A stretch of DNA of 64,000 bases from Candidatus Bathyarchaeota archaeon. Lineage in GTDB: Archaea > Thermoproteota > Bathyarchaeia > Bathyarchaeales > Bathycorpusculaceae. The notes beneath the pieces are model-generated. The model was not told where the DNA came from. It searched no databases and saw only the letters and a program-made list of their open reading frames with translations. The stretch covers positions 1,376,001 through 1,440,000 of the forward strand of contig OY970280.1 in NCBI GenBank assembly GCA_963715865.1. The letters are read 5' to 3'. Below are positions 1-64,000 of this stretch, piece by piece (position 1 is the first letter of the stretch; the number at the start of each line of letters is the position of its first letter). Both the position numbers and the translations under genes were made by a program.

Positions 1-371
1 GTGGTGATGGCTCCCGGCCCCACAAGAAGAGGTATAGCAATGGGAACTGCGCCTAAGCTCTCTGGAGACTCAACGTCCTCATGCATGCTGCCCGAGATCA
101 AAATTCTAATTGCAATAATTAGCAATAGAATGCCCCCGGCAACCTCGAAACTGTAAATCGATAATCCAAAAATCGTCAAAATCTCTTGACCAGTGAAAGC
201 GAAAACAAGAAGCAGAATAAAGCCGACGAGCGCCGCGGTGTTGTATACTTTCTTTTTCTGTGTATCTGCCATTTTTTCGGTTAAGCCCATAAAGATGGGA
301 ATGTTACCGAAAGGATCAACTATGATGAATAATGCTATAATGGCTTTAGCTAATTCTGAGATGAAATCCAA
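1..371 (-). CDS. MarC family integral membrane protein (3' end runs off the window)
   Basis: Manual translation of the minus strand from TTG at 371 gives LDFISELAKAIIALFIIVDPFGNIPIF...FEVAGGILL...LGAVPIAIPLLVGPGAITT, with the MarC motifs DPxGNIP and PxAIPLxxGPGAIT. Not in the ORF track because it is truncated. Confidence 0.85.
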   Translation of the reverse strand, partial: MDFISELAKAIIALFIIVDPFGNIPIFMGLTEKMADTQKKKVYNTAALVGFILLLVFAFTGQEILTIFGLSIYSFEVAGGILLLIIAIRILISGSMHEDVESPESLGAVPIAIPLLVGPGAIT

Positions 372-497
372 CCTAACATTCCCCAGACTCAATCATAGTC
401 TTGATGATGATTCGATAAAAACCTAACGGCACTGAGAATCAAAATTAACAAGTTATTGAGTTAAATAAGTCGTCGTTAAATAAATCAAGGTTCAAAA

Positions 498-1403
498 CTA
501 TATGATTTTTTGCCAGCTCGCAACAAAATCTAGGAATTCTTGCACCGGTTGGCCGCCGTAACTCCTTAGTCTTTCTCTAAGTTCAACCTTTTCAACTGCC
601 GCTTTCTGGAAATCCAAGATTTGGCTGGCGTTATCAGTCAGGTACAGGAACCCGTCGGCGCCTGCTCTTGCACAGCGAACACTGACGGTAAGCAATTCTG
701 CGGCTGATGGCACATCTTTAGGGTTATCGCCTGGACCGAAAACGTAAAAGCTAATGTAGAACGGCTTTTTCAGCAGCTTCTTGAAGCCGCGTGCAAGCGT
801 TTCCCAGTACCATGGTGTGGCATAGTTTTTGCTGAACATTACAACGTTGAAGGCGTCAGCGTACTTTGCAAAGTCGTCAAAGTCTACGCCGTAACGCTCG
901 TAGGAGCTTACTGGGTCAGGCTGAATGCACAAGACTAGTTCTTTCTTGACTTTTTCTCGGATTTGAGCAATGTAGTCAGTGACTTCTTTTCTGCGCCATT
1001 CAAGCCAGCTTAAGCCGCTTTTCTTCCATAGCTCGTTGCAGCGTGGGCAAATGCAGTGTCCATGGTCTGCAAAGTATTGGCTGTTCAACCATACGCCAAG
1101 CGAGCGCGTATCAACATCTGCTACGTAGTTTAATTGTTCAGCTCTGTGCTCAGGCTGAGTAGCACAGACAACATCCCAGTAAATGTTGTAGTTGTTGTTT
1201 CCCATTTTTGCTGGTCCCAGCGGTGACTGAGAAATCCAATCTGGATGATTGCATGCGGCAACATTGTCTGCGAAAACAGCAATGTTACTGTACATATCTT
1301 GCGCTGGTGAGAGTCTCATGCCAGTTTCTGGTTTAACGCGTAAAACATGGAAGTCAAATCCTTGAGCCTTTTCAGGTTGGAAAGTGTACGTACCAAATTT
1401 CAT
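498..1403 (-). CDS. Hypothetical protein, possibly a glycoside-hydrolase-like TIM barrel
   Basis: ORF 498-1427; likely start MKFGTY at 1403. Contains DHGHCICPRC and a LSWLEWRRKEVTDYIAQIR segment reminiscent of GHL10/DUF187-like proteins. Confidence 0.45.
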   Translation of the reverse strand: MKFGTYTFQPEKAQGFDFHVLRVKPETGMRLSPAQDMYSNIAVFADNVAACNHPDWISQSPLGPAKMGNNNYNIYWDVVCATQPEHRAEQLNYVADVDTRSLGVWLNSQYFADHGHCICPRCNELWKKSGLSWLEWRRKEVTDYIAQIREKVKKELVLCIQPDPVSSYERYGVDFDDFAKYADAFNVVMFSKNYATPWYWETLARGFKKLLKKPFYISFYVFGPGDNPKDVPSAAELLTVSVRCARAGADGFLYLTDNASQILDFQKAAVEKVELRERLRSYGGQPVQEFLDFVASWQKII

Positions 1404-1838
1404 CTTGTGCGCCTTTTTCAGTCGCAAAGAAGCGGTTGTTTCGTTATAAGGTTTTTGTGTAATGCAGAAAAACTGTTGGTTTTAATTTTAAACCTGATTT
1501 AAAGATAAAAAAACGCATTTGTTTATAATCATAAAAAACTTGATACCGTTGTGTAATGGCTATGTCTTGGTTTTTAATATGCTAATTTGTTTGTTCTATC
1601 GATTGTTGTGCAATTCTTTTAGCGATGGTTTTAACTTAAATCTGTAAATTTGTGCAAAGACAGTAGAAATCTGCTCTTTTTCCATGGGTTAAAAACTTTG
1701 AGTTACAGGTGGAATTTTGGACGCTTTTTTAGTATAAGGCCCTCATTTAAAGTAAAAATTGGATGAACATCATGTTAAGAGCTGATAATATAAACGATTG
1801 CATATAATAAAGGATAAATGTGTTTCATATGCGCATCT

Positions 1839-1846
1839 TTTAAATA
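1839..1846 (+). promoter_or_regulatory. Putative TATA box of amt copy 1
   Basis: TTTAAATA about 70 nt upstream of the ATG at 1916; the same octamer precedes amt copy 2. Confidence 0.5.
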
Positions 1847-1915
1847 TAACTATGCAATAGCTGTACAGGTAAAAAATAAATAGATAAACAAATGTCAAAA
1901 GAGGGCTGATGAAAA

Positions 1916-3190
1916 ATGGCAGCGGGAGACATAGCATGGGTCCTAACCGCAACAGCACTAGTCATGCTAATGACGCCGGCACTAGGATTCTTCTACGGAG
2001 GCCTAGTGCGAAAGAAAAACCTAGTATCAACAATCGTCCAATGCTTCGTAATATTCGCAGTCATAAGCATAGTCTGGGCACTCTGGGGCTACTGCCTTGT
2101 ATTCGGCACAAGCATCAACGGCTTAATCGGCTTCAGCCCAAGCTTAGTAGGCATGAGCGGCCTAGACATACACGCCGTTAATACGGCACTTGCACCACAA
2201 GTTCCTGAACTACTATACTTCGCATTCCAGTTGAAGTTCGCAGCCATCACACCAGCACTAATCATAGGCGCATGCGCCGAAAGAATCAGGTTCAAGTCAC
2301 TCCTCATCTTTATGGTGCTCTGGTCCACACTTATCTATGCGCCAATAGCCCACTGGGTATGGAACCCTGACGGGTGGCTCCGCACCTTTGGTGCCATTGA
2401 CTTTGCAGGCGGCATCGTCGTGCATATTTCAGCAGGCCTTTCAGCGTTGGCAGCGGCACTAGTGGTAGGTAGAAGGAAAGGGTGCGCTGTTCCATGGCAG
2501 AGTCATATGAAATCGTTAGATCAAAAAGCTAACGCAACTGAGTTTAAGCCAACAAACATTCCCTTTGTATTGCTAGGCGCAGCATTACTGTGGTTCGGAT
2601 GGTTCGGATTCAATGCTGGCAGTGCACTAGCCGCAAACGACTTAGCTGTCTCAGCGCTTGTAACTACAAACTTAGCAGCAGCCGCAGCAGCCGTAAGCTG
2701 GATGATGGCAGACTGGTTAATCAAGGGAAAACCATCAGCGGTAGGCATAGCAGTTGGCGCAGTAGTTGGATTAGTTGCTATCACGCCTGCAGCAGGCTAC
2801 GTCAACATATCATCAGCATTAATCATTGGCTTAGCAGCAGGAGTTATCTCAAACTTAGTAGCTAACTGGAGAGCAGGCAGATCACGAATAGACGATACGC
2901 TGGATGTGTTCGCATGCCACGGCGTCGGCGGAATATGGGGTTCAATCGCAACAGGACTATTCGCTTCTGGAGCTATCCAACTCGGAATAAACGGCGCGTT
3001 CTTCGGAAACCCAGCTCAACTGGTTGCTCAATTGGTAGCAGTTGCCGTGGTGGTGCCGTTTGCCTTCTTCGGTTCTTACTTACTGCTTAAATTGGTGAAC
3101 GTGTTCTCGCCGTTAAGAGTTAGCGAGGAAGCGGAAGATGCAGGTTTAGACCTGAGTGAACATGGCGAAGAAGCATACCAACTTGAATAG
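1916..3190 (+). CDS. amt: Ammonium transporter (Amt/Mep/Rh family), copy 1
   Basis: Motifs ALVMLMTPALGFFYGG, DFAGGIVVH, LLWFGWFGFNAGS, DDTLDVFACHG and C-terminal GLDLSEHGEEAY. Confidence 0.97.
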   Translation: MAAGDIAWVLTATALVMLMTPALGFFYGGLVRKKNLVSTIVQCFVIFAVISIVWALWGYCLVFGTSINGLIGFSPSLVGMSGLDIHAVNTALAPQVPELLYFAFQLKFAAITPALIIGACAERIRFKSLLIFMVLWSTLIYAPIAHWVWNPDGWLRTFGAIDFAGGIVVHISAGLSALAAALVVGRRKGCAVPWQSHMKSLDQKANATEFKPTNIPFVLLGAALLWFGWFGFNAGSALAANDLAVSALVTTNLAAAAAAVSWMMADWLIKGKPSAVGIAVGAVVGLVAITPAAGYVNISSALIIGLAAGVISNLVANWRAGRSRIDDTLDVFACHGVGGIWGSIATGLFASGAIQLGINGAFFGNPAQLVAQLVAVAVVVPFAFFGSYLLLKLVNVFSPLRVSEEAEDAGLDLSEHGEEAYQLE

Positions 3191-3225
3191 AAACGCCGTG
3201 TATAGCTAAGGCTAAACAGCTACAA

Positions 3226-3247
3226 TTTTCTTTTTTTATTTTATTTT
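3226..3247 (+). terminator. T-rich archaeal-type terminator after amt copy 1
   Basis: TTTTCTTTTTTTATTTTATTTT about 35 nt after the stop codon. Confidence 0.5.
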
Positions 3248-3440
3248 AGCAACCAATTTTTCACTCCACCAATATTTTTCAAAAAGCATTTGAATGTGTT
3301 AGCTCCAAAGGGCTTTGTTTTTGGACGCCTTTTCATAAAATCGATTATATCAAGGGAAGTTGTTGAAAGAATGCACTGATAGCAAGCACTTTTTTATTCA
3401 TTTATCCAGAATTATCGCTGTTATCAATGCGAATGTATAG

Positions 3441-3448
3441 TTTAAATA
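3441..3448 (+). promoter_or_regulatory. Putative TATA box of amt copy 2
   Basis: TTTAAATA about 60 nt upstream of the ATG at 3508. Confidence 0.5.
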
Positions 3449-3507
3449 TTAGTTTTGCCAAGATGCAAGAATAAACGAGCAGTAATAACGCTAGCGAAGG
3501 AACAAAT

Positions 3508-4791
3508 ATGGGAGCAGCAGACATCGCGTGGGTTCTAATGTCAACAGCTCTAGTCATGCTAATGACACCAGCCTTGGCTTTCTTTTACGGCGGCTTAGTT
3601 CGAAGAAAGAACTTGGTCTCTACGCTGGTCCAATGTATCATCATCTTTGCAGTGGTTAGTCTCGTTTGGTTCTTTTGGGGCTATAGCCTCGTTTATGGCC
3701 CCAGCGTTTATGGAATCATAGGCAACCTGTCTCTTTTCGGATTAAACAACATAAGCATAAATACCGTTAGCCCTTACGCGCCAGCTATTCCTGAAATACT
3801 CTTCTTCGCATTTCAGCTAAAGTTTGCCGCAATCACGCCAGCGCTCATCATAGGAGCATGCGCAGAAAGAATCCGCTTCAAGTCACTCCTCATCTTCGTC
3901 ATTTTGTGGTCAACCTTCATTTATTCACCCATCGCTCATTGGGTATGGAACGCCAATGGGTGGTTGCATGTCCTTGGCGCGTGGGATTTTGCAGGCGGCA
4001 TAGTCGTGCACATTGCTGCAGGATTATCGGCACTGGCAGCGGCGCTTATTGTTGGCAGAAGAAAAGGCTACGTTTACTGGAAGGACCAACTCAAAGCATT
4101 AGACCAAAAAGGCGAAAGTAAACCAGTACCCATGGGAACCGAGTTTAAACCAACCAACATTCCCTACGTGATTTTAGGCGCAGGCTTACTGTGGTTCGGC
4201 TGGTTCGGTTTCAACGGTGGCAGCGCATTAGCAGCCGATAACATTGCTGTGTCTGCCGTTGTAGCTACCAACTTGGCAGCCGCCGCAGCAGCCGTAAGCT
4301 GGATGCTACTGGATTGGGTAATCAAGGGTAAGCCTTCAGCAACAGGCATTTCAGTCGGCGCAGTGTGTGGTTTGGCAGCTATTACAGCGGCTTCTGGCTA
4401 CGTTAATTTTACTGCCGCGGTGATTATTGGTTTAGTTGCAGGAGTAGCTTCCAACTTGGTGGCTAACTGGCGAGCTGGCAGGTCAAGAATCGACGACACA
4501 TTAGACGTTTTCGCATGCCATGGAATCGGCGGCATGATTGGTGCAGTCGCAGTTGGCTTGTTCGCAACTGCTATGGTTAATCCTAGCGTTCAAGGATTAT
4601 TCTATGGCAACGCTGCTCTGCTGGGCATCCAAGTGCTTGCTGTTTTAGTCGTGTCTGCCTTCGCGTTTTGCGGGTCTTACTTGCTTTTGAGAGTGGTGGA
4701 CCTGTTCTCGCCATTGAGAGTGAGTCCTCAAGAAGAAGATGAAGGCTTGGATTTGAGCCAGCATGGAGAAGAAGCATACCACCTTGACTAA
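3508..4791 (+). CDS. amt: Ammonium transporter, copy 2 (tandem paralogue)
   Basis: Same Amt motifs as copy 1, including both pore His residues, and long identical peptide blocks shared with copy 1. Confidence 0.97.
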   Translation: MGAADIAWVLMSTALVMLMTPALAFFYGGLVRRKNLVSTLVQCIIIFAVVSLVWFFWGYSLVYGPSVYGIIGNLSLFGLNNISINTVSPYAPAIPEILFFAFQLKFAAITPALIIGACAERIRFKSLLIFVILWSTFIYSPIAHWVWNANGWLHVLGAWDFAGGIVVHIAAGLSALAAALIVGRRKGYVYWKDQLKALDQKGESKPVPMGTEFKPTNIPYVILGAGLLWFGWFGFNGGSALAADNIAVSAVVATNLAAAAAAVSWMLLDWVIKGKPSATGISVGAVCGLAAITAASGYVNFTAAVIIGLVAGVASNLVANWRAGRSRIDDTLDVFACHGIGGMIGAVAVGLFATAMVNPSVQGLFYGNAALLGIQVLAVLVVSAFAFCGSYLLLRVVDLFSPLRVSPQEEDEGLDLSQHGEEAYHLD

Positions 4792-4923
4792 CGCTTGCCC
4801 CTCAAACGTGACACCTTAAGCCTTGCTACCGAGCGGTAATTTTCAAGCGATAAGGAAGCGTAAAAGTTCCTAGCACTACTTTTTTATCCTAACTCTTAGT
4901 GATACAATTTAGAGGTTTTCAAT

Positions 4924-5526
4924 ATGAAGGTTGTTGCTTTTAATGGAAGCGCTCGTAAAAACGGAAACACCGCCATACTCCTAAAACGCGTCCTCAAAGC
5001 CCTCGAAGCAGAAGGCATAGAAACTGAACTAATCCAGCTTGCTGGAAAGCAAATCCGGGGCTGCACAGCCTGCAGAACCTGCTTCAAAACAAAAAATCAG
5101 CACTGTGCAATAACAGATGACAAAGTGAACGCCTACATTCAAAAGATGGTTGAAGCTGATGGCATAATCTTGGGGTCTCCCACATACTTTGGCATGATGT
5201 CCCCTGAAATGAAAGCGCTCATCGACCGCTCGGGCTTCGTAGCCAGAGCCACACCTGACATGCTAAAGTACAAAGTCGGAGCCGCAGTCGTTGCCGTCAG
5301 ACGCGCAGGCGGGATGACAACCTTCGACGCCATAAACCACTTCTTCTTGATTAACCAGATGATCATCCCAGGCTCGTCGTACTGGAACATTGGCATTGGA
5401 AACAAAAAGGGCGAAGTTGAAAAAGACGAAGAAGGCATGAAAATCATGGATGACCTTGGCAGAAATATGGCTTGGCTTATCAAAAAAATAAAACTTAAAC
5501 ATTCACTTCACCTAAAGAGAAGTTGA
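4924..5526 (+). CDS. Flavodoxin family / iron-sulfur flavoprotein (NADPH-dependent FMN reductase fold)
   Basis: N-terminal GSARKNGNT, CTACRTC...C cluster motif, GSPTYFG and RRAGG. Confidence 0.9.
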   Translation: MKVVAFNGSARKNGNTAILLKRVLKALEAEGIETELIQLAGKQIRGCTACRTCFKTKNQHCAITDDKVNAYIQKMVEADGIILGSPTYFGMMSPEMKALIDRSGFVARATPDMLKYKVGAAVVAVRRAGGMTTFDAINHFFLINQMIIPGSSYWNIGIGNKKGEVEKDEEGMKIMDDLGRNMAWLIKKIKLKHSLHLKRS

Positions 5527-5531
5527 TTGTT

Positions 5532-5765
5532 ATGTCCGAAAATAAAGCAGAAAGCTTTGAACACGAGAATCGGGGCGTGGCTTTTGTCGTCATGGCAATG
5601 TCGTTTAATATCGTCGGTTTGGGAAGTCTTGCTTTTGGGAATGTTCCAGTCGCAGGAGGGCTCTTGACTGGTTCTCTTGTCTTCATGATACTTTCACTGT
5701 TTTATTCGACAAAGGAATATAGAGAAATGAGGAAAAAACAGAAGAAAACTGTTCCGTCCATTTAG
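5532..5765 (+). CDS. Small hypothetical membrane protein (2 TM)
   Basis: ORF directly follows the flavoprotein gene; two hydrophobic segments and a basic tail. Confidence 0.55.
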   Translation: MSENKAESFEHENRGVAFVVMAMSFNIVGLGSLAFGNVPVAGGLLTGSLVFMILSLFYSTKEYREMRKKQKKTVPSI

Positions 5766-5806
5766 CGACGGCGCAACATAAGAAATTATGTTTATTTCAA
5801 GATGCC

Positions 5807-6475
5807 TTATTGCATTAGAAGTTCTACGCCAGGTATCTTCTTTTTCTCATAAATGATATCCATCAGCTTCGTGAATCCCGTGATCCAAGCCAAATATATT
5901 GCCCCGATGACCAGCCAAACAGGAAGCACAACATATGTTATATGGGCGATTGATTTACCTGCACTGACCAAGTCAAATAATCCCACGTATGCCAATGCAG
6001 CTGTACTTTTTGTAAGAGAACAGAATTCATTGGTCCATGAGGGAATAACTATCCTAAAAGCCTGAGGAAGAATGACGTGCCTGAGAGTTTGGGCTCTTGA
6101 CATTCCCGTCGACAGACCAGCATCCATTTGATCTTCAAATATGGTTTCAATGGCGCCTTTCACGTATCCTTTCTGGTAGCCGGCGCTGTTTAACCCAAAA
6201 ACCAAAAAAGCCGTAAGATAAGGGTCTATAGGGATGTGCGTTATAGTAGGCACAGTGTATTGGGCTAAAAATAGTTGAACGAATATTGGGCTTCCCCTAA
6301 AAAACTCCACATAAACCGCAATAACTCCCTTGGCAACTTTGTTCCCATAGATGTCTCCAATCGCCAGCAATGTCCCTATGCCTAATCCCAAAAAGACGCC
6401 GAACAGTGTAATCTCCACTGTCAAGAGAAGCCCTTGAAGGATCCAAGGAGCGAATTGGCTGACGAATTCAAACAT
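5807..6475 (-). CDS. Polar amino-acid ABC transporter permease
   Basis: YVEFFRGSP motif, EAA-like loop QMDAGLSTGMS and LPQAFRIVIP. Confidence 0.92.
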   Translation of the reverse strand: MFEFVSQFAPWILQGLLLTVEITLFGVFLGLGIGTLLAIGDIYGNKVAKGVIAVYVEFFRGSPIFVQLFLAQYTVPTITHIPIDPYLTAFLVFGLNSAGYQKGYVKGAIETIFEDQMDAGLSTGMSRAQTLRHVILPQAFRIVIPSWTNEFCSLTKSTAALAYVGLFDLVSAGKSIAHITYVVLPVWLVIGAIYLAWITGFTKLMDIIYEKKKIPGVELLMQ

Positions 6476-6479
6476 TACT

Positions 6480-7232
6480 CTATTCCCTTGTGGTTCTGTT
6501 TATTATTCTGGTCATGAATTTTTTAGCTCGCTCGCTGTGAGGACTGTTAAAGAAGTGTGCTGGCGTTCCAGTTTCCACGATAGACCCTTCATCGTAGAAA
6601 ATCATCTCCTCCGCGACTTCACGGGCAAACGGCATTTCGTGACTAACGATAAGCATAGTTGTTCCTTCTTTGGCAAGGTCACGCAGAGTATCGATGACTT
6701 CTCCGGTAAGTTCAGGGTCTAAAGCTGACGTCGGTTCATCTAGCAATATTATATCGGGGTTGCGGGCGATAGCGCGGGCTATGCCTATTCTTTGCTGTTG
6801 CCCCCCAGACATTTGGTTAGGATACTTATTCATGCATTCAATTACTTTCACTTCCTTTAGTGCAGCTAATGCTCGTGCTCTGGCTTCTTCTTTGGGCAGT
6901 TTAAGCACTTGCCTAAGTGCCAACTCTACATTCCCCAAGGCGGTAAGATGCCTGAAAAGGTAAATATGCTGGAAAACAAAGCCGATTCTCGCCCGCGCTT
7001 TATTTAGATCTACGCCAGGTTTAGTGAGGCATTGTTCGCCAAGGTAGATTTCGCCCTTATCTGGCAGGGTTAGCATTGCCATGCACCGCAGAAACGTGCT
7101 CTTTCCTGAACCACTGGGTCCAAAGATCAGTTTTATGTCGCCCTTTCTGATTTGCATGGAGACATTTCTTACTGCTTCAAGTTTTCCGTAGTTTTTGTAG
7201 ACATTTCTAGCTTCCATTACGAGGTCGGTCAT
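6480..7232 (-). CDS. Polar amino-acid ABC transporter ATP-binding protein (GlnQ-like)
   Basis: GPSGSGKST, MSGGQQQRIGIARA, LLDEPTSALDPEL and HEMPFAREVA. Confidence 0.95.
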   Translation of the reverse strand: MTDLVMEARNVYKNYGKLEAVRNVSMQIRKGDIKLIFGPSGSGKSTFLRCMAMLTLPDKGEIYLGEQCLTKPGVDLNKARARIGFVFQHIYLFRHLTALGNVELALRQVLKLPKEEARARALAALKEVKVIECMNKYPNQMSGGQQQRIGIARAIARNPDIILLDEPTSALDPELTGEVIDTLRDLAKEGTTMLIVSHEMPFAREVAEEMIFYDEGSIVETGTPAHFFNSPHSERAKKFMTRIINRTTRE

Positions 7233-7236
7233 TTTT

Positions 7237-7893
7237 TTACAATCCTATTTTTTTCTTTCTTTTGTTGCCCCATCGATCAAGCCATAAGGCAATTGGGAAG
7301 GTAAGTGCAATATACAAAAGGGCTGCAAACACAAATGGCGTTACAACGTCATATGGTGGAACGTTTTTGAGCCAAATAGATCGAGTCATGATCTCGGCTA
7401 AGCCGCCGATAACCCAGACATACGAAGAGTCCTTGATTAAGAGCGCATATTCGCTTCCTAAGCCTGGAGTTGAGAAAGTCAAAACTTGAGGAACCATAAC
7501 ATGCCATATTGCTTGCCACTTAGAACAACCAATAGATTGGGCGGCAATCATCTGCTCGTCTCCAACACCTCGAATTGCCCCTCTGAAAATCTGTGATTGA
7601 TTAGCTCCACTTCTTAAACCAAGAACAAACGCGGCGACAAAGAAGGCGTTACCGAACGGAAAGGGAAAATATAGGCCTAATCCAAAGAAAAAGAGTAGCA
7701 TCAGAACGATTTCAGGTATGCCTCTGAAGATTTTCTCATAAGCGTCCACAACAAAACTAACTTCGTTTTCGTACACTCTTATGAATGCAAGCGGCAAACC
7801 GATTGCTATGCCGGCTAAGAAAGAAATGATAGAAATGGAAAGAGTAAGGGGTACTCCTTCCAACAGGAAGATTAGCTCTTGCCATGCATCCAA
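7237..7893 (-). CDS. Polar amino-acid ABC transporter permease
   Basis: IFRGIPEIV, QMIAAQSIG and LIKDSS. Confidence 0.9.
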   Translation of the reverse strand: MDAWQELIFLLEGVPLTLSISIISFLAGIAIGLPLAFIRVYENEVSFVVDAYEKIFRGIPEIVLMLLFFFGLGLYFPFPFGNAFFVAAFVLGLRSGANQSQIFRGAIRGVGDEQMIAAQSIGCSKWQAIWHVMVPQVLTFSTPGLGSEYALLIKDSSYVWVIGGLAEIMTRSIWLKNVPPYDVVTPFVFAALLYIALTFPIALWLDRWGNKRKKKIGL

Positions 7894-7909
7894 TAGGGAT
7901 CACGTTTGT

Positions 7910-8743
7910 TTAAGCATGCCATTTTGCTCTGAGCTGATCTAGTTGTCCAGATTGAATGACTTGTGCCATGGCACCGTTGAACTTGTCAAGGAAGGTGTTG
8001 GCGTTTTTGTTAACTACAAATGCACATGGATAGTATGCATGGTCATAGACAATGCCGATATTTGTTCCCTGAGTCTGATATTGAGCAATCCACGCTGTTG
8101 TTATAGGTGTTTCAGCATAAACTGCCTGCACGCTTGGGTTGGCGCTTGCCATGTCTTGGATCGCTGAGGCGAAGTCATTCCATGACCTTATCGATACTCC
8201 TGCAGCTTGGAGTTCCTGTTGCTCAGTTGTTCCATCTTGCGTTCCAACAGTTAAGCCCAGATTTTTCAGGTCATGCAGTGAGGTTATGTTGGTTATTGCT
8301 AGCGAGTCGATTTTACTTTGGAGCATGATAACTTGAGCTCTTGTTGTGCTATGAGGCATTGTAAATGAAACTTGTGCAAGTCTATCTGGTGTCACTGAGA
8401 AACCGCTAACTCCCATGTCAAGTTTGTTCTGTTGGACTGACGTTATGATGTTATCGAAACTTACGCTTTGCCAATCAACAGTCAAATTAAGTTGAGCGGC
8501 AACGGCGTTCGTCAAGTCAACTTCGAATCCTACGATCTTATTAGTGCTATTGTCAAGTTGTTCGTAGGGTGGCCAACTTGGGTCTGTGCCGACTGTGATT
8601 ACTCCTGTTTTTTCAATATTGCTCCATACAGTGTCTGCCGTTGACGAGTTTTGCGCTACAAGAAACGGGCTAGAGACGAGACCGACAGCGAAGCCTACAA
8701 TGAGCATTATTACAACTAGACTTATGGTAATCATTTTTGCCAT
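7910..8743 (-). CDS. Polar amino-acid ABC transporter substrate-binding protein (family 3)
   Basis: N-terminal TM anchor, VGTDPSWPPYE, GFEVDL, SVTPDR and GTQDGTT. Confidence 0.92.
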   Translation of the reverse strand: MAKMITISLVVIMLIVGFAVGLVSSPFLVAQNSSTADTVWSNIEKTGVITVGTDPSWPPYEQLDNSTNKIVGFEVDLTNAVAAQLNLTVDWQSVSFDNIITSVQQNKLDMGVSGFSVTPDRLAQVSFTMPHSTTRAQVIMLQSKIDSLAITNITSLHDLKNLGLTVGTQDGTTEQQELQAAGVSIRSWNDFASAIQDMASANPSVQAVYAETPITTAWIAQYQTQGTNIGIVYDHAYYPCAFVVNKNANTFLDKFNGAMAQVIQSGQLDQLRAKWHA

Positions 8744-8843
8744 GTTTTTGTTTCTCCTAGCCCTCATATTTCGATGCTTTATATATTTAAGCTTAAGCCA
8801 TGCTCCAAAAAATGAAATTTTTGAGCAGGTTTCAAAAGTGAAG

Positions 8844-9734
8844 CTATTTTAAATTCACCGAGACGAGCGCTATTGCGATTACTATGAAGAAGGCTCCTAT
8901 GCTGGAGAACACGGTAACAGGCTCTTTCAACACCACGATGGATAGAATGACGGCAACCACTATTTCAGATAAAAGAAGAACTGTAGAAGTGGATGCAGAA
9001 AGATGCTTAAGCCCTTCCAGCCAGAGGTAGTATGGCAGAACCCAACAAACAATTGCCGTGTAAAAAATCGCCAACCATGCATACTCTGTCAAAGCAAAAA
9101 ACCTGGGTCCGGACAAAAGCGTGAAAGGCACAATTGTAAATAGTGTTAATACAAGCACCCAAGTCATAGACTGAAATGTCGCCGAAGTTGAATTCATAAT
9201 CAACTTCTTATTATAAACCATGAACAGCGCCCAAGCAACACCTGAACAGATAAGCATAAAGTCACCAACAAACTGCCCCGCGCCGAAAGTTGAAAAATCC
9301 AAGTTAGTGCTAACAAAGACAATACCCACCAAACCGAACAGCACACCCACAATTTTCTTCCGAGAAAAACTTTCACCCAGCAGCTTGGGGCTTAAAAGGG
9401 CAACCCACATGGCACTTAGGTTTATGAAAAGCGCAGCCTTCGCTGCAGTCGTATAATTCATGCCGACGTACTGAAGCAAGTAGCCTGCGCCATTTGCGAT
9501 TCCCAAAAAGGCGAGCAGTTTTTTGTCTGTTATTTTGAACTCGAGTTTTTTGAGAAGCAGCATGGTAAATAGCAATGTGACTGAGGCTACCAAAAATCGC
9601 CAGAAGACAAATGCAAACGGGTCAGTATACATTAATCCAATTTTGATGATTGGAAAGGAAGTGCCCCATAGGACGCCTGCCAATATGGTGAAAAAGACGG
9701 CTTTGCTTTTCTTGGTTAACAGTGGATTGGGCAA
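8844..9734 (-). CDS. EamA/DMT family transporter
   Basis: LWGTSFPIIK, ten hydrophobic helices and a duplicated EamA pattern. Confidence 0.9.
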   Translation of the reverse strand: MPNPLLTKKSKAVFFTILAGVLWGTSFPIIKIGLMYTDPFAFVFWRFLVASVTLLFTMLLLKKLEFKITDKKLLAFLGIANGAGYLLQYVGMNYTTAAKAALFINLSAMWVALLSPKLLGESFSRKKIVGVLFGLVGIVFVSTNLDFSTFGAGQFVGDFMLICSGVAWALFMVYNKKLIMNSTSATFQSMTWVLVLTLFTIVPFTLLSGPRFFALTEYAWLAIFYTAIVCWVLPYYLWLEGLKHLSASTSTVLLLSEIVVAVILSIVVLKEPVTVFSSIGAFFIVIAIALVSVNLK

Positions 9735-9865
9735 ACCGCTCGTCTCTCCTCGCTTTCCTCATAGGCAGGCTACGTAAATAAAGCATTTTTGCCGAGACAT
9801 GGATTACAGGCTTAGAAATATCATTATAAAAAAGCAGTCATCCGCCAAAAGGGGGGAGGAAGAGC

Positions 9866-11509
9866 TTATTTCATTATTGCTTTCAAGTCTTCGTCAGCTG
9901 TTTTGATTGGCATTATGTTGAATTTTTCAACCAGCACCTTAAGGATATTAGGCGTTATGAACGCTGGAAGGCTCGGTCCAATACGGATGTCTCTTATGCC
10001 CAAGTACAGCAGCGATAGCAATATGGCAACTGCTTTTTGTTCATACCACGACAGCACCAGTGAGAGTGGCAAATCGTTAACTTGCACGTTGAAGGCGCTG
10101 GCTAATGCTTGAGCTATCTTGACAGCTGAGTAAGCGTCATTGCATTGTCCAATGTCTAGTAAGCGTGGGATTTCATCGATTGTGCCCAGCTCTTTGTCGA
10201 AGAATCTGAACTTGCCGCAGGCTAAGGTTAGGATGATTGTGTTTTTGGGTGCTTTCTCGACTAGTTCTGGATAGTAGCTTCTACCTGGTTTTGCGCCGTC
10301 ACATCCGCCGACCAGTATGAAGCGCTTTATGTGCCCGTTCTTCACCGACTCTATGACTTTATCAGCTACGCTTAGCACGGCGTTTCTGCCAAAGCCAACC
10401 AACACGTATTTGCTTTCCTTGTCTTCTGGGAAACCGGGCAGTTCCAAGGCTCTCTGTATTACCTGCGAGAAGTCTTTGCTGCTTATGTGTGGCACGCCTG
10501 GGTACCCGACTGGTCCTGAAGTGAAAATGTTGCCCTTGTAGCTTTCTACTGGTTTTTGTATGCAGTTTGTCGTCATTAGGATTGCGCCTGGAAAAGCGGC
10601 GAACTCTTTTTGCTGGTTAAACCATGCTGTTCCATAGTGACCGTAGAAGCGCGGATACTTCTTCAGTTTTGGGTAGCCGTGTGTTGGAAGCATTTCGCCG
10701 TGAGTGTAAACGTAGATGCCTTTGTCTTCGCTTTGTTTTAGAATCTCTTCCAAATCGATGAGGTCATGGCCTGAAACAAGTATGGCTTTGCCTTTTTTGT
10801 GGCCAAGAGGCACTTTCGTTGGCACTGGATGACCGTAGGTTTCAGTGTTTCCTGCATCGAGCAGTTCCATTGCGCGTATGTTGATTTCGCCGCATTTAAA
10901 AACTAAACCTACAAACTCGTTAACGCCAAGTGACTTGTCAAGTGGAGACGCTAATCCTTCATAGATAAAATCGAACACTTTATCGTCTTTTTTTCCAAGA
11001 AGATAGGCATGGTACGCGTAGGCGGCTACTCCTTTTAACCCGTAAGTTAACAGCCACTGAAGCGAATGGAGGTCTAGATCAATTGTTGAGTCAGAGTTTA
11101 TTCCGTAACGTTTTCCCATTGCAACTAAGCCTGCTGTCGTGTTCTCCAACTGTAAATTGAATGCTGAGTTAACTTTGACTTTTTCTTTCCGCAGTCTGCC
11201 GCGTAATTGCTCTTGCAGTTGCGCCGTTTTTCTTATGTAAACAGCTATTGCTTCTGGGTCAAAGTTCACATTTGTCAAAGTAGCAAATAATGCTTCGCAA
11301 GTGAACACGTCAGTTTTTTCGTCTTTTATTCCAGCTTTTCTTGTCTCAATTGATAGTTGGCTAAGTCCTCTAAGCGTGTAGACAAGTAGATCTTGAAGCG
11401 CTGCCACGTCAGCTGTTTTTCCGCAAACGCCCACTACTGTGCAGCCTTGACCTTTGGCTGTTTGTTCGCATTGATAACAGAACATTTGGTTTTGACTCAT
11501 ATTTTTCAC
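9866..11509 (-). CDS. hcp: Hybrid cluster protein (hydroxylamine/NO reductase)
   Basis: MFCYQCEQTAKGQGCTVVGVCGK, SGHDL, HGEMLP, GGCDG, DIGQCNDAY and SWYEQKA. Confidence 0.97.
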   Translation of the reverse strand: MKNMSQNQMFCYQCEQTAKGQGCTVVGVCGKTADVAALQDLLVYTLRGLSQLSIETRKAGIKDEKTDVFTCEALFATLTNVNFDPEAIAVYIRKTAQLQEQLRGRLRKEKVKVNSAFNLQLENTTAGLVAMGKRYGINSDSTIDLDLHSLQWLLTYGLKGVAAYAYHAYLLGKKDDKVFDFIYEGLASPLDKSLGVNEFVGLVFKCGEINIRAMELLDAGNTETYGHPVPTKVPLGHKKGKAILVSGHDLIDLEEILKQSEDKGIYVYTHGEMLPTHGYPKLKKYPRFYGHYGTAWFNQQKEFAAFPGAILMTTNCIQKPVESYKGNIFTSGPVGYPGVPHISSKDFSQVIQRALELPGFPEDKESKYVLVGFGRNAVLSVADKVIESVKNGHIKRFILVGGCDGAKPGRSYYPELVEKAPKNTIILTLACGKFRFFDKELGTIDEIPRLLDIGQCNDAYSAVKIAQALASAFNVQVNDLPLSLVLSWYEQKAVAILLSLLYLGIRDIRIGPSLPAFITPNILKVLVEKFNIMPIKTADEDLKAIMK

Positions 11510-11598
11510 CTTGAAATAAGTATTATGATTAATGGCAGATAGCTATTGTCCCGAACATTTTAGGGTTTTACAAGTGCAGTTGAGATATGAGTAAAATA

Positions 11599-11724
11599 TC
11601 AAGTAAGCCCTGCTGGCAATAGGTTTTTCAAACGCTCGCAGAACAAGAAATTTGAATCGATAAAGATGTTTTTTGCCAATTTTTTGAATGCTTTGAAAAT
11701 ATCTTCAATTTCTAAGCTATACAA
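11599..11724 (-). pseudogene. Truncated RelE/ParE-like toxin fragment
   Basis: TTG-start 41-aa ORF LYSLEIEDIFKAFKKLAKN...; the first ~18 aa resemble archaeal RelE N-termini and the remainder does not. Confidence 0.4.
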
Positions 11725-11728
11725 GCAA

Positions 11729-11836
11729 TCACGTGGCGTCGAACTCTTCGGCGAAGTCTTTTACTTTTATAAATTTGCCATGCTTGCGGGCTTCTTCTAT
11801 TTCGTTCACGAATGCTGGTATTAAACTTTTAACCAT
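11729..11836 (-). CDS. Short antitoxin-like peptide (35 aa)
   Basis: MVKSLIPAFVNEIEEARKHGKFIKVKDFAEEFDAT preceded by a GGGAGAG RBS-like motif; ends 4 nt before the RelE-like fragment. Confidence 0.45.
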   Translation of the reverse strand: MVKSLIPAFVNEIEEARKHGKFIKVKDFAEEFDAT

Positions 11837-11983
11837 AGACTCTCCCTGCGAATTAGGCCTCATAATACTATTAATATGAAATTATTTAATTTTTGATTTG
11901 TGGTTGATAGAATTTTCAGCCCCAGTATGGATCGTGAACGGTAAAAAAAAAGATGAGAGCTGTCTTGTTTTACGCTAGTTTAG

Positions 11984-13144
11984 TTAGATTTTGTAGTATT
12001 TTGCATACAGCACTATGCCTACTGCTAAGATGGCTATGCAAGACACAGATACTACCGCCAAATCCAAGAGTATGGTTGGGCTTGTGATGGCTGCGCCTCT
12101 GAGGAAAAGCGAAGTTAAAGCGTCTGTAACGTAGTAGCTGGGTACGAATTTGCCTGCAACTTGAGCACCTGAAGAAAGCGATGCGCCGACGAATGTGCCA
12201 AGGAACAATTGCGGAAGTAGGAAAAGGAAGCTTAAGCCTGTTGCTGCACCTGCGGATTTTGCGATTGAAGCGGTGATTAAGCCGAATCCCACGTTGGATA
12301 GTGAGAATATCAGCACCAGTATGAAGGCGAAAGCGTAAGCGGGTATGCCAACGTTTGGTCTGAAACCTAAAGCGTACGTCATGATGAAAACCAGAGCCGC
12401 TTGGATCAGCGCTATGCCCATGTAGGAGACCACTTGGCTTGTCATGAACTCGGTTGGTGTTGTGGGTGAGATGCGGATGCGTTTCATCATGCCGTTCTCT
12501 CGGTCTTGGGTGAATGATTGGGCAACCATCATTATGAGGAATATGGAAGCGAACGTGAACATGCCTGGGGCAATGAAGTCAAGTGCCGACGTAGTCTTCA
12601 CCTCAACCAGAGACGCGGTTTCTACGTGGAATGGGCTTTGGGGTGCTTGCTGACTCTGACCCGTGATGGCTGTCAAAGCTTGCTGGATGATTGGCGGTAT
12701 GGCTTGGGTGGCGACTAAAGAGCCTTTATCTAAATACAATGAGACGGTGGCGTTTGTCCATTTTGACGGGTCGTTGGGTGCTGTTTGATATGAAGCTAGG
12801 CTTTGGCTGAAATCCGTCGGAATTGCCATCACTGCCTGAACAGTGCCTTGCGACAGGTCATTTTGCGCGGTCTGGTTGTCAACGTATATGTGAAGGTTCA
12901 GTATCTTTGTGTTGGACAATGCTGTGAGGAGTATCTGCGAGGCGTTTACTGAGTTTCCTTGGTCCATGTTGACTACGCCGATTTGATACGTCACTGTTTG
13001 GCTGCTGCCAACTCCGCCGAATGAAGCCCCGAAAGCGAACACGAACACTACTGGAAACAGGAAAATCATGAAAAGCACTGCTGGTTCGCGGATAGTTTTC
13101 TTAAGTTCCTTCTTAGTTAAAGCGGATATCCGTTGAAGTTTCAT
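11984..13144 (-). CDS. ABC-2 type exporter permease
   Basis: KELKKTIREP, an extracellular domain with VVNMDQG, DRENGMMKRIRISP and six C-terminal TMs. Confidence 0.9.
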   Translation of the reverse strand: MKLQRISALTKKELKKTIREPAVLFMIFLFPVVFVFAFGASFGGVGSSQTVTYQIGVVNMDQGNSVNASQILLTALSNTKILNLHIYVDNQTAQNDLSQGTVQAVMAIPTDFSQSLASYQTAPNDPSKWTNATVSLYLDKGSLVATQAIPPIIQQALTAITGQSQQAPQSPFHVETASLVEVKTTSALDFIAPGMFTFASIFLIMMVAQSFTQDRENGMMKRIRISPTTPTEFMTSQVVSYMGIALIQAALVFIMTYALGFRPNVGIPAYAFAFILVLIFSLSNVGFGLITASIAKSAGAATGLSFLFLLPQLFLGTFVGASLSSGAQVAGKFVPSYYVTDALTSLFLRGAAITSPTILLDLAVVSVSCIAILAVGIVLYAKYYKI

Positions 13145-13891
13145 TTATGCTTCCTCCCTCATGGTTCTTCCTGTGAGTTTGATGAAAAGCTCTTCCAGAT
13201 TCTTCACTTGATTTTTAGCAATCAGTTCTTTTGGCGTGCCAAGAGCAATTAGTTTTCCATGGTCAATTATGCCTACTCGGTCGCATAATTCCTCGGCTTC
13301 TTCCATGTAATGCGTGGTTAGGATGATGGTTTTGCCTTGTGTTTTTTGTTCTTTTACGAAGTCCCAGACAGCATGGCGTGATTGCGGGTCCATGGCAACT
13401 GTTGGTTCATCTAGAAAAGCGACTTGGGGGTCATGGATTAATGCGAGAGTTAGGCTTAGTCGACGTTTCATTCCTCCGCTGTATTTCGCTGCTCTTCTTT
13501 TTGCGTCTTCTTTTAGCCCCATTTTCGTCAGCAGTATATCGCTTCTTTCTTTGAGCATTTTTCCGTTCATGTTGTAGAGGTTTCCGAAGAGTTCAAGGTT
13601 CTCTGCACCGGTTAGGTATGGATAAATGGCTGTTTCTTGAGTGCACACGCCGATTAGTTCTTTGACTTTCGGTGTTTCTTTTTGTGCGTCGTAACCGTAG
13701 ACTTTGGCTGTGCCGCTTGTTGGTTTTACGAGTCCGCAGAGGATGTTTATTGTGGTTGTTTTTCCTGCTCCGTTTGGTCCTAGTAATCCGAAGAGTTCTC
13801 CTTTGTTGACTTGTAGACTGAGGTTTTCTACTGCTGTTTTGTCTTCAAATTTTTTGGTTAGATTTTGTATTGTTATTGCTGATTCGGTCAT
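13145..13891 (-). CDS. ABC-2 type exporter ATP-binding protein
   Basis: GPNGAGKTT, YSGGMKRRL, LDEPT and TTHYMEEA. Confidence 0.95.
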   Translation of the reverse strand: MTESAITIQNLTKKFEDKTAVENLSLQVNKGELFGLLGPNGAGKTTTINILCGLVKPTSGTAKVYGYDAQKETPKVKELIGVCTQETAIYPYLTGAENLELFGNLYNMNGKMLKERSDILLTKMGLKEDAKRRAAKYSGGMKRRLSLTLALIHDPQVAFLDEPTVAMDPQSRHAVWDFVKEQKTQGKTIILTTHYMEEAEELCDRVGIIDHGKLIALGTPKELIAKNQVKNLEELFIKLTGRTMREEA

Positions 13892-14035
13892 GTTAATGTC
13901 TCCTTTTTCTATGGCTCTTAGTACGTTTTTTAGAATTTAGGTTCTTGTTTACCTATTGCTGAAAGAAAATGCATTTGACAGTACTGGAAAGTCGCTTTTC
14001 AACTATGATTGGTTAAAAAACAGGACATTCCTTGA

Positions 14036-14947
14036 CTATGGAATATTGTCTAGCCATGTGTTGAATACGTATCCTGTGTAGATGATGTTTGGGGCTACTG
14101 CTTGTACTGCTGGTTCCCGCTCTAAGCTTTCTCGAGTATCTCGCAGTTCTTTTGCTGTTGGGGTCCAAGTGAAAAATAGGTAGGAGTTTGGTATGTTGCT
14201 AAAACCCCAATAAAAGAGTGCGTTCGGATAATGTTTTTGCCAAATTATGTTAGGTGTGTTAGGGTCAGCGTCAGGTTTTAGTTGAACATGAAATACGCTT
14301 ATTATATCATTTGACGCATCAGGATACCAGTCTATAGATAATTGTATCAAATAGTTGTTTATCATTCTTGTGAGCCTGCGACGAACCGTTTTGGCTGAGA
14401 CACCTAATTCTTCAGCGACAACTGAAGTGGCTTTACGTGAATCATCTTTCAAGGAACGAATAATTTTGTAGTCAAGCTCACAGAGCTTAGTCTCAGGATC
14501 AATACCCTTTAAAATCCACGACGGAATAGGCGAAACCGTTATGCCAACGGTTGGTTCAGGCACCTCAGCTGCCTCTCTAATGAAACGAACCAGCGGCTCC
14601 AACTCAGCTATGTTTTTCAAGTAAGCGCCTATGTACAAGACATTTCCGCCGCCGAGAGCCAACCAGTATATGGAGCCGTGCTTCTCCAGTTTTGGGTTTA
14701 TGTCACGAATTGAATTAGTTTTCGACGTTCCAAAGATTAATATGTGAATGCCGTTTTTAGCGATTAAGCTTAGTTTAGCATTGAATTTGCGTATTATGCC
14801 CATTTCGATTAAGGATTGAATGCGGTTATGAACGGCGGTCACAGACAAGTTCAGTTTTTCCGCCAGTTCACGGTAAGAAAGCCGAGAATTCGCAAGTAAA
14901 AGCTGGCATAATATTACATCTGTCTTGTCCACTGTCTCACCATTCAC
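14036..14947 (-). CDS. Lrp/AsnC family regulator with two tandem HTH+RAM units
   Basis: VDKTDVILCQLLLANSRLSYRELAEKL and a second unit ELDYKIIRSLKDDSRKATSVVAEELGVSAKTVRRRL. Confidence 0.85.
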   Translation of the reverse strand: MNGETVDKTDVILCQLLLANSRLSYRELAEKLNLSVTAVHNRIQSLIEMGIIRKFNAKLSLIAKNGIHILIFGTSKTNSIRDINPKLEKHGSIYWLALGGGNVLYIGAYLKNIAELEPLVRFIREAAEVPEPTVGITVSPIPSWILKGIDPETKLCELDYKIIRSLKDDSRKATSVVAEELGVSAKTVRRRLTRMINNYLIQLSIDWYPDASNDIISVFHVQLKPDADPNTPNIIWQKHYPNALFYWGFSNIPNSYLFFTWTPTAKELRDTRESLEREPAVQAVAPNIIYTGYVFNTWLDNIP

Positions 14948-15115
14948 CGTTCTTTTATGTTATAAACTCCTTAAAGGCTTTAGCACACTATAATATTTCG
15001 GACAACAGAGTATCAGCATTGACCCCAGTGTTTCTTATAGAAGCGTTTGTTGTAGGCATTATGCAGTCACAACTTCTAATAACCTCAAACAATGCTAATA
15101 ATTGAGGTTAAAACT

Positions 15116-15694
15116 ATGAAAATTGCTATTATAGGAAAAGGCAACGTTGGCAGCGCATTGTGCAGTGGCTTAAGCAGCAGGCATGAAGTAAAGTTTGGTC
15201 ACCGAGACCCAGCAGAACCAGTTGCTGATGTAGCAAAATGGGGAGAAGTAATTATTCTTGCAGTACCGCACAACAGTGCAAACGATGCCATAGAAGCCAT
15301 AAGACCTTTTGCGAACGGAAAAACAGTAATCGACGTAATCAACGCTATAGGACCAAATATGGAGTTAGGAATAAGCTGCACCACTTCCTCGGCGGAAGAA
15401 ACCCAGAAAAAACTTCCGCAAGCCCACGTAGTTAAAGCGTTCAACACAGTGTTCGCACAAAACCAAAGCACAGGCAAAGTCAGCAACGAACAATTAACAG
15501 CTTTCATCGCTGGCGACGATTTGAAAGCTAAACAAACTGCAGCTCAGTTAACACGCGGCATTGGTTTTGATCCCGTGGATTGTGGGCCATTAAAAGCAGC
15601 GCGTTATCTTGAAGCAATGGGAATAATGATAATCAACTTAGCCTACAATTACGGAATGGGAACAAAAATAGGCTATAAACTCGTAAAAGCCTAA
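15116..15694 (+). CDS. NADPH-dependent F420 reductase family oxidoreductase
   Basis: MKIAIIGKGNVG Rossmann motif, VIDVIN, VVKAFNT, IAGDD and DCGPL. Confidence 0.85.
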   Translation: MKIAIIGKGNVGSALCSGLSSRHEVKFGHRDPAEPVADVAKWGEVIILAVPHNSANDAIEAIRPFANGKTVIDVINAIGPNMELGISCTTSSAEETQKKLPQAHVVKAFNTVFAQNQSTGKVSNEQLTAFIAGDDLKAKQTAAQLTRGIGFDPVDCGPLKAARYLEAMGIMIINLAYNYGMGTKIGYKLVKA

Positions 15695-15806
15695 GTTCTT
15701 ACTTGCGTGCGCAATTTTGTTTGAAGGCAAGGTCATTTTTAAGGGAAAAGTTTAAGGGTAAATGTTTGTTATGGTTTCGCGTATTCCTATTGTTGAGGGG
15801 TTATGG

Positions 15807-16358
15807 TTGAGCGCTAAAATAGAAACAATCGAAGAACGCAAAGCAGAAGTCTTAATCAAACTAAGAAAATACAAACTACTCGAAAAAGAAAAATATGAAG
15901 GCGCAATCGGCTACATCATCGACATCCCGCAAGACAAAGAAAAAGCACTCGTCTGGTGCATCTTAGGCGAAGCAACCGTCGGCATCGCAGCCATGAACAC
16001 GCTATACAAAGTAATGAAAGAAAAAGACATCGACAGAACCATCGTAGTCACCGAAGGACGCTACACCCACGCCGTCAAACTAGGCGCCAAAAAGAAAAAA
16101 GTCGAACTACTACCCAAGTCTTTCCCAGTTTTCGACATTTTCGAGCACGCACTAGTACCATTCCACGAAATCCTAAGCGAAAAAGAAAAGACCCAGCTTC
16201 TCGCCCAATACAAAGTTAAGCCCTACCAGATACCACAGATAAAATCAGGCGACCCAGCAGTGAAAGCCATCGGCGCAAAACCAGGCGACGTACTGAAAAT
16301 CACAAGGAAAAGCTCAACCGCAGGCGAACACATCACTTACAGGTACGTAGTAGAATAA
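15807..16358 (+). CDS. rpo5: DNA-directed RNA polymerase subunit Rpo5/RpoH with a long RPB5-like N-terminal domain (~183 aa)
   Basis: C-terminal [10 protein letters not shown]...[32 protein letters not shown]...YRYVV is the Rpo5/RPB5 assembly domain; ~105 extra N-terminal aa; TTG start after GAGGGG. Confidence 0.93.
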
Positions 16359-16362
16359 AAAA

Positions 16363-16920
16363 TTATTTAGCAATTATGATTTCCGTCGACTTCACGATTG
16401 CTTCTACTTCATCGCCAACTTTAATATCTAAATCTTCAACTGCTTCCTTAGTTATAACTGCCGTCACAGTTACAGGCATTTTTACCTCAACCTTAACTTT
16501 GGCTGTAATAACGCCTTTCTCGACAGCTATTACTTTTCCTTTAAAACGGTTCCTTGCACTTAACTTCAAACCTTTCACCTCCAAACTTCCTGAATCCGAT
16601 AAGACCTTGCTTAAGTAGCTCTCAACTTGCTTATACTCGCCAAGCAAGCTTCTGCCTAAATCAGTTAACTTTGCGCCTCCTCCACCAGATTTTCCACCTT
16701 TATAAGTTTCCACTATTGGCTCTTCCAGCGCCTTTCGAATATCCTGCAGGTAATTCCAAACGTAACGGTAGGACATTCCTAAGGTTTCTGCAGCTTTAGA
16801 AATCGAATTTTCCTTGTCGATGGCTTCCAGAATTTCGGCTCCGCCTTTGCCTATTACTGGTTTATTTTTGTATTCTATCCAGACTTTGCATGAGAGCTTA
16901 TGTTTTTTGTTGGTAAGCAT
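16363..16920 (-). CDS. modE: ModE-family molybdate/tungstate-responsive regulator (wHTH + TOBE)
   Basis: GKGGAEILEAIDKENSISKAAETLGMSYRYVW, GGKSGGGGAKLT and C-terminal LSARNRFKG...TAVIT...AIVKST. Confidence 0.9.
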   Translation of the reverse strand: MLTNKKHKLSCKVWIEYKNKPVIGKGGAEILEAIDKENSISKAAETLGMSYRYVWNYLQDIRKALEEPIVETYKGGKSGGGGAKLTDLGRSLLGEYKQVESYLSKVLSDSGSLEVKGLKLSARNRFKGKVIAVEKGVITAKVKVEVKMPVTVTAVITKEAVEDLDIKVGDEVEAIVKSTEIIIAK

Positions 16921-16930
16921 TCTAGGATAT

Positions 16931-16954
16931 GGTTATGTCGCAAAGACCATATAA
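16931..16954. promoter_or_regulatory. Candidate weak ModE operator overlapping the modE TATA box
   Basis: Core TATG-N10-CATA with the same spacing as the tupA site; outer CG pairs not conserved. Confidence 0.35.
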
Positions 16955-16994
16955 AGCTAATCAAGATTAAATAAGCCAAATCGCATTCAGTTTA

Positions 16995-17402
16995 TTAAAG
17001 AGGAGTTCTTTTAATTTCTGCCACTTGATCGGCATCTTTGTCGTCGCTAATAATTGTTTTAATTTTTCTCTTGATCGCTGAAGCTATGTGTATGGAGTCA
17101 CGTGGACTAAGGTTATATTTGCTCATTAGCGCTTGAGCATGCCCTAAGATATTTTCGTCAACATTTATGAACTCCAAATTCGGGAAACCAAGCAGCTTTT
17201 GCCCCTGGTTTATGCCTTCGCTCTTACCCAATGTCTTGCTTACTACCCAAACGACTTCATCCCATGTTAATGTTGAAGTGCACCCTGACAGTTCTCCTTT
17301 TTCGATGCCAAGCAATATTTGTTTAGCTTTCTTTACCTTAGGTTCTACTTCCACTGTGTACAATATCGGATAAATGAAAACATTTGAATCAATGTATGGC
17401 AT
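16995..17402 (-). CDS. vapC: VapC PIN-domain toxin
   Basis: YIDSNVF, TWDEV, LSPRDSIHIASA and ISDDKD acidic PIN motifs. Confidence 0.9.
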   Translation of the reverse strand: MPYIDSNVFIYPILYTVEVEPKVKKAKQILLGIEKGELSGCTSTLTWDEVVWVVSKTLGKSEGINQGQKLLGFPNLEFINVDENILGHAQALMSKYNLSPRDSIHIASAIKRKIKTIISDDKDADQVAEIKRTPL

Positions 17403-17640
17403 TTCTTTGTTCAACTTCTTCAGCTATTAACTTTTTAATGTTTATTCGCTGTTTTAGTTTGGCGGAAGAAGTAGTTATGAAGTATTCAGTGTAACTGCCT
17501 CTAACTTGTGGTTTTTTTATAACTATTTCTTGATCTCGCATTTCAAGGGTTACTTCGACGCCGGGCTTTAACCCCATAGCGTCCCTCATACGTTTAGGAA
17601 TTACAACTTGCCCTTTTGGCCCAACATTTTTTATAGGCAT
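17389..17640 (-). CDS. vapB: AbrB/MazE-type antitoxin (VapB)
   Basis: VGPKGQVVIPKRMRDAMGLKPG; overlaps the vapC start. Confidence 0.9.
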   Translation of the reverse strand: MPIKNVGPKGQVVIPKRMRDAMGLKPGVEVTLEMRDQEIVIKKPQVRGSYTEYFITTSSAKLKQRINIKKLIAEEVEQRNAIH

Positions 17641-17752
17641 TGCTTTATTACCAATAATAATTAGTTATACCTTTTATTTATATTTTCCAACTATAAAGTT
17701 ATACTTTTCCAAGTTTCTAGATGCGGAGATCCGATGCAAGAGATTAATGTAA

Positions 17753-18469
17753 TTAAAACTCTAGTTCTCCGTTAACGAATTTGCGTGATATTTCACTTTT
17801 CGGATTCTCAAAGAAATTCTCCGTTTCAGCGACTTCCACTATTTCGCCGTTGTAGATGTGAACTATTTCATCTGCCATTCTTCTCGCCTGACTAAGATTA
17901 TGAGTAGCCATCACTATAATGCGCTCACCACTCTTTCTACTCACCATTGCCTTTTCAATAATACTTGCGCTGTTCGGATCCAAATTCGCTGTCGGCTCAT
18001 CCAAAAGCAAAACCTGCGAATCAAGCAAGAATGCTCTGGCTAAAGCGATTCTCTGCTGCTCGCCGCCTGAAGTCTTTTTTGCTCTTCGCTTCTCAAACCC
18101 TGAAAGCCTCACTGCCTGTAAAGCCTCATCGACTTTTTTTGCAATTTCCGCTTTTGGCACTCCCCTAATTCTGAGTCCATACGCCAAGTTATCGTAGACG
18201 TTGGTGCTGAACATTGCACTTTTCTGGAAAACCAATGTTGAAACTTGACGTAAAGCTTTACAATCAATATTTTGATTGTTAAATAACAGTTTTCCAGCGT
18301 CGGCGTTTTCTAAGCCAGCCATAATACGCATGAGTGTTGTTTTGCCTGCACCGTTAACGCCTAAAAGAACAATTATTTTGCCGCCTTGCATTTCTAGCGA
18401 TACTGAATTTAACGCTTTAACAGAACGGTAATTCTTTTTGATATCTACTAGTTGCAGATTAACGCTCAC
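17753..18469 (-). CDS. tupC: Tungstate-type ABC transporter ATP-binding protein (TupC-like)
   Basis: GVNGAGKTT, TSGGEQQRIALARA and LDEPTANLDP; in operon with TupB/TupA-like genes. Confidence 0.8.
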   Translation of the reverse strand: MSVNLQLVDIKKNYRSVKALNSVSLEMQGGKIIVLLGVNGAGKTTLMRIMAGLENADAGKLLFNNQNIDCKALRQVSTLVFQKSAMFSTNVYDNLAYGLRIRGVPKAEIAKKVDEALQAVRLSGFEKRRAKKTSGGEQQRIALARAFLLDSQVLLLDEPTANLDPNSASIIEKAMVSRKSGERIIVMATHNLSQARRMADEIVHIYNGEIVEVAETENFFENPKSEISRKFVNGELEF

Positions 18470-18473
18470 GGTT

Positions 18474-19220
18474 TTAACTCCCGCCTAAACCTCTCCAGAA
18501 CGACATTTTGTTCCATAACCCGTCTTCTTGCCTTACGCGCTCTATCAGGCTAATGGTTAATGCTAAAGCGATTACTATTGCCATAAGGATTATCGCATAT
18601 GCCATAGCGATGTCAAAGCTTCCGAAGTTTATTTCAAGAGCGATAGATGTGGTTAAAACTCGTGTTTCGCCTAATAGGTTTCCTCCTACGATTGTAGCAA
18701 TGCCGAGCTCCCCGAAACCTCTGTTAAAACCTGCCGTTACAGAAAGCACCATAGACGAAATTGTCTCGCGAATAAGGGTTAAATTAGTTCTAAAACCTGA
18801 AGCGCCAAGGGTTTTGGCTAAGTCTCTAAGTTGAGTGTCTGCTGCACCCAGAGCGTTTGCTGTAAAGCTGACTATTATTGGGGTAACCAGTATGGCTTGG
18901 CCGATTGCTATACCGTTAAGGGTGTAAAGCAGGTGGAAAGATCCGAATTCGCCTTGCCTAGATAAAAGCAAATACAAAATCAGTCCTAAGGCAACGGTTG
19001 GTACGCCTATTAACGCGTTAAAGAAGCCTTTGATAACCCATTTACCCCTAAAATTGTACAAGCCTAAAAATACAGCTATGGGGATACTCCACACGCATGC
19101 CAACAGTGTTCCTAAACCCGCAACGTATATTGTTCTGTAAACTGTTGCGTAAACTTCAGGATCACCGCTTGCGATTAGGTTAATTGCTTGCTGAAAGGCT
19201 TGAACGATAATATCAGCCAT
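18474..19220 (-). CDS. tupB: Tungstate-type ABC transporter permease (TupB-like)
   Basis: GVPTVALGL, GFNRGFGELG and GGNL...TRVLTTSIALE. Confidence 0.88.
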   Translation of the reverse strand: MADIIVQAFQQAINLIASGDPEVYATVYRTIYVAGLGTLLACVWSIPIAVFLGLYNFRGKWVIKGFFNALIGVPTVALGLILYLLLSRQGEFGSFHLLYTLNGIAIGQAILVTPIIVSFTANALGAADTQLRDLAKTLGASGFRTNLTLIRETISSMVLSVTAGFNRGFGELGIATIVGGNLLGETRVLTTSIALEINFGSFDIAMAYAIILMAIVIALALTISLIERVRQEDGLWNKMSFWRGLGGS

Positions 19221-19268
19221 GCATATCACAAAAGAAATAAGGGGAATTTTATTTGAGCTTTTCCTTAT

Positions 19269-20601
19269 TTATTCCCTGTTTAATTTAACACTGCTTTGAC
19301 TGTACGTTGATGGTTGTGCAAGCGTAAGTTGTTGGCTATCTGTCGAGTAATAGTTTAGATTGCTTATTGAAGCGTTAAGGTTCATGTTTGCCAATGCATC
19401 GTATGATGGCGAGTACAGGTTGCCTGCGTTGTATCGATATGCCGCTGGGCATTCACTTCCACTAGCATTAATTTGGATTAGTTGAGTTGATGTAAGCATA
19501 GTTTTGAACCCAATTGAGCAATGTGGCGTTGGGTGCAGTCTGACTAACTAGGGGTACAAAGGGACTGAACAATTGCTGTCCATAAGTTGACACCCCATAG
19601 TTTGCTATTAATTGTTGACCTTCATCAGAAACTAGCCAGTTCACAAAAGTCAATGCAGCGTTAAAGTTTATGCCGGTTAGGGCGGCGTTTTGCGGGTTGT
19701 CGATTATTGCGCTGTACACGTTTAGTAGGGCTTGTTGCGCTTGAATCTCAATTTTCAGTTGTATAGGTTGTATAGAGCTAGGATTAGAGTAGGCGAGGTA
19801 GGTGCCTGTGTCTGACAGGATGTATCCATTTAGTTGGTCAGCCACCTGTAGTGAAGCTCCCATGCCTAAACCTGTGGATTTGAACCATGTGGTATTGGTA
19901 ACAAGTTGAGTGTAGGTGTAGCCTGCAGCTTTCCATAGATTACTCTCTGCGGTGGCTGTGCCTGAACCATCATTTCTAGTGACCCATATGACTTGACTAT
20001 TGGTTTGTGCCGCATTGTAGATATTTATCAAGGCTTGGCTTACGTTAGTCATACCACTGATGCCTGCAGGGTCATTTGCAGGTCCAACGATGACAAAGAA
20101 GTTGTATGCTATGATTTTGCGGTCTACTCCATATCCGCCTGTCAAGAAAGAGACTTCCTGCGATGGGGAATGAACCAGTATCATGTCTGCATCGCCTCTC
20201 TGGGCGCTTTGTATTGCAGCGCCAGTTCCTTGTGCAACAAAGTTGACTGTTATCCATGGATATTTAGTTTGGAAGGCAGTTTTTATGTTGCCTGTTCCGT
20301 TGTCTTCGAGTCCTGTGTCGTGGAGGCTTGTGGTTGTTGCAACTGTCAGTGTTGTGGGGCTAGGAGTTGGGGTTGGTGACGGCGTAGGGGAAGGAGATGG
20401 GGTAGGGCTTGCAGTTGCGGTTGGAGAAGGAGATGGTGACGCTGAAGGGCTTGGAGATGGACTTGCAGTTGGAGTAGGCGTAGGTGTTGGCTGATTGTTT
20501 TGCTCTGTGTTTTGCACATAAATGTAAGCAGCGTAAGCGCCTATTCCAGATACAATTATGACTATTAAAAGAACTGTTATTATTTTTGTTACTGTATTCA
20601 T
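19269..20601 (-). CDS. tupA: Tungstate-type ABC substrate-binding protein (TupA-like); C-terminal ~70 aa apparently displaced by a 1-nt insertion at 19475-19476
   Basis: [33 protein letters not shown] and LSDTGT; N-terminal TM plus Pro/Ser/Thr linker. The main frame stops at 19468 and the overlapping ORF 19269-19499 continues in the same compositional style. Confidence 0.8.
20352..20490 (-). repeat. Coding low-complexity repeat (PT/PS dipeptides) in the TupA linker
   Basis: Encodes [46 protein letters not shown]. Confidence 0.85.
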
Positions 20602-20624
20602 TTTTTTCACTGTTTTTAGGGGAA

Positions 20625-20648
20625 CGTTATGCATATATAAGCATATCG
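20625..20648. promoter_or_regulatory. Candidate ModE operator overlapping the tupA TATA box
   Basis: CGTTATGCATATATAAGCATATCG, a 24-bp dyad with CG-N-TAT...ATA-N-CG spacing like the bacterial ModE consensus, starting 24 nt upstream of the tupA ATG. Confidence 0.7.
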
Positions 20649-20709
20649 GCAACTAAGCGATTGAAACAACATACCCATTAACAAAAAAATAAGCATTAAC
20701 CGAGCAAAC

Positions 20710-20943
20710 CTAAGCAGGGCATTTCCTTTCGTCCGCCAATTCGCAAAGAATTACCAGTGCTTCACCAAGCGGCATGCCAAGCCTTTCCACAAGCTCGTTT
20801 GCGGTGACATCGACTTTTTGAGGCAATATGCTGTCACGAGTGTAAGCCTTATGAGTCGGGTACATAACCGAGGCATGAACCGCCTCAACTAGCAACTTCC
20901 AAAGTTTCTCTTTAGAGTACTCTTCCAAATTCATAGGCATCAA
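20710..20943 (-). CDS. Small hypothetical protein (77 aa)
   Basis: Compact ORF with plausible helical composition, filling the gap between tupA and the ADH gene. Confidence 0.65.
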   Translation of the reverse strand: MMPMNLEEYSKEKLWKLLVEAVHASVMYPTHKAYTRDSILPQKVDVTANELVERLGMPLGEALVILCELADERKCPA

Positions 20944-21052
20944 CCATGAATACGTTGTTAAGGTTATTAGTCTACCGCAAATGCACTTACAAAACAGGCA
21001 ACAAACTTAATACCTCGTTTTTGCTGCTTGAATTATCAGAGGTTGACTTTTT

Positions 21053-22024
21053 TTGAAAGCAGCTGTTTACCGAGGACCACATAACATCAAAATCGAGGAA
21101 GTCCCGGAGCCAGAAGTTTCGGGCAGAAAAGTGCTTGTGAAATTTAAGGCTGGAAGCATCTGCGGAACTGACATGCACCTTTACCGGGGCGAGTGGAAAT
21201 GGATGAAAAAAGGCTTGATAATCGGACATGACGCTTGGGGAGTCCGAGAAGACACGGGTGAACGAGTTGTTATGGTACCCGTGGCGAATTGCGGTCACTG
21301 CTACTATTGCCTCAGGGGACTACCAACCTATTGTGTTCGGGGCAAATTTTACGGCCTTACACGAGACGGTTTCTTCGCAGAAACCAAAGCCATGCTACCT
21401 AGAAGCCTAATTCCCATACCCTCAAACGTCAGTGACGAGGAAGCAGCGATAGTGGAACCAGTCGCTTTGGCACTTCGCGTGTTGGATTACTTGAAGCCTA
21501 ACGTTGGCGATTGGGTTACCGTAGTTGGGCAGGGACCAATTGGGTTGCTGATGACTCAGGTGGCACTGATGAAAGGTTGCCGAGTTATAGCTGTAGATTT
21601 GGAGGATTACAGGCTTGAATTTAGCCAGAAGTATGGTGCAGACGCAGTAATTAATGCTAAAAAAGAAGATGTTATCGAAACTGTTAGAAAATTAACAAAG
21701 AGGGGCTCAGATTTTGTGATTGAAGCTGCAGGAACCACTCGCACAGTAGAGCAAACGCCCTATTTGGTTAGAAAAGCTGGCAAAGTCGCGCTGGTAGGCG
21801 AGTCTGAGGGTTACTTGAACTTGGCGGATGCCGATGAAGCCTTGTTTTTCACAATTTACATCTCGCCCGTTGAGTATCCGTCGGCTGTAGAATTAATCGC
21901 TAGAAAACTTGTGGATGTGAAAGGGCTTATTACGCACAGGTTTAAGCTTGCTGAATTTGAAAAGGCGCTGCAAACAGTTGATACTCCATCGGAAAAGCCT
22001 TTGAAAGTTATCATAACTCAATAA
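21053..22024 (+). CDS. Zn-dependent alcohol/sugar-alcohol dehydrogenase (MDR family)
   Basis: ICGTDMH, GHD, CGHCYYC...C structural Zn site and GQGPIGL. Confidence 0.92.
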   Translation: MKAAVYRGPHNIKIEEVPEPEVSGRKVLVKFKAGSICGTDMHLYRGEWKWMKKGLIIGHDAWGVREDTGERVVMVPVANCGHCYYCLRGLPTYCVRGKFYGLTRDGFFAETKAMLPRSLIPIPSNVSDEEAAIVEPVALALRVLDYLKPNVGDWVTVVGQGPIGLLMTQVALMKGCRVIAVDLEDYRLEFSQKYGADAVINAKKEDVIETVRKLTKRGSDFVIEAAGTTRTVEQTPYLVRKAGKVALVGESEGYLNLADADEALFFTIYISPVEYPSAVELIARKLVDVKGLITHRFKLAEFEKALQTVDTPSEKPLKVIITQ

Positions 22025-22422
22025 GCGTTCCAAAGAGCATCGTTTACCGCAAAGAGTCCCCTTCAACGTGGGTATAACATTGTATTTTCTCTTTTTGCGT
22101 GTCTGCATTGCGGTCACTGATTTAATCACATGGTTAAACGATGCTTAAAAATTAGATGAAAGAAAGTTCTATGCACCTTTCAGGTAAGCAATGAGTTTTC
22201 CCCAATCGCCTGTTTTTTTCATTTCGTTGTTTTTCAGTAAATCAAATCGCTTTTTGCTGTATAGTCCACCGACTTTTGGATAGACACGCCTTGAAATAAT
22301 TATTGCTGAAGCCAGAAGCCATGTCGGGAAAAGATTATAGTGCTTAACCAGTAGCAGTTTTCTCGAATTTGGCCGTAAGCCAGGTGAGCAGCTAAAACGG
22401 GTTTTTCGACCTAAAACAATTT

Positions 22423-23163
22423 ATGTCACTCAAGCTTCGAAGTGTTTTGGTGAACAGAACGATGCCCTATGAAGCTTACGACCTTCGAGTTTTTTCCGCT
22501 GGGGCCGTTGCTCCGCCTCTTCTTGATGCAGCGGAATTATTTGAAAAAGAGTTCCAAATCAAATTCGAGGTAAGAGCGGGCAAACCAGGCGAACTCTTAG
22601 ACGAGATAGAACGGTCTAAATCAGGTGACGTCTTCTCTTCGGGAGCAGAATACATCCTCGACGAGGCAGAAGACCGAGGGCTAATAATTAAAGGCTCAAG
22701 AAAAAGCCTAGGCTACCGAAGATCAGTAATACTCGTGCCAGTAGGCAACCCAGCAAAAATCACATCCCTTAAAGACCTATGCAGAAAAAACGTCAAAATC
22801 GGAATAGCCATAGACGGATGCCTAAAAGGCGTATGGGATGACATAGCAAGCAAAGCAGGACTAACAGACCAGATGCGCCTTAACATCACGCACCATGCTG
22901 ACGCATGCGGCTCGCTTATGGGTCTAATTCACTCGGGCAAAGTTGACGCCATAATCGGCTGGAACGCCTTCCAAGGCGTGTGGCCAGACACCTGCGAAGT
23001 CATCGAACTGCCAGAACCTCTTCAAGTGTTTAGAAGCACAGTCGCTGGCATAGTCTCCTACACAAGAGACAAGGAGCTTTCCAAGAAATTCATAGACTAC
23101 CTAACCTCAGCGCCTATAAGGAAAATCTATGAAGGCTACGGCTGGATTTATCCGCGGAAGTGA
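22423..23163 (+). CDS. ModA-like molybdate-binding-fold protein lacking a signal or anchor
   Basis: FSAGAVAPPL, DVFSSGAEY, VGNPAKITSLKDL and G.VDAIIGW; no hydrophobic N-terminal segment. Confidence 0.75.
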   Translation: MSLKLRSVLVNRTMPYEAYDLRVFSAGAVAPPLLDAAELFEKEFQIKFEVRAGKPGELLDEIERSKSGDVFSSGAEYILDEAEDRGLIIKGSRKSLGYRRSVILVPVGNPAKITSLKDLCRKNVKIGIAIDGCLKGVWDDIASKAGLTDQMRLNITHHADACGSLMGLIHSGKVDAIIGWNAFQGVWPDTCEVIELPEPLQVFRSTVAGIVSYTRDKELSKKFIDYLTSAPIRKIYEGYGWIYPRK

Positions 23164-23172
23164 ACCGTCGAC

Positions 23173-23913
23173 TCAGGCAATTCTCTTTTTAAGTATCACA
23201 GTAGACAACGCCAGAAATATCACGGTAAACAAAGCCAAAACACCAATATCGACAGCGTAAGCCAAGGTTACCGTCGAGTTAGCGATGCTGCTCCTTAAAG
23301 CTTCCACCGAGTACGTAAGCGGCAGAAAACGGGCAACGACCTGCAATTGAAAAGGGTACGTTTCCAACGCTACGAAAGTACCTGAGAGAAAAACCATCGG
23401 GAACCTTAGAAAGTTGGAAATCATCTGTGCTTCGGGAACCCACTTCGCATAAGCCGAAGCGACGATACCAAGAGCTGAGAACGCCATGGAAGTGAATGCA
23501 ATGGCAACCACGGCTAATAGCGGGTTTAGAATTGCTACACCCGAAATTGCAGCTAGAGGAAAAAGCACCACTCCTGCGAGTATTAGGCCAAAGAAGAAGC
23601 CTGCTAACGCTTTCCCAAGCACGATTGTGAATAGTGATACGGGCGCGGCAAGTAGCCTGTCAAGAGTTCCAGTTTGCTTCTCCAGAACAACAGCCACAGC
23701 CTCAATAGATGTTGTTCCGAAAAGCATAACAAGAGAAGTCAGCCCCGCCACGATCAGTTTTGAACTGATGTTGCCAGCCATGCTAAACGCCAAGTATAAC
23801 GAGACTGGAATCAAGAGACCATAGGTGAAGTTAGGCGCCTTGAAATAGTAGACCTTGGCGTCCTTTTTGGCAATGTAAAACGCTTTCACGAAACTATCAA
23901 CAAACTTGGGCAT
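23173..23913 (-). CDS. ABC-2 type exporter permease
   Basis: EKQTGTLDRLLAAP, FLSGTF and PLTYSVEALR. Confidence 0.9.
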   Translation of the reverse strand: MPKFVDSFVKAFYIAKKDAKVYYFKAPNFTYGLLIPVSLYLAFSMAGNISSKLIVAGLTSLVMLFGTTSIEAVAVVLEKQTGTLDRLLAAPVSLFTIVLGKALAGFFFGLILAGVVLFPLAAISGVAILNPLLAVVAIAFTSMAFSALGIVASAYAKWVPEAQMISNFLRFPMVFLSGTFVALETYPFQLQVVARFLPLTYSVEALRSSIANSTVTLAYAVDIGVLALFTVIFLALSTVILKKRIA

Positions 23914-23947
23914 TTTCTAACCTTCTCCTGATTGACATTTTCATATC

Positions 23948-24700
23948 TCAATGAATAGTTCTCTTGAGCAAAACCACCGCAACCGCAAAAAAAATTGTGC
24001 AAAACAATATTAGAGCCCCTGTGTCGACAATGAGAGCTTGAACAACTATCTGACCTGTAGTTGCCTGGTGCAGCATGTTTACTGCATAAGTGACGGGAAG
24101 CAAGTAGGCCACTAACTGAAGAGAGCTTGGCATTGTTGCAATCGGAATGAATACGCCGCCCAAGAACACCATAGCCACACGAATAAGCGTTGCAGGCGGC
24201 ATAGCCTGTGGTACATCTTGAAATGGAGTTGAAATGCATACGCCTAAAGCTGAGAAAGCCAAGGCTGAGAGTACAATTCCAGAGGCAAAGAGGAATGGGT
24301 TTGCTATAGCAGCTCCAGGAAGCAGTAATGCAATTATCATATAGCCTATCGACAGAAATATTCCAAAGAAGAATCCTCCTAATGCTTTGCCAACTATTAT
24401 CGTTGTTAAAGAAATCGGAGCAGCGAGCAACCTGTCAAAAGTTCCTTTGGCTCTCTCCAAAGGCAATGCGATAGATTCAATCGCGCCTGCACCAAAAAGA
24501 GAAGACATCGCAACAAGACCTGGGATGATTAAGGAAACCTCGGTTGTTCTTCCAACTGAGAAAGCCAAGTAAATGATCGCTGGAAAGAGAAGTCCGAACG
24601 TAATGTTTGGTCCTTTGAAGAAGTATATTTTCGCGTCTTTTTCAGCTATATTAACTGCCGTTAACATGTTTTCCTTCAATGCTTCAATCAGGTTTTTCAC
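23948..24700 (-). CDS. ABC-2 type exporter permease
   Basis: ERAKGTFDRLLAAP, FLGGVF and PVTYAV; paralogue of the adjacent permease. Confidence 0.9.
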   Translation of the reverse strand: MKNLIEALKENMLTAVNIAEKDAKIYFFKGPNITFGLLFPAIIYLAFSVGRTTEVSLIIPGLVAMSSLFGAGAIESIALPLERAKGTFDRLLAAPISLTTIIVGKALGGFFFGIFLSIGYMIIALLLPGAAIANPFLFASGIVLSALAFSALGVCISTPFQDVPQAMPPATLIRVAMVFLGGVFIPIATMPSSLQLVAYLLPVTYAVNMLHQATTGQIVVQALIVDTGALILFCTIFFAVAVVLLKRTIH

Positions 24701-25671
24701 TCTTCTTTTTTCTTGGCATTATCCTTCTCTGTTTTCATGATTTCTGGGCTCAGACCTGTGAGTTTAACAAAAGCGTCTTCCAAGCTTGGTTTCAACGTGT
24801 TAATCGATATAATCTTTAGATTATTTTTCCGAGCGAAATCAACTAGTGAAGGGACTGCTTCGGAAGCGTCATCAACCTGAAGCCTGCACTTGTCGCCGAG
24901 CATTGAAACTTCGTTCACACAGCTTAAGCCTTTAATTTTGTCCTCTAAGTCGCCGGTTGCAGTGAAGGAAACTTCAATGACTTGATGCTTTTCGACTGAG
25001 GCTTTGAGTCTCTCTGGGCTGTCAACTGCGACTATTTTGCCTTTGTTTATCATGGCTATGCGTTGGCACAGTTGATCGGCTTCTTCGATGTAGTGGGTAG
25101 TGAGAAAAATAGTCACGCCTGTTCTATTGAGGTCTTTGATTAAGTTACGAATCATGCGGGAACTTTGAACGTCTAAGCCAGAAGTGGGCTCATCTAGGAA
25201 TAGCAAACTGGGCATGTGAACTAGAGCTGCTGCTATGGTTAGTCTTCTCTTCATGCCTTTAGAAAAAACTCCGGCTCGGTCTTTTCGACGTTCATAAAGT
25301 CCAAAGAGTTCCAGAAGTTCCTTTGCTTTTATTTCTCGTTGATTTTTGGGTACTCTGTAGAGTTGGGCTGCGAAGATAAGGTTGTCCCAGGCGCTCATTT
25401 CATCGTAGACGTTTGAGTTTTCAGGCACAACACCTATGGATTTTTTTGCCTCAATAGACTCTCGCACCATGTCCTTACCTGCAACTATCAGAGTTCCAGA
25501 AGTTGGCCTTGTTTGACCAGTCAACATTTTTGCGGTTGTTGTTTTACCAGCCCCATTGGGACCTAAGAAGCCAAAGATTTCACTTTGCTTGACCACAAAA
25601 CTTACGTGATCCACCGCCAAAAAGTTAGCGTAATACTTTGTTAAACCTTCAACCTCTATCGCATCCATCAT
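24697..25671 (-). CDS. ABC-2 type exporter ATP-binding protein (DrrA-like)
   Basis: GPNGAGKTT, FSKGMKRRL, LDEPTSGLD and C-terminal PSLEDAFVKLTG. Confidence 0.95.
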   Translation of the reverse strand: MMDAIEVEGLTKYYANFLAVDHVSFVVKQSEIFGFLGPNGAGKTTTAKMLTGQTRPTSGTLIVAGKDMVRESIEAKKSIGVVPENSNVYDEMSAWDNLIFAAQLYRVPKNQREIKAKELLELFGLYERRKDRAGVFSKGMKRRLTIAAALVHMPSLLFLDEPTSGLDVQSSRMIRNLIKDLNRTGVTIFLTTHYIEEADQLCQRIAMINKGKIVAVDSPERLKASVEKHQVIEVSFTATGDLEDKIKGLSCVNEVSMLGDKCRLQVDDASEAVPSLVDFARKNNLKIISINTLKPSLEDAFVKLTGLSPEIMKTEKDNAKKKEE

Positions 25672-25852
25672 GGTCTATGCCTTCGCTCTACACGTTGACT
25701 TCTTTATGGACGTGTCTATAAGATGAAGGTTTTTATTAAATGTGGAGCCTGGCTTGTGCTCTCTAATCAAAGAGCGAAGGGGTCTTCCAAGTTTTGACTC
25801 TTCATAATGCGTCAGCATATGGCTAAATGTTGGTTGTGTTAGTTTTGATTGT

Positions 25853-26152
25853 CTAGCCAGCGAATATTATGTAGATTCCGTTGGCAACGATGACGAAGCC
25901 TACAATATAGTCGTTGTATTTCTCAGGGACGTGCTCAAACGTTTTGGCAAGTCCCTTTGCGCCAACATGAACGAGAACCAATTGAGACAGAATCGAAGTT
26001 ACTACAAAGATAATGAGAAGATAGAACGCAAACAGCAATCCAACTGTAATGGAAGCAAGGAAGATAGGCGTGATACTTAGATCAGGAGAAAGCGCGGCTC
26101 CAAGAACCGCAAAGTATATTTCTTTTAGAGTAAGTGTTAACCCCAATTTCAC
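25853..26152 (-). pseudogene. Probable C-terminal fragment of a membrane transporter-like protein
   Basis: 99-aa hydrophobic ORF (ALSPDLSITPIFL...) with no room for an N-terminus before the divergent HAD gene. Confidence 0.35.
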
Positions 26153-26176
26153 AAATAGAAAACGGAGCTAACAATC

Positions 26177-26857
26177 GTGCCTGTAGAAGCGGTAATATTT
26201 GATTTAGACGGAACACTTGCCAACTTCAACCTAGATTACAAGACGCTCCGTGCTGAAGTCAGAAGTTACCTAATTAGAACAAGTGTCCCCGCATCCCTTC
26301 TAAACGTTAACGAAAGCATTTTTGAAATGCTGAAAAAAGCCGAGATTTTCGTCAAAAACAACGGTAAACCCGCTGGAACATTTGAGGAAGTCCGCAGTCA
26401 AGCCTTTGCCATCGCAGAGAAATATGAGATGGAAGCTGCCTCAACCACAAGTTTGCAGCCAGGAGCCAACGAAACGCTGAAGGAGTTGAAGCGGATGAAT
26501 TTGAAAATGGGTTTATGCACTACCAGCAGCGACAAAGCCGCAAATTATATTCTGCAACGCTTTAAAATAGAAGATTTCTTCCAGAGTGTGGTTTCCAGAA
26601 ACAAAGTAAAGTACGTTAAACCGAATACGGAACAGTTTGAACTGGCACTTAAAGCGTTAGGCGCACGTCCAAAAGCCGCTGTGATAGTTGGAGACAGCAC
26701 GGTGGACATGCAAAGTGCAAAGGAATTGAAAGCCATCGCAGTAGGTTTACCAACAGGCCTTTCCACAATGGAGCAGTTGATGAACAATGGCGCAAACTAC
26801 ATTATAACTTCATTAACTGATTTGCCAGTCCTTATAAAGAAAATAAATGAGAATTAA
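26177..26857 (+). CDS. HAD-superfamily hydrolase (phosphoglycolate phosphatase-like)
   Basis: FDLDGTL, CTTS, KP and VGDSTVD. Confidence 0.92.
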   Translation: MPVEAVIFDLDGTLANFNLDYKTLRAEVRSYLIRTSVPASLLNVNESIFEMLKKAEIFVKNNGKPAGTFEEVRSQAFAIAEKYEMEAASTTSLQPGANETLKELKRMNLKMGLCTTSSDKAANYILQRFKIEDFFQSVVSRNKVKYVKPNTEQFELALKALGARPKAAVIVGDSTVDMQSAKELKAIAVGLPTGLSTMEQLMNNGANYIITSLTDLPVLIKKINEN

Positions 26858-29800
26858 GCAGCGGTAACGACGTCGTCTTTGCATACGAGTTGTCTTTCTC
26901 TTACCAACCGCTTCAGTATCTCGGAGAAAATTTCTTTTGCTCCTTCGCCTGAATGGTTTATCCCAAATACTTTTGCGGTCTCAGCAATCAATGAATCCTC
27001 ACTTATTCCTAAAGCGTACTGAGCAACCAGTTTCATAGCGGACTCGACTTCTTCAGGCGGAATATACTCAGGTTTCCGTTTGGATTCAGGTATGCCTTGG
27101 ACTGGAACTCGGATTGGTGTTTCTTTGAGTTCAGGCGGCCAAAGGAAGCTGCCTTTGATTACTACTTTTTGTTCTCTTAGCAAGTTGCTGAGTGCTTCTT
27201 TCACAGCATGAGTTATTTGCGGTGTTACCTGTTTGATTCCCCATGCGGATGCTAAACGTTCAACTGCATAATCATAGTGAACTGGGCCTTCCTTTTCCAC
27301 AAGTTCCACAAGGAGTTTTGTTTGGATTTCTCTGTTTTCTGGGAAATGAAACTCGTTTTTTTGTCGGGAATCGTATGTGGAGTTGGCTGTGGCAACTTTA
27401 ATGTAAGGATTAAACGTTGCTTTGAGCGGGTGAATTTTGTAGGGTACGCCGATTTTTTCGATGCCTGCAAACTGGATTTTTTGAACGTCAGTTTTTGGTA
27501 CCAAACTCTCTTTAACATCAACAATTGGTTTTTGAGCGTCTTTTTCAAGCTGTAACTTGTGAGCTTGTTCAAGAGCTTCTTTTAGCCGTCGGATTTCAGA
27601 GTCGCGCCTTGCAACCCAAGCTGGAGACCAAATACGGTAAATCCGCCAGCCTAACTGCCTTAGCACTTGCTCGCGTAGTCTGTCTCTGTCTCGTGCGCTG
27701 TTGCTGGATTTGTATGTGGCGCCGTCGCATTCTACTCCTAACAGGAAAGATCCAGGGTTAACTGGGTCAACTATGCCAATGTCAATTCTGTAACCGCTGC
27801 AGCCCACTTGTGGAACAACCTCGTAGCCCATCTTTTTTATTTCCGCTGCCACGTCTTCATCTAAAGCTGACTCGAACTCGCCTTCTTTTGGCATAGCTGA
27901 CTCCAATGTTTCAGGTCCTCTCTCAGCATAATCAAGATAGTAACGTAGAGTTTGCACGCCGACTGCTTTAGTGTCAGGGTCAATGTCAGAAGACTTAATT
28001 GAAGTGATCAATAGTACTTTTTCTCGGGCACGTGTGACTGCAACGTTTAAGCGTCTTTCGCCGCCAGGCTTGTTTAATGGGCCAAAGTTCATTGTCATTT
28101 GTCCCTGCTGGTCGTACCCGTAGCCGACGCTGAAGAATATGACGTCGCGTTCGTCGCCTTGAACGTTTTCTAAGTTCTTAACGAAAAAGCCTTCCAATCG
28201 GTCTTCCTTAAAGAACGGCTCGAAATCAGGCTGCTCTTTTAATCGGCGGTCTATGGCTTCTTCAACGGCTTCCATTTGTGCTATGCTGAAGGTTACAACG
28301 CCTAAGGTTTTCTTTGGATATAAGCGGAAGTGCTCAAAGACGAGGTCTGCTACTTTTTCAGCTTCTTTGAGGTTGTCTCTTTTGCCGCCTCGGTCATAGA
28401 TGCCGTCTGGAACGTGGATTAGTTTTACGCCCAGGGTGTCATGTTGAGCTTTTGCTGCTGGGAAAGTTATTAGTGTGTCATCGTAGAAGCGGTGGTTTGA
28501 GAACGCAATTAACTCTTCATGTTTGCTGCGGTAGTGCCACCTTAAAGTTTTAACTGGCAATCCAATGCCTAAACACTCGTCCAGTATGCTGTCGAAGACT
28601 TCAACGTCCTCGTCGCTTAACTCGTCCCAGTCAACATCGTCGATTAGGTTTTTCTGGAAGAACGATGTGGGCGGCAACTGCTTGTTATCTCCTGCAACAA
28701 CCAGTGTTTTTCCACGGTAAATTGCGCCGATAGCGTCTTCAGGGACAATTTGCGATGCCTCATCGAACAGGACTAAGTCAAACTTGTTGCTTTCAGGGGG
28801 AAGGAACTGGCTTACCGTCAGGGGACTCATCAGCAAACAAGGCTTTAGTTTAACAAGCAGGTTAGGAATCTTTTGCAGTAACGTGCGAATCGGCATTAAA
28901 CGCCTCTTCTTTGCCGCTTCCTTGAGAAGAATGTTAGCTTCTGAATCGGCTGCTTGAACCAGTATGTCTTGGGGTTTTCTGCTGTTTGCCGCTTCAATAA
29001 CCATGCTGGATGTCAATCGAATAAGGTCTTGGTCTAGTTTTTTGAAGTCAGCGATTAACTGCTCATGGTTTTCCCTTCTGAACCTGCCGAGCTTAGGGTC
29101 TTCGTTGTAGAGGTTGTTTATCCATTCTTGATAGACGCCTCTGCGGAAAACATCCACCAGGTCTGCTGCTGGAATACGCTGTTCCGCCAAGCGACTGAAG
29201 AACTGGTCTAAGCCTCTTAAGGCAAAACGGTTTTTGATGTCTTTGAAGTCAATCCAAACCTGCAGGTCATCAACGCGGTCTCGAAGCGCTTTGATTCGTT
29301 CGCCGATTACTTTTATTTCTAAATCTTTTAGTTTTTGGTTTTGGTATTTCATTTCTGTTTCAAAGCGCGCTTCAAAATCAGCCAGAGCTTTTAACGAAGC
29401 GTCGTACTTTTGGTTTAGTTCTGTGCTTGATGGTGCAGCGGTTGGTCCTTGAGCGGCAATTTGTGCGAAGGCTTGTGGAACTGGGATGTCAGCGAATGCT
29501 GCTTGAACTTTTTTTGTCCATTCGAGAACTGTTAGGATGTCTTGCCAGTTCGTTTCCAGCTCATTGAAGCGTGCGCCGAATTTTGCTTGTAGTTGGGCTT
29601 TTTCGCCTATGATGGCGGCTTCTTTCTTTCTTATGTCCTCAGCGTTTTTGAGGTCGACTAGGAGTTGCTTGTAGTTTTGGGGTTCTTGTTTGCATGTTGT
29701 TAGTGTGTCTTTTGTTAGTGTGCACAACGGGTTTAGTTGTTTTTCTGTTTCGTTCGTCCATTCCTCCAGTAGTGGCAGTGGCGTTTGAGTGATGGATGCA

Positions 29801-32502
29801 GCTGAATTAGGCAAGTTTGCGGGCATGAGCGATTCTAAGTCTTTGCCAAGCTGGTCCCACTTGTCAACTGATTCCTGCAGTTCTAAGCCTAAATTCTTAA
29901 TCATGGGCGAAGGACTCGAACTGTTAGTAATTAGTTTGAGCAGGTTTTCTGGGATTTGCGTTGCCCATGACAGCTTGTGGATTTCGGCTGTTAGTTCTAT
30001 GGCTTTTTCTGCACCTTGGAAGTCAGTTCTGTATTTGTGGTAGAAGTGACCAAGTAGGGTGCGAACTGTTTCAGCTTGCGCCTCAATTTCGGCATGCAAC
30101 TTTTTGACTTTTCGCGCATCAATCAGGTCGTTTAGTACGGTTTTTGGAACTTTGCCGTCGTCTGTTAATCTGGCGATTTGTTTTTGGTCGCTGTAATAAC
30201 TTGGCTTGAATATTTTTAGGAAGCTTTGGTATGGTCCGCTGTATCTTCTTATGAGTTCGTCAAGGTCTAGCGCGTAAATTCCGTCGCTGTAAGTTGCGTC
30301 TAATCTGCTTTTAAGTAAGTTGTGGTCTTGGTAGAGGTGCTTTGCTTTTGATACTATTTCTTGAACTTGCTCGAAATAAGCTGAATCAAACCATTGCGGC
30401 TCCGGCTTATTTTCAGCGAAGCATAACAGTGCCATTCTGGATAATTCTTTTATTTGCTTAATAGTCAAGCCATCGCTATCTAATCCCAGCAGTGGAGCGA
30501 GCGCTTGAGAATTCTCACGCCACTTCTTTGCGGCTAACTGCGTGTTTCTTATGAAGGCTAAGAGTTTTTCTCGTTTTTGCAAAAATTCGCCTTCTTCCAA
30601 CCCTACCGCTGGAAGCATCTTGCTAAGCGCTTCAAGTGCCTGTTTCATCTCTGCCGACCTATGGAGAACCAAGTTAAACAAGGATGGATTGTACCGTTCC
30701 ATCAGGCTGGCGCGTGTGTTCTGTATCCAGATGCTGGTGTCATGGTAGGTTTTGGCTTCGCTTACGAGTTTGTCAATGTCTAGGTTTGTTAGCCAGTATG
30801 CTTCTGGCTTTGGGCTTTCAAAGAGGAACTTGCTTACTTCAATTAGCCATTTTATCCGCGCAAACGTTTCAGGCGGGAAAACTCCAAGTTTAGCGGAGAA
30901 ATCTTCAGTTTCTAGCTGAAGTTCACTTAGCGTTGAGCCTATTTTTTCGAGAGTCGTTAACAATTCAGAGCGGATTTCAAGGTTGTAGGCATCAGCGCGG
31001 TATCCTAACCATGGGAAGTCTGGTTCTTCTATTACTTGCCAAACCTTGCTTAGTTGAGAAACATGGTCTTCAAGTTCATGCATTTTCTGAGGAGTCAGCG
31101 TTCCCAGTTCAGTTAAGCCTACAGGAACAAAAGGAACACGCTCAAGGCTTGAGATTAAGCTTAAAACTTCGTAGGCGCTTCTCTGCAAGTACGGGCGTTT
31201 CTCATGCAGTGCTGCAACATAACCGTTTAATGCTTCACGGTACTCAGTCATCTTCTCGAATTCATGAGCTGATGGCAATTTGCGGGGGACAAGGTTTTCG
31301 TCGAGGCTGCGTTTGAGTTCAGCTACGACTTGCTGTTTGTTGGCTTTGCTGCTGTGAAGTTCAAGGCAGAAATGCGCTAAACCAACTTCGCTTAATCGTT
31401 TGTAAACAACTTCAAGGGCGGCCATTTTGTCGCTGACAAAAAGTACGGATTTTCCGTTGGCGATGCATTCTGCGATCATGTTTGCGATGGTTTGGCTTTT
31501 TCCAGTGCCTGGCGGACCTTTCATGACGAAGCTTTGTCCACGCAGGGCGTATTCGATGGAGACTCGTTGGCTACTATCGGCATCGAGCACTTGATAGGTT
31601 TTTGCTGGAGCCTCAATTTTATCAACATCTTTCTCGTCTGGCAAGCCGTCTAAAATGAGTTTGTCTTCTTTGATGCCCGCGATTGCTCGAATTATTGGGT
31701 GCTGTGTAACTAAATCAGCGTTTGCTTCCAGGTCTTTGTAAATGACTAGTTTTTGGAATGAAAAAAGCCCCAGGTCAACAGATGGCTCCGCTTTCCAACC
31801 CATTTCAGCAAAAGCTTGATTAACCAATTTGAAGTAGTCTGCTAGGTTTTGGTTTTCCCATTCTTCAGGCAAAGGTGGCAGGTCAATTTTGTAGTCGTTT
31901 TTCAGTTTGACCTGTAATGCGGGGTTTAAGACTGCTTCTTCTTCAACTGGCGGCACCGCGATTGCATAGGGTTGGCGAATAGAATCCCTTGTTAACTCTA
32001 AAGGTACAAGAATTAGGGGAGACTGGACGCTTTCTTTTGTTTCCAAGTCTACCCAGTTTAAGGTGCCGAAAGCGGCATGAAAAATGCGAACGCCCCGTTC
32101 TCGGTAGTAAAGAAGCGAGCGCCATTGCAAGTTTTTGAGGCTTCTTTCAAGGTCTGCACGAGTTAAGCTTCCGCAGACCAGTTGATTTGCTGATGGGCGC
32201 TTTGGTTCTTCTGGCATAGAGGCTGTTGCGTTGGCTTTGACTGTTTTAGCTTTAGTTTTGCCTTTTGCCTTCTCTGGCTTTTCAGGCGTCTTGGTTTCTT
32301 CTGGAGGCAACCAGAATTCTAAACGACGCTTTTTCAATACTAGCGCATTGAAGACTGCTTGCGGGTCAGGCTGCGAAACGGGAAGGTTTCCTCGCCTTGT
32401 TTTATGGAAATACAGGAGGTTGTTTCTTTTTGACAGGTCGATTAATCGAGACTTCCAATCTTCAACTCGTTTCATAGGTTGAGAGGTAACAGTTTGCGTC
32501 AT
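26854..32502 (-). CDS. DUF4011 + SF1 (UPF1-like) helicase + Vsr-like nuclease + DUF3320 protein (Hhe-like candidate anti-viral protein)
   Basis: WKSRLIDLSKRNNLL, GPPGTGKSQT, DEASQ, GDNKQLPP, WHYRS, VENVQGDERD-like motif, RRLNVAVTRA, RIDIG...GVECDG...RDRDR...LGW and a C-terminal winged-helix-like region. Confidence 0.88.
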   Translation of the reverse strand: MTQTVTSQPMKRVEDWKSRLIDLSKRNNLLYFHKTRRGNLPVSQPDPQAVFNALVLKKRRLEFWLPPEETKTPEKPEKAKGKTKAKTVKANATASMPEEPKRPSANQLVCGSLTRADLERSLKNLQWRSLLYYRERGVRIFHAAFGTLNWVDLETKESVQSPLILVPLELTRDSIRQPYAIAVPPVEEEAVLNPALQVKLKNDYKIDLPPLPEEWENQNLADYFKLVNQAFAEMGWKAEPSVDLGLFSFQKLVIYKDLEANADLVTQHPIIRAIAGIKEDKLILDGLPDEKDVDKIEAPAKTYQVLDADSSQRVSIEYALRGQSFVMKGPPGTGKSQTIANMIAECIANGKSVLFVSDKMAALEVVYKRLSEVGLAHFCLELHSSKANKQQVVAELKRSLDENLVPRKLPSAHEFEKMTEYREALNGYVAALHEKRPYLQRSAYEVLSLISSLERVPFVPVGLTELGTLTPQKMHELEDHVSQLSKVWQVIEEPDFPWLGYRADAYNLEIRSELLTTLEKIGSTLSELQLETEDFSAKLGVFPPETFARIKWLIEVSKFLFESPKPEAYWLTNLDIDKLVSEAKTYHDTSIWIQNTRASLMERYNPSLFNLVLHRSAEMKQALEALSKMLPAVGLEEGEFLQKREKLLAFIRNTQLAAKKWRENSQALAPLLGLDSDGLTIKQIKELSRMALLCFAENKPEPQWFDSAYFEQVQEIVSKAKHLYQDHNLLKSRLDATYSDGIYALDLDELIRRYSGPYQSFLKIFKPSYYSDQKQIARLTDDGKVPKTVLNDLIDARKVKKLHAEIEAQAETVRTLLGHFYHKYRTDFQGAEKAIELTAEIHKLSWATQIPENLLKLITNSSSPSPMIKNLGLELQESVDKWDQLGKDLESLMPANLPNSAASITQTPLPLLEEWTNETEKQLNPLCTLTKDTLTTCKQEPQNYKQLLVDLKNAEDIRKKEAAIIGEKAQLQAKFGARFNELETNWQDILTVLEWTKKVQAAFADIPVPQAFAQIAAQGPTAAPSSTELNQKYDASLKALADFEARFETEMKYQNQKLKDLEIKVIGERIKALRDRVDDLQVWIDFKDIKNRFALRGLDQFFSRLAEQRIPAADLVDVFRRGVYQEWINNLYNEDPKLGRFRRENHEQLIADFKKLDQDLIRLTSSMVIEAANSRKPQDILVQAADSEANILLKEAAKKRRLMPIRTLLQKIPNLLVKLKPCLLMSPLTVSQFLPPESNKFDLVLFDEASQIVPEDAIGAIYRGKTLVVAGDNKQLPPTSFFQKNLIDDVDWDELSDEDVEVFDSILDECLGIGLPVKTLRWHYRSKHEELIAFSNHRFYDDTLITFPAAKAQHDTLGVKLIHVPDGIYDRGGKRDNLKEAEKVADLVFEHFRLYPKKTLGVVTFSIAQMEAVEEAIDRRLKEQPDFEPFFKEDRLEGFFVKNLENVQGDERDVIFFSVGYGYDQQGQMTMNFGPLNKPGGERRLNVAVTRAREKVLLITSIKSSDIDPDTKAVGVQTLRYYLDYAERGPETLESAMPKEGEFESALDEDVAAEIKKMGYEVVPQVGCSGYRIDIGIVDPVNPGSFLLGVECDGATYKSSNSARDRDRLREQVLRQLGWRIYRIWSPAWVARRDSEIRRLKEALEQAHKLQLEKDAQKPIVDVKESLVPKTDVQKIQFAGIEKIGVPYKIHPLKATFNPYIKVATANSTYDSRQKNEFHFPENREIQTKLLVELVEKEGPVHYDYAVERLASAWGIKQVTPQITHAVKEALSNLLREQKVVIKGSFLWPPELKETPIRVPVQGIPESKRKPEYIPPEEVESAMKLVAQYALGISEDSLIAETAKVFGINHSGEGAKEIFSEILKRLVRERQLVCKDDVVTAA

Positions 32503-32610
32503 TAAACCACATCCACACCCAATAGTTTAGCATTATTGTGCGGATGTTTCTTTAATATTTACGGTTGTACCGCGGCAATTCAAGCAATGGATTGGCTTAG
32601 TTAAAAGCAC

Positions 32611-33228
32611 TCAAGAGCTGGTTGCTTTTTCAATTGCTCCCAAAAGTACTCGCTTTACGTTTTCTAGCCCTATTTTTCTTGTTTCAAGAACTCTAAGGCC
32701 AATCCCTGACTTTTCCAACTCATCTTTGCATTTATCGGCGTTGCCGCAAGTGTCTAAAAGAACGATACCTTTGATTCCGCTGAAAAGATTCGCAAAAGCT
32801 GCCTCATCAACGCCTTCTTTTAGCATTTTTTCCTTCATGCGCTTGAAAAATCTTATCATTCCAGGACCCATAAACATCAAGTTATGCTCAGGGTCAGCCT
32901 CTAAGAATTTTCCTTTGCCGCCGAGTTGGCAGTCAATACAGTTTACAGCGTCAACTTTGACTACGCCATATTCTTCGGCCAGTTTTTTCATCTCACCGTT
33001 TTGACCGAGGCAGAGGTCGCCGTAAACTAGCACTACTTTGCCATGGAAACGCTTTAGGGTTTGTTCTAGAACTTTACGCAGGTTTTTCTCTAGCACTTCG
33101 TAGTCAACATGGAAGTATTTGCTGACAAAAACTAACTCTGCATCAAGGCTTCCCTGTTTGATTAATTGTTCGATTTCCTCTTTTAGAACACTGCAAGAAA
33201 CAAGACAAACCTTAACTTTTTCGCCCAC
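32611..33228 (-). CDS. DUF1638 family protein
   Basis: N-terminal SCSVLKEEI, YGDLC and NCIDCQLGG. Confidence 0.7.
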   Translation of the reverse strand: MGEKVKVCLVSCSVLKEEIEQLIKQGSLDAELVFVSKYFHVDYEVLEKNLRKVLEQTLKRFHGKVVLVYGDLCLGQNGEMKKLAEEYGVVKVDAVNCIDCQLGGKGKFLEADPEHNLMFMGPGMIRFFKRMKEKMLKEGVDEAAFANLFSGIKGIVLLDTCGNADKCKDELEKSGIGLRVLETRKIGLENVKRVLLGAIEKATSS

Positions 33229-33463
33229 TGCCCAGTCAACTTCTATGGTTTAAAGCAAAGCTAGTTCTCCATTGACCAAAAAAACTTTTCTCCGCGCCTT
33301 ACATTCCCTTTTTTTCTTTTGTTTAATAAACGCTTCCTCTTAAGCCTTTTTTGATTAATGAAGCCAAATTTTGATTTGGGATAGATTTGGGAGTAAATTT
33401 GAAAAACCTTATTACCTTAAAGGGTCCCTTCATACTTTTATTATGTTTGGACGGAAGGGTAAT

Positions 33464-34381
33464 TTGAAAAAGACGATAGTTGTTGTAATTCTTGCAGCCT
33501 TAACTTTAGCTGCGTTTAGTATGTTGTCGGGTCCGAGTGTGAGAGCGGCCGCTTCGGAAGCTCAGGTTCTAAGTTACAGTTGGTACGTTGCTCCTTCAAG
33601 CACTGTTATAGCAGCAGAAGTTGGCGATTTGATTGCGGTCGGTGAGGTACAGAATATAGGTTCAAACGTCATAGGTAACGTGACTATTGAAGGTACGGCT
33701 CTTAGTTCTACCGGACAGACTTTGGCTACCACTAGTAGCCCAGCATTTGTGTATCATATGCTTCCTGGGCAGAAGGCTCCTTTCTACTTGGATTTTACTG
33801 CTCAGAGTAGCACTAGCCAAGACCTAAGCTGGGTCTCTTCAGTTAGTACTGTTACCGTTTCAGTTAGTTCCGTTGAGGATACTAATGCGACTCAGTATTC
33901 AGGTTTGACGATTCCAAATCCTGGAGGTAACACTTCTTACATTGACAGCAATGGCACCTACACTGTTTATGGAACATTTGTGAACACCGGCAACCAAGCG
34001 GCTGTAGATCCTTGGGTTGTAGCAACATTTTATAACGCTTCCGGGAAGGTTATAGGTTTGAATTACACCGAGTACTTAACTGACTCACTTGCGCCTGGTG
34101 ACCCGGCAAGGTTTTTTGCAACACCCACGGATAACACAGCTCAATTATCAAGTGAAATAGCAAGTTACACATTACAAATTGACTCATTGACCATGACGAA
34201 TTCTACATCACCTACTTCTTCTCCGACCGCCTCACCTTCAACATCAACGGCACAATTGCCAACATTGCCCATAGTGGTCGTAGTAGTGGTCGTTGTAGTT
34301 GTCATCGCCGCTTTAATGTTACTAAGAAAGCGCCAAAAACTACCTCCACCGCCACCTCCGCCACCTCCTCCACCCGAATAA
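33464..34381 (+). CDS. Secreted, membrane-anchored protein with two FxLYD-like Ig domains and a poly-Pro cytoplasmic tail
   Basis: Signal peptide, repeated GEV.N.G / GTFVNTG...ATFYNASG units, S/T linker, poly-Val TM and RKRQKLPPPPPPPPPPPE. Confidence 0.75.
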   Translation: MKKTIVVVILAALTLAAFSMLSGPSVRAAASEAQVLSYSWYVAPSSTVIAAEVGDLIAVGEVQNIGSNVIGNVTIEGTALSSTGQTLATTSSPAFVYHMLPGQKAPFYLDFTAQSSTSQDLSWVSSVSTVTVSVSSVEDTNATQYSGLTIPNPGGNTSYIDSNGTYTVYGTFVNTGNQAAVDPWVVATFYNASGKVIGLNYTEYLTDSLAPGDPARFFATPTDNTAQLSSEIASYTLQIDSLTMTNSTSPTSSPTASPSTSTAQLPTLPIVVVVVVVVVVIAALMLLRKRQKLPPPPPPPPPPPE

Positions 34382-34654
34382 TAAGAAGAATACAAGTCTT
34401 CAGACTATTCAATGCGGGCGAAAACCGAAGAAGGGTCTCTGAGATTATCGAAGGTGTAAAGTCTCTTATTCTTTGGCAGAAATGGATGGTCAGTAATTTC
34501 AGGTTCTATTTCGCGTAAACGTCACTGACTCGTCTAATTTCTGTTGGGCTGGAAAAAGTGTCGCCTTGCTAAAAAGTTCTTGCAACGAAATACAGATATG
34601 CTGAAGCACCAAAAGATACAGGAAGAGAAAATGAAAAAAGAGCCTAGATATTGC

Positions 34655-35062
34655 TTAAAGTGCCGAGGGTTTAAAGCAGTATCTTGTCCACTGCGGCCAC
34701 TGCTGCGTTGTACTGCACGAGCCGAAGTCTAATGTTAACTCCATGCCTATCTTTAGTTGCTCTTGCGTTAAGCCTTGGATCATTCCGGGGATTTTCAAGC
34801 CGTTTTCCAGTTGCACGATGCCCACGGCGTAGGGTGTTAATGCTTGGAATTGTTGTGGTGCAACGCTGATGACTGTGTAAGTGAGCAGTTTGCCCCTTCC
34901 AGAAACACTGACCCATTCGAACTCTTGTGAGAAGCAGTTGTCGCATAAGGGTCTTGGTGGCAAATGGATTTTTCCGCATTTGAGGCATTTTCCAGCCATA
35001 AGTTTCTCTTGGCGTAGAAACTTGTAGAACTGCTCAATTGTGAATGGTTCTTGTGTGCTCAT
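34655..35062 (-). CDS. DUF35 Zn-ribbon/OB-fold protein (thiolase partner)
   Basis: CLKCGKIHLPPRPLCDNC, GRGKLLTYT and PYAVGIVQL. Confidence 0.92.
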   Translation of the reverse strand: MSTQEPFTIEQFYKFLRQEKLMAGKCLKCGKIHLPPRPLCDNCFSQEFEWVSVSGRGKLLTYTVISVAPQQFQALTPYAVGIVQLENGLKIPGMIQGLTQEQLKIGMELTLDFGSCSTTQQWPQWTRYCFKPSAL

Positions 35063-35064
35063 TT

Positions 35065-36237
35065 TTAAGCGCTCCTGTAAATGTGAACTGCCGCTGTAGC
35101 TCCTGACCCGCCAACATTATGTGTTAAGCCTAATTTTGCGTCTTTTACTTGGCGTTTTCCTGCTTGCCCTGTGAGTTGCAGGTATATTTCGTAGGCTTGC
35201 GCTGTGCCTGTAGCGCCGACAGGGTGACCTTTGGCTTTTAAGCCGCCGCTCATGTTAACTGGAATTCGTCCGCCGAGGCGGGTTTCGCCGCTTTCAATTA
35301 GCTTTCCGCCTTCGCCTACAGGGCAGAAGCCTAAGTCTTCATAAGCCATTAGCTCGGCAAATGTGAAGCAATCGTGGACTTCAGCTAAGTCTAGGTCTTC
35401 TGGTTTGGCGTTTGCCATTTCGTAGGCTGTTTTCGTCGCTAACCGCGTTGCTGAGAGTGATGTGAGGCTTTTGCGTTCATACAAGCCAATGGTGTCACTT
35501 GCTTGTCCACTGCCAACTATGTGCACTGGCATATCGGTGTATTTGCTGGCTAATTCTGGCTTGGTTAGGATTATGCAGCTTGCGCCGTCAGTTATCAATG
35601 AGCAATCGTAGAGTTTCAGCGGCCAAGCGACGTAGCGTGAAGCCATGGCGGCTTCGAGGGTGATTTCTTTTTGCATGTGAGCTTTAGGGTTGAGGCTTCC
35701 ATGATAATGGTTCTTGACGGCTGCTAAAGCCATCTGCTCCTGCGTTGTGCCATAAGCGTGCATGTGGGCGGTCGCCATCATTGCGAATAACGCTGGGAAG
35801 GTGATGCCGTGCCACTGTTCAAACGGGTAATCCGACGCCATAGCCAAGTACTCAGTAACCTCAGCCGTTGTGCGATGCGTCATTTTCTCAACGCCGCCAA
35901 CCAAAACCACGTCCGCAAGACCAGACATTGTAGCGTAAATTCCCGCTCGCAACGCTGCGCCTGAAGAAGCACAAGCCGCCTCAGTCCGCGTTGCTGGAAT
36001 ACCAGTGAGTCCTGCCCAATCCGCAACGGCTGCTCCCATGTGACCTTGGTGCTCGTAGGCTTCACCCATGTGCCCGATGAACATGGCTTTAATGTCGTTT
36101 TTCGGGTCTAGTTTGGGGCAGCGGCTGAACGCTTCTTTAGCCGCTTCGGAAAAGATTTCTCTTGCAAGTAAACCATCATGCTTGCCGAACTTGGACATGC
36201 CAGCGCTGACTATGCTGACGAGCGGTTTCCCATACAA
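35065..36237 (-). CDS. Archaeal thiolase (acetyl-CoA C-acyltransferase family)
   Basis: EAACASS, DGAS, EVHDCF, NMSGGLKAKGHPVGATG and HNVGG. Confidence 0.93.
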   Translation of the reverse strand: MYGKPLVSIVSAGMSKFGKHDGLLAREIFSEAAKEAFSRCPKLDPKNDIKAMFIGHMGEAYEHQGHMGAAVADWAGLTGIPATRTEAACASSGAALRAGIYATMSGLADVVLVGGVEKMTHRTTAEVTEYLAMASDYPFEQWHGITFPALFAMMATAHMHAYGTTQEQMALAAVKNHYHGSLNPKAHMQKEITLEAAMASRYVAWPLKLYDCSLITDGASCIILTKPELASKYTDMPVHIVGSGQASDTIGLYERKSLTSLSATRLATKTAYEMANAKPEDLDLAEVHDCFTFAELMAYEDLGFCPVGEGGKLIESGETRLGGRIPVNMSGGLKAKGHPVGATGTAQAYEIYLQLTGQAGKRQVKDAKLGLTHNVGGSGATAAVHIYRSA

Positions 36238-36367
36238 ACGCGAAGCTCCCTCTTTAATGCCTATACATTGATGCTAACCCAGAATAAAAACATGCAACCA
36301 GAGTCGCTAGAGCAGGGATATGTTAACGTTATCTTTAAATGAAACGATTGTAGTATTATTACTACAT

Positions 36368-36976
36368 ATGTTGTATAAATACCACATTAATCAGACAACA
36401 CTCAAAATTTTAAGTCTTTTCAGAAGCAACTACAAAACCTCCCTTTATTTAAGGGAAATAGCGCGAGAGATACAAGTTGATGTAAAAGCTGTCAGTCTCC
36501 AACTAAATAGATTGGAAAAAACGAATATCCTAACAAGCATTCAGAAAGGAAAAAACAAGGAATACAGCCTAAACCTCGGCAATTACCTAACTTTATACTA
36601 CATAGTGCTCGCTGAAGATTTCGCGACCATAGAATATCTTGACAGAAATTTTGAAGTAAAGAAACTTGTAAGTGAAACAGCCGACAAGCTAGGAAAAATA
36701 GCTATGCTCTTCGGAAGTTTCGCTAAGGGAAACATGACGCAAGAAAGCGACATAGACATCTTAATCATAGATGATAAAAAACCCGACTTAAGCGTCTTTA
36801 AGGAAGTGGGCAGTCTTCTCAGCCGAGAGATAAGCATCAAATGCATGTCAGAAGAACAATTCTCAAACGGCTTGGCAAACAAGGACCCTCTTACACTCGA
36901 AGTTGCCGTCAATCACATTATTCTTAAAGGATTAGACAACCTATGTAACATGCTGTGGAAATACTATGCAAAATGA
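36368..36976 (+). CDS. wHTH + minimal nucleotidyltransferase (MNT) antitoxin-like protein
   Basis: LYLREIAREI HTH followed by LFGSFAKG...SDIDILII. Confidence 0.88.
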   Translation: MLYKYHINQTTLKILSLFRSNYKTSLYLREIAREIQVDVKAVSLQLNRLEKTNILTSIQKGKNKEYSLNLGNYLTLYYIVLAEDFATIEYLDRNFEVKKLVSETADKLGKIAMLFGSFAKGNMTQESDIDILIIDDKKPDLSVFKEVGSLLSREISIKCMSEEQFSNGLANKDPLTLEVAVNHIILKGLDNLCNMLWKYYAK

Positions 36977-37457
36977 CGAAAGACACTTGCGGTGGTGCCT
37001 AAAACAGAGCAAAGGAATACGGGTGGACAAGCCTTCAGAGAACTTGGTCAAAGCTTACCTGCAAAAATCCAGAAATGCCTCAAAATCCATGGAGGTTAAT
37101 GCACAGGCGAGTCTTATTGAATGGGCTGTATCTGCCAGTTATTACGCTAAGTACTTTGCGGTTTATTCGTTGCTCTCTAAAATTGGGATTAAATGTGAAA
37201 TACACGACTGCACTATAGCTGTGTTTGAGTACCTCTTTAGCGATAGTATACCTAAAGAAATCCTCAAAGACTTGAGGGATTCCAAAGAAAACCGAGTTGA
37301 AGCCCAATATTACACACAAGAAATAAGCGTAAACTTAGAACAAGTGATTAAGAAAACCAAGCAGTTCGCGCTTGAAATAGAAAAGGTGATTGACGGTTTG
37401 AATGCTGAGAAAATTTCAAAATTGCAAATTAAATTGAAGACCTTAGCTTCTATGTGA
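36966..37457 (+). CDS. HEPN domain protein (MNT-HEPN pair)
   Basis: SYYAKYFAVYSLL, H and RVEAQY; overlaps the MNT stop. Confidence 0.85.
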   Translation: MQNDERHLRWCLKQSKGIRVDKPSENLVKAYLQKSRNASKSMEVNAQASLIEWAVSASYYAKYFAVYSLLSKIGIKCEIHDCTIAVFEYLFSDSIPKEILKDLRDSKENRVEAQYYTQEISVNLEQVIKKTKQFALEIEKVIDGLNAEKISKLQIKLKTLASM

Positions 37458-37592
37458 AAAACCGAAAAGCGAACGTTTAGGCCTTTTACAATAAGGCAAC
37501 TTGCCTTTCGCAGCGTGATATTGAGTGCATTCGTCGCATTTGCCTCGCCTTACACATTTCTTCTTTGGGCAAGGACAATCTTCTCGAAGCAT
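37443..37592 (-). CDS. Small Cys-rich protein (49 aa, DUF6485-like pattern)
   Basis: Manual translation MLREDCPCPKKKCVRRGKCDECTQYHAAKGKLPYCKRPKRSLFGFSHRS; below the ORF-track length cutoff. Confidence 0.7.
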   Translation of the reverse strand: MLREDCPCPKKKCVRRGKCDECTQYHAAKGKLPYCKRPKRSLFGFSHRS

Positions 37593-37636
37593 AATGCTGA
37601 GTTAGTAGCGATTCCTTATAGTTTTTTAGGCAACCG

Positions 37637-38605
37637 TTAGAGTCCTGCAACGTAGATTCTTAAAGCTAAAACTGGCAGAACCACCACTAAGCCGAACAGG
37701 ACAGCAGTTAACGCCATTACCCGCAAAGCCTTCGTAATATGTTCTGGCGAAATGCCGTGGTCGTCGCCTAAAACGTAGTAGCCCTGTTTTTCCAGTTGGG
37801 TGTTTAATGCTCCAGCCATGGCTGATATTGTCCAGCCGGCGTTTATGCTGGCGGTTTTTCCCTTGTCTCTTTGCAGGATGCGCCATGATTCATGCCAGTT
37901 TTCCCCTAAAAGGAATGATGCGGCAACCATTAGGTACGCTGTTAGTCTTGCGGGGATGTAGTTGGCTATGGTGTCGAGTTTTGCGCTGAACCAGCCGATA
38001 TTCTTGTTTTCAACGTTCTTGTAGCCAACCATGGAATCCAACGTGTTAACCACGCGATAAGCAAACGCGCCTGGAACACCGAGCAGGGCAAAGAAGAAGA
38101 ATGGTCCGGTTATTCCGTCCGTGGTGCTTTCTGCGATGGATTCCACTGCAGCAGAAATAATCTGCCTCTCATTAAGCGTGTTCGGGTCTCGCCTAACAAT
38201 GAAGGGCAGCCATTTTCGCGCTTCAGCTAAATCGTTTTTCTTCAATGCCGAAGCAATCGGCTTAGTGTATTGGCCCATGCCTTTTACTGCAAAAGTAGCC
38301 TTAAACAAAACCGCACCCACAACAATATACGGTATCGAACCGAAAGATTGCTTAAGCCAAAAAAGCAACAAAAACACAGGAACCGAAACAAGCAACATAA
38401 CACTTACGGCTAACAAGATGCCGTTTGCTTTTTCAATTTTAGGGTTTGCATTTTTCAATTTAGGTTTAAAGTACGCAATTACTTTGCCTATGCCAATTGT
38501 TGGGTGAATCCTGTCAGGGTACTCTCCGAAAACGGCATCAATCACGAAAGCTAACAGAAAAATCAGCGCAGAATCAACAAACAAGGAAAAATCAAATGAA
38601 AACAT
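37637..38605 (-). CDS. cbiB: Adenosylcobinamide-phosphate synthase CbiB
   Basis: GEYPDRIHP, VRRD, ESIAESTTDG, YRVVNTLDSMVGY, NYIPARL and NAGW..SAMAGAL. Confidence 0.95.
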   Translation of the reverse strand: MFSFDFSLFVDSALIFLLAFVIDAVFGEYPDRIHPTIGIGKVIAYFKPKLKNANPKIEKANGILLAVSVMLLVSVPVFLLLFWLKQSFGSIPYIVVGAVLFKATFAVKGMGQYTKPIASALKKNDLAEARKWLPFIVRRDPNTLNERQIISAAVESIAESTTDGITGPFFFFALLGVPGAFAYRVVNTLDSMVGYKNVENKNIGWFSAKLDTIANYIPARLTAYLMVAASFLLGENWHESWRILQRDKGKTASINAGWTISAMAGALNTQLEKQGYYVLGDDHGISPEHITKALRVMALTAVLFGLVVVLPVLALRIYVAGL

Positions 38606-38631
38606 GGTTCATTAATCAAACCTTGTCATTG

Positions 38632-39762
38632 CTAATTTTTCACTGTCCGCTTTAAAGCTTCAATCAACCGCTCATTCTCCACACGAGTTTTAACCGCCAC
38701 ACGAATAAAGTATGGGTCCAGCCCCCTAAAAGAAGTGCAGTCCCGAATCAAAATGCCTTGGCGCAAAAGTTTGTTCTTCAGTTCAGTAGCTGTTAAACCT
38801 GACTTGCGAATGTCAATAAAGAAAAAGTTGGCATCTGGCGGAAAAACCTTGAAAGATTTTATTTTTTCCAACTCGGTTGATAGGAAGGCTTTTTCGTTTT
38901 TGATAAGCTCACGCGTCACCCTCAGATGCTCCTCGTCCTTCAATGCGACAACAGCGGCAGCCTGCGCTAAACAATTAACGTTCCAAGGAATCTTGGCGCA
39001 CAACAGCACATTGATGATTTCTTCAGAGGCAATTCCATAGCCAATGCGCAAACCTGTTAAACCGAAAATTTTTGTAAAAGACCTCAAAATGAACAGGTTA
39101 GGATACGCTTTGATTTTGTTAATCATCGATAGGGCTTTTTCGTTTTCTACAAACTCCAAAAAATCCTCGTCAAGAAAAACAAGGCTATCCTGCTCCAAAG
39201 CCTCCTCAATTATTCCCGTCAAAGTTTCTGAGGGAATAAGAATGCTTGTTGGATTATTCGGATTACACAAGAAAACAATCTTCGCACCAGCCATCTCACG
39301 TGCAAAAACATCTGCGTCAACGTTGAAATTCTTGTCTAGCTTAACGAGTTTTGGTGTTTCACCTGTCTTTCTAACCGCACTCTCGTATTCGCCAAAAGTT
39401 GGCGCAGGGATAACGGCTGTGTCGCCTTTTTTCATAAAAGCCTCAGCAAACAAGTACATGAGTTCCGTAGAACCATTACCAACAACAACATTGCCTTTGC
39501 TTAATCCATTAAAGTGGTCAGCAATAGCCTGTCGTAACTCGTTAGAATTTGAATCTGGATAAGCAGGAATTTCTTTAAAGCTGTTTTTTGCTGCTCCGAG
39601 CGCTTTTTCTGATGGACCTAAAGGGTTCACGCTTGAACTAAAATCCAAAATCTCCTCTCGTTTGAATCCGCTCTTGCCTGCGGCATCCAAAATCTCTCCG
39701 CCATGGACGCATGGCTTAAGATTCTTTATGCTGTCTTTTACTAAATTTTCAACAGGCTTCAT
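38632..39762 (-). CDS. cobD: L-threonine-O-3-phosphate decarboxylase (class I/II PLP enzyme)
   Basis: HGG, DFSSSVNPLG, GNGSTE, CNPNNPT and RSFTKIFGLTGLRIGY; adjacent to cbiB. Confidence 0.85.
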   Translation of the reverse strand: MKPVENLVKDSIKNLKPCVHGGEILDAAGKSGFKREEILDFSSSVNPLGPSEKALGAAKNSFKEIPAYPDSNSNELRQAIADHFNGLSKGNVVVGNGSTELMYLFAEAFMKKGDTAVIPAPTFGEYESAVRKTGETPKLVKLDKNFNVDADVFAREMAGAKIVFLCNPNNPTSILIPSETLTGIIEEALEQDSLVFLDEDFLEFVENEKALSMINKIKAYPNLFILRSFTKIFGLTGLRIGYGIASEEIINVLLCAKIPWNVNCLAQAAAVVALKDEEHLRVTRELIKNEKAFLSTELEKIKSFKVFPPDANFFFIDIRKSGLTATELKNKLLRQGILIRDCTSFRGLDPYFIRVAVKTRVENERLIEALKRTVKN

Positions 39763-39934
39763 TCAAGTTTCAATCCTTCAGCACGCCGCTGAAATGCTTA
39801 GGTTTCTTTTTGACGTAAATGATATAAATGTTTGGTTGGATGTTCCATCCAAAAACCAAAAACACGTTTTAGTCTTAAATTCCAAAAAGGTTTTGAGAGT
39901 GGCAAAACATTAGGCACTAATAGGCAAGGAAGAT

Positions 39935-40120
39935 GTGATGAGCGACAAAATGGATAAGCACAAGATTCAAGAATTAAAAGAAATGGTTAAAGAAAGAAAA
40001 CCTGACGAACCTATAGAGCAGGTTCTTGCCGTATTTTGCGAACGCCATGCAGTTTCCCTAAACACTTGCCGAGTTTATTATAATCGGTTGGTTGAAAAGG
40101 GCGAAATCAAAGAAAAATAA
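39935..40120 (+). CDS. Small hypothetical protein (61 aa)
   Basis: ORF with helical-bundle-like composition upstream of dph5. Confidence 0.6.
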   Translation: MMSDKMDKHKIQELKEMVKERKPDEPIEQVLAVFCERHAVSLNTCRVYYNRLVEKGEIKEK

Positions 40121-40162
40121 CGTTTAAGTTTAAACCCCTCAATTACTTACAAGGGCTCACAA

Positions 40163-40960
40163 TTGAATGAACTTGTCTTCATAGGCTTAGGATTAAACGA
40201 CGAAAAAGGCATCAGCATCAACGGTTTAGAAGAAACCAAAACTGCAGATTACGTTTTCATGGAACTCTACACAAGCCTCATGCCCGACTTCAACCTGCAA
40301 CGCTTCGAGACCTTATGCAGCAAAAAAGTCCAAGTGGTTTCAAGGCGTGAACTTGAAGAAGAAAACGGAACCGTAATTCTTGAAGCCGCCAGAAAAGGCA
40401 AGACAGTGTTTCTTGTTCCCGGTGACCCATTTATCGCTACAACACATGTCACATTGCGAATTGAAGCAGAAAAACATGGAATAAAAACTCGCGTTGTTCA
40501 TGGAGCATCCATAATATCAGCCATAATTAGTTTATCAGGATTACATAATTACAAGTTTGGAAAAACAGTTACCGTTCCCTTCCCGGAAAATTTTTCTGAA
40601 ACACCCTACAATGTTATCGCTCAAAACAAAAAGCTCGGCTTGCACACTCTTTGCCTTTTAGATTTGAAAGCAAACGAAAAACACTTCTTAACCATCAACC
40701 AAGCCATCGCAATGCTATTAAAGGTTGAACAGAAAAACAAAAAACGCGTAATCACCCCAAACACAGCTGCAGTCGGCATTGCACGAGCAGGAAGCAACAA
40801 TCCAACCCTGAAAGCTGACTTCCTCAAAAATTTAGCGAATTATGATTTCGGTGAACCGCCTTACAGTTTGATTTTTCCCGGCGACATGCACTTTATGGAA
40901 ACTGAATCCTTAATCGCTTTTGCTGGTGCACCAGCGGAGTTTAGGAGGCTTGCCAAATGA
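40163..40960 (+). CDS. dph5: Diphthine synthase
   Basis: LVFIGLGL, ELYTS, GDPFIATTH, YKFGKTVT and LHTLCLLD. Confidence 0.96.
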   Translation: MNELVFIGLGLNDEKGISINGLEETKTADYVFMELYTSLMPDFNLQRFETLCSKKVQVVSRRELEEENGTVILEAARKGKTVFLVPGDPFIATTHVTLRIEAEKHGIKTRVVHGASIISAIISLSGLHNYKFGKTVTVPFPENFSETPYNVIAQNKKLGLHTLCLLDLKANEKHFLTINQAIAMLLKVEQKNKKRVITPNTAAVGIARAGSNNPTLKADFLKNLANYDFGEPPYSLIFPGDMHFMETESLIAFAGAPAEFRRLAK

Positions 40961-41244
40961 GCCTAGAAGCGCTCACGTCAAAGTATATTTCTTCAGCGGA
41001 AAAAGTCCTAAAAGAACTGCAACAAACAAAAATACCCATTAGCCTAACAGAGGAATCTGTGGCTAACATTTTGCGTTGGGCTGCTGATTACTTGGAGGAC
41101 GCAAAGTATTATAAGGCTCAAGGAAAGTTTGAAACCAGCTTAACCTCAGTAGCCTACTGTGAAGGGCTCCTTGACGCTTTAAGACTGTTAGGCGCTGTGA
41201 AATTCGAATGGCCAACAAATCAAGAAAGAAAAAAGTCGTCTTAG
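40957..41244 (+). CDS. DUF357 family protein
   Basis: YLEDAKYY...YCEGLLDALRLLG; typical dph5 neighbour. Confidence 0.85.
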   Translation: MSLEALTSKYISSAEKVLKELQQTKIPISLTEESVANILRWAADYLEDAKYYKAQGKFETSLTSVAYCEGLLDALRLLGAVKFEWPTNQERKKSS

Positions 41245-41669
41245 CATCAGGCGTGTTCGATCTGCTCCATTTGGGACATGTCAAATTTTTAGAGGATGCC
41301 AAAAAAGCAGGCGGAGAAAACGCTAAACTAGTAGTTATCATCGCAAGAGACAGCACAGTAGAAAAAACTAAAGGCAAAAAACCAATAATGTCTGAGGACC
41401 AACGCCGTGCACTGGTTGAATCGTTGAAAGTAGTTGATAAAGCAGTGCTTGGTTACGAGAAACTTGACATTGGCGAAGTCATTGAGAACGTTAAGCCAGA
41501 CATAATTGCTTTAGGATACGACCAAGCGGATATGGAGAGAGAAGTGCGGAATTACGTAGACAAGCATAAAGTGAATGTTAAGATTGTTAGAATCGGCAAG
41601 TTTGGAGAGAATACTTTAGATAGTTCATCAAAGATTAAACAGAAAATAATTGACAAATTTGCCGGTTAA
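41208..41669 (+). CDS. ribL: FAD synthase (cytidylyltransferase family)
   Basis: ASGVFDLLHLGH, IIARD, PDIIALGYDQ and SSSKIK. Confidence 0.85.
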   Translation: MANKSRKKKVVLASGVFDLLHLGHVKFLEDAKKAGGENAKLVVIIARDSTVEKTKGKKPIMSEDQRRALVESLKVVDKAVLGYEKLDIGEVIENVKPDIIALGYDQADMEREVRNYVDKHKVNVKIVRIGKFGENTLDSSSKIKQKIIDKFAG

Positions 41670-41683
41670 TTCGGTCGTGTAGT

Positions 41684-42289
41684 ATGAATTCAGTGAAGTA
41701 TAAGCCCACGTACATTCTAATTGCCGTAAACGTGCTTATTTACATTTATACTTCTGTTGTTGGCGGGAATTGGCTAAATACAAACAACAATCTCATTCTT
41801 CAATGGGGTCAATATAATTATCTTGTGTTCCATGGTTGGTATTACCAGCTTTTTACATCCATGTTCATACACGCCACAATAGCGCACATTGCTGGCAACA
41901 TGCTTTTCCTACTCATCTTTGGTTTAAGGGGAGAAGAAATGTTCTCGCTGCCCGAGTACCTTGGAATCTACTTCGTTGGAGGATTAGCAGGCAACATTCT
42001 TTCCTTAGCATTTGGACCAAACCTAATTTCCGTTGGGGCATCAGGCGCCATTTTCTCATTGTTCGGTGCATGCATAATTTATGCAAGGCGCTCTGTGCGG
42101 CAATCCATCCTGGGAGCGTTGGTTTACGCGTTCTTTCTATTGTTCATCAGTGCAGGACCAGAAGTGAACGATTTAGCTCATATAGGCGGGTTAGTTTTCG
42201 GTTTGCTTATAGGTTATTTGATAGCTACAAGCCGTAAACCACATGAGCAGCATTCAGTTAAGTACTCGTATTCTACTGGGCCATTTTAG
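41684..42289 (+). CDS. Rhomboid intramembrane serine protease
   Basis: TSMFIH...HIAGNM, GASG and AHIGG. Confidence 0.93.
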   Translation: MNSVKYKPTYILIAVNVLIYIYTSVVGGNWLNTNNNLILQWGQYNYLVFHGWYYQLFTSMFIHATIAHIAGNMLFLLIFGLRGEEMFSLPEYLGIYFVGGLAGNILSLAFGPNLISVGASGAIFSLFGACIIYARRSVRQSILGALVYAFFLLFISAGPEVNDLAHIGGLVFGLLIGYLIATSRKPHEQHSVKYSYSTGPF

Positions 42290-42979
42290 TTAGGGCAGAG
42301 TTAAAATTTCCACTTTCACTTTGTACCCGTCTTTGAGGTTTAATTGTTTTCTCAGGCATACAGGCGCAATTATTTCAAGTACAGAAACGTCATAGTGACT
42401 GCGCAGCGCCGTTATCAATGCGCCTTTAATCTTGTTATCAATGATTGCAGGGTAACATTTTACAAGCCCAAAGGTACGGTCTTCATTCTTGAACCCTTTA
42501 ATCTCGATTGCTGGGTACGCTTCTATTTCCATTCGAGTTTTAATGTCGTAGTCTGTTGATATCTTAAGGTTAAGCGTGCCAGGGTAAGGATCAAAACCTA
42601 ACTTTTCAGCAAACTGTTTTCGATAATACTCTTTTGAGATGTAATAAGCGCCTTCACCTAAACCCGTGAAAACTGTTCCCTCCAAAGTTACCGAAGGAGG
42701 ATACGATTTTTCAATCAGAAATTTCAAGTTAGAATAAAGCCTTTGCAGTTCTCTAGTTCCTTGCTCCTCAATTTTAATCAAGCTCCCTTCCGGAGTTATA
42801 TTCCTCTGTATCCATCCTTTGCGCTCAAGCTCTATTAGATAGCGTGACGCGGTTTGCTGGGAAATCCCAAGTTTCCTAGCTAAATATTCAGTTGAAATTT
42901 TGGCGATTCTGCGGTAAGCACCCATTTCCGCCAGTTTAAGGAGCATGTAAAGATGCTGCCAATCGTGCTTTTCAGTCAA
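42290..42979 (-). CDS. ribK: CTP-dependent riboflavin kinase with N-terminal wHTH
   Basis: SQQTASRYL HTH, GTVFTGLGEGAYY, PYPGTLNL and EIIAPV.LR. Confidence 0.94.
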   Translation of the reverse strand: MTEKHDWQHLYMLLKLAEMGAYRRIAKISTEYLARKLGISQQTASRYLIELERKGWIQRNITPEGSLIKIEEQGTRELQRLYSNLKFLIEKSYPPSVTLEGTVFTGLGEGAYYISKEYYRKQFAEKLGFDPYPGTLNLKISTDYDIKTRMEIEAYPAIEIKGFKNEDRTFGLVKCYPAIIDNKIKGALITALRSHYDVSVLEIIAPVCLRKQLNLKDGYKVKVEILTLP

Positions 42980-43160
42980 TACTTGATACTCCAGTAGATA
43001 AGAAAGTAAGTGCTATTGATATTTAAGCGGCTCGAAAAAATTTTAAGCTAAAGCCAAGCAGGTAAAGTGCGAACAGCTAAATCTTTGCTAACAATAATAT
43101 TAACGCATAAGAGTTATAAGCGTCCATAGAAAAACATTGGAGAATGACAGTGACCGATGC

Positions 43161-44129
43161 ATGAACGCTTGGAAACTTAGGCTTTCTATGGCTGGAACTT
43201 TAGCCATAATCTTTGGTTTATCCACACTTATATTCGCAGTCATCTTAACCGTGGCTGGAATAGGCTTTGACTTAATAACCATAGGAGTCCTCGTAGTAGT
43301 CCTCAACATAGCCCAATGGCTACTGGCACCTTACCTTATAGGTGCAATATACAAAGTTCGAGAACTTACACAAAATGAAAACCCGCAACTGCACCAGATG
43401 GTTGATGACCTAAGCAAGAAAAGCGGAATATCCAAACCAAAACTCATGTTATCACAGATTCCGCTTCCAAACGCGTTCGCTTACGGCTCACCCTTAACAG
43501 GTAACCGCGTCGCCGTAACACAAGGGCTTTTAAAATCTCTTGACGATGGCGAAGTTGAAGCTGTCCTAGGACATGAACTTGGCCATTTAAAGCACCATGA
43601 CGTGCAGGCCATGATGGTAGTTTCTTTCCTACCCGCATTGTTCTATTACATTGGTTACACGTTTATGCTTTCAGGCATTTTCGGCGGAGGCCAACGCAAA
43701 AGCCAGGGCAACAACGCGTTAATAGGCTTGGGCTTTATGGCTTTCTCTTGGATACTAACCTTATTCACACTATACCTAAGCAGACTGCGCGAATACTATG
43801 CTGACAGGCACAGCGTTTCAGTGGTTGATAACGGCGCAGAAAAGCTCTCAACTGGTCTAGTAACAATAGTTGACGAAAGCCGACACGCTGGCAAACCAAA
43901 CAAACAACAACAAAAAAATAACAGTGCCTTTAAAGCGTTATTTATCGCTGACCCTGACAGAGCAAACGCTGATTCTGCAGAGTTACACGCAACCCATGCT
44001 GCAAACAAAAAAGATTTGCTTCAAGAAACACTCTCAAGAGAACCCACAAAAGCGGACAGGTTCCTTGAAATCTTCTCAACTCATCCTAACATTATCAAGC
44101 GTCTGCGTGCACTGCAAGAAATAAGCTAA
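43161..44129 (+). CDS. htpX: HtpX-like M48 zinc metalloprotease
   Basis: PNAFAYG, HELGHLKH, SRLREYYAD and STHP. Confidence 0.9.
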   Translation: MNAWKLRLSMAGTLAIIFGLSTLIFAVILTVAGIGFDLITIGVLVVVLNIAQWLLAPYLIGAIYKVRELTQNENPQLHQMVDDLSKKSGISKPKLMLSQIPLPNAFAYGSPLTGNRVAVTQGLLKSLDDGEVEAVLGHELGHLKHHDVQAMMVVSFLPALFYYIGYTFMLSGIFGGGQRKSQGNNALIGLGFMAFSWILTLFTLYLSRLREYYADRHSVSVVDNGAEKLSTGLVTIVDESRHAGKPNKQQQKNNSAFKALFIADPDRANADSAELHATHAANKKDLLQETLSREPTKADRFLEIFSTHPNIIKRLRALQEIS

Positions 44130-44145
44130 TCCAGCAAAAAATCGA

Positions 44146-44760
44146 TCAAAAAGCATCCTCGCTGTTTAGAAATGGATTAACCCTTTTTTCTTCACCCATT
44201 ATAGATGTAGCGCCATGCCCAGGGTAAACTAAAAAATAATCAGGCAAACGGACCAACTTTTGCAAAGACATCCGCATGTCAGCGTCTGAGCCTCCGGGGA
44301 AATCTGTTCTGCCAATCCCACCAGCAAACAATGTGTCGCCGGTGAAAACAAGTCTTTCTCCAAGAAGGCATATGCTGCCAGGTGTATGTCCAGACGTATG
44401 CATAACCTTCAAAGATTCATTGCCAAACGTGATTAAGCTATCATCCTCTAACAGGACAGTAGCAGGAAACTCGCCTTTTTCCAACCCTTCAATAAAAGGG
44501 GCATCATACTTGTGAATGCAGATGGGCACATTGTACTTTTTTTGGAAAATGGCGTCGCCGTTGATGTGGTCTTGGTGACCATGAGTGTTCACGATTAACT
44601 TTACTTTTAATGTGCCTTGAGTTATGTAATCGAAAATTTGTTCAGCTTCAGAAGAAAATTCCACTCCTGGGTCTATTATAATCGCCTCTTTAGTTTGTTG
44701 GGAGTTAACGACGTAGCAGTTTGTTGATAACATGCCAACAATGAACGTCTCAATCAGCAT
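44146..44760 (-). CDS. Metallo-beta-lactamase fold hydrolase (glyoxalase II-like)
   Basis: THGHQDH, GHTPGS, GDTLF, GRTD and PGHG. Confidence 0.92.
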   Translation of the reverse strand: MLIETFIVGMLSTNCYVVNSQQTKEAIIIDPGVEFSSEAEQIFDYITQGTLKVKLIVNTHGHQDHINGDAIFQKKYNVPICIHKYDAPFIEGLEKGEFPATVLLEDDSLITFGNESLKVMHTSGHTPGSICLLGERLVFTGDTLFAGGIGRTDFPGGSDADMRMSLQKLVRLPDYFLVYPGHGATSIMGEEKRVNPFLNSEDAF

Positions 44761-44949
44761 ACAAATCAACATTCGAGTAATGTTGATAGACAAAATAAAC
44801 TATTTGCCTGCAAACCAAACGCGTTGCATCCAAACTAGCCTGCCTGATGTTAATTGTTTTCTTTATCTTATCTTTCCCCATTAACGCCTAAGTGACCTGC
44901 GCTTCAATGGTAAAATGAAAAATAAAGTTAAAAAAAACTTCTTGCCAAG

Positions 44950-45198
44950 CTAAGCGTCAAAGTCCTGTTGAAAACCGGTAAGTTTTATGGTGCTTCGGCA
45001 TTTGCCACAAACGATTACTAATTCAGCAAGTTTATCTTTGGCAACTTTAGTATCTACGATTCTATAGTTCTCCTCTGACTCGTCTTCAGGTGAGATTACC
45101 ATTCCGCATTCGGGGCATGGGAAAGAACCGTCGCCTTCGATAATGGCCAAATTTATCGTGTATGCCGAATCTTTTTTGTCCGGCTTTTTCATCATCAT
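44950..45198 (-). CDS. Small Zn-ribbon protein
   Basis: CPECG...CGKC. Confidence 0.7.
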   Translation of the reverse strand: MMMKKPDKKDSAYTINLAIIEGDGSFPCPECGMVISPEDESEENYRIVDTKVAKDKLAELVIVCGKCRSTIKLTGFQQDFDA

Positions 45199-45341
45199 TC
45201 TTCTTCACTCCGTTTTCTTTGAATTTTCATTAATTGCTATTATTTAATTAACGGTTATGAATTTCTAGTCAGTATACAAGATACATTTAAAAATTTGACC
45301 CAAAGAAAGTGTTGTTTTTCCACGTTTTCCATCTTGAATTG

Positions 45342-47246
45342 CTACGCTCCTTTTTCTTTCTCAAAGTTCTCAGGTGCAATGTAATCACCATATTTTTCTT
45401 TGGCTTCCAGCAGGCGAGCGCGTTGCAAGTATAGTATGCCGAATAGTTCTAGTGGCGTGTCAGTGACGTTTTCTTGATAGAACCGTTGTACCCGTTCAAT
45501 CTTTGCTAGGTTTTCTGGAACGCGGATAGTGAATTGCTTAATGTAGTCTTCTTTAGCGTAGTTTTTGCGTAACACTTGTTTGAATAGCCTGCGTAAGTCC
45601 TCGTATTTTGGAATGTAGCCTGTTGGAGTTTCTAAGGCGTCTACTTCGTTGTGTACTCTTAGTTCCATCCATTTTAACCAAACATGCTTGTCTTGTGGAC
45701 TGTTTAGGTATTTGCCGTTGTCTACTTCTTTGAGGAAATAGTTCACTCCAAAGATGACTGGTTGCTTCTTGAGTTTCCTTCCGAAATTCAAGTTGTTGTG
45801 AACGTTTTTGCCTAATGGGATTGAGATGAAGTCTTGGATGCTCATCATGTTAATTTCGGGAACGCCCTCTTCACCGATGGTAGCGAAAGTGGTTTCAGTC
45901 TCAAGTGATGCACCATAAGCGATGATGCCGTGCTCCCAACTGAAGCTCTGCTGAACAGGCACGTAAGCCTTAGTATCCCGTCCGCCGTACATTATGCCGC
46001 CTAATTCAACACCCATAGGATTGGCAAGTTCAGGGTCACAGTTTTCCAATTCTTTTAGGGATACTGTATAACGAGCGTTTTTGCTGGCAGGCGGAATCTC
46101 GTTGCCATTCTCATCTTTTTTGCCTTCATACCATGCTCCAGTATAGTTTAAGCCGTTTTTAGGGAGCTCTTGCCCCATGCCAAGCCAGTATGGTTTACCA
46201 TCCTTAACTAGCACGTTGGAGAATATTATTTCTCCCGGGCGAGTTAGCACCTTGTAAATTAATGCGTCATCCTTTGGGTTAACGTCTTGTATGATGCCGA
46301 ATATGCCTGATTCAACATTCACCGCTCGAGCCGCAGAATCAATGTCTCGAATGTAAGCTATATCGTCGCCAATTATTGTTTCGCCTGGAAGCATAGCGGT
46401 TGAGGTTTTTCCGCAGGCACTTGGGAAAGCTCCAGCAAAATACGTTTTGCGTCCACCTGGACCAAAGACGCCCATGAGTAGCATGTGTTCTGCTAGCCAT
46501 CCTTCACTGCTTGCTTTACGAATAGCCAAGCGGAAGGCTAGTTTTTTGAAGCCTACGGAGTTTCCAGCGTATTGGGTGTTGACGCTGTAGATGGTGCTGT
46601 CCATGTGGTCGATGTAGATGCATTTTTTATTGTATTCTACGCTGACCATGTCCCCGTTTAATTTTCCTGCAGAGTGTAGGACACGTAGGAAGTCGCTTTT
46701 TGGTCCTGCTTTTACAAATTGCTCATAGCCAGGGCGATAAAGCAGGTCTTCTGAATGTGCGACGTACCATGAGTCTGTGCATTGCAAGCCAAGAATAGTG
46801 AAGATGGAATCTGGTGGACCCAGTGAGATGAAGCGGACAATCATTGTTTTTCCCTGCATGGAATCCCGAAGGAAACCTCTGACCTCAGCCAAGCCTTCTT
46901 GTCGGTCGATTTGGTTGAGGGCTTTGCTTAGGGAAATTCCTTTGGGTACAAGGTACTTGGTGGCTTGGCGGTCTCGTCCTTGGTCATATTCGCCGTCAAA
47001 ATGGATAGCGTGTCCTGGAAGGGTTAAGATTGCTTGTTCTTCCCCTGAGGCGAATGCTTGTTTGCGTACGTGTGCGATGTCTTCGGCTGAGTCGCTGCAG
47101 ATAAAGATTTTCTCGGGGTGGCAGAGGTCACTTTCTTTAGCTATAAACTCATGGACATTAGGGTTGTCCATGGCGCTTAGTTTTTTGAAGTCCGATTCGC
47201 TAAGTTTTGGTTGTAGAGCCTCAAGGTATGGATTCATTATAGCCAT
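45342..47246 (-). CDS. pckG: Phosphoenolpyruvate carboxykinase (GTP)
   Basis: YAGNSVGFKK, WLAEHM, FPSACGKTS, GDDIA and GGRD. Confidence 0.96.
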   Translation of the reverse strand: MAIMNPYLEALQPKLSESDFKKLSAMDNPNVHEFIAKESDLCHPEKIFICSDSAEDIAHVRKQAFASGEEQAILTLPGHAIHFDGEYDQGRDRQATKYLVPKGISLSKALNQIDRQEGLAEVRGFLRDSMQGKTMIVRFISLGPPDSIFTILGLQCTDSWYVAHSEDLLYRPGYEQFVKAGPKSDFLRVLHSAGKLNGDMVSVEYNKKCIYIDHMDSTIYSVNTQYAGNSVGFKKLAFRLAIRKASSEGWLAEHMLLMGVFGPGGRKTYFAGAFPSACGKTSTAMLPGETIIGDDIAYIRDIDSAARAVNVESGIFGIIQDVNPKDDALIYKVLTRPGEIIFSNVLVKDGKPYWLGMGQELPKNGLNYTGAWYEGKKDENGNEIPPASKNARYTVSLKELENCDPELANPMGVELGGIMYGGRDTKAYVPVQQSFSWEHGIIAYGASLETETTFATIGEEGVPEINMMSIQDFISIPLGKNVHNNLNFGRKLKKQPVIFGVNYFLKEVDNGKYLNSPQDKHVWLKWMELRVHNEVDALETPTGYIPKYEDLRRLFKQVLRKNYAKEDYIKQFTIRVPENLAKIERVQRFYQENVTDTPLELFGILYLQRARLLEAKEKYGDYIAPENFEKEKGA

Positions 47247-47437
47247 TTCTTTACACCTTTAACAGTGCCCTCTCTGTGATTCAGAGAAAACTTTGGTTTT
47301 CAGCGTAAATCCAGATTTGTTAGGCATTTTTAATCGCTTTTCCTTTCAGTGAGTTGAATAAGTAAATGATAAACTTTGTGCAAGACAAAGAAAAGTTGAG
47401 GATTGTATTAATCACCAGCATGTTTCTTTACACAGTA

Positions 47438-48415
47438 TCAGAGTTCATTTACAGTTCCAGGCACACGTGGAAAGGGCTGTGTTTCAGCTACGTGTTTGAC
47501 GCCTGCAATCCAGCCTACTAAGCGTTCCATGCCGATGCCTCCGCCAGCAGTGGGTTTTAATCGGCCTTCTTTTGCCATTTTCAGCACTAATGCATAGTTT
47601 TCTTTTTTGACTTGGTCGCGCTCAATTTTCTTTGAGATTTTCGCGTATTCCCATTCGCGTTTAGCGCCCGATAGCACTTCGCCGTACTGTGGCAGGAACA
47701 GGTCGTAGTTGTCCCATTTGCCTGTTTTGAAGTCTTCGTAATCATAGAATTCTCTAGGGATGTTTGTTACCCAAACGGGCTGGGTTGTTTCTTTGGCTAA
47801 GCCAGCTTCCCAACCGTCTGCGCCGTATTTAGCTTCAAGTTCAACGCGGTCGTAGATTTTGAATGGCGCCTTGAGTGCCTTAAGAGTGTCGCAGCGGCAG
47901 AGAGTGGTTAATTCTCCTTTCATGTCAAGTTTTAAGTCCTTAATTAGAGTGCATATGGCGTCTTCTACAAGAGTGATGATGTCTTTTGAGGTGGCGTCTC
48001 TTGCTTCAAAGTCTAGCTGTGTGAACTCGTAGATGTGTTTGCCTGTTGCGGCGCGTTCTGCTTTCTCGATGCGTATGTTGGGTGAAAGTATGAAAAGTTT
48101 CGGATAAGCGGTTGATGCGGCGACGAGTTTGTGGATAATCATGCTTGCTGTTGTGCGTACTGGTTTGCCGTAAATGTCTACTTCTATTCTTTTATCTATG
48201 GATGCGCCTGGGTCTGGCCACAGCGGATCAGTGCATTGGCTTAGAGCTACTGGAAGCAGCCATTGGAAGCCTTGATCTACGAATGTGGAAGTGAGGCTTT
48301 TTAGCGTGTAAGTCATTATTTTGCCTATGCAGGCTTTTCTTTCTATTTCGCTTGGTGAAAGTTGGTCTAAGGGTTTTGGGATTTCGATTTGAATGGTTTC
48401 TTGTTTGCTTTTCAA
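47438..48415 (-). CDS. Archaeal AsnRS-like asparagine synthetase (class II aaRS catalytic core without anticodon domain)
   Basis: SPNIRIE...KHIYEFTQLDFE (motif 2), GEVLSG and GGGIGMERL (motif 3); no OB-fold domain. Confidence 0.85.
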   Translation of the reverse strand: MKSKQETIQIEIPKPLDQLSPSEIERKACIGKIMTYTLKSLTSTFVDQGFQWLLPVALSQCTDPLWPDPGASIDKRIEVDIYGKPVRTTASMIIHKLVAASTAYPKLFILSPNIRIEKAERAATGKHIYEFTQLDFEARDATSKDIITLVEDAICTLIKDLKLDMKGELTTLCRCDTLKALKAPFKIYDRVELEAKYGADGWEAGLAKETTQPVWVTNIPREFYDYEDFKTGKWDNYDLFLPQYGEVLSGAKREWEYAKISKKIERDQVKKENYALVLKMAKEGRLKPTAGGGIGMERLVGWIAGVKHVAETQPFPRVPGTVNEL

Positions 48416-48543
48416 CTGTGTTCACTTTATGTTAATTATTGGAAATTACACTATGCAAAGTAGATAATAAATTTTTTATAATAAAACATGGATAAATTAC
48501 AATAAACACAAGCTTTTATACTTGAAGCTTGTAATATTTACAT

Positions 48544-49059
48544 ATGAGCGCTAAACTTGACGAAAAAGACCTAGCCATACTCCTACTGATACAAGAAAAC
48601 AGCAAACTCACAGCCAAACAAATCTCCAAAAAAATCAATTCGCCAATAACCACAGTTTTCGCCAAAACAAAACGCATGGAAGAACTAGGCATAATAAAAC
48701 AGTACAGGGCAATCCTGTCTCCCGAAAAGCTGAATTTAGGCACAGCAGCCTTCATCTTAGCTTCCGTCTCATACAGGGCAAAAACCGACGATGCCCCAGT
48801 TTCTCAAAGAGCCGTTGCCGAGGAGATAGCGCGGTTTCCTGAAGTTCAGGAAGTGCATATCATCACTGGCGACTGGGACCTGCTTGTGAAACTTCGTGCT
48901 GAAAACGTTGACGCAATCGGCAAGTTTGTAGTTGACAAGTTACGATTGATTAAGGGTTTAGAGAAGACGTTGACGTGCATGGTTTTTGAAACTGTAAAAG
49001 AAACTACAAGCCTGCCTCAATCATTTAAGAGAAATGAAAAGAAATCAGTTAAGCCTTAA
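48544..49059 (+). CDS. Lrp/AsnC family transcriptional regulator
   Basis: LDEKDLAIL HTH and EVHIITGDWDLLVK; divergent from the asparagine synthetase gene. Confidence 0.92.
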   Translation: MSAKLDEKDLAILLLIQENSKLTAKQISKKINSPITTVFAKTKRMEELGIIKQYRAILSPEKLNLGTAAFILASVSYRAKTDDAPVSQRAVAEEIARFPEVQEVHIITGDWDLLVKLRAENVDAIGKFVVDKLRLIKGLEKTLTCMVFETVKETTSLPQSFKRNEKKSVKP

Positions 49060-49522
49060 CTTCGGAAGAGCTTGAATAATACAGAAGCGGTAATGCAAGC
49101 AGTACAGTGTTTTTTCCCTTAGAAGTTAGAGCATACTCCACTCTTAATGGCGGACCAGCAATAACATTTCTTGTTATGTAACCGTGTTTCTGAAGCATCT
49201 TCAGCTTGTCCGACAGCGTGCGGGAATTGACGGTTAAGATTTTTTTGATTTCGCCAAAGCCAATTGCGTCTTTAAGCAGTAGCGTATAGAGGATTTCAAG
49301 GCTCCATTTCTGGAACAAGAGGTTGAAGCTTCCTTGTAGGCTTTCAAGTTCGTCCTTGAGTTCGGTGGGCGTTATCTTCTGAGTCTCTATTATTTGATTA
49401 AACGTTTCCTCTATGCCCTTCAACACTTGATCCATACGTGCTTCTACGATTTTGCGGAATTCAGCGCTTAAAGTTAATGGTGGAACACTCATCTGGTTTA
49501 CACTCGGTGTAACTTGGCTCAC
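49049..49522 (-). CDS. HxlR-family winged-helix regulator
   Basis: KWSLEIL, F.EI and TLSDKLKML...G...PLRVEYALT.KG. Confidence 0.88.
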   Translation of the reverse strand: MSQVTPSVNQMSVPPLTLSAEFRKIVEARMDQVLKGIEETFNQIIETQKITPTELKDELESLQGSFNLLFQKWSLEILYTLLLKDAIGFGEIKKILTVNSRTLSDKLKMLQKHGYITRNVIAGPPLRVEYALTSKGKNTVLLALPLLYYSSSSEVKA

Positions 49523-49597
49523 TTCATAGTTTATAAGGGTTTACTAATACAACAAGGTATACAAAGTACATCAAGAAGGTCACGGAGGAGAGAACTC

Positions 49598-50959
49598 TTG
49601 GAAAAATATGACGCCATAGTTGTTGGCGCAGGAACAGCAGGCTGCTTAGCTGCAAAAACCATCGCTGAATCAGGCTTAAAAGTTTGCATAGTTGAAAAGA
49701 AAAAGCGCGAGCAGATTGGAGAAAAAATCTGCGGCGACGCTCTCGGAGAGCATCATCTAAAGTTTCTGGGTTTAGAAAAACCTTCAGGCGGCGAGTTGGA
49801 AACACGAATTGACGGCATCAAAATCTATTCACCTGACGAAAACACGGTTTTCACCATAGCGGACAAGGACTTTGTCGGTTACTTGCTTAACAGGCGGCTG
49901 TTCGGACAATGGCTACTGAAAAAAGCAACCGACAGAGGCGCTGTTCTTGAGGATAACATGAATTTCCGCTCGCCAATAATTGAGAAAGGCGCAGTAGCTG
50001 GCGTAGTGGCAAAAAACATGAAAACAGGCCAAACCTTGCAGTTGAAGAGCAAGGTTGTTGTTGATGCTAGCGGCTTTTTCGGCGTTGTCAGACACCAGCT
50101 TCCCGCGGAAATGGGCATAGACCGTGAAGTAGAGAACGAGGATGTGGAAGCATGTTATCGGGAAATCCGCCAGCTAAAACAGGAAACCGAGAACACCCGT
50201 TACTGCGAAATTTACCTCAACCAAAAAGTTGCTCCGGGCGGTTACGTGTGGATTTTTCCCAAAGGCGGAGCCAGAGTCAACGTTGGCTTAGGCATATGCA
50301 TGCGCGGCAAATATCCCAGTCCAAAAAAGCAGCTATATGATAACACTTTTACTAAGCCTGCTTTTGAAGGGTCACTTGTTTTGAATGGGGGTGCATGGTT
50401 TGATCCGACACGGAGACCATTGGATAACATGGTTGCTGACGGTGTAATGTTGGTTGGGGATGCTGCCTCTCTGGTAAATCCGATTCATGGCGGCGGCATT
50501 GGTCCGTCGATGCTTAGCGGGTACTTTGCTGGGCAAACAATCGTTGAAGCATTAGCCAAAGGTGAGCCTACCAAAGAAGCCTTGTGGGGACACAACAAGA
50601 AATATATTGAGACATATGGAAAGAAACAGGCAAGTTTAGACGTATTCCGCATGTTCCTATTATCTTGTAGCGACGAAGACCTAAACTACGGCATGAACCA
50701 GAAACTCATGACCGAAGATGACGTGTTAAAGGCAGGCATGGGCGACGACTTCCACCTAAACATAACTGAAACCGCCAAACGAGTATTCCGAGGCATAAGG
50801 CGAGTAGGCTTCCTCAACAAACTTCGGTTAACGGTTACAATGATGAGGCAGGTCGGCGCACACTACAACACTTACCCAGCAACGCCGCAGAACTTTGAGC
50901 CATGGCGATTGCAGACGGTTAAACTTATTGAAGAGGCAAAACAAAAGCTCACAGATTAA
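49598..50959 (+). CDS. Geranylgeranyl reductase family (digeranylgeranylglycerophospholipid reductase-like)
   Basis: YDAIVVGAGTAG, KICGDA, DASG, GGYVWIFPKG and GDAA..VNPIHGGGI; TTG start after GGAGGAG. Confidence 0.9.
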   Translation: MEKYDAIVVGAGTAGCLAAKTIAESGLKVCIVEKKKREQIGEKICGDALGEHHLKFLGLEKPSGGELETRIDGIKIYSPDENTVFTIADKDFVGYLLNRRLFGQWLLKKATDRGAVLEDNMNFRSPIIEKGAVAGVVAKNMKTGQTLQLKSKVVVDASGFFGVVRHQLPAEMGIDREVENEDVEACYREIRQLKQETENTRYCEIYLNQKVAPGGYVWIFPKGGARVNVGLGICMRGKYPSPKKQLYDNTFTKPAFEGSLVLNGGAWFDPTRRPLDNMVADGVMLVGDAASLVNPIHGGGIGPSMLSGYFAGQTIVEALAKGEPTKEALWGHNKKYIETYGKKQASLDVFRMFLLSCSDEDLNYGMNQKLMTEDDVLKAGMGDDFHLNITETAKRVFRGIRRVGFLNKLRLTVTMMRQVGAHYNTYPATPQNFEPWRLQTVKLIEEAKQKLTD

Positions 50960-51062
50960 TCGATTCTGAGCCAGTTTTTTCTTATGCTATTTTTGTCTTT
51001 ATTTTGAAACTCAGTAAAGGCTTAAATTCGCAGTATATGATGCATACATATGGTGAAAAAAT

Positions 51063-51413
51063 TTGGTTTACTGTTCTAAGTGCGGTGAAAAAATCCCAGA
51101 TGACGCTTATTTTTGCCCTAAATGCGGCACTAAAACCGAGAAGGGTAAAGCTGCAAACGCGGCTTATCCTTCTGATGAGCTGCGGGATGCTTTTTATAAG
51201 GTTGGAATAGAGCTTGAGAGAGCATTCAACATTGCAGCGCATGAAACGCACGCAGCCATCCAAAGAGCAGGAAAGAACATGCAGCAAAAATCTGCACAAC
51301 GAGAAAACATTGTTTGTCCTAACTGTAAAACAAAGAACCCGTATGGCTCAATTTTCTGTCATAGCTGCGGCACAAGGATAGCGCCAACTGAAGAGTCACA
51401 TGGCAGTGCTTAG
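51063..51413 (+). CDS. Double zinc-ribbon protein
   Basis: CSKCG...CPKCG and CPNC...CHSCG. Confidence 0.85.
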   Translation: MVYCSKCGEKIPDDAYFCPKCGTKTEKGKAANAAYPSDELRDAFYKVGIELERAFNIAAHETHAAIQRAGKNMQQKSAQRENIVCPNCKTKNPYGSIFCHSCGTRIAPTEESHGSA

Positions 51414-51415
51414 AG

Positions 51416-51889
51416 ATGGATGGAAACAAGGCTCTAATAGCTTATGAAACTAAGGGCGGAGCCACTGAAGAGGCAGCACAGAAAATAGCAGAAATCCTAC
51501 GTTCCAAATATCAATTAGAAGTTGACTTAGTTGACTTGAAAGAGCAAAAAGTGCCTGACCTTTCACAGTACAGAAATTTGGTTATCGGCGGAGGCGTCAG
51601 GGCTGGCAGAGTTTATGATAAAGTGTTAAAGTTTCTTGAAAATGACCTCAGTGGCAAACGTGTGGCTTTTTTTGTTTCCTCGGCTGAGGCTGGGTCGCTT
51701 GGAAGCTATGAGAAAGCAAAAATCAAATTCGTAGAAAACACGTTAGCTAAGTATCCTAAGATTAATCCTGTAGCTACGGAAGCCTTCGGCGGGCGCATAA
51801 AAATCCTTGGAAAAACCGTCACCGACAACAGAGACATGGTTAAGGTAGAAGCTTGGGCAGAAGAGCTTGGAAAAAAATTCACAGCATAA
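51416..51889 (+). CDS. Flavodoxin-fold protein (Flavodoxin_5/HemG-like)
   Basis: AYETKGGAT, VIGGGV and FGGRI. Confidence 0.8.
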   Translation: MDGNKALIAYETKGGATEEAAQKIAEILRSKYQLEVDLVDLKEQKVPDLSQYRNLVIGGGVRAGRVYDKVLKFLENDLSGKRVAFFVSSAEAGSLGSYEKAKIKFVENTLAKYPKINPVATEAFGGRIKILGKTVTDNRDMVKVEAWAEELGKKFTA

Positions 51890-51890
51890 A

Positions 51891-52796
51891 CTAATGTCTG
51901 TTTTTTCTTAAGTATAGGAGTATACCTACGCAGGCAACAGCTACTATTACCATGGAAGCAACGGCGACAGGGACTGTTGGGAAAGGCTCTGGCTTAGTTA
52001 TGGTGAAATTGATGGTTTGTGAAGTGCCAACGTTTCCAGCCTCATCAGTTGCGTAAACCGTCACGTTATGTGCTCCATCAGATAACTGAGTCAACGTCAT
52101 ATTCCCTGTAGTAGTAATGTTCTCATGTCCGTCAAGGCTATACGAGATTTGCGAAACCGTCTTGTTAACCGTGAAATCCAGCGGCACGTCAGATGTGTTG
52201 TAAGCTTTGGTTTCTGGAGATAGGATTGAGATGTTTGGCGGGATGGAGTCAATGTTGAATGAAACTGTTGCGAAAATAGACCACACATAACAACTATAAG
52301 ACAACCAAAATGAATCAGCTCTTATCCAGACTGTTACGTTGTGGGGTCCTTGGGATAAATCAGTTAGGGTCGCGTTGCCCACATAACTATTTCCTATATC
52401 CGAGAGAGCTACGGAAACGTTTTCTGGGAATTCATCAAGGAGGTTAGTGTTTACGATTAGGTCAACAAGTTTAGATGTGTCATAATCCAAAGCACAGCCA
52501 TGCCTTAAAAAAAGGTCAAAAAGACCCCCGCTAAAATTTTCCATTGGTACAACATCGGATTCTATTGTAAAAGCTAATGTAACATTGTTTTCGTTATAGG
52601 TCTTATTATTTTCTGGGGACTGTATGGTGACGTTTGCGTTTGTATTCCCGTTAATGATTGTGTTATTATTAGAGGTTATGTCCCCCTGAACGATGAATGT
52701 CCTTGCTCCATTTTGGATTAACAGTGTTCCAGCTAACACAGAGACAAGAAGTGACAAGATGAGTGTCAATGCTATTGCTTTTTTACTCATGCTCAT
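51891..52796 (-). CDS. Secreted Ig-like domain protein with C-terminal PEPFPT-TM-basic anchor
   Basis: Signal peptide, repeats TIQSPENN.TY / SILSPE.KAY and GPHNVTV / GAHNVTV, tail PEPFPT...GILLYLRKNRH. Confidence 0.8.
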   Translation of the reverse strand: MSMSKKAIALTLILSLLVSVLAGTLLIQNGARTFIVQGDITSNNNTIINGNTNANVTIQSPENNKTYNENNVTLAFTIESDVVPMENFSGGLFDLFLRHGCALDYDTSKLVDLIVNTNLLDEFPENVSVALSDIGNSYVGNATLTDLSQGPHNVTVWIRADSFWLSYSCYVWSIFATVSFNIDSIPPNISILSPETKAYNTSDVPLDFTVNKTVSQISYSLDGHENITTTGNMTLTQLSDGAHNVTVYATDEAGNVGTSQTINFTITKPEPFPTVPVAVASMVIVAVACVGILLYLRKNRH

Positions 52797-52832
52797 CCAA
52801 ATTTACCTAAAAAATGGTTAGCAATAAAAGGG

Positions 52833-52891
52833 TTTTTGTCAAGGTTTCTGGACTAAGCGCCTATGATTTAGTCAAGGTTTCTTGACAAAAA
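52833..52891. repeat. Two dyad boxes GTCAA-GGTTTC-T(G/T)GAC at 33-bp period
   Basis: Boxes at 52838-52853 and 52871-52886; the outer flanks TTTTT...AAAAA and inner flanks TAA...TTA are mutually inverted. Confidence 0.75.
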
Positions 52892-53333
52892 CAAGTTTGC
52901 TATAAGTTTGGTAAATTTTGGGTAGGGGGAGGGGGTATACTATTTGTTTTGTTGTTTGGGTAGCAAATAGCGGGAGGGGGGAGGCAGGTACTGGTACCTC
53001 TTCGTCTGTTCCGTTATCTTCTCTAAAGCCTGTTACATTTCGTCTGCTCAACGGGATTGCTATCGGGATTGGTTTTCTTGGTACAACCTCAAAAGTATAG
53101 AGTACGCCATCTGTTCCCCAACCAGTCATTAATTTCTTGTTTTTGTAGGAGTCATCACAGAAATAGATAACCTCTATTCTTTTACATTCTTTTAATTCCA
53201 GATTGCATTTATGTGCTTCAAAATTTTCAGAGGATAAAATTGTATTACAATGTGAGCATTTAACAATTGCAGAATTAGGGTTTGCTGACATCTCCAATTT
53301 CGGTTCCCCACTGCCCCTTGTTTTTATTAGCAT
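52872..53333 (-). CDS. Passenger gene: hypothetical C2HC Zn-finger protein reading out through the left TIR
   Basis: CSHC...HKC; the TIR itself encodes TDEEVPVP, after which the ORF runs into low-complexity flank sequence. Confidence 0.6.
   Translation of the reverse strand: MLIKTRGSGEPKLEMSANPNSAIVKCSHCNTILSSENFEAHKCNLELKECKRIEVIYFCDDSYKNKKLMTGWGTDGVLYTFEVVPRKPIPIAIPLSRRNVTGFREDNGTDEEVPVPASPLPLFATQTTKQIVYPLPLPKIYQTYSKLVFVKKP
52979..52986 (+). repeat. 8-bp target-site duplication, left copy (GGGAGGCA)
   Basis: Identical octamer at 56666-56673; both copies abut the TIRs. Confidence 0.88.
52987..53010 (+). repeat. Left terminal inverted repeat
   Basis: GGTACTGGTACCTCTTCGTCTGTT versus the reverse complement of the right end, GGCTCTGTTACCTCTCCGACTGTT. 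Confidence 0.88.
53031..53048 (+). repeat. Left subterminal repeat
   Basis: TGTTACATTTCGTCTGCT versus the reverse complement of 56615-56632, TGTTACTTTTCGTCTGCT. Confidence 0.8.
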
Positions 53334-53748
53334 CTACGATATTGTGCAATCTTTTGTTATCAATGACTAATTTATCATTCAACTTTTGCAAGGAATCTAA
53401 TCTTTGTTTTAGCCGTTCAATTTCTTGCTCATAGTCTTTCTGCTGTTGGTTTTTATCTTTAATTGCTTCATAGGCACGCGCTTTCTGTACCAATGCTGTG
53501 AGGTCAAATGCTGATTCAACAAGTTCGCGGTCACTTCCAAAGTCTTTTTGAAACTGATATGTAGCTATTTTAAAACCTAATTCGTTAGGGAAAGATGTAG
53601 TGTGCTTCTTAGCTCTTCTAAAAATATCTTTTCCGTCAACATAGGTATATGTTAAAGTTTTGACTCTTTCAGCTATTATAACTATGTCGCCTTTTGACCA
53701 TTGGTCAATGAATTTCTCTGCTTCGTCAATTATCGCACCTTTTGGCAT
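53275..53748 (-). CDS. Passenger gene: hypothetical protein with C-terminal coiled coil
   Basis: MPKGAIIDEAEK...; heptad-like QQQKDYEQEIERLKQRLDSLQKLNDKL. Confidence 0.7.
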   Translation of the reverse strand: MPKGAIIDEAEKFIDQWSKGDIVIIAERVKTLTYTYVDGKDIFRRAKKHTTSFPNELGFKIATYQFQKDFGSDRELVESAFDLTALVQKARAYEAIKDKNQQQKDYEQEIERLKQRLDSLQKLNDKLVIDNKRLHNIVDANKNKGQWGTEIGDVSKP

Positions 53749-53761
53749 CAATCTTCGCTCA

Positions 53762-53935
53762 CTATACATCTAACTTCCTCACAATGGCAACCCTGCAGCC
53801 GTTTATTATCTCCATTTTCCACTCAAGTTTATCGCTTTCTTTTAGGTCAAGAAAAGCTACTATTCCTTCTGGAACTGTAGCTCGCAAAGATGGCGAGCCT
53901 GGTCTTGCTTCAGTTAATTTACTTTTCAAACTCAT
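53762..53935 (-). CDS. AbrB/MazE-type DNA-binding protein (57 aa)
   Basis: Manual translation MSLKSKLTEARPGSPSLRATVPEGIVAFLDLKESDKLEWKMEIINGCRVAIVRKLDV; GAAGGT RBS-like motif; below the track cutoff. Confidence 0.8.
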   Translation of the reverse strand: MSLKSKLTEARPGSPSLRATVPEGIVAFLDLKESDKLEWKMEIINGCRVAIVRKLDV

Positions 53936-53958
53936 TTTAGTTACCTTCTAAAGACATA

Positions 53959-54038
53959 TACCTACAGGTAGTATTTAAGTTTAATTATTGGTTTGCCAAT
54001 ATGTTTAAATATGTAGTTATATATACTATGTGTAGGTA
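53959..54038. promoter_or_regulatory. Divergent promoter region between the AbrB-like gene and the transposase, with inverted operator-like boxes
   Basis: TACCTACA (53959-53966) and TGTAGGTA (54031-54038) flank an AT-rich core with TATA-like elements on both strands. Confidence 0.6.
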
Positions 54039-54045
54039 GATTAAC

Positions 54046-55175
54046 ATGGCAACAAAACTAACCTCAAGAGAAGAACGCGGTCAAGCAATAGCAGAACTTG
54101 GCGGACAAGTAAAACGAATAGACGGTTGCACTTACACCGTTAAGTCACAGTCTCATAACGGAGAGTACACCGTAAGAAAGTTGACAATGAATGGATATGT
54201 GAATGCCCAGATAACAAGTACCGACACCTAATTTGCAAACATATCTTTGCGGTTGATTTCTCTAGCCAATTAAGAAGTGAGGTGGCAGTTAACCGAGTTA
54301 TTCAAGAAGTTAATGTTAGCAACTGTCAATTTTGCGGTTCAAATAACCTCAAAAAAGACGGCTTGAGAAAAAACAAGTCAGGAACAATTCAAAAATTCTA
54401 TTGCCGAGAATGCCAACACTACTTCACCATTAACATTGGCTTTGAACGTATGAAGCATAATCCTCAAGCCATAACAACCGCTATGCAACTTTATTTTAGC
54501 GGTGAAAGTCTAAGGAATACTCAAAAGTCTCTGAAACTGTTAGGCGTTGACGTTACTCATAAAACGGTTTTCATGTGGATTAAGAAGTACGTTGCTTTGA
54601 TGAAAGATTATGCTGACAGAATAACTCCCAATGTTAGCGATACATGGAGAGCAGATGAAATCTATGTTAAGGTTAGGGGCAATCTGAAATATTTATTTGC
54701 CATAATGGACGATGAAACCCGTTTCCTCATAAGTCAAGAAGTCGCTGAAACCAAAGAAAAGCATGACGCAAGAAACCTATTCATGATGGCAAAACGGTTA
54801 ATGGAAAAACAGCCAAAAACCCTCATAACAGATGGTTTATCCTCTTACTTTGTAGCATCAAAAGAAGTTTTTGATGAAGCCCAACATATACGCAAAATAA
54901 CGCTTGATGGAAAACTGCATAACAATAACAAAATGGAGCGCATGAATGGAGAAATCCGTGACCGAGAAAAGACGATGCGCGGATTAAAAACTAACGATAC
55001 AGCAATCCTAACGGGTTATCAGATATTTCATAACTACATTCGACCGCACCAAGGCTTAGACGGAAAAACGCCTAGTGAAGCATGCGGAATAATGATAGAG
55101 GGAGAAAACAAGTGGAAAACTCTGATTCAGAACGCTTCAAAAGTCCAAGATTTACCGAACCCAAAAGGCATCTAA
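54046..55175 (+). CDS. IS6-like DDE transposase with N-terminal SWIM and Zn-ribbon domains, split by a -1 frameshift at ~54177-54180
   Basis: Joining 54046-54177 to the -1 frame gives ...YTVRKVDNEWICECPDNKYRHLICKHIFAV (SWIM), then CQFC...CREC, an HTH, WRADEIYV, LITDGL and NNKMERMNGEIRDR. Confidence 0.88.
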
Positions 55176-55227
55176 TTAATACGGAAAAACAAGCGGAAAA
55201 TCCTAATACAAAACGCAAGTAGAAAAA

Positions 55228-55434
55228 TTATGCACGAGGTTTAATATACCAATTTTGGTCAATCAAGCAATAGCCATCTTCAACCTTTGCCATTTGGGTT
55301 CTGTGTGAACTTGACCCTTTAACAGGTTTGTTATTCTTTTCAATGGTTCTTGCATATACTGTTGCTGAAACAAAATAAACTTTACACCCAGCCGAAGGAA
55401 ATATATCACTTTTGTTCTGATTTTGATTGGGCAT
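55228..55434 (-). CDS. Passenger gene: small hypothetical protein
   Basis: 68-aa ORF overlapping the stop of the upstream wHTH gene by 29 nt. Confidence 0.45.
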   Translation of the reverse strand: MPNQNQNKSDIFPSAGCKVYFVSATVYARTIEKNNKPVKGSSSHRTQMAKVEDGYCLIDQNWYIKPRA

Positions 55435-55858
55435 CCTTGCACTCTACCTTGTTTTCTGTACCTAATTCATTCAAGGCTTTTAGCACAATCTCGGGGTCTA
55501 AGCATAGGTCAAAAATTATGTCGCTTGTTCTTGCGCCATTATGTTGCTCTATATAATTAAATACAAGTTTTTTAGCTTCATCTATTGGAATGTCACCTTT
55601 TAACTCGATTAATTTTGTATTATCGTCAACAACTAAGTAACCACTAACAGGTTGCTTAAGGTCTGGAATAACCCAATTTGAACAAGAAGTTAAATCACCG
55701 CGCATTCTAAAGTCTGCGGTTCCTGTAATAGTTATAGCTGCATTTTCAGTTGTAATCGACTGAATCTGAGCCCCAGTAAGTACTAAAGAATAATTTTTGC
55801 AATCTAAGGAATAGCTTTTTGTTGCTTCTTCTTTTATTTTTTGAAGCGTCACTAACAC
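55406..55858 (-). CDS. Passenger gene: hypothetical protein with C-terminal winged helix
   Basis: EAKKLVFNYIEQHNGARTSDIIFDLCLDPEIVLKALNEL...V. Confidence 0.75.
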   Translation of the reverse strand: MLVTLQKIKEEATKSYSLDCKNYSLVLTGAQIQSITTENAAITITGTADFRMRGDLTSCSNWVIPDLKQPVSGYLVVDDNTKLIELKGDIPIDEAKKLVFNYIEQHNGARTSDIIFDLCLDPEIVLKALNELGTENKVECKDAQSKSEQK

Positions 55859-55865
55859 CTAACCG

Positions 55866-56081
55866 CTAAGCTACACTAACTACTTGTGCAGATTTTATTA
55901 GGTAGTTGGGTTTACCTGTTAAAGGGTCTGTCTGTTCTAAGCGATATACCTCTGTGAGTATAACATGAACTTTTATTGTGTTGCCATCGGACAATGTATA
56001 TTCGCTAAAATTTTCACCTTTAATTGTAAACTGAACTTGTTCGGCATCTAAAGTTTGCCCATTGGGTAATGTTAATTTCAT
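55866..56081 (-). CDS. Passenger gene: small beta-rich hypothetical protein (71 aa)
   Basis: EYTLSDGNTIKVHVILTEV...GKPNY; paralogous to 56226-56513; GGTGTGG RBS-like motif. Confidence 0.8.
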   Translation of the reverse strand: MKLTLPNGQTLDAEQVQFTIKGENFSEYTLSDGNTIKVHVILTEVYRLEQTDPLTGKPNYLIKSAQVVSVA

Positions 56082-56225
56082 CTAGCCACACCTTAATTTC
56101 TTCTAGAAGTAAATCATTATATCTTTTATGAATTATTAAAGATTATTCCAAAAACTACTTAAGACCGCGTGAAAGCTTGAATAGAAAAAACCCTGCTTGG
56201 TTTTGCCTTAAGTTTTTGCTAGTAA

Positions 56226-56513
56226 TTAGGTTGTGTAAGCCTGTTCACTTTTTTTGTTGACTGTACTCTGAGTTGGTATAGGCGGTGCTGGAGCATAAAA
56301 CGTCTTGTCCTTTGTCTCAATTTCAACTCTTGGATTCAATATAAAGTTGTAAATAGGCGTACCATCAGGTGCTTTTCTATCTATAGCAACACCTACTCTT
56401 GCCAGTTCTACATGAACTTTTAGCAGGTTACCATCTTCTAAACGGAAATTTACCACGTTGCTGCCAACAAGCTTTGCGGAAATTTGCTTAAACTTTATTT
56501 GTTCCTGAGTCAC
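56226..56513 (-). CDS. Passenger gene: small beta-rich hypothetical protein (95 aa)
   Basis: NFRLEDGNLLKVHVELARV...GTPIY; paralogous to 55866-56081. Confidence 0.8.
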   Translation of the reverse strand: MTQEQIKFKQISAKLVGSNVVNFRLEDGNLLKVHVELARVGVAIDRKAPDGTPIYNFILNPRVEIETKDKTFYAPAPPIPTQSTVNKKSEQAYTT

Positions 56514-56614
56514 AAGACATCACTAGTTTCTTATTGAGAGCACGATGTATAATAAACTTTGGAACTGTTTGAGATTCTTGCTTTCGAGTCAAGTCAAATA
56601 ACTTTACGCAAATT

Positions 56615-56632
56615 AGCAGACGAAAAGTAACA
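56615..56632 (-). repeat. Right subterminal repeat
   Basis: AGCAGACGAAAAGTAACA, an inverted 17/18 match to 53031-53048. Confidence 0.8.
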
Positions 56633-56641
56633 TGGAGATGA

Positions 56642-56665
56642 AACAGTCGGAGAGGTAACAGAGCC
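56642..56665 (-). repeat. Right terminal inverted repeat
   Basis: AACAGTCGGAGAGGTAACAGAGCC; its reverse complement begins GGCTCTGTT, like IS6-family ends. Confidence 0.88.
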
Positions 56666-56673
56666 GGGAGGCA
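56666..56673 (+). repeat. 8-bp target-site duplication, right copy (GGGAGGCA)
   Basis: Identical to 52979-52986. Confidence 0.88.
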
Positions 56674-56822
56674 GGTACTTTTTAGCTGGTAAATATAGGT
56701 CTAAAAAGCAGGCAGGTAGAGGGCAGGGTCATTTTTGTTTGCAAATCTGCTTTTCAAAAAATTAGGTACCGATGAGGATAGGCGCAGTATTCTCTTGGAA
56801 TTTACGCTTTAGCTTTGTTTTG

Positions 56823-56841
56823 TGCGTCGATAGGTTTTTAT
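56823..56841 (+). repeat. 19-bp direct repeat, copy 1
   Basis: TGCGTCGATAGGTTTTTAT, exact copy at 57570-57588. Confidence 0.85.
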
Positions 56842-56915
56842 CTTACTCGGGGTGGCGAAATCTCCCGCAACCCTCTCTCTTTTTCTTTTTTTAATAGCCT
56901 AAGGAGGGTTTTATT

Positions 56916-57068
56916 TTGAATCAGAAGCAGATTGAAGCGGTTTCGGTTATGGTGCGGATTTTCCTTGCTGGTTTGGCGTTAAATTTTGATGCTAATTTTC
57001 ATGAGCTTGAGGAGATTACGAAGAGGGCTTTGTTTGAAATTGAGAATGCTGAGCAGGGGGTGTCTTGA
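56916..57068 (+). CDS. Small hypothetical protein (50 aa)
   Basis: TTG start after a strong AAGGAGG RBS; LNQKQIEAVSVMVRIFLAGLALNFDANFHELEEITKRALFEIENAEQGVS. Confidence 0.5.
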   Translation: MNQKQIEAVSVMVRIFLAGLALNFDANFHELEEITKRALFEIENAEQGVS

Positions 57069-57223
57069 ATGGCTGGGGCAAGACTGAGAGGGATCTATTA
57101 AATTTTAACTTCCTTCCTTAAAATAGGCAAATGTTTCATCATCAAAAAAATTGCAAGGATTTTGAGTGACAGAGGTTGAAGATTTGTGCGATTTAGTGCT
57201 CGACAAAGATTATTGTGATGCCT

Positions 57224-57457
57224 TTAGTTCAACATTTTTGCGTCCAGCTTTTTCTCTAATTGCCGAATTGCCGCACTACCCACCATATCGGTCATGCCCA
57301 TTCCCAAGAAAACGCCTGACCATACGGAAGTTACAGCATTAGGAATGGTTGCAAGAATTGCATTCGCGCTTAAAATGAATCCAACAAAAGTTAACACGAC
57401 TCCAATAAAGAAAACCTGAAACCAGTCTCGCTTATACAAAGGCTTAGTTATAGTCAT
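57224..57457 (-). CDS. Small 2-TM membrane protein (77 aa)
   Basis: MTITKPLYKRDWFQVFFIGVVLTFVGFIL...; two hydrophobic helices and a charged tail. Confidence 0.6.
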   Translation of the reverse strand: MTITKPLYKRDWFQVFFIGVVLTFVGFILSANAILATIPNAVTSVWSGVFLGMGMTDMVGSAAIRQLEKKLDAKMLN

Positions 57458-57569
57458 ATATGACGCCAAACTAATTTTGTTTAGTGGAGATATAAGTAGT
57501 TTGATTATGTTTGAGTTGGGTAAGAATCTTTTATGACAGCTCAAAAAACTAGACGATAAGCCTGAAAAA

Positions 57570-57588
57570 TGCGTCGATAGGTTTTTAT
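57570..57588 (+). repeat. 19-bp direct repeat, copy 2 (upstream of rpsJ)
   Basis: Exact match to 56823-56841. Confidence 0.85.
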
Positions 57589-57657
57589 GTTCCGCTTAAA
57601 TCTCTAAGGTGTCACCAACATATATAAAACGGCAAAAGAATGGATTGATGGACCAAA

Positions 57658-57966
57658 ATGGTTAGAAAAGCACGAATACGCCTCACAAGCACAGATTACG
57701 GCAAACTAGAAGAGGTATGCGGAGAACTGAAAAGCATAGCTCAAAAGACAGGCGTAAAAATCAATGGTCCAGTGCCATTACCCACAAAACGATTGCGAGT
57801 GCCAGTTTTAAAAGCGCCTTCAGGTGAAGGAACCGCAACGTGGGACAGGTGGGAAATGCGCATTCACAAACGCTTAATCGACATTGACTCTGAAGAACGA
57901 GTTATGCGTAGAATCATGCGCATCCGTGTGCCAGAAGAAGTCCACGTGACAATCGAACTAATCTAA
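57658..57966 (+). CDS. rpsJ: 30S ribosomal protein S10 (uS10)
   Basis: ARIRLTS, GPVPLPT and [15 protein letters not shown]. Confidence 0.97.
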
Positions 57967-58249
57967 AAACACGGTTTTTGCAAGCAATCTCCTGCTCTAA
58001 ATTTACATTTTTTGCTGACTGGATTGTTTGAACAAAACTTTTACGCGATCGAACAAATCTAGCCTACTCCCCAATTGTCTCGACAAAAGCTTTCTGCCCC
58101 GACACCGCAAATTTATCTATGTTAAGCTGTTTTCTTACGGCTTCACAGGTTTTGTTTTAGATGCGTGCTGCTTGCGGCGCTCGCTGTTAGGATGTACGTG
58201 GTAAACCTTTTCTAGCTTTAACGCTTATTATCTTTTCACTGGTGCTTTC

Positions 58250-58735
58250 ATGTCAGGTGAAATCGAAAGAGAACTTGAAAACTGGTTTGCTGACGCAAAG
58301 AAAGTTGTTGTAGCTGGGATAGGGAACCCCATACGCTCAGACGATTATGTAGGATTAAACATTGTTGAAAAACTAAAAGGCAAATTGCCAGAAACCGTTT
58401 GCCTGCTGGAATGCGAGACGGTTCCAGAAAGCTACCTATTAGACATAGAAGAGTTCAACCCCACGCATGTGCTGTTGATTGATGCTGCTTTTTTAGGGTT
58501 AAATCCCGGGGAAGCCAGCCTTGTTGACGCTGAAAAGATTGCCAGTTTTTCGGCAATTACGACGCATCTGTTGCCTCTGCGGATTTTTTGTGAGTACGTT
58601 AAGCAGGCGACTGGCGCAAAAATCGCTTTGCTTTTAATTGAGCCGAAGAGTATGGAGTTTGGTGAAGGTTTAACCGCTGAAGTCCAAGCGGCAGCAGAAC
58701 GGATAACGAAAATATTGCTTGAACTGCTTGGTTAG
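58250..58735 (+). CDS. Hydrogenase maturation protease (HycI-like)
   Basis: GIGNPIRSDDYVG, ETVPE, LIDAA and TTHLLPL. Confidence 0.9.
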   Translation: MSGEIERELENWFADAKKVVVAGIGNPIRSDDYVGLNIVEKLKGKLPETVCLLECETVPESYLLDIEEFNPTHVLLIDAAFLGLNPGEASLVDAEKIASFSAITTHLLPLRIFCEYVKQATGAKIALLLIEPKSMEFGEGLTAEVQAAAERITKILLELLG

Positions 58736-58865
58736 GCTTCTTTTGAAAACAAGCATAAACAGCGAAAATTGGATAATAAAGGAATGTGGTTGATATGGCG
58801 CAACAACTGTTTAGACAGGTTAGTTAATTAGCCAGTTTTTAGTTAGCAAATATTGTGAAACAGTC

Positions 58866-59345
58866 ATGCCTGGAAAAGCAATAATAGTTATGGGTTCAGA
58901 GCGGGATTTGGATTTTTCTAGGGAAATAGCCAAGTACCTTAAACTTTTAGGAGTAAGCTACGAGTTTCGGGTTGCGTCTGCTCATAAAACTCCGGAGAAA
59001 GTGCTTGAAATAATAAAAGACTTCGAAAACGAAAAAGTAGTTTACGTTACTGTTGCTGGCCGCTCGAATGCACTCAGCGCTTTTGTTGATGGCAATTCAT
59101 CTAAGCCTGTGATTGCATGTCCACCGTACTCCGAAAAATACAGCGGAGTAGACATTTACTCTTCGCTTAGAGTGCCAAGCGGCATAGGTTCTGTTGTAAC
59201 TATTGAGCCTGAAGGTGCAGCGATTGCTGTAGCGAAAATTTTCGCTTTAGATGACAGCGCGATGGCGGAGAGCGTTAAGAATTATCAAGCATCCAAGAAG
59301 AAAGAGCTTGATAAAGCTAATGAATCAGTAAAGAAACTAAAGTAA
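58866..59345 (+). CDS. purE: AIR carboxylase PurE (class II-type signature)
   Basis: MGSERD, SAHKTPE, AGRSNAL, PVIACP and SSLRVPSG. Confidence 0.92.
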   Translation: MPGKAIIVMGSERDLDFSREIAKYLKLLGVSYEFRVASAHKTPEKVLEIIKDFENEKVVYVTVAGRSNALSAFVDGNSSKPVIACPPYSEKYSGVDIYSSLRVPSGIGSVVTIEPEGAAIAVAKIFALDDSAMAESVKNYQASKKKELDKANESVKKLK

Positions 59346-59479
59346 ACATAACCGCATTCTATTTTTAATCGATTCAGAAACCCTTGTCAATGGCTAAACA
59401 TAGCGAATGCCAAGACTAAAGCGATATAAGCTAAAATAGAATATTCTGCTAGAACTAAAGATAACATAGGGATAACAGC

Positions 59480-60532
59480 ATGGGCAGCGTGAAAGACCTC
59501 GAAGTAATCAAGAAGCCAACCCGAGACATAATGGGCATTGGCAGGTTCCATTTTTCAGACCGTTATAGCGTTTTTGACTGGGGAGAAATGCCTGACCACA
59601 TTGACGGCAAAGGCGAAGCGCTCTGCATTATGGGAGCTTACTGCTTTGAACGCTTAGAGGAAAAAGGCATCAACACTCACTATAGAGGTCTAGTTGATGC
59701 AAACGGCAAAGTAGTCAAATTCAAGGAGCTAAAACAGCCTTCAAGCATCATGGAAGTTTGTTTGGTTAACGTTTACAAACCGCAAACAAGCGTAGTTAAC
59801 GGCAAAATCGTGCATGACTACAGCGTTTACACGCCTAACCTGAAAAACTGCCTAATTCCGCTCGAAATAATTTACAGAAACGGCTTGCCAGAAGGCTCAT
59901 CAGTTTTCAAACGGCTTCAACAAAGAAAAATCACAATAGAAGATTTAGGCTTAGACCACTACCCGAAGCCAGGTGAACAGTTGGCTAAGCCTATTTTTGA
60001 TGTTAGCACTAAACTTGAAGAGACCGACCGATACTTGTCATGGGCTGAAGCGCAGAGAATCGCTGGCTTAACTGACCAAGAACTAAACAACGTAAAGGCT
60101 ACGCTACTTAAAGCGGATGCAACCATAACCGAAGTGGCTTCTCATGCAAATTTGAAGAATGAGGATGGAAAAATCGAGTTAGCCTTCGACAACAAAAGAA
60201 AACTAATGATAGTCGATGTGGTTGGAACCTTAGACGAGTGCAGATTCACCTACGATGGCGTGCATGTGAGCAAGGAAGTTGCAAGGCAATTCTACAAGAA
60301 AACAAGCTGGTACAAGGATCTGGAGCAAGCCAAAAAAGCCACTGAAGTCAAAGGCATACAAGACTGGAAAGCACTCTGCAAATCGCAGCCTCCCAAACTT
60401 GACCCGCGGCTTAAGGCAATCATTAGCGAAATGTACATGGCAGCGGCAAATGAAATGACGACCCGTAAACTGTTTGATGCACCCAAGCTCAAAGAGGTAA
60501 TAGCGAAGTATAAGGATTACATGAAGGAATAA
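59480..60532 (+). CDS. purC: SAICAR synthetase
   Basis: FSDRYSVFD, PLEIIYRN, STKLE, DGKIE, GTLDECR and SKE. Confidence 0.93.
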   Translation: MGSVKDLEVIKKPTRDIMGIGRFHFSDRYSVFDWGEMPDHIDGKGEALCIMGAYCFERLEEKGINTHYRGLVDANGKVVKFKELKQPSSIMEVCLVNVYKPQTSVVNGKIVHDYSVYTPNLKNCLIPLEIIYRNGLPEGSSVFKRLQQRKITIEDLGLDHYPKPGEQLAKPIFDVSTKLEETDRYLSWAEAQRIAGLTDQELNNVKATLLKADATITEVASHANLKNEDGKIELAFDNKRKLMIVDVVGTLDECRFTYDGVHVSKEVARQFYKKTSWYKDLEQAKKATEVKGIQDWKALCKSQPPKLDPRLKAIISEMYMAAANEMTTRKLFDAPKLKEVIAKYKDYMKE

Positions 60533-60535
60533 ACA

Positions 60536-61633
60536 ATGTTAAGCGAAAAAATTAGGCAAGTAACAAAAAAATACAATCCTAAAGAGATTCGAATAGGCGT
60601 TTTAGGTTCACACTCAGCACTTGAAATAGCTTCAGGCGCAAAACAAGAAGGTTTTGAAACTGTAGTCGTGTGCCAGAAGGGCAGAGAAAAAACCTACACC
60701 AAATATTACAAAAACATCTTTGATCATGTGCTGATGCTGGATAAATTCTCTAAAATGACAAGCCAGAGCAACGTGAAAAAACTCACCGATTTAAACACGA
60801 TTTTTGTTCCAAACCGCTCATTCTCAGTCTACGCTGGCTACGAGGCAATAGAGAACCAGTTCGCTGTGCCCTTGATGGGTAACAGGTCAATGCTCCGAAC
60901 AGAAGAACGCAACACACCAAGAAACCAGCTGTACCTGCTCCAGAAAGCTGGAATAGCAACACCGAAAACCTTCAAGTCACCTAGCGAAATTGACCGCTTA
61001 GCAATCATAAAAGTTCCAGAAAAAGAACGGGCAATTGAGCGAGCCTTTTTCTATGCTTCTTCGCCTGAAGAGTATGAGAAGACGGCGCAAAAACGCATAA
61101 AACAAGGCATAATTACCCCTGAAGCCCTGAAAAACTCAGTAATAGAAGAATACGTTATCGGCGCCAAATTCAACGCTAACCTGTTTTGGTCACCCTTAAC
61201 CGACGAAATCGATTTGCTCGGTTTTGACAGGCGCATCCAAACAGACCTTGACGGCGTCTTAGACCTGCCAGCTCAAGAGCAATTAGAGCTAAGCATTCCG
61301 ACGCAGAACATTGAAATCGGCCACATGGGAGCAACCATGCGTGAGAGCCAAATAGAAAAAATCTTTGAAGCCGCAGAAAAATTCGTCAACACATGCAAAA
61401 AAGAGTACCCGCCAGGAATGATAGGTCTATTCGCATTGCAAGGTGCAGTTACTAAGGACTTGGAATTCTACGTTTTCGATGTTAGCCCACGTGTTCCCGG
61501 TTGTCCATGCGTTGAACCCACTTCGCCTTACATGAAATACAAGTATGGAATGGAAGTTGGTCCAGGCAGACGCGTTGCTATGGAAGTTAAGCGTGCGGTT
61601 AAGGAAGGCAGGCTTGCGGAAGTGGTAACGTGA
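60536..61633 (+). CDS. purP: PurP-like ATP-grasp protein (paralogue 1)
   Basis: LGSHSALEI, PNRSF, GFDRRIQT, EIGH and GLFALQ. Confidence 0.88.
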   Translation: MLSEKIRQVTKKYNPKEIRIGVLGSHSALEIASGAKQEGFETVVVCQKGREKTYTKYYKNIFDHVLMLDKFSKMTSQSNVKKLTDLNTIFVPNRSFSVYAGYEAIENQFAVPLMGNRSMLRTEERNTPRNQLYLLQKAGIATPKTFKSPSEIDRLAIIKVPEKERAIERAFFYASSPEEYEKTAQKRIKQGIITPEALKNSVIEEYVIGAKFNANLFWSPLTDEIDLLGFDRRIQTDLDGVLDLPAQEQLELSIPTQNIEIGHMGATMRESQIEKIFEAAEKFVNTCKKEYPPGMIGLFALQGAVTKDLEFYVFDVSPRVPGCPCVEPTSPYMKYKYGMEVGPGRRVAMEVKRAVKEGRLAEVVT

Positions 61634-62715
61634 TAACCAGCACGAACATCGCCAAAATACTTGAAAAATACGACCAGAAAAAGCTAGCTATCGGCACTTT
61701 AGGCTCCCACAGCTCACTCAACATTTTCAAGGGCGCCAAAGAAGAAGGCTTCCGCACAGTATGCATCTGCAAAGAAAAAGACGCCATAATGTACAAGAAA
61801 TACCCGCTTGTTGACGAGTTAATCATCGTCAAAGACTTCACCGAACTCTTAAACGAGGCATTACAGGAAAGATTACGTAAGCTAAACGTTGTTTTGGTTC
61901 CGCATGGCTCATTTACCGCTTATTTGAGCACTGAAGAGTTAACAGACAGCCTTTTTGTGCCCATGTTTGGAAACCGCCAGTTGCTCCATTGGGAAGCAAA
62001 CCGCAAATCACAGGAAGAATGGCTAAGAAAAGCGGGACTACGCTTACCAGCAACATTCAAAACTCCCGAAGACATCGACCGCTTAATCATCGCTAAGCTA
62101 CCAGGTGCAAAAGGTGGCAGAGGCTACTTTTTGGCTAACTCGCCTAAGAGCTTTCATCAGAAATTTGATTTAATGGTTAAACGTGGCTTGCTTGCAAAAG
62201 ATGATTTAGGTAAGATTCACCTTCAAGAGTACGCTTTAGGCGTAAACGTTTATCCCAGCTACTTCAGTTCAATCCTAAACGATGACGTGGAGTTGCTCTG
62301 TGTTGACAGGCGTTATGAATCAGCCGTGGATTCCATTGGCAAAATTCCCGCAAGCGAACAACTTGAGATAGATGTTAATCCCACGTACACTATAGTAGGC
62401 AATTTTCCCATTGTACTCCGAGAATCATTGCTACCTGAACTGATGCGCATGGGAGACAACGTTCACAAAAAAGCCAGAGAGCTTGCTCCACCCGGAATTA
62501 TTGGACCATTCTGCCTTGAAACCGTAATAACAGACGACTTGAAAATTTTCACGTTCGAAATTTCAGCACGCATTGTTGCTGGAACTAACGTTGGCATCGG
62601 CACTTCACCCTACGCTTACCTAAAGTATGGCGAAAACATGTACATGGGCAGACGCATAGCTAAAGAAATAAAAGAAGCTAAAGAACAGAAAAGACTGAAG
62701 GACATTTTAGCTTAA
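61630..62715 (+). CDS. purP: FAICAR synthetase PurP (paralogue 2)
   Basis: LGSHSSL, PHGSF, GAKGGRGYF, DRRYES, GPFCLE, FEISARIVAG and GRRIA.EI. Confidence 0.9.
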   Translation: MITSTNIAKILEKYDQKKLAIGTLGSHSSLNIFKGAKEEGFRTVCICKEKDAIMYKKYPLVDELIIVKDFTELLNEALQERLRKLNVVLVPHGSFTAYLSTEELTDSLFVPMFGNRQLLHWEANRKSQEEWLRKAGLRLPATFKTPEDIDRLIIAKLPGAKGGRGYFLANSPKSFHQKFDLMVKRGLLAKDDLGKIHLQEYALGVNVYPSYFSSILNDDVELLCVDRRYESAVDSIGKIPASEQLEIDVNPTYTIVGNFPIVLRESLLPELMRMGDNVHKKARELAPPGIIGPFCLETVITDDLKIFTFEISARIVAGTNVGIGTSPYAYLKYGENMYMGRRIAKEIKEAKEQKRLKDILA

Positions 62716-62759
62716 AACTATATGCTGAGAAACTTATTACCTACCATTTTATAAAAGGG

Positions 62760-62972
62760 TTAGAGTGCGGTTATGTCTGTGATTTCGATGGCTGCTATTT
62801 TGCCTTTTTTGTCATAGTGGATTATTGTTTTTCCGTCGTTTGTCGGTTCGCCTTCAGTTGTGTCAGCGTTTTTGAATCGTATGTAGAGGTCGCCTATGTC
62901 CTCGTCGTAGTCGATGGTTATCACTGTCCGCGGCAGCTTCAAGCCGTATTTTGCTTCAATCTGCTCAAGCAC
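62760..62972 (-). CDS. DUF2283 family small protein
   Basis: IDYDEDIGDLYIRF and HYDKKGKIAAIEI. Confidence 0.8.
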   Translation of the reverse strand: MLEQIEAKYGLKLPRTVITIDYDEDIGDLYIRFKNADTTEGEPTNDGKTIIHYDKKGKIAAIEITDITAL

Positions 62973-63077
62973 TTTTCGGACATCAACATCTAGGAGGGTT
63001 CTAATTTTCTGAATGCCTTAGACCTCCTCATTTTTCTTATGGTACTCGTATAGTATTCGGTTCTTATATAGACTAAA

Positions 63078-63846
63078 CTAAGAAAGGCAAAACTCAACCA
63101 AACCCTCAAAGCATCGTCTGGTTTTGTTTTTCTTGTAAGCCTTCAACACGTCAATCAATTCCGACCTATTTCTTTCTCCAAAAATTTCAGCCAAAATCTT
63201 CGATGCGGTGCTGTTGCCTGCAAAAAGGTACTGGCAAACCGCTGTAACATTCGCCACTCTCCGCTCTACGCTGGCTGTTTCAAAATCAACAATAAAGGGC
63301 TTCTGTGTCTTGTCCACAAGCAAGTGTTTAGGTGCTTTGCTGAGTTCGCCATGGTCCAAGCCGACTTGGTCGAGTCTGAAGCATTGTTCTAAGACTTCCA
63401 TCAAAACTTGTTTCACTGCTGTTGTATCTTTGTTTGTTTTTAGCCAATTGGGAAGCAGGTCGCCGTCTATTAGCTGCATGAGAAGAAAGTTTTTGCTTGA
63501 TGCTATCAGTTTGGGAGCCACGTTTACTGTGTTCGCTTTAGATATCATTCTTGCTTCATGAAGCAGGTCGGCTCGGTCTGCGTCTGCCCTGCGAATTTTG
63601 ACAGCCACTCTCTTCCCATTCAGGTGCGCGATTACTACGATGCCGACAAAGCCCTTGCCCAAGACTGGAACCGCAACGCCAAACACGCTGGCTGTCCCCG
63701 AAAACTCAAGAGCCGTGACGCCGTGGCTGCGCAGTTCTTGGAGGCGACTTTGCAGTTCAGCTTCGCTGGGGTTCGGGAAGCAAAGAACCGAACGCGTAAG
63801 GTTCTTGGATCAGTTGGTCAACTGGGATGATTATGGGCTCTTTCAC
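63078..63846 (-). CDS. Ser/Thr protein kinase (RIO/Bud32-like); N-terminus disconnected by an apparent 1-nt insertion at 63791-63792
   Basis: LGKGFVGIV, VAVKIRR, HGELS and IVDFE. The upstream frame GTG-KEPIIIPVDQLIQEPYA joins SVLCFPNPSE... if one T is removed, giving 255 aa. Confidence 0.8.
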
Positions 63847-63939
63847 CTGTCGCTTCCTTCTAGGCTGATGACTACTACGTCGGCGAGATTATAAATTTAA
63901 TAGGGCGACAACATTATTGGGATTCTGTTTGGTATAGCT

Positions 63940-64000
63940 ATGCCGAGATTCAAGCAGATACCACAGATTCAAGAGCTCATGGGTAGAAAAGAGCTTGTCC
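63940..64000 (+). CDS. fusA: Probable 5' end of elongation factor EF-2 (truncated by the window edge)
   Basis: MPRFKQIPQIQELMGRKELV resembles the archaeal EF-2 N-terminus preceding RNIGIIAH; only 20 codons are visible. Confidence 0.6.
   Translation, partial: MPRFKQIPQIQELMGRKELV

Follow-up and report, generated by a model that had tools for sequence, protein, structure and literature searches.

A two-domain, Rpb5-style form of the RNA polymerase subunit Rpo5 in Bathyarchaeia, with a predicted inactive Mrr-type N-terminal domain

Background

In RNA polymerase II, the N-terminal module of Rpb5 lies downstream of the bubble, where the DNA cleft has its lower end, and Zaros et al. describe it as "only found in eukaryotes" (PMC1802627). 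In the classification of Steczkiewicz et al., Rpb5_N is a family of the PD-(D/E)xK superfamily with the distribution "Eukaryota" (PMC3424549). The archaeal counterpart, RpoH, has been described as a protein without an N-terminal extension (PMC3906176), and a survey of archaeal small subunits published in 2026, which reports forms of Rpo6 in Bathyarchaeota, contains no long Rpo5 (PMC13257274). In full-text literature searches, with most subscription journals outside their scope, we found no published description of an archaeal long Rpo5.

The locus analyzed here lies in a stretch of 64,000 nucleotides from a Candidatus Bathyarchaeota archaeon (contig OY970280.1, positions 1,376,001 to 1,440,000), referred to below as the window. 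A preliminary description, made from the sequence alone, had proposed that it encodes a full-length RPB5. Our analysis confirmed a real and conserved two-domain Rpo5, an Rpb5-style new form of a known subunit.

Results

The gene and its start

15807-16358, plus strand: long form of rpo5 (rpoH), 183 codons followed by a TAA stop; open reading frame with a conserved TTG start, the sole PF01191 match in the genome
15795-15800, plus strand: Shine-Dalgarno-like GAGGGG, 6 nt before the TTG, read from the sequence, with the same spacing kept in relatives
15745-15756, plus strand: possible BRE/TATA element (GAAAAG TTTAAG), putative, proposed from the letters alone

The stop-to-stop open reading frame spans 15762-16358 on the plus strand (198 aa), and the in-frame TTG at 15807 yields a protein of 183 aa. 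Database entries for the long rpo5 are 183, 195, 198 and 199 aa long, as start calls differ between gene callers. Among 112 loci from relatives, the codon aligned with this TTG is TTG in 80 and GTG in 6 cases, the sequence TGAGG is kept 6-9 nt upstream of the start codon, and at 27 loci the stretch from the upstream stop to the codon at the TTG position contains no other in-frame start. The TTG at 15807 is likely the true start of the long rpo5. Before residue 109, we saw no Met, Val or Leu codon with a Shine-Dalgarno sequence that could serve as an internal start.

A single stop-free frame extends over both domains in more than 100 genomes across Bathyarchaeia. The dN/dS values calculated from 41 ungapped pairs with relatives are 0.056 for the N-terminal and 0.052 for the C-terminal domain; purifying selection acts on both domains to the same extent. 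The only RNA evidence comes from small metatranscriptome contigs: contigs from the RNA libraries of two studies span 15807-16037 and 16099-16249 and cover neither of the flanking genes, and they lend weak support because they give neither strand nor start and may derive from carried-over DNA.

The C-terminal domain

16131-16349, plus strand: Rpb5_C/RpoH assembly domain, residues 109-181 (PF01191, 1e-29, model positions 1-73 of 73)

The profile HMM analysis confidently identified the C-terminal part as Rpb5_C (Pfam: 102.6 bits versus a cut-off of 23.5; NCBIfam RpoH equivalog NF007129: 106.9 bits versus a cut-off of 83). The match is confined to residues 109-181 of 183, which bears out the roughly 105 additional N-terminal residues counted in the preliminary description. 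The closest PDB sequences to the C-domain are Rpo5 of Pyrococcus and Thermococcus (1.2e-24), ahead of those from eukaryotes. In the BLASTP alignment to RPB5, the arginines in the segments ITRKS and YRYVV align with R200 and R212 of the yeast protein, which pair with Rpb1 by salt bridges (PMC1802627). R179 is invariant in all 27 Bathyarchaeia sequences. In a tree of the C-domain (79 columns) eukaryotes are separated on a starred branch, and the long forms are not nested in the short Bathyarchaeia forms, the branches relevant to the latter point being without support.

The N-terminal domain: fold and lost active site

15807-16130, plus strand: N-terminal domain, residues 1-108, predicted inactivated Mrr-type PD-(D/E)xK fold, Rpb5-jaw-like (Pfam, profile, model and dN/dS)
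15864-15866, plus strand: codon R20, the helix-1 arginine, invariant in 27 of 27 sequences
15954-15962, plus strand: codons W50-C51-I52, which the combined alignment sets against the catalytic Q-x-K of Mrr

Two Pfam families match the N-terminal domain above their cut-offs, namely NA-iREase1 (PF22722; 1.5e-7, 29.7-31.8 bits versus 27) and Mrr_cat (PF04471; 1.5e-6, 26.7 to 28.7 bits versus 21); a NACHT domain is absent and the partner is Rpb5_C. At the catalytic site, where Mrr proteins exhibit QCK, the window protein has W-C-I and eukaryotic Rpb5 has V-F-F. The third-position Lys of the Q-x-K motif occurs in none of the 27 Bathyarchaeia sequences, and the Asp of the strand that carries GGxD in Mrr proteins is not conserved in the Bathyarchaeia N-domains. 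To judge by these residues, the N-domain is a catalytically dead nuclease fold. The combined alignment places R20 at the arginine of the DRGY motif of eukaryotic Rpb5, which, by our own numbering of the yeast sequence, we take to be R26. Inversion of the charge at this yeast position (R26E) is lethal (PMC1802627).

The full-length AF2 model, calculated from the 27-sequence alignment (mean pLDDT 90.6, pTM 0.80), folds as one two-domain protein, and the model of the N-domain by itself (pLDDT 90.8) exhibits the order alpha-beta-beta-beta-alpha-beta-alpha-beta. The VIA-align comparison reported AF1548 (1y88, Mrr-like), EndoMS (5gkj_B) and human RPB5 (7vba_E) as tied structural matches for the N-domain (Z-scores 10.2-10.3), with model residues 2-108 superimposed on residues 4-136 of the human chain. 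Foldseek with the N-domain alone reported the same mixture of Rpb5_N and Mrr-like nucleases. The modelled structure of the N-domain alone does not tell Rpb5_N from Mrr-like nucleases.

Relationship to the eukaryotic jaw and to Mrr

The BLASTP comparison with a metazoan RPB5 (P0271) aligned residues 55-182 with 79-210 (41% identity, E-value 2e-27, 132 residues) in one piece across the domain boundary, with one gap of 4 residues; phmmer likewise reported a single piece. The profile of the N-domain aligns without gaps to RPB5 residues 58-117, and the ungapped alignment with human RPB5 that the preliminary description gave is reproduced both by this profile and by BLASTP. Searches of the PDB with the profile restricted to the N-domain identified solely RPB5 N-domains (9mu7_E, 6.4e-6; Arabidopsis, 9.5e-4; human, 1.7e-3), all chains other than RPB5 having E-values of 1 or more. 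With the full-length model, the 32 best Foldseek matches are eukaryotic RPB5 chains (about 200 columns, TMq 0.79-0.80), in a comparison of the kind that the preliminary description had suggested; the predicted domain orientation is, however, not independent evidence, since AF2 was trained on Rpb5. The Pfam search suggested alongside it turned out differently: the Rpb5_N family (PF03871) did not match the long Rpo5 even at E<=10, a test that is partly blind, as the model covers approximately Rpb5 residues 5-90 and the best-conserved stretch aligns to 58-117.

Rpb5_N is itself a PD-(D/E)xK fold (PMC3424549), so the terms "Mrr-type" and "Rpb5-jaw-like" are not mutually exclusive. In the hhalign analysis, the Bathyarchaeia N-domain scored 166.7 against the N-domains linked to other archaeal Rpo5, 122.1 against Mrr (inflated, because the Mrr set had been chosen by likeness to the archaeal profile) and 51.6 against the eukaryotic N-domain (probability 95.6%, P-value 1.2e-8, 61 columns); the comparison with one RPB5 gave a probability of 93.5%. 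The other archaeal N-domains scored 61.3 against the eukaryotic one (90 columns, helix 1 included), and the eukaryotic N-domain scored 41.5 against Mrr (43 columns), the profiles on the eukaryotic side being weak because they are built from a narrow set, metazoan RPB5 and one divergent protein with three repeats (P0197). By these profile scores, the eukaryotic jaw is nearer to the archaeal Rpo5 N-domains than to Mrr, while the archaeal domains have Mrr and not the jaw as their closer match, which is the pattern expected of an intermediate between Mrr and the jaw. In a library of 1.8 billion proteins, many Mrr proteins were found at 1e-8 with the N-domain profile.

In the reciprocal direction, a jaw profile built from eukaryotes only was used to search 151 Bathyarchaeia genomes in six frames and reported 11 matches at E<=0.01, all but one of which (10) fall inside long rpo5 genes. 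In the source genome this profile did not reach the long rpo5 at E<=1; the long rpo5 of a congener, 92% identical, was reported with 1.4e-3. In the tree of N-domains (95 rows, 112 columns) Mrr, the eukaryotic N-domains and the archaeal N-domains each have a stem of their own at one shared node, with a very long branch (2.14) leading to the eukaryotes. As to whether the N-domain groups with Mrr and not with Rpb5_N, a question posed in the preliminary description, Pfam and hhalign (122 versus 52, with the inflation of the former noted above) place it with Mrr, the structural comparison is tied and the tree joins the three groups at one node, which fits one fusion as well as two. Pairwise and profile alignments detect homology between the N-domain and the eukaryotic jaw domain and show the two to be colinear. 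The proposal of a full-length RPB5 in this lineage thus stands as regards a two-domain, Rpb5-style Rpo5, present as the sole copy and with a jaw-homologous N-domain; for its orthology with the jaw we infer common descent.

Genomic context

The source genome is a single contig of 2.35 Mb (97.9% complete), in which Rpb5_C (PF01191) has one match, the long rpo5. The whole-genome search with Rpb5_C revealed no second, short rpo5 in the rpo operon, where the preliminary description had advised looking for one. Judged by this gene content, the long Rpo5 is predicted to be the polymerase subunit of the organism and not a spare copy.

The analysis of the genomic neighborhood identified an F420_oxidored-like gene upstream (15092-15694, plus strand) and an HTH_1+TOBE (ModE-like) gene downstream (16363-16920, minus strand), in agreement with the lone position between an oxidoreductase and modE noticed beforehand. 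The location outside the rpo operon was also read correctly: rpoB is found at genome position 1.4999 Mb, approximately 108 kb from the long rpo5. The gene order there is DNA methylase, a 78-aa ORF, rpoB (1121 aa), unsplit rpoA (1277 aa), L30e and NusA; the 78-aa ORF ahead of rpoB has no family match, and rpoH is absent from the head of the rpoB-rpoA operon of this genome. The source genome also encodes a dead-Mrr paralogue without Rpb5_C.

Distribution across archaea

The N-domain query matched 111 of the 201 sampled Bathyarchaeia genomes; one of these matches is a stand-alone protein in which the Rpb5_C part was undetected. Presence within families is near all-or-none (27/27, 41/43, 7/7 and 5/5 versus 0/14, 0/22 and 0/9). 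The 80 genome records with close relatives are labelled Bathyarchaeota or Bathyarchaeia (including Bathycorpusculum), and a few are labelled otherwise. A phylum-wide sample gave 300 Rpb5_C matches, and in the 147 of them that were listed, ORFs of at least 180 aa are found in Bathyarchaeia only and those of other classes have 80-148 aa; the long form in Korarchaeum that the preliminary description mentioned finds no support among these listed matches, where no ORF from outside Bathyarchaeia exceeds 148 aa. The N-domain profile matched only two genomes of the phylum-wide sample outside Bathyarchaeia (G271, 9.1e-13, ORF of 214 aa; G341, 1.1e-7, ORF of 426 aa).

In a representative library, the N-domain search reported 1285 proteins at E<=1e-3. 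The best 150 of these include 27 proteins of 170-300 aa that combine an N-terminal N-domain with Rpb5_C, about 20 of them divergent from Bathyarchaeia, and four longer proteins (378-481 aa) in which Rpb5_C is preceded by additional or tandem domains of jaw-like or Mrr type. The protein P0158 has two Mrr_cat stretches in this position. For the divergent long forms, the ESM Atlas supplied just the labels Bathyarchaeota or Nucleocytoviricota, which are based on very few members.

The gene position differs between the two forms. In Bathyarchaeia with the short form, rpoH is located 27-55 bp upstream of rpoB at all seven loci analyzed (7/7), whereas rpoB was found within the 1.5-6 kb flanks of none of the 131 long-form loci. 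The long and the short rpo5 are alternatives within Bathyarchaeia, and the mutual exclusion of long form and operon position suggests that the long gene replaced the operon rpoH. This may have come about by fusion once the gene had relocated or by transfer from a different archaeal lineage, both of which are compatible with the C-domain tree.

Discussion

Proposed role in the polymerase

We consider it highly probable that the gene encodes a two-domain Rpo5 in which Rpb5_C and a dead Mrr-type N-domain are arranged as in Rpb5, with the N-domain jaw-like on the polymerase. The gene would encode the single Rpo5 (RpoH) of the organism, in two-domain form. Its C-terminal 75 residues are the assembly domain universal to archaea and eukaryotes, by which the subunit clamps onto the largest one, and would anchor the protein on Rpo1; the two arginines known to pair with Rpb1 in yeast are both conserved. 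The N-terminal 105 residues are a dead Mrr-type fold joined in the order, spacing and predicted orientation of Rpb5.

The incorporation of the protein into the polymerase, its place on the enzyme and the role of the N-domain are proposed by analogy. If the arrangement known from Pol II applies, the N-domain would extend the lower jaw where the cleft has its downstream end, and it could there offer downstream DNA or transcription factors a surface without catalytic activity. In Bathyarchaeia the long form would have taken over the function of the operon rpoH.

Origin of the N-terminal domain and alternative explanations

Judging from the alignments, the N-domain is likely orthologous to the eukaryotic jaw, that is, related to it by common descent. 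We lean slightly towards the explanation that the Rpb5 jaw descends from an archaeal two-domain Rpo5, composed of a dead Mrr domain and RpoH and moved out of the rpoH-B-A operon, with the Bathyarchaeia protein as a slowly evolving survivor, intermediate between Mrr and Rpb5_N; a single origin of the Rpo5-linked N-domains in general appears, if anything, a little better founded. An independent fusion of a Mrr-like domain to archaeal Rpo5, with a likeness to Rpb5_N that reflects shared Mrr ancestry only, is possible but seems to us the poorer explanation. It would account for the far greater similarity of the archaeal N-domain to active Mrr than to the eukaryotic N-domain (hhalign 122 versus 52), a contrast overstated by a Mrr set that was selected for likeness to the archaeal profile, and for the Pfam assignment to Mrr_cat and NA-iREase1 and not to PF03871. 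The three-way node of Mrr, eukaryotic and archaeal N-domains permits two origins; the spread of the long form is patchy, as it occurs in roughly one in two of the Bathyarchaeia sampled and the matches listed for other Thermoproteota include no long ORF; and the dead-Mrr paralogue without Rpb5_C in the same genome indicates that such domains were at hand. On the other hand, two separate fusions would have had to arrive at an identical domain order and junction spacing, such that one BLASTP alignment spans the boundary, and at the loss of the same catalytic residues in the archaeal and eukaryotic domains, and the eukaryotic N profile favours the archaeal Rpo5 N-domain over Mrr both in hhalign and in the whole-genome scans. 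That Bathyarchaeia gained the Rpb5 gene of a eukaryote or a giant virus through horizontal transfer is very improbable. The nearest ESM Atlas clusters are labelled Nucleocytoviricota (one with a TM-score of 0.98), with the phylum known for only 3 members, and the gene position outside the operon would fit an acquired gene; but the 80 genome records come either from Bathyarchaeia or from mis-binned contigs, and no relative turned up when viral contigs were scanned with the family alignment. The C-domain, moreover, is typically archaeal, with Pyrococcus and Thermococcus as the best PDB matches (1e-24) ahead of eukaryotes, which stand apart on their starred branch in the C-domain tree, and the N-domain has diverged less from Mrr than its eukaryotic counterpart has, which argues against the direction from eukaryote to archaeon.

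Two further explanations concern the protein itself. The N-domain could be an active nuclease of a restriction or defence system tethered to the polymerase, as the Mrr_cat match above the Pfam cut-off might suggest; this we regard as extremely unlikely, given the replacement of Q/E-x-K by W-C-I, a lysine found in 0 of 27 sequences, a GGxD Asp that is not conserved, and a best Pfam match to a family of inactive restriction-endonuclease domains. The chance that the long form is an annotation artefact, in which the N-terminal part is untranslated or a separate gene and the true product is a short RpoH, is next to nil. Disagreement of the gene callers on the start (entries of 183, 195, 198 and 199 aa) speaks for it, but the stop-free frame in more than 100 genomes and the dN/dS of 0.056 in the N-terminal part, the TTG and Shine-Dalgarno sequence kept at the first residue of the N-domain with no internal Shine-Dalgarno-linked start before residue 109, and the confident folding of the model as one two-domain protein all argue against it.

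Significance

If the preferred reading of a two-domain, jaw-bearing Rpo5 is true, an archaeal polymerase possesses a built-in jaw, and one more "eukaryotic" elaboration of transcription shifts back into archaea; the long Rpo5 would then also be a sequence intermediate that links Rpb5_N to the Mrr nucleases. Bathyarchaeia may offer a simple system for the function of the jaw, since long and short forms are natural alternatives in one class. Rpb5_C also serves as a marker in phylogenomics (PMC7554672), a use affected by the possibility that long and short forms, which occupy different loci, are not strict orthologues.

Comparison with known systems

Eukaryotic Rpb5/RPABC1 (PF03871 + PF01191; 1dzf, 8uhd_E, 7vba_E, 9mu7_E) has the same two-domain order as the Bathyarchaeia protein and a non-catalytic PD-(D/E)xK N-domain, and the helix-1 Arg, the VGI motif and the T-x-S/A-A-K motif are common to both. 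It differs in the size of the N-domain, which has about 140 aa in eukaryotes and about 105 aa in Bathyarchaeia, where the helical elaboration at the start is shorter. The Bathyarchaeia N-domain has no PF03871 match and is much closer to Mrr, and its C-domain is of the archaeal type. Eukaryotes have three polymerases, whereas the source organism has a single one. The two-domain Rpb5 proteins of NCLDV (e.g. ASFV, 8q3b_E) have 176-228 aa, and the NCLDV clusters of the Atlas combine Rpb5_C with Rpb5_N or Mrr_cat and resemble the model of the long Rpo5 with TM-scores of 0.80-0.86; they are, however, viral and of a eukaryote-like sequence type, only 12-19% identical to the long Rpo5.

The canonical archaeal RpoH/Rpo5 (8cro_H, 4qiw_H, 7ok0_H) is 54-63% identical to the C-domain of the long form (rmsd 1.2-1.5 A) and presumably binds Rpo1 in the same way, but has only 75-85 aa and no N-domain. 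Its gene heads the rpoH-rpoB-rpoA operon, as in the short-form Bathyarchaeia, whereas the long gene is monocistronic and located elsewhere. The Mrr endonucleases (PF04471; AF1548, 1y88) share the fold of the N-domain (Z-score 10.3, rmsd 2.6 A over 99 residues) together with the RGY-like helix, the VG turn and the FT..A motif; in contrast to them, the long Rpo5 lacks the catalytic D...QxK and the DNA-recognition or winged-helix partner, and is fused to a polymerase subunit. In Sulfolobales, Rpo13 adjoins the Rpo5 N-terminus and makes contact with downstream DNA (PMC13257274, PMC3479171). It occupies the place predicted for the N-domain of the long Rpo5, which would make the two functional analogues only: Rpo13 is small, helical and unrelated and forms a subunit of its own, and we claim no homology between them.

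A paralogue of Rpo5 in the same genome

Outside the window, a search with the profile of the Rpo5 N-terminal domain alone (profile A2) revealed a second protein of 183 aa, encoded on the plus strand of the same contig:

G000:C1:494895-495446 (3396-3947 of locus L164), plus strand, paralogue of Rpo5

Its N-terminal part is a dead Mrr-like domain (E-value 1.8e-13), it is 22% identical to Rpo5, and its P-P-F-D junction motif resembles that of Rpo5. The C-terminal part that follows the Mrr-like domain is Cys-rich and shows no match to a Pfam family. The gene is flanked by eIF-1A and a zinc-ribbon ORF on one side and by L35Ae on the other. Paralogues of this type are distributed patchily, being found in 18 of 121 Bathyarchaeia genomes (E-value <= 1e-8).

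Genomic neighborhood

The rpo operon likewise lies outside the window, in locus L133 (G000:C1:1494000-1508000), in the order rpoB (1121 aa), rpoA (unsplit, 1277 aa), L30e and NusA; at the usual place of rpoH there is instead a gene for a DNA methylase, together with an ORF of 78 aa that has no family match. In the window, the long rpo5 gene is accompanied by the following genes:

16363-19229, minus strand, gene group beside rpo5, with a ModE-like regulator (HTH_1 and TOBE, Pfam) at the end next to rpo5 (16363-16920)
16995-17414, minus strand, PIN-domain gene (Pfam)
17389-17640, minus strand, small AbrB/SpoVT-like candidate gene (from reading the sequence)
17753-19229, minus strand, ABC ATPase and permease candidates (by eye)

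The group may constitute a molybdate or tungstate uptake unit. The PIN-domain and AbrB/SpoVT-like candidate genes probably form a toxin-antitoxin pair.

Related genes and proteins elsewhere

Five other Bathyarchaeia genomes (G008, G026, G067, G075 and G141) contain 2 or 3 long rpo5-like genes each, with every such gene represented by an N-domain match within an ORF of 160-200 aa; multiple Rpb5_C matches are also present in G008, G026 and G067. These copies may be paralogues, or they may reflect strain mixtures or contamination. Two contigs (L077 and L080) filed as Methanocella sp. and Candidatus Sulfotelmatobacter carry rpo5 genes 86-87% identical to that of the window, and are probably mis-binned in the MAGs of these taxa. 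The ESM Atlas cluster that fits the Rpo5 of the window with a TM of 0.98 bears the label "Viruses 67%, Nucleocytoviricota", based on only 3 members of known phylum; this label probably arose as an artefact when two-domain Rpb5-like proteins were assigned a taxonomy automatically.

Among the best 150 of the 1285 N-domain relatives in the representative protein library, four longer Rpb5_C proteins possess additional upstream domains: P0188 (436 aa) and P0209 (378 aa) have long N-terminal extensions, P0158 (481 aa) exhibits two Mrr_cat stretches upstream of Rpb5_C, and P0197 (456 aa) contains three Rpb5_N repeats of the eukaryotic sequence type.

Follow-up and report, generated by a model that had tools for sequence, protein, structure and literature searches.

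Evidence for an archaeal IS6-related transposon carrying passenger genes between a single pair of ends, and for a wider group of such elements

In this work we analysed a transposon at positions 52987–56665 (3679 bp) of a 64,000-nucleotide stretch of Bathyarchaeota DNA, hereafter the window. The observation of an element with terminal inverted repeats (TIRs) and a target-site duplication (TSD) is real, and we consider it highly probable that these positions represent one insertion of a non-composite, cargo-carrying transposon with a DDE transposase of the IS6 family in the broad sense. The element belongs to a large IS6-related group with its own small repressor gene and variable passengers, which is apparently undescribed: no description of it was found in the searchable literature.

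Element ends and target-site duplication

The left TIR lies at 52987–53010 on the plus strand (GGTACTGGTACCTCTTCGTCTGTT, beginning GGTACTGGTACCTCT; family consensus GGTTCTGTTACCTCT) and the right TIR at 56642–56665 on the minus strand (reverse complement GGCTCTGTTACCTCTCCGACTGTT, beginning GGCTCTGTTACCTCT). Read directly, these 24-bp repeats are GG-tipped and identical at 19 of 24 positions, and a repeat search recovered the same arms (20 nt, 85%). They are flanked by the two copies of an 8-bp TSD, GGGAGGCA, at 52979–52986 and, letter for letter the same, at 56666–56673; the chance of an exact 8-mer match is 1.5e-5 per pair. Both the repeats and the duplication had been proposed in the first-pass annotation, and both held when the letters were read again. 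A TIR of such quality is not significant by itself, because the repeat search found 181 inverted pairs in 5.7 kb. Its significance comes from four independent ends in the genome at which similarity begins exactly at the GG, from the 59 family elements with TSDs described below, and from metagenome contigs that end or diverge precisely at 56661/56662, several different sequences running on past this point in a peat metagenome. The left-end variant GGTACTGG of the window element is also present in the elements L006 and L008. Further inside, a subterminal repeat at 53031–53048 (plus strand, TGTTACATTTCGTCTGCT) pairs at 17 of 18 positions (94%) with an inverted partner at 56615–56632 (minus strand); the same box occurs at three further ends within the genome, and it is probably a second transposase-binding site.

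The window element is the sole full copy in its genome; apart from it there are solo ends and a partial transposase gene with 67% identity. A search of 40 relatives with both flanks yielded no orthologous empty site, since in these relatives the flanks are not syntenic, their left and right matches lying on different contigs or far apart; the insertion in the window is therefore deduced from its own duplication and from the other elements of the family. Between 50 and 60 kb of the window, Rfam and tRNA scans gave no match.

The transposon family

Homologous transposase genes bracketed by GG-tipped ends (the 15-mer end motif plus a subterminal box) and by 8-bp duplications of differing sequence define 59 elements of 2.0–8.1 kb, in metagenome-assembled genomes (MAGs) of Bathyarchaeia, Nitrososphaeria, Asgard and Thermoplasmata. 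The duplication is exact in 58 of them, window copy included, and has one mismatch in the remaining one (L022). The first-pass annotation had left room for homologous transposases never to be associated with these TIRs and had proposed a search for other copies with different TSDs and cargo: the opposite of the former was found, and such copies are present among the 59 elements. One contig of 2193 bp (L015) is bounded exactly by both ends, and identical copies occupy different sites within one MAG (L032/L033 and L078/L079). A copy of the right arm, 91% identical, is inserted elsewhere beside a terminase gene, so this cassette of the window element moves with the element to another site. The invariant core consists of the ends, a gene for a transposase of about 375 amino acids and a small divergent DNA-binding gene, while the rest of the arms varies. 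The window copy having one transposase gene and its own two ends, the non-composite organization first suggested for it stands.

The regulator gene

The regulator of the window element is an AbrB/SpoVT-like DNA-binding protein of 57 amino acids, encoded at 53762–53935 on the minus strand, divergently from the transposase gene. We assign it to the core because in 54 of 56 elements the transposase gene has, divergent from it and just upstream, a gene for a DNA-binding protein of 45–79 amino acids (AbrB-like, RHH, Zn-ribbon or helical). A profile-mate of the regulator matches Pfam MazE_antitoxin at 1.3e-4; fold support for the window protein itself is weak (Pfam 0.068, Foldseek E about 0.5–3), its best fold matches, all weak, being C56 of pSSVi, C68 of pSSVx, MazE, Sso7c4 and AbrB-N, of the AbrB superfamily, and a PDB sequence search with the regulator profile gave no match. 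Two operator-like boxes, 82% alike in inverted orientation, lie between the divergent genes. Box 1 (53956–53977, ATATACCTACAGGTAGTATTTA) is by the regulator promoter, and its core ATCTACCTA is kept in L005, L022 and L010 while adjacent bases diverge. Box 2 (54020–54041, …GTGTAGGTAGAT) lies between a TATA-like TTTAAATA and the transposase start codon, immediately upstream of which TAGGTAGAT is conserved in six related elements. Conserved inverted boxes of this sequence overlie both divergent promoters. The proposal that the element has a regulatory module of its own is borne out by this small divergent gene. The accompanying count of a regulator plus six passengers stands for the regulator and not for the passengers, which number five, because the AbrB-like gene is part of the core, conserved in position across the family.

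Cargo genes

Cargo lies on both sides of the transposase gene, as was first noticed, and the arms are variable between elements. On the left, endA (52872–53333, minus strand) encodes a small C2HC-type zinc protein whose frame exits through the left TIR and stops 38 codons into flanking DNA; homologues with 57–69% identity occupy the same position in L005, L022 and L055, and no Pfam or NCBIfam family was found for it. The neighbouring p164 (53275–53769, minus strand) encodes 164 amino acids with a C-terminal coiled coil; it has homologues in L005 and L022, only weak coiled-coil matches in Pfam, and nothing usable came from an Atlas look-up. On the right, all on the minus strand, are p68 (55228–55434), p150 (55406–55858), p71 (55866–56081) and p95 (56226–56513), and the gene order p95-p71-p150-p68 is maintained in L103. 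No Pfam family was found for p150, which may have a C-terminal winged helix; this is a lead only, the Atlas feature matches (0.79–0.81) being weak and all to wHTH clusters. The conserved 95-amino-acid, all-beta protein p95 occurs in archaeal chromosomes and mobile elements, with 119 homologues (52–100% identity, all unnamed) and, in the Atlas, unnamed archaeal and viral clusters; its AlphaFold model (pLDDT 76) has four strands, and a fold search returned only weak, mixed OB/NAC-like matches, none convincing. The small all-beta p71 is its paralogue (reciprocal tblastn 41% over 32 amino acids, 26% identity in alignment). Elsewhere in the family, eight elements carry restriction-modification genes.

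The regulator, the coiled-coil protein and the end protein could be viewed as a conserved accessory module needed for transposition, since 13 elements have left arms of about 1.0–1.2 kb that hold three minus-strand genes of like size, the last of which crosses the inverted repeat in the same frame. However, at least three groups without detectable mutual similarity can be told apart among the middle and end proteins, and other left arms, of 0.35–4.8 kb, encode restriction-modification enzymes, membrane proteins or the regulator alone. These differences led us to reject the trio as a universal core module, and we regard the accessory role as unlikely; in our reading only the regulator, of these three, belongs to the core.

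The transposase gene and its frameshift

The single transposase gene (54046–55175, plus strand) is central, the arm to its left measuring about 1.05 kb and that to its right 1.5 kb, in agreement with the approximate 1.0 and 1.5 kb given at first. If read through, it encodes about 376 amino acids with a SWIM finger, a Zn-ribbon, an HTH and a DDE domain, so that all four parts of the enlarged enzyme previously predicted were found, and the D/D/E positions are conserved in the transposase alignment. It scores 131.3 bits against NCBIfam NF033587 (IS6; cut-off 125) and 75 bits (7e-21) against Pfam PF13610, DDE_Tnp_IS240 (cut-off 27). Its best named matches are ISCpe7-type IS6 elements (about 31% over residues 104–361) and IS26 (27%); a PDB sequence search with an intact transposase gave no match. 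These similarities support assignment to the IS6 family in the broad sense of ISfinder and NCBI usage, and with the GG tips and the 8-bp duplication they uphold the IS6 relationship originally suggested.

In the window copy one base is missing in the A-run at 54177–54180 (AGAAA[A]GTTGAC), with A3 where relatives imply A4. We considered a programmed -1 recoding of the IS1 and IS3 kind, which would keep transposase output low in a fully active copy. The shift would lie in A-AGA-AAG, between the N-terminal DNA-binding part and the remainder of the protein, but an X XXY YYZ heptamer is absent, more than 5500 homologues of about 375 amino acids are every one single-frame, and the closest of them (85–91% identical), like all aligned relatives, have a continuous frame through the shift point. 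Recoding at AGAAA(A)GTT was rejected for this reason and is most improbable; because all relatives are intact, the frameshift is ascribed to a mutation or an assembly error. No contig covering 54177–54180 at high identity was found in four metagenome runs. Either the window copy is recently inactivated, and mobile solely with transposase supplied in trans, or it is intact and carries a homopolymer assembly error; given the frameshift, it may be non-autonomous. The transposon called complete in the first-pass annotation is therefore complete in structure and not necessarily in function, its transposase gene being split by one base.

Other readings of the whole element

Two accounts dispense with a cargo-carrying transposon altogether, and we give each of them next to no credence. 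The first is an ordinary, short, transposase-only IS6-type insertion sequence among unrelated chromosomal genes, with the ends and the 8-mer arising by chance, which would agree with the abundance of inverted repeats of about 20 nt and 85% noted above and with the 0.7–0.9 kb size of canonical IS6 elements (PMC7986276); against it, the family end motif is present only at 52987 and 56665 and never adjoins the transposase gene, the architecture recurs with exact duplications 59 times, and the right arm has moved together with the transposase gene to a second location. The second, integration of a plasmid or virus fragment by site-specific recombination, takes as attachment sites the actual direct repeat, which is 14 bp rather than 8 (GGGAGGCAGGTACT), and could invoke the p95-like proteins in virus-labelled clusters and the related copy adjoining a terminase gene; yet no integrase or recombinase accompanies it, the 8-bp duplications of relatives are unrelated in sequence, as expected from transposition but not from att recombination, and the extra 6 bp, GGTACT, are a piece of a hairpin repeat unit present without the element at four other places in the genome, for which reason we placed them outside the duplication and rejected the 14-bp repeat as an att site.

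Target choice and proposed mechanism

On both flanks, 5 bp beyond the duplication, there is a TATA-box-like target motif with two-fold symmetry: positions 13, 15 and 16 from the duplication start are T, T and A in 56–60 of 97 half-sites (p = 4e-7 to 2e-12). The start of an outward-reading open reading frame is 35–90 nt away at 19 of 38 motif sites, compared with 8 of 43 non-motif sites (Fisher p = 0.004). At the insertion site of the window element the match is weak and on one side only (TTTTTA). The motif could partly reflect survival of intergenic insertions; choice is favoured over such a bias because the motif is two-fold symmetric and in a fixed register. In addition, insertions lie exactly 8 bp from another element's end on 21 of 118 flanks (0.12 expected), and the same 8-mer is repeated on each side of end-adjacent insertions in L006, L010 and L061.

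We propose a model in which the transposase would bind the terminal and subterminal boxes and make 8-bp staggered cuts in a target picked by a two-fold symmetric T-W-T-A-W-A preference, 5 bp outside the cut on each side. As this sequence is often a TATA box in archaea, the element would land just upstream of a core promoter. A resident end may mimic a half-site, and new copies would for that reason often be found exactly 8 bp away from an older copy. The small protein would repress both divergent promoters and so limit transposition. Judging from IS26, the element probably moves replicatively, by way of a cointegrate resolved by host recombination across the duplicated element.

We hold at about even confidence a broader proposal: that these are undescribed, widespread archaeal IS6-related unit transposons combining a repressor of fixed position and interchangeable fold (AbrB, RHH, Zn-ribbon or helical), two-fold symmetric TATA-like targeting, intrinsic to the transposase, upstream of core promoters, joined with a resident-end attraction giving head-to-tail stacks at one 8-mer, and the regular transport, between viruses and chromosomes of Bathyarchaeia, ammonia-oxidising archaea and Asgard archaea, of restriction-modification and virus-associated genes.

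Among uncultured archaea (Bathyarchaeia, soil ammonia oxidisers, Asgard) mobile elements have been poorly charted, and surveys count the IS6-like transposase genes of these organisms as one-gene insertion sequences. In our analysis such genes mark transposons of 2–8 kb that transport restriction-modification genes and others, viral genomes being among the destinations, which changes the annotation of such regions and offers a concrete vehicle of gene flow for these lineages. As properties of a DDE transposase, the fixed-register TATA-like target and the stacking of elements 8 bp from a resident end lend themselves to direct tests, and they could explain avoidance of gene disruption; in the intact relatives there is a compact transposase of archaeal origin, of defined target preference and suited to biochemistry.

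Comparison with known systems

IS6-family inverted repeats start with GG and contain an internal cTGTt motif (PMC7986276), and the consensus of the 59 elements, GGTTCTGTTACC, has both, next to the 8-bp duplication. The group departs from the one-gene organization of 0.7–0.9 kb (up to 1.76 kb in clades h and i) in that its elements measure 2031–8093 bp and hold from 2 to more than 6 extra genes. The family in this broad sense is also defined by transposition through cointegrates exclusively, cargo being moved between two direct IS copies; the structure seen here is one transposase gene with the cargo inside a single end pair. The stricter definition of Harmer and Hall (2019), based on close kinship to Tnp26 (short H-HTH-DDE, shared conserved residues), would exclude such elements (PMC6807381): identity with IS26 is 27% over 48% of the length, and there is an extra N-terminal region of about 140 amino acids. 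With passengers within its own ends and one transposase, the element corresponds to a transporter IS or unit transposon.

The ISCpe7-type 'long' IS6 elements of Clostridia, which form clade h in Varani et al. (2021, PMC7986276) and clade VII in Harmer and Hall (2019, PMC6807381), share an N-terminal zinc-finger extension before the HTH and DDE domains, IS6-type ends and 8-bp duplications. They are bacterial, 1.2–1.3 kb long and carry the transposase gene alone, whereas the present element is archaeal, with a further SWIM finger, a separate regulator gene and a subterminal repeat, and its group encloses 0.9–6.5 kb of additional genes (regulator and cargo). IS26 and IS6 proper have in common with it the DDE_Tnp_IS240 domain, GG tips, cTGTt in the inverted repeat and the 8-bp duplication, but IS26 is an 820-bp, one-gene element that moves cargo only through pseudo-compound transposons (two IS copies) or translocatable units, while here the cargo is enclosed by one end pair with one transposase gene. 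ISDsp3 of Dehalococcoides is a transporter IS of the IS6 family, having an extra gene within its ends, and no other IS6 member is listed as carrying a passenger (PMC7986276); it is a single-copy, 1456-bp element (PMC6807381), bacterial and with one hypothetical gene, in contrast with the large present group, its conserved regulator and its diverse multi-gene cargo.

Tn3-family unit transposons likewise combine ends, transposase, regulator and passengers (including addiction-type genes) in one non-composite, probably replicative unit, but their Tn3-type transposase of about 1000 amino acids, 38-bp inverted repeats, 5-bp duplication and dedicated resolvase are all absent from the present element. 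Finally, IS30 and IS911 target inverted repeats, new copies abutting a resident end at the spacing of the duplication; they belong to other families, have a spacing of 2–3 bp and move by copy-out/paste-in through circles, whereas the present group has an 8-bp spacing and shows stacks of different family members at one 8-mer (L010, L061).

A family of cargo-carrying elements

The first-pass annotation had proposed, from sequence alone, a non-composite IS6-related transposon at positions 52979–56673 of the window, and the element that it described (52987–56665, 3679 bp) is confirmed here. The left terminal inverted repeat (52987–53010, GGTACTGGTACCTCTTCGTCTGTT) and the right one (56642–56665, reverse complement GGCTCTGTTACCTCTCCGACTGTT), both read directly, are identical at 19 of 24 positions, and the target-site duplication GGGAGGCA lies immediately outside both ends (52979–52986 and 56666–56673). 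A repeat search recovers these terminal arms together with a subterminal inverted pair (53031–53048 and 56615–56632, 17/18); since it also yields 181 inverted pairs in 5.7 kb, inverted repeats alone are not significant and other evidence carries the weight. The right-end sequence occurs again at two further places in the 2.35-Mb genome of the window (547173 and 612772), and in an alignment of four ends from this genome the likeness starts exactly at the GG and takes in both boxes, GGYTCTGTTACCTCT and, after a gap of some 20 nt, TGTTACTTTTCGTCTGCT. The direct repeat at the element borders is 14 bp, the 8-mer plus GGTACT, but GGTACT is the start of a repeat unit that is present at four other genome sites without an element, and the duplication is therefore 8 bp.

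The intergenic DNA at 52921–52986 and 56674–56790 is made of these repeat units, in each of which a G-rich tract (GGTAGGG or GGGAGGG) comes after an AT-rich hairpin (xxTACTTTTT...AAAAAGTAxx), and the element lies between two of them. Such units, which had no Rfam match, are also found at 948512, 1018539, 1181645 and 2052460 of the same genome (G000); they may be small RNAs, terminators or another kind of repeat. Just upstream of the insertion site, an inverted repeat with 25-nt arms (52832–52892, TTTTGTCAAGGTTTCTGGACTAA ... TTAGTCAAGGTTTCTTGACAAAA) recurs many times in each genome among members of the same genus and may represent a family of MITE-like or regulatory palindromes.

A locus search returned 78 related loci from other assemblies (L-numbers), in MAGs labelled as Bathyarchaeia, Nitrososphaeria (Nitrososphaera, Nitrosocosmicus, Nitrosotalea and Nitrosotenuis), Asgard (Atabeyarchaeia), Thermoplasmata and a few bacterial bins, the latter probably mis-binned. 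The contigs in bacterial MAGs (L013, L024 [Limnocylindrales bin], L021 [Saccharibacteria bin] and L027) carry archaeal-type elements, for which mis-binning is more likely than cross-domain transfer. A scan with a 15-mer end motif, and then a second search that used no motif but required GG tips on the inverted repeats and an exact 8-bp repeat on either side, together yielded 59 elements of 2031–8093 bp (median 3318), every one with an 8-mer of its own. Contig L015 (2193 bp) starts and stops exactly at the two element ends, identical copies occupy different sites of the same MAG (L032/L033 and L078/L079), and in L074 one element is nested in another. The JGI contig L103 carries a copy that is 91% identical to window positions 54639–56661, with the same cassette of cargo genes (p95-p71-p150-p68); at L103:702–2138 and 2067–2081, its right end falls inside a large-terminase gene (Terminase_6N/6C) or at the 3' terminus of that gene, which places this copy in a tailed-virus genome or provirus. 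In a peat metagenome, a 1701-nt contig of depth 74 spans 55111–56661 and halts at the element end, and several different sequences run on past 56661/56662, a pattern typical of a repeat that is inserted at many places. Other family pieces in the window's own genome (G000:C1 547002–547196, 601808–601822, 612722–612772, 623565–624296 and 764708–764776) comprise solo or degenerate ends, one right-end/8 bp/left-end-like junction, a partial transposase gene (67% identical, with the first ~80 codons missing) and a fragment of 23 codons; all these pieces are remnants of older insertions. In two MAGs, L017 and L055 have the 8-mer GTCTTTCA and the right flank in common, hence an apparently orthologous insertion; the elements measure 2689 and 4662 bp, and the transposase gene of L055 is broken. 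We consider it very probable that the window's element belongs to a real family of IS6-related cargo-carrying transposons.

The transposase gene

The central transposase gene is split over two frames, the first from 54046 to about 54180 (MATKLTSREERGQ...GEYTVRK) and the second, in the -1 frame, from 54180 to 55175 (VDNEWICECPD...CKH...), encoding a SWIM finger followed by a CxxC...CxxC ribbon, an HTH and a DDE domain. Pfam identifies DDE_Tnp_IS240 (7e-21) and, weakly, SWIM; NCBIfam identifies transpos_IS6 (131.3 bits, cut-off 125) and, weakly, an IS1/IS1595 zinc domain. More than 5500 database proteins match; among the matches listed, lengths are 305–461 aa, mostly ~375 aa, the hosts are mostly Bathyarchaeota, and those that are named are 'IS6 family transposase'. 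A programmed frameshift was rejected, as all aligned relatives are single-frame through the site. In the protein alignment with the closest relatives (85–91% identical) and in their DNA, all read straight through (e.g. ...GEYIIRKVDDEW... in L110), and the window reads AGAAAGTTGAC where they imply AGAAAAGTTGAC, so that one A is missing from the A-run at 54177–54180. On this comparison, the frameshift is a mutation or a homopolymer assembly error. In four metagenome runs, no contig spanned 54177–54180 at high identity. The earlier interpretation of the element is supported, with the correction that the transposase gene of this copy is broken.

Regulator and cargo

Across a survey of 56 elements, 54 carry a small divergent ORF of 45–79 aa that starts 70–130 bp upstream of the transposase gene. 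The whole left arm had been considered as a conserved core and was rejected, as the sole universal accessory gene is the one adjoining the transposase gene. Cargo is indeed present on the window's element, and one of the six 'passengers' initially counted is in fact this core regulator (53762–53935). By reading of the ORFs, the regulators are AbrB/SpoVT-like (~26, window included), ribbon-helix-helix (~18), a conserved helical 'MVRKEILG...' protein (~6) or a CxxC...CxxC zinc ribbon (~4); Pfam matches to the two main classes have modest E-values (RHH_3 1.6e-4, Omega_Repress 2.4e-4, MazE_antitoxin 1.3e-4). An AlphaFold model of the window's regulator (15-sequence alignment, pLDDT 68) gave weak fold matches, the best nearly all in the AbrB superfamily (C56 of pSSVi, C68 of pSSVx, MazE, Sso7c4 and AbrB-N). 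Two inverted 22-nt boxes (53956–53977 and 54020–54041) lie between the regulator and transposase genes, the second between a TTTAAATA box and the start codon of the transposase gene. Related elements keep the cores of the two 22-nt boxes, ATCTACCTA and TAGGTAGAT, amid DNA that diverges. Judged from sequence, an autoregulated repressor of transposase expression would be expected to look like this, the boxes being putative operators, and we regard repression by the small protein as fairly likely.

Thirteen elements have three minus-strand left-arm genes in about 1.0–1.2 kb. Apart from the regulator and transposase genes, the gene content differs from element to element. The left-arm pair of the window, a zinc protein and the coiled-coil p164, is common only to L005, L022 and L055. 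Restriction-modification proteins of type IIG/type I-like kind (domains N6_Mtase, Eco57I and HSDR_N) are encoded by eight elements, in one case along with a separate S subunit, and there are elements with membrane proteins or additional transposase genes. The cargo protein p95, of which p71 is a paralogue, has 119 homologues, all unnamed and some in ordinary chromosomal contexts; its predicted model is a small all-beta protein, for which a fold search gave no convincing structural match. Leads for p150 are winged-helix and weak.

The outermost left-arm gene (outer part at 52872–53010 in the window) has no stop codon within the element. In 12 of 13 cases, from three unrelated protein groups, this gene continues across the inverted repeat, always in one and the same frame (the left ends concerned include those of the window, L005, L006, L008, L012, L015–L018, L022 and L037); the repeat encodes a ...TDEEVTE-like C-terminal tail and the stop is in flanking DNA. 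Selection may maintain this read-through, or it may simply follow from the sequence of the repeat.

Target choice

We rebuilt 59 target sites, with numbering that begins at the first base of the duplication and runs outward. Positions 13–18, outside the duplication, read T-W-T-A-W-A (T in 56/97, T in 60/97 and A in 58/97; binomial p from 4e-7 to 2e-12) and come after A-rich positions 9–12. This motif matches the TATA-box consensus of archaea. Each flank shows it as the mirror image of the other, which a two-fold symmetric transpososome would give. An outward ORF of at least 70 aa starts 35–90 nt away at 19 of 38 flanks with the motif, versus 8 of 43 flanks without it (Fisher p = 0.004). Many elements therefore lie ~5 bp upstream of what is a real core promoter, whose proximal sequence stays intact through the duplicated 8-mer. 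Preferential survival of insertions between genes may contribute to the motif, but it does not account for the fixed register and the symmetry, and we favour, with moderate confidence, intrinsic TATA-like targeting. The left flanks of L006, L012, L014 and L018 are four independent insertions beside an almost identical sequence, TATACCCCCC-TTATAAATAG, which is a promoter-like target that recurs in genomes of Bathyarchaeia. In a GGTAACG-tipped subgroup (L061, L065 and L078), the same palindromic 8-mer TTACGTAA flanks elements at different loci, which suggests a sequence-specific hot spot; L079, an identical copy in this subgroup, has another 8-mer.

At 21 of 118 flanks (0.12 expected by chance; one or two, L074 and L050, with a poor end-motif match), the 8-mer is directly followed by the end of another element. 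The window's own genome (G000) also contains a junction of this kind, at 547173/547182. The same 8-mer recurs at each stacked junction: AAACTTTA, AAACTTTA, then AAACTTGA (one mismatch) in L006, TTGAATAT at least three times in L010, and TTACGTAA three times in L061. Stacked partners differ in length and end variant, so each inserted independently into the duplication next to an end already in place. In the outward direction from the duplication, an end (GGTTC-TGTTAC) partly mimics the half-site NNNNN-TWTAWA in the same register, and this mimicry may explain the attraction to resident ends.

Comparison with known IS6 elements

No description of this architecture was found in the searchable literature, ISfinder and TnCentral being outside its scope. 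In a survey of thaumarchaeal mobile elements, the IS-like transposons have one or two genes and IS6 goes unmentioned (PMC6563490); a survey of archaeal IS elements from 2026 makes no mention of passenger genes (PMC13343696). The named elements closest to the transposase are the ISCpe7-type long IS6 of Clostridium (~31% over residues 104–361) and IS26 (27%). We infer, with moderate support, that the elements move replicatively. IS6 family members are 700–890 bp long, with a few Clostridial members of 1.2–1.76 kb that have zinc-finger extensions, and the archaeal members are short; a single element, ISDsp3, has one passenger gene, and IS6 cargo moves only between two IS copies (PMC7986276, PMC6807381).
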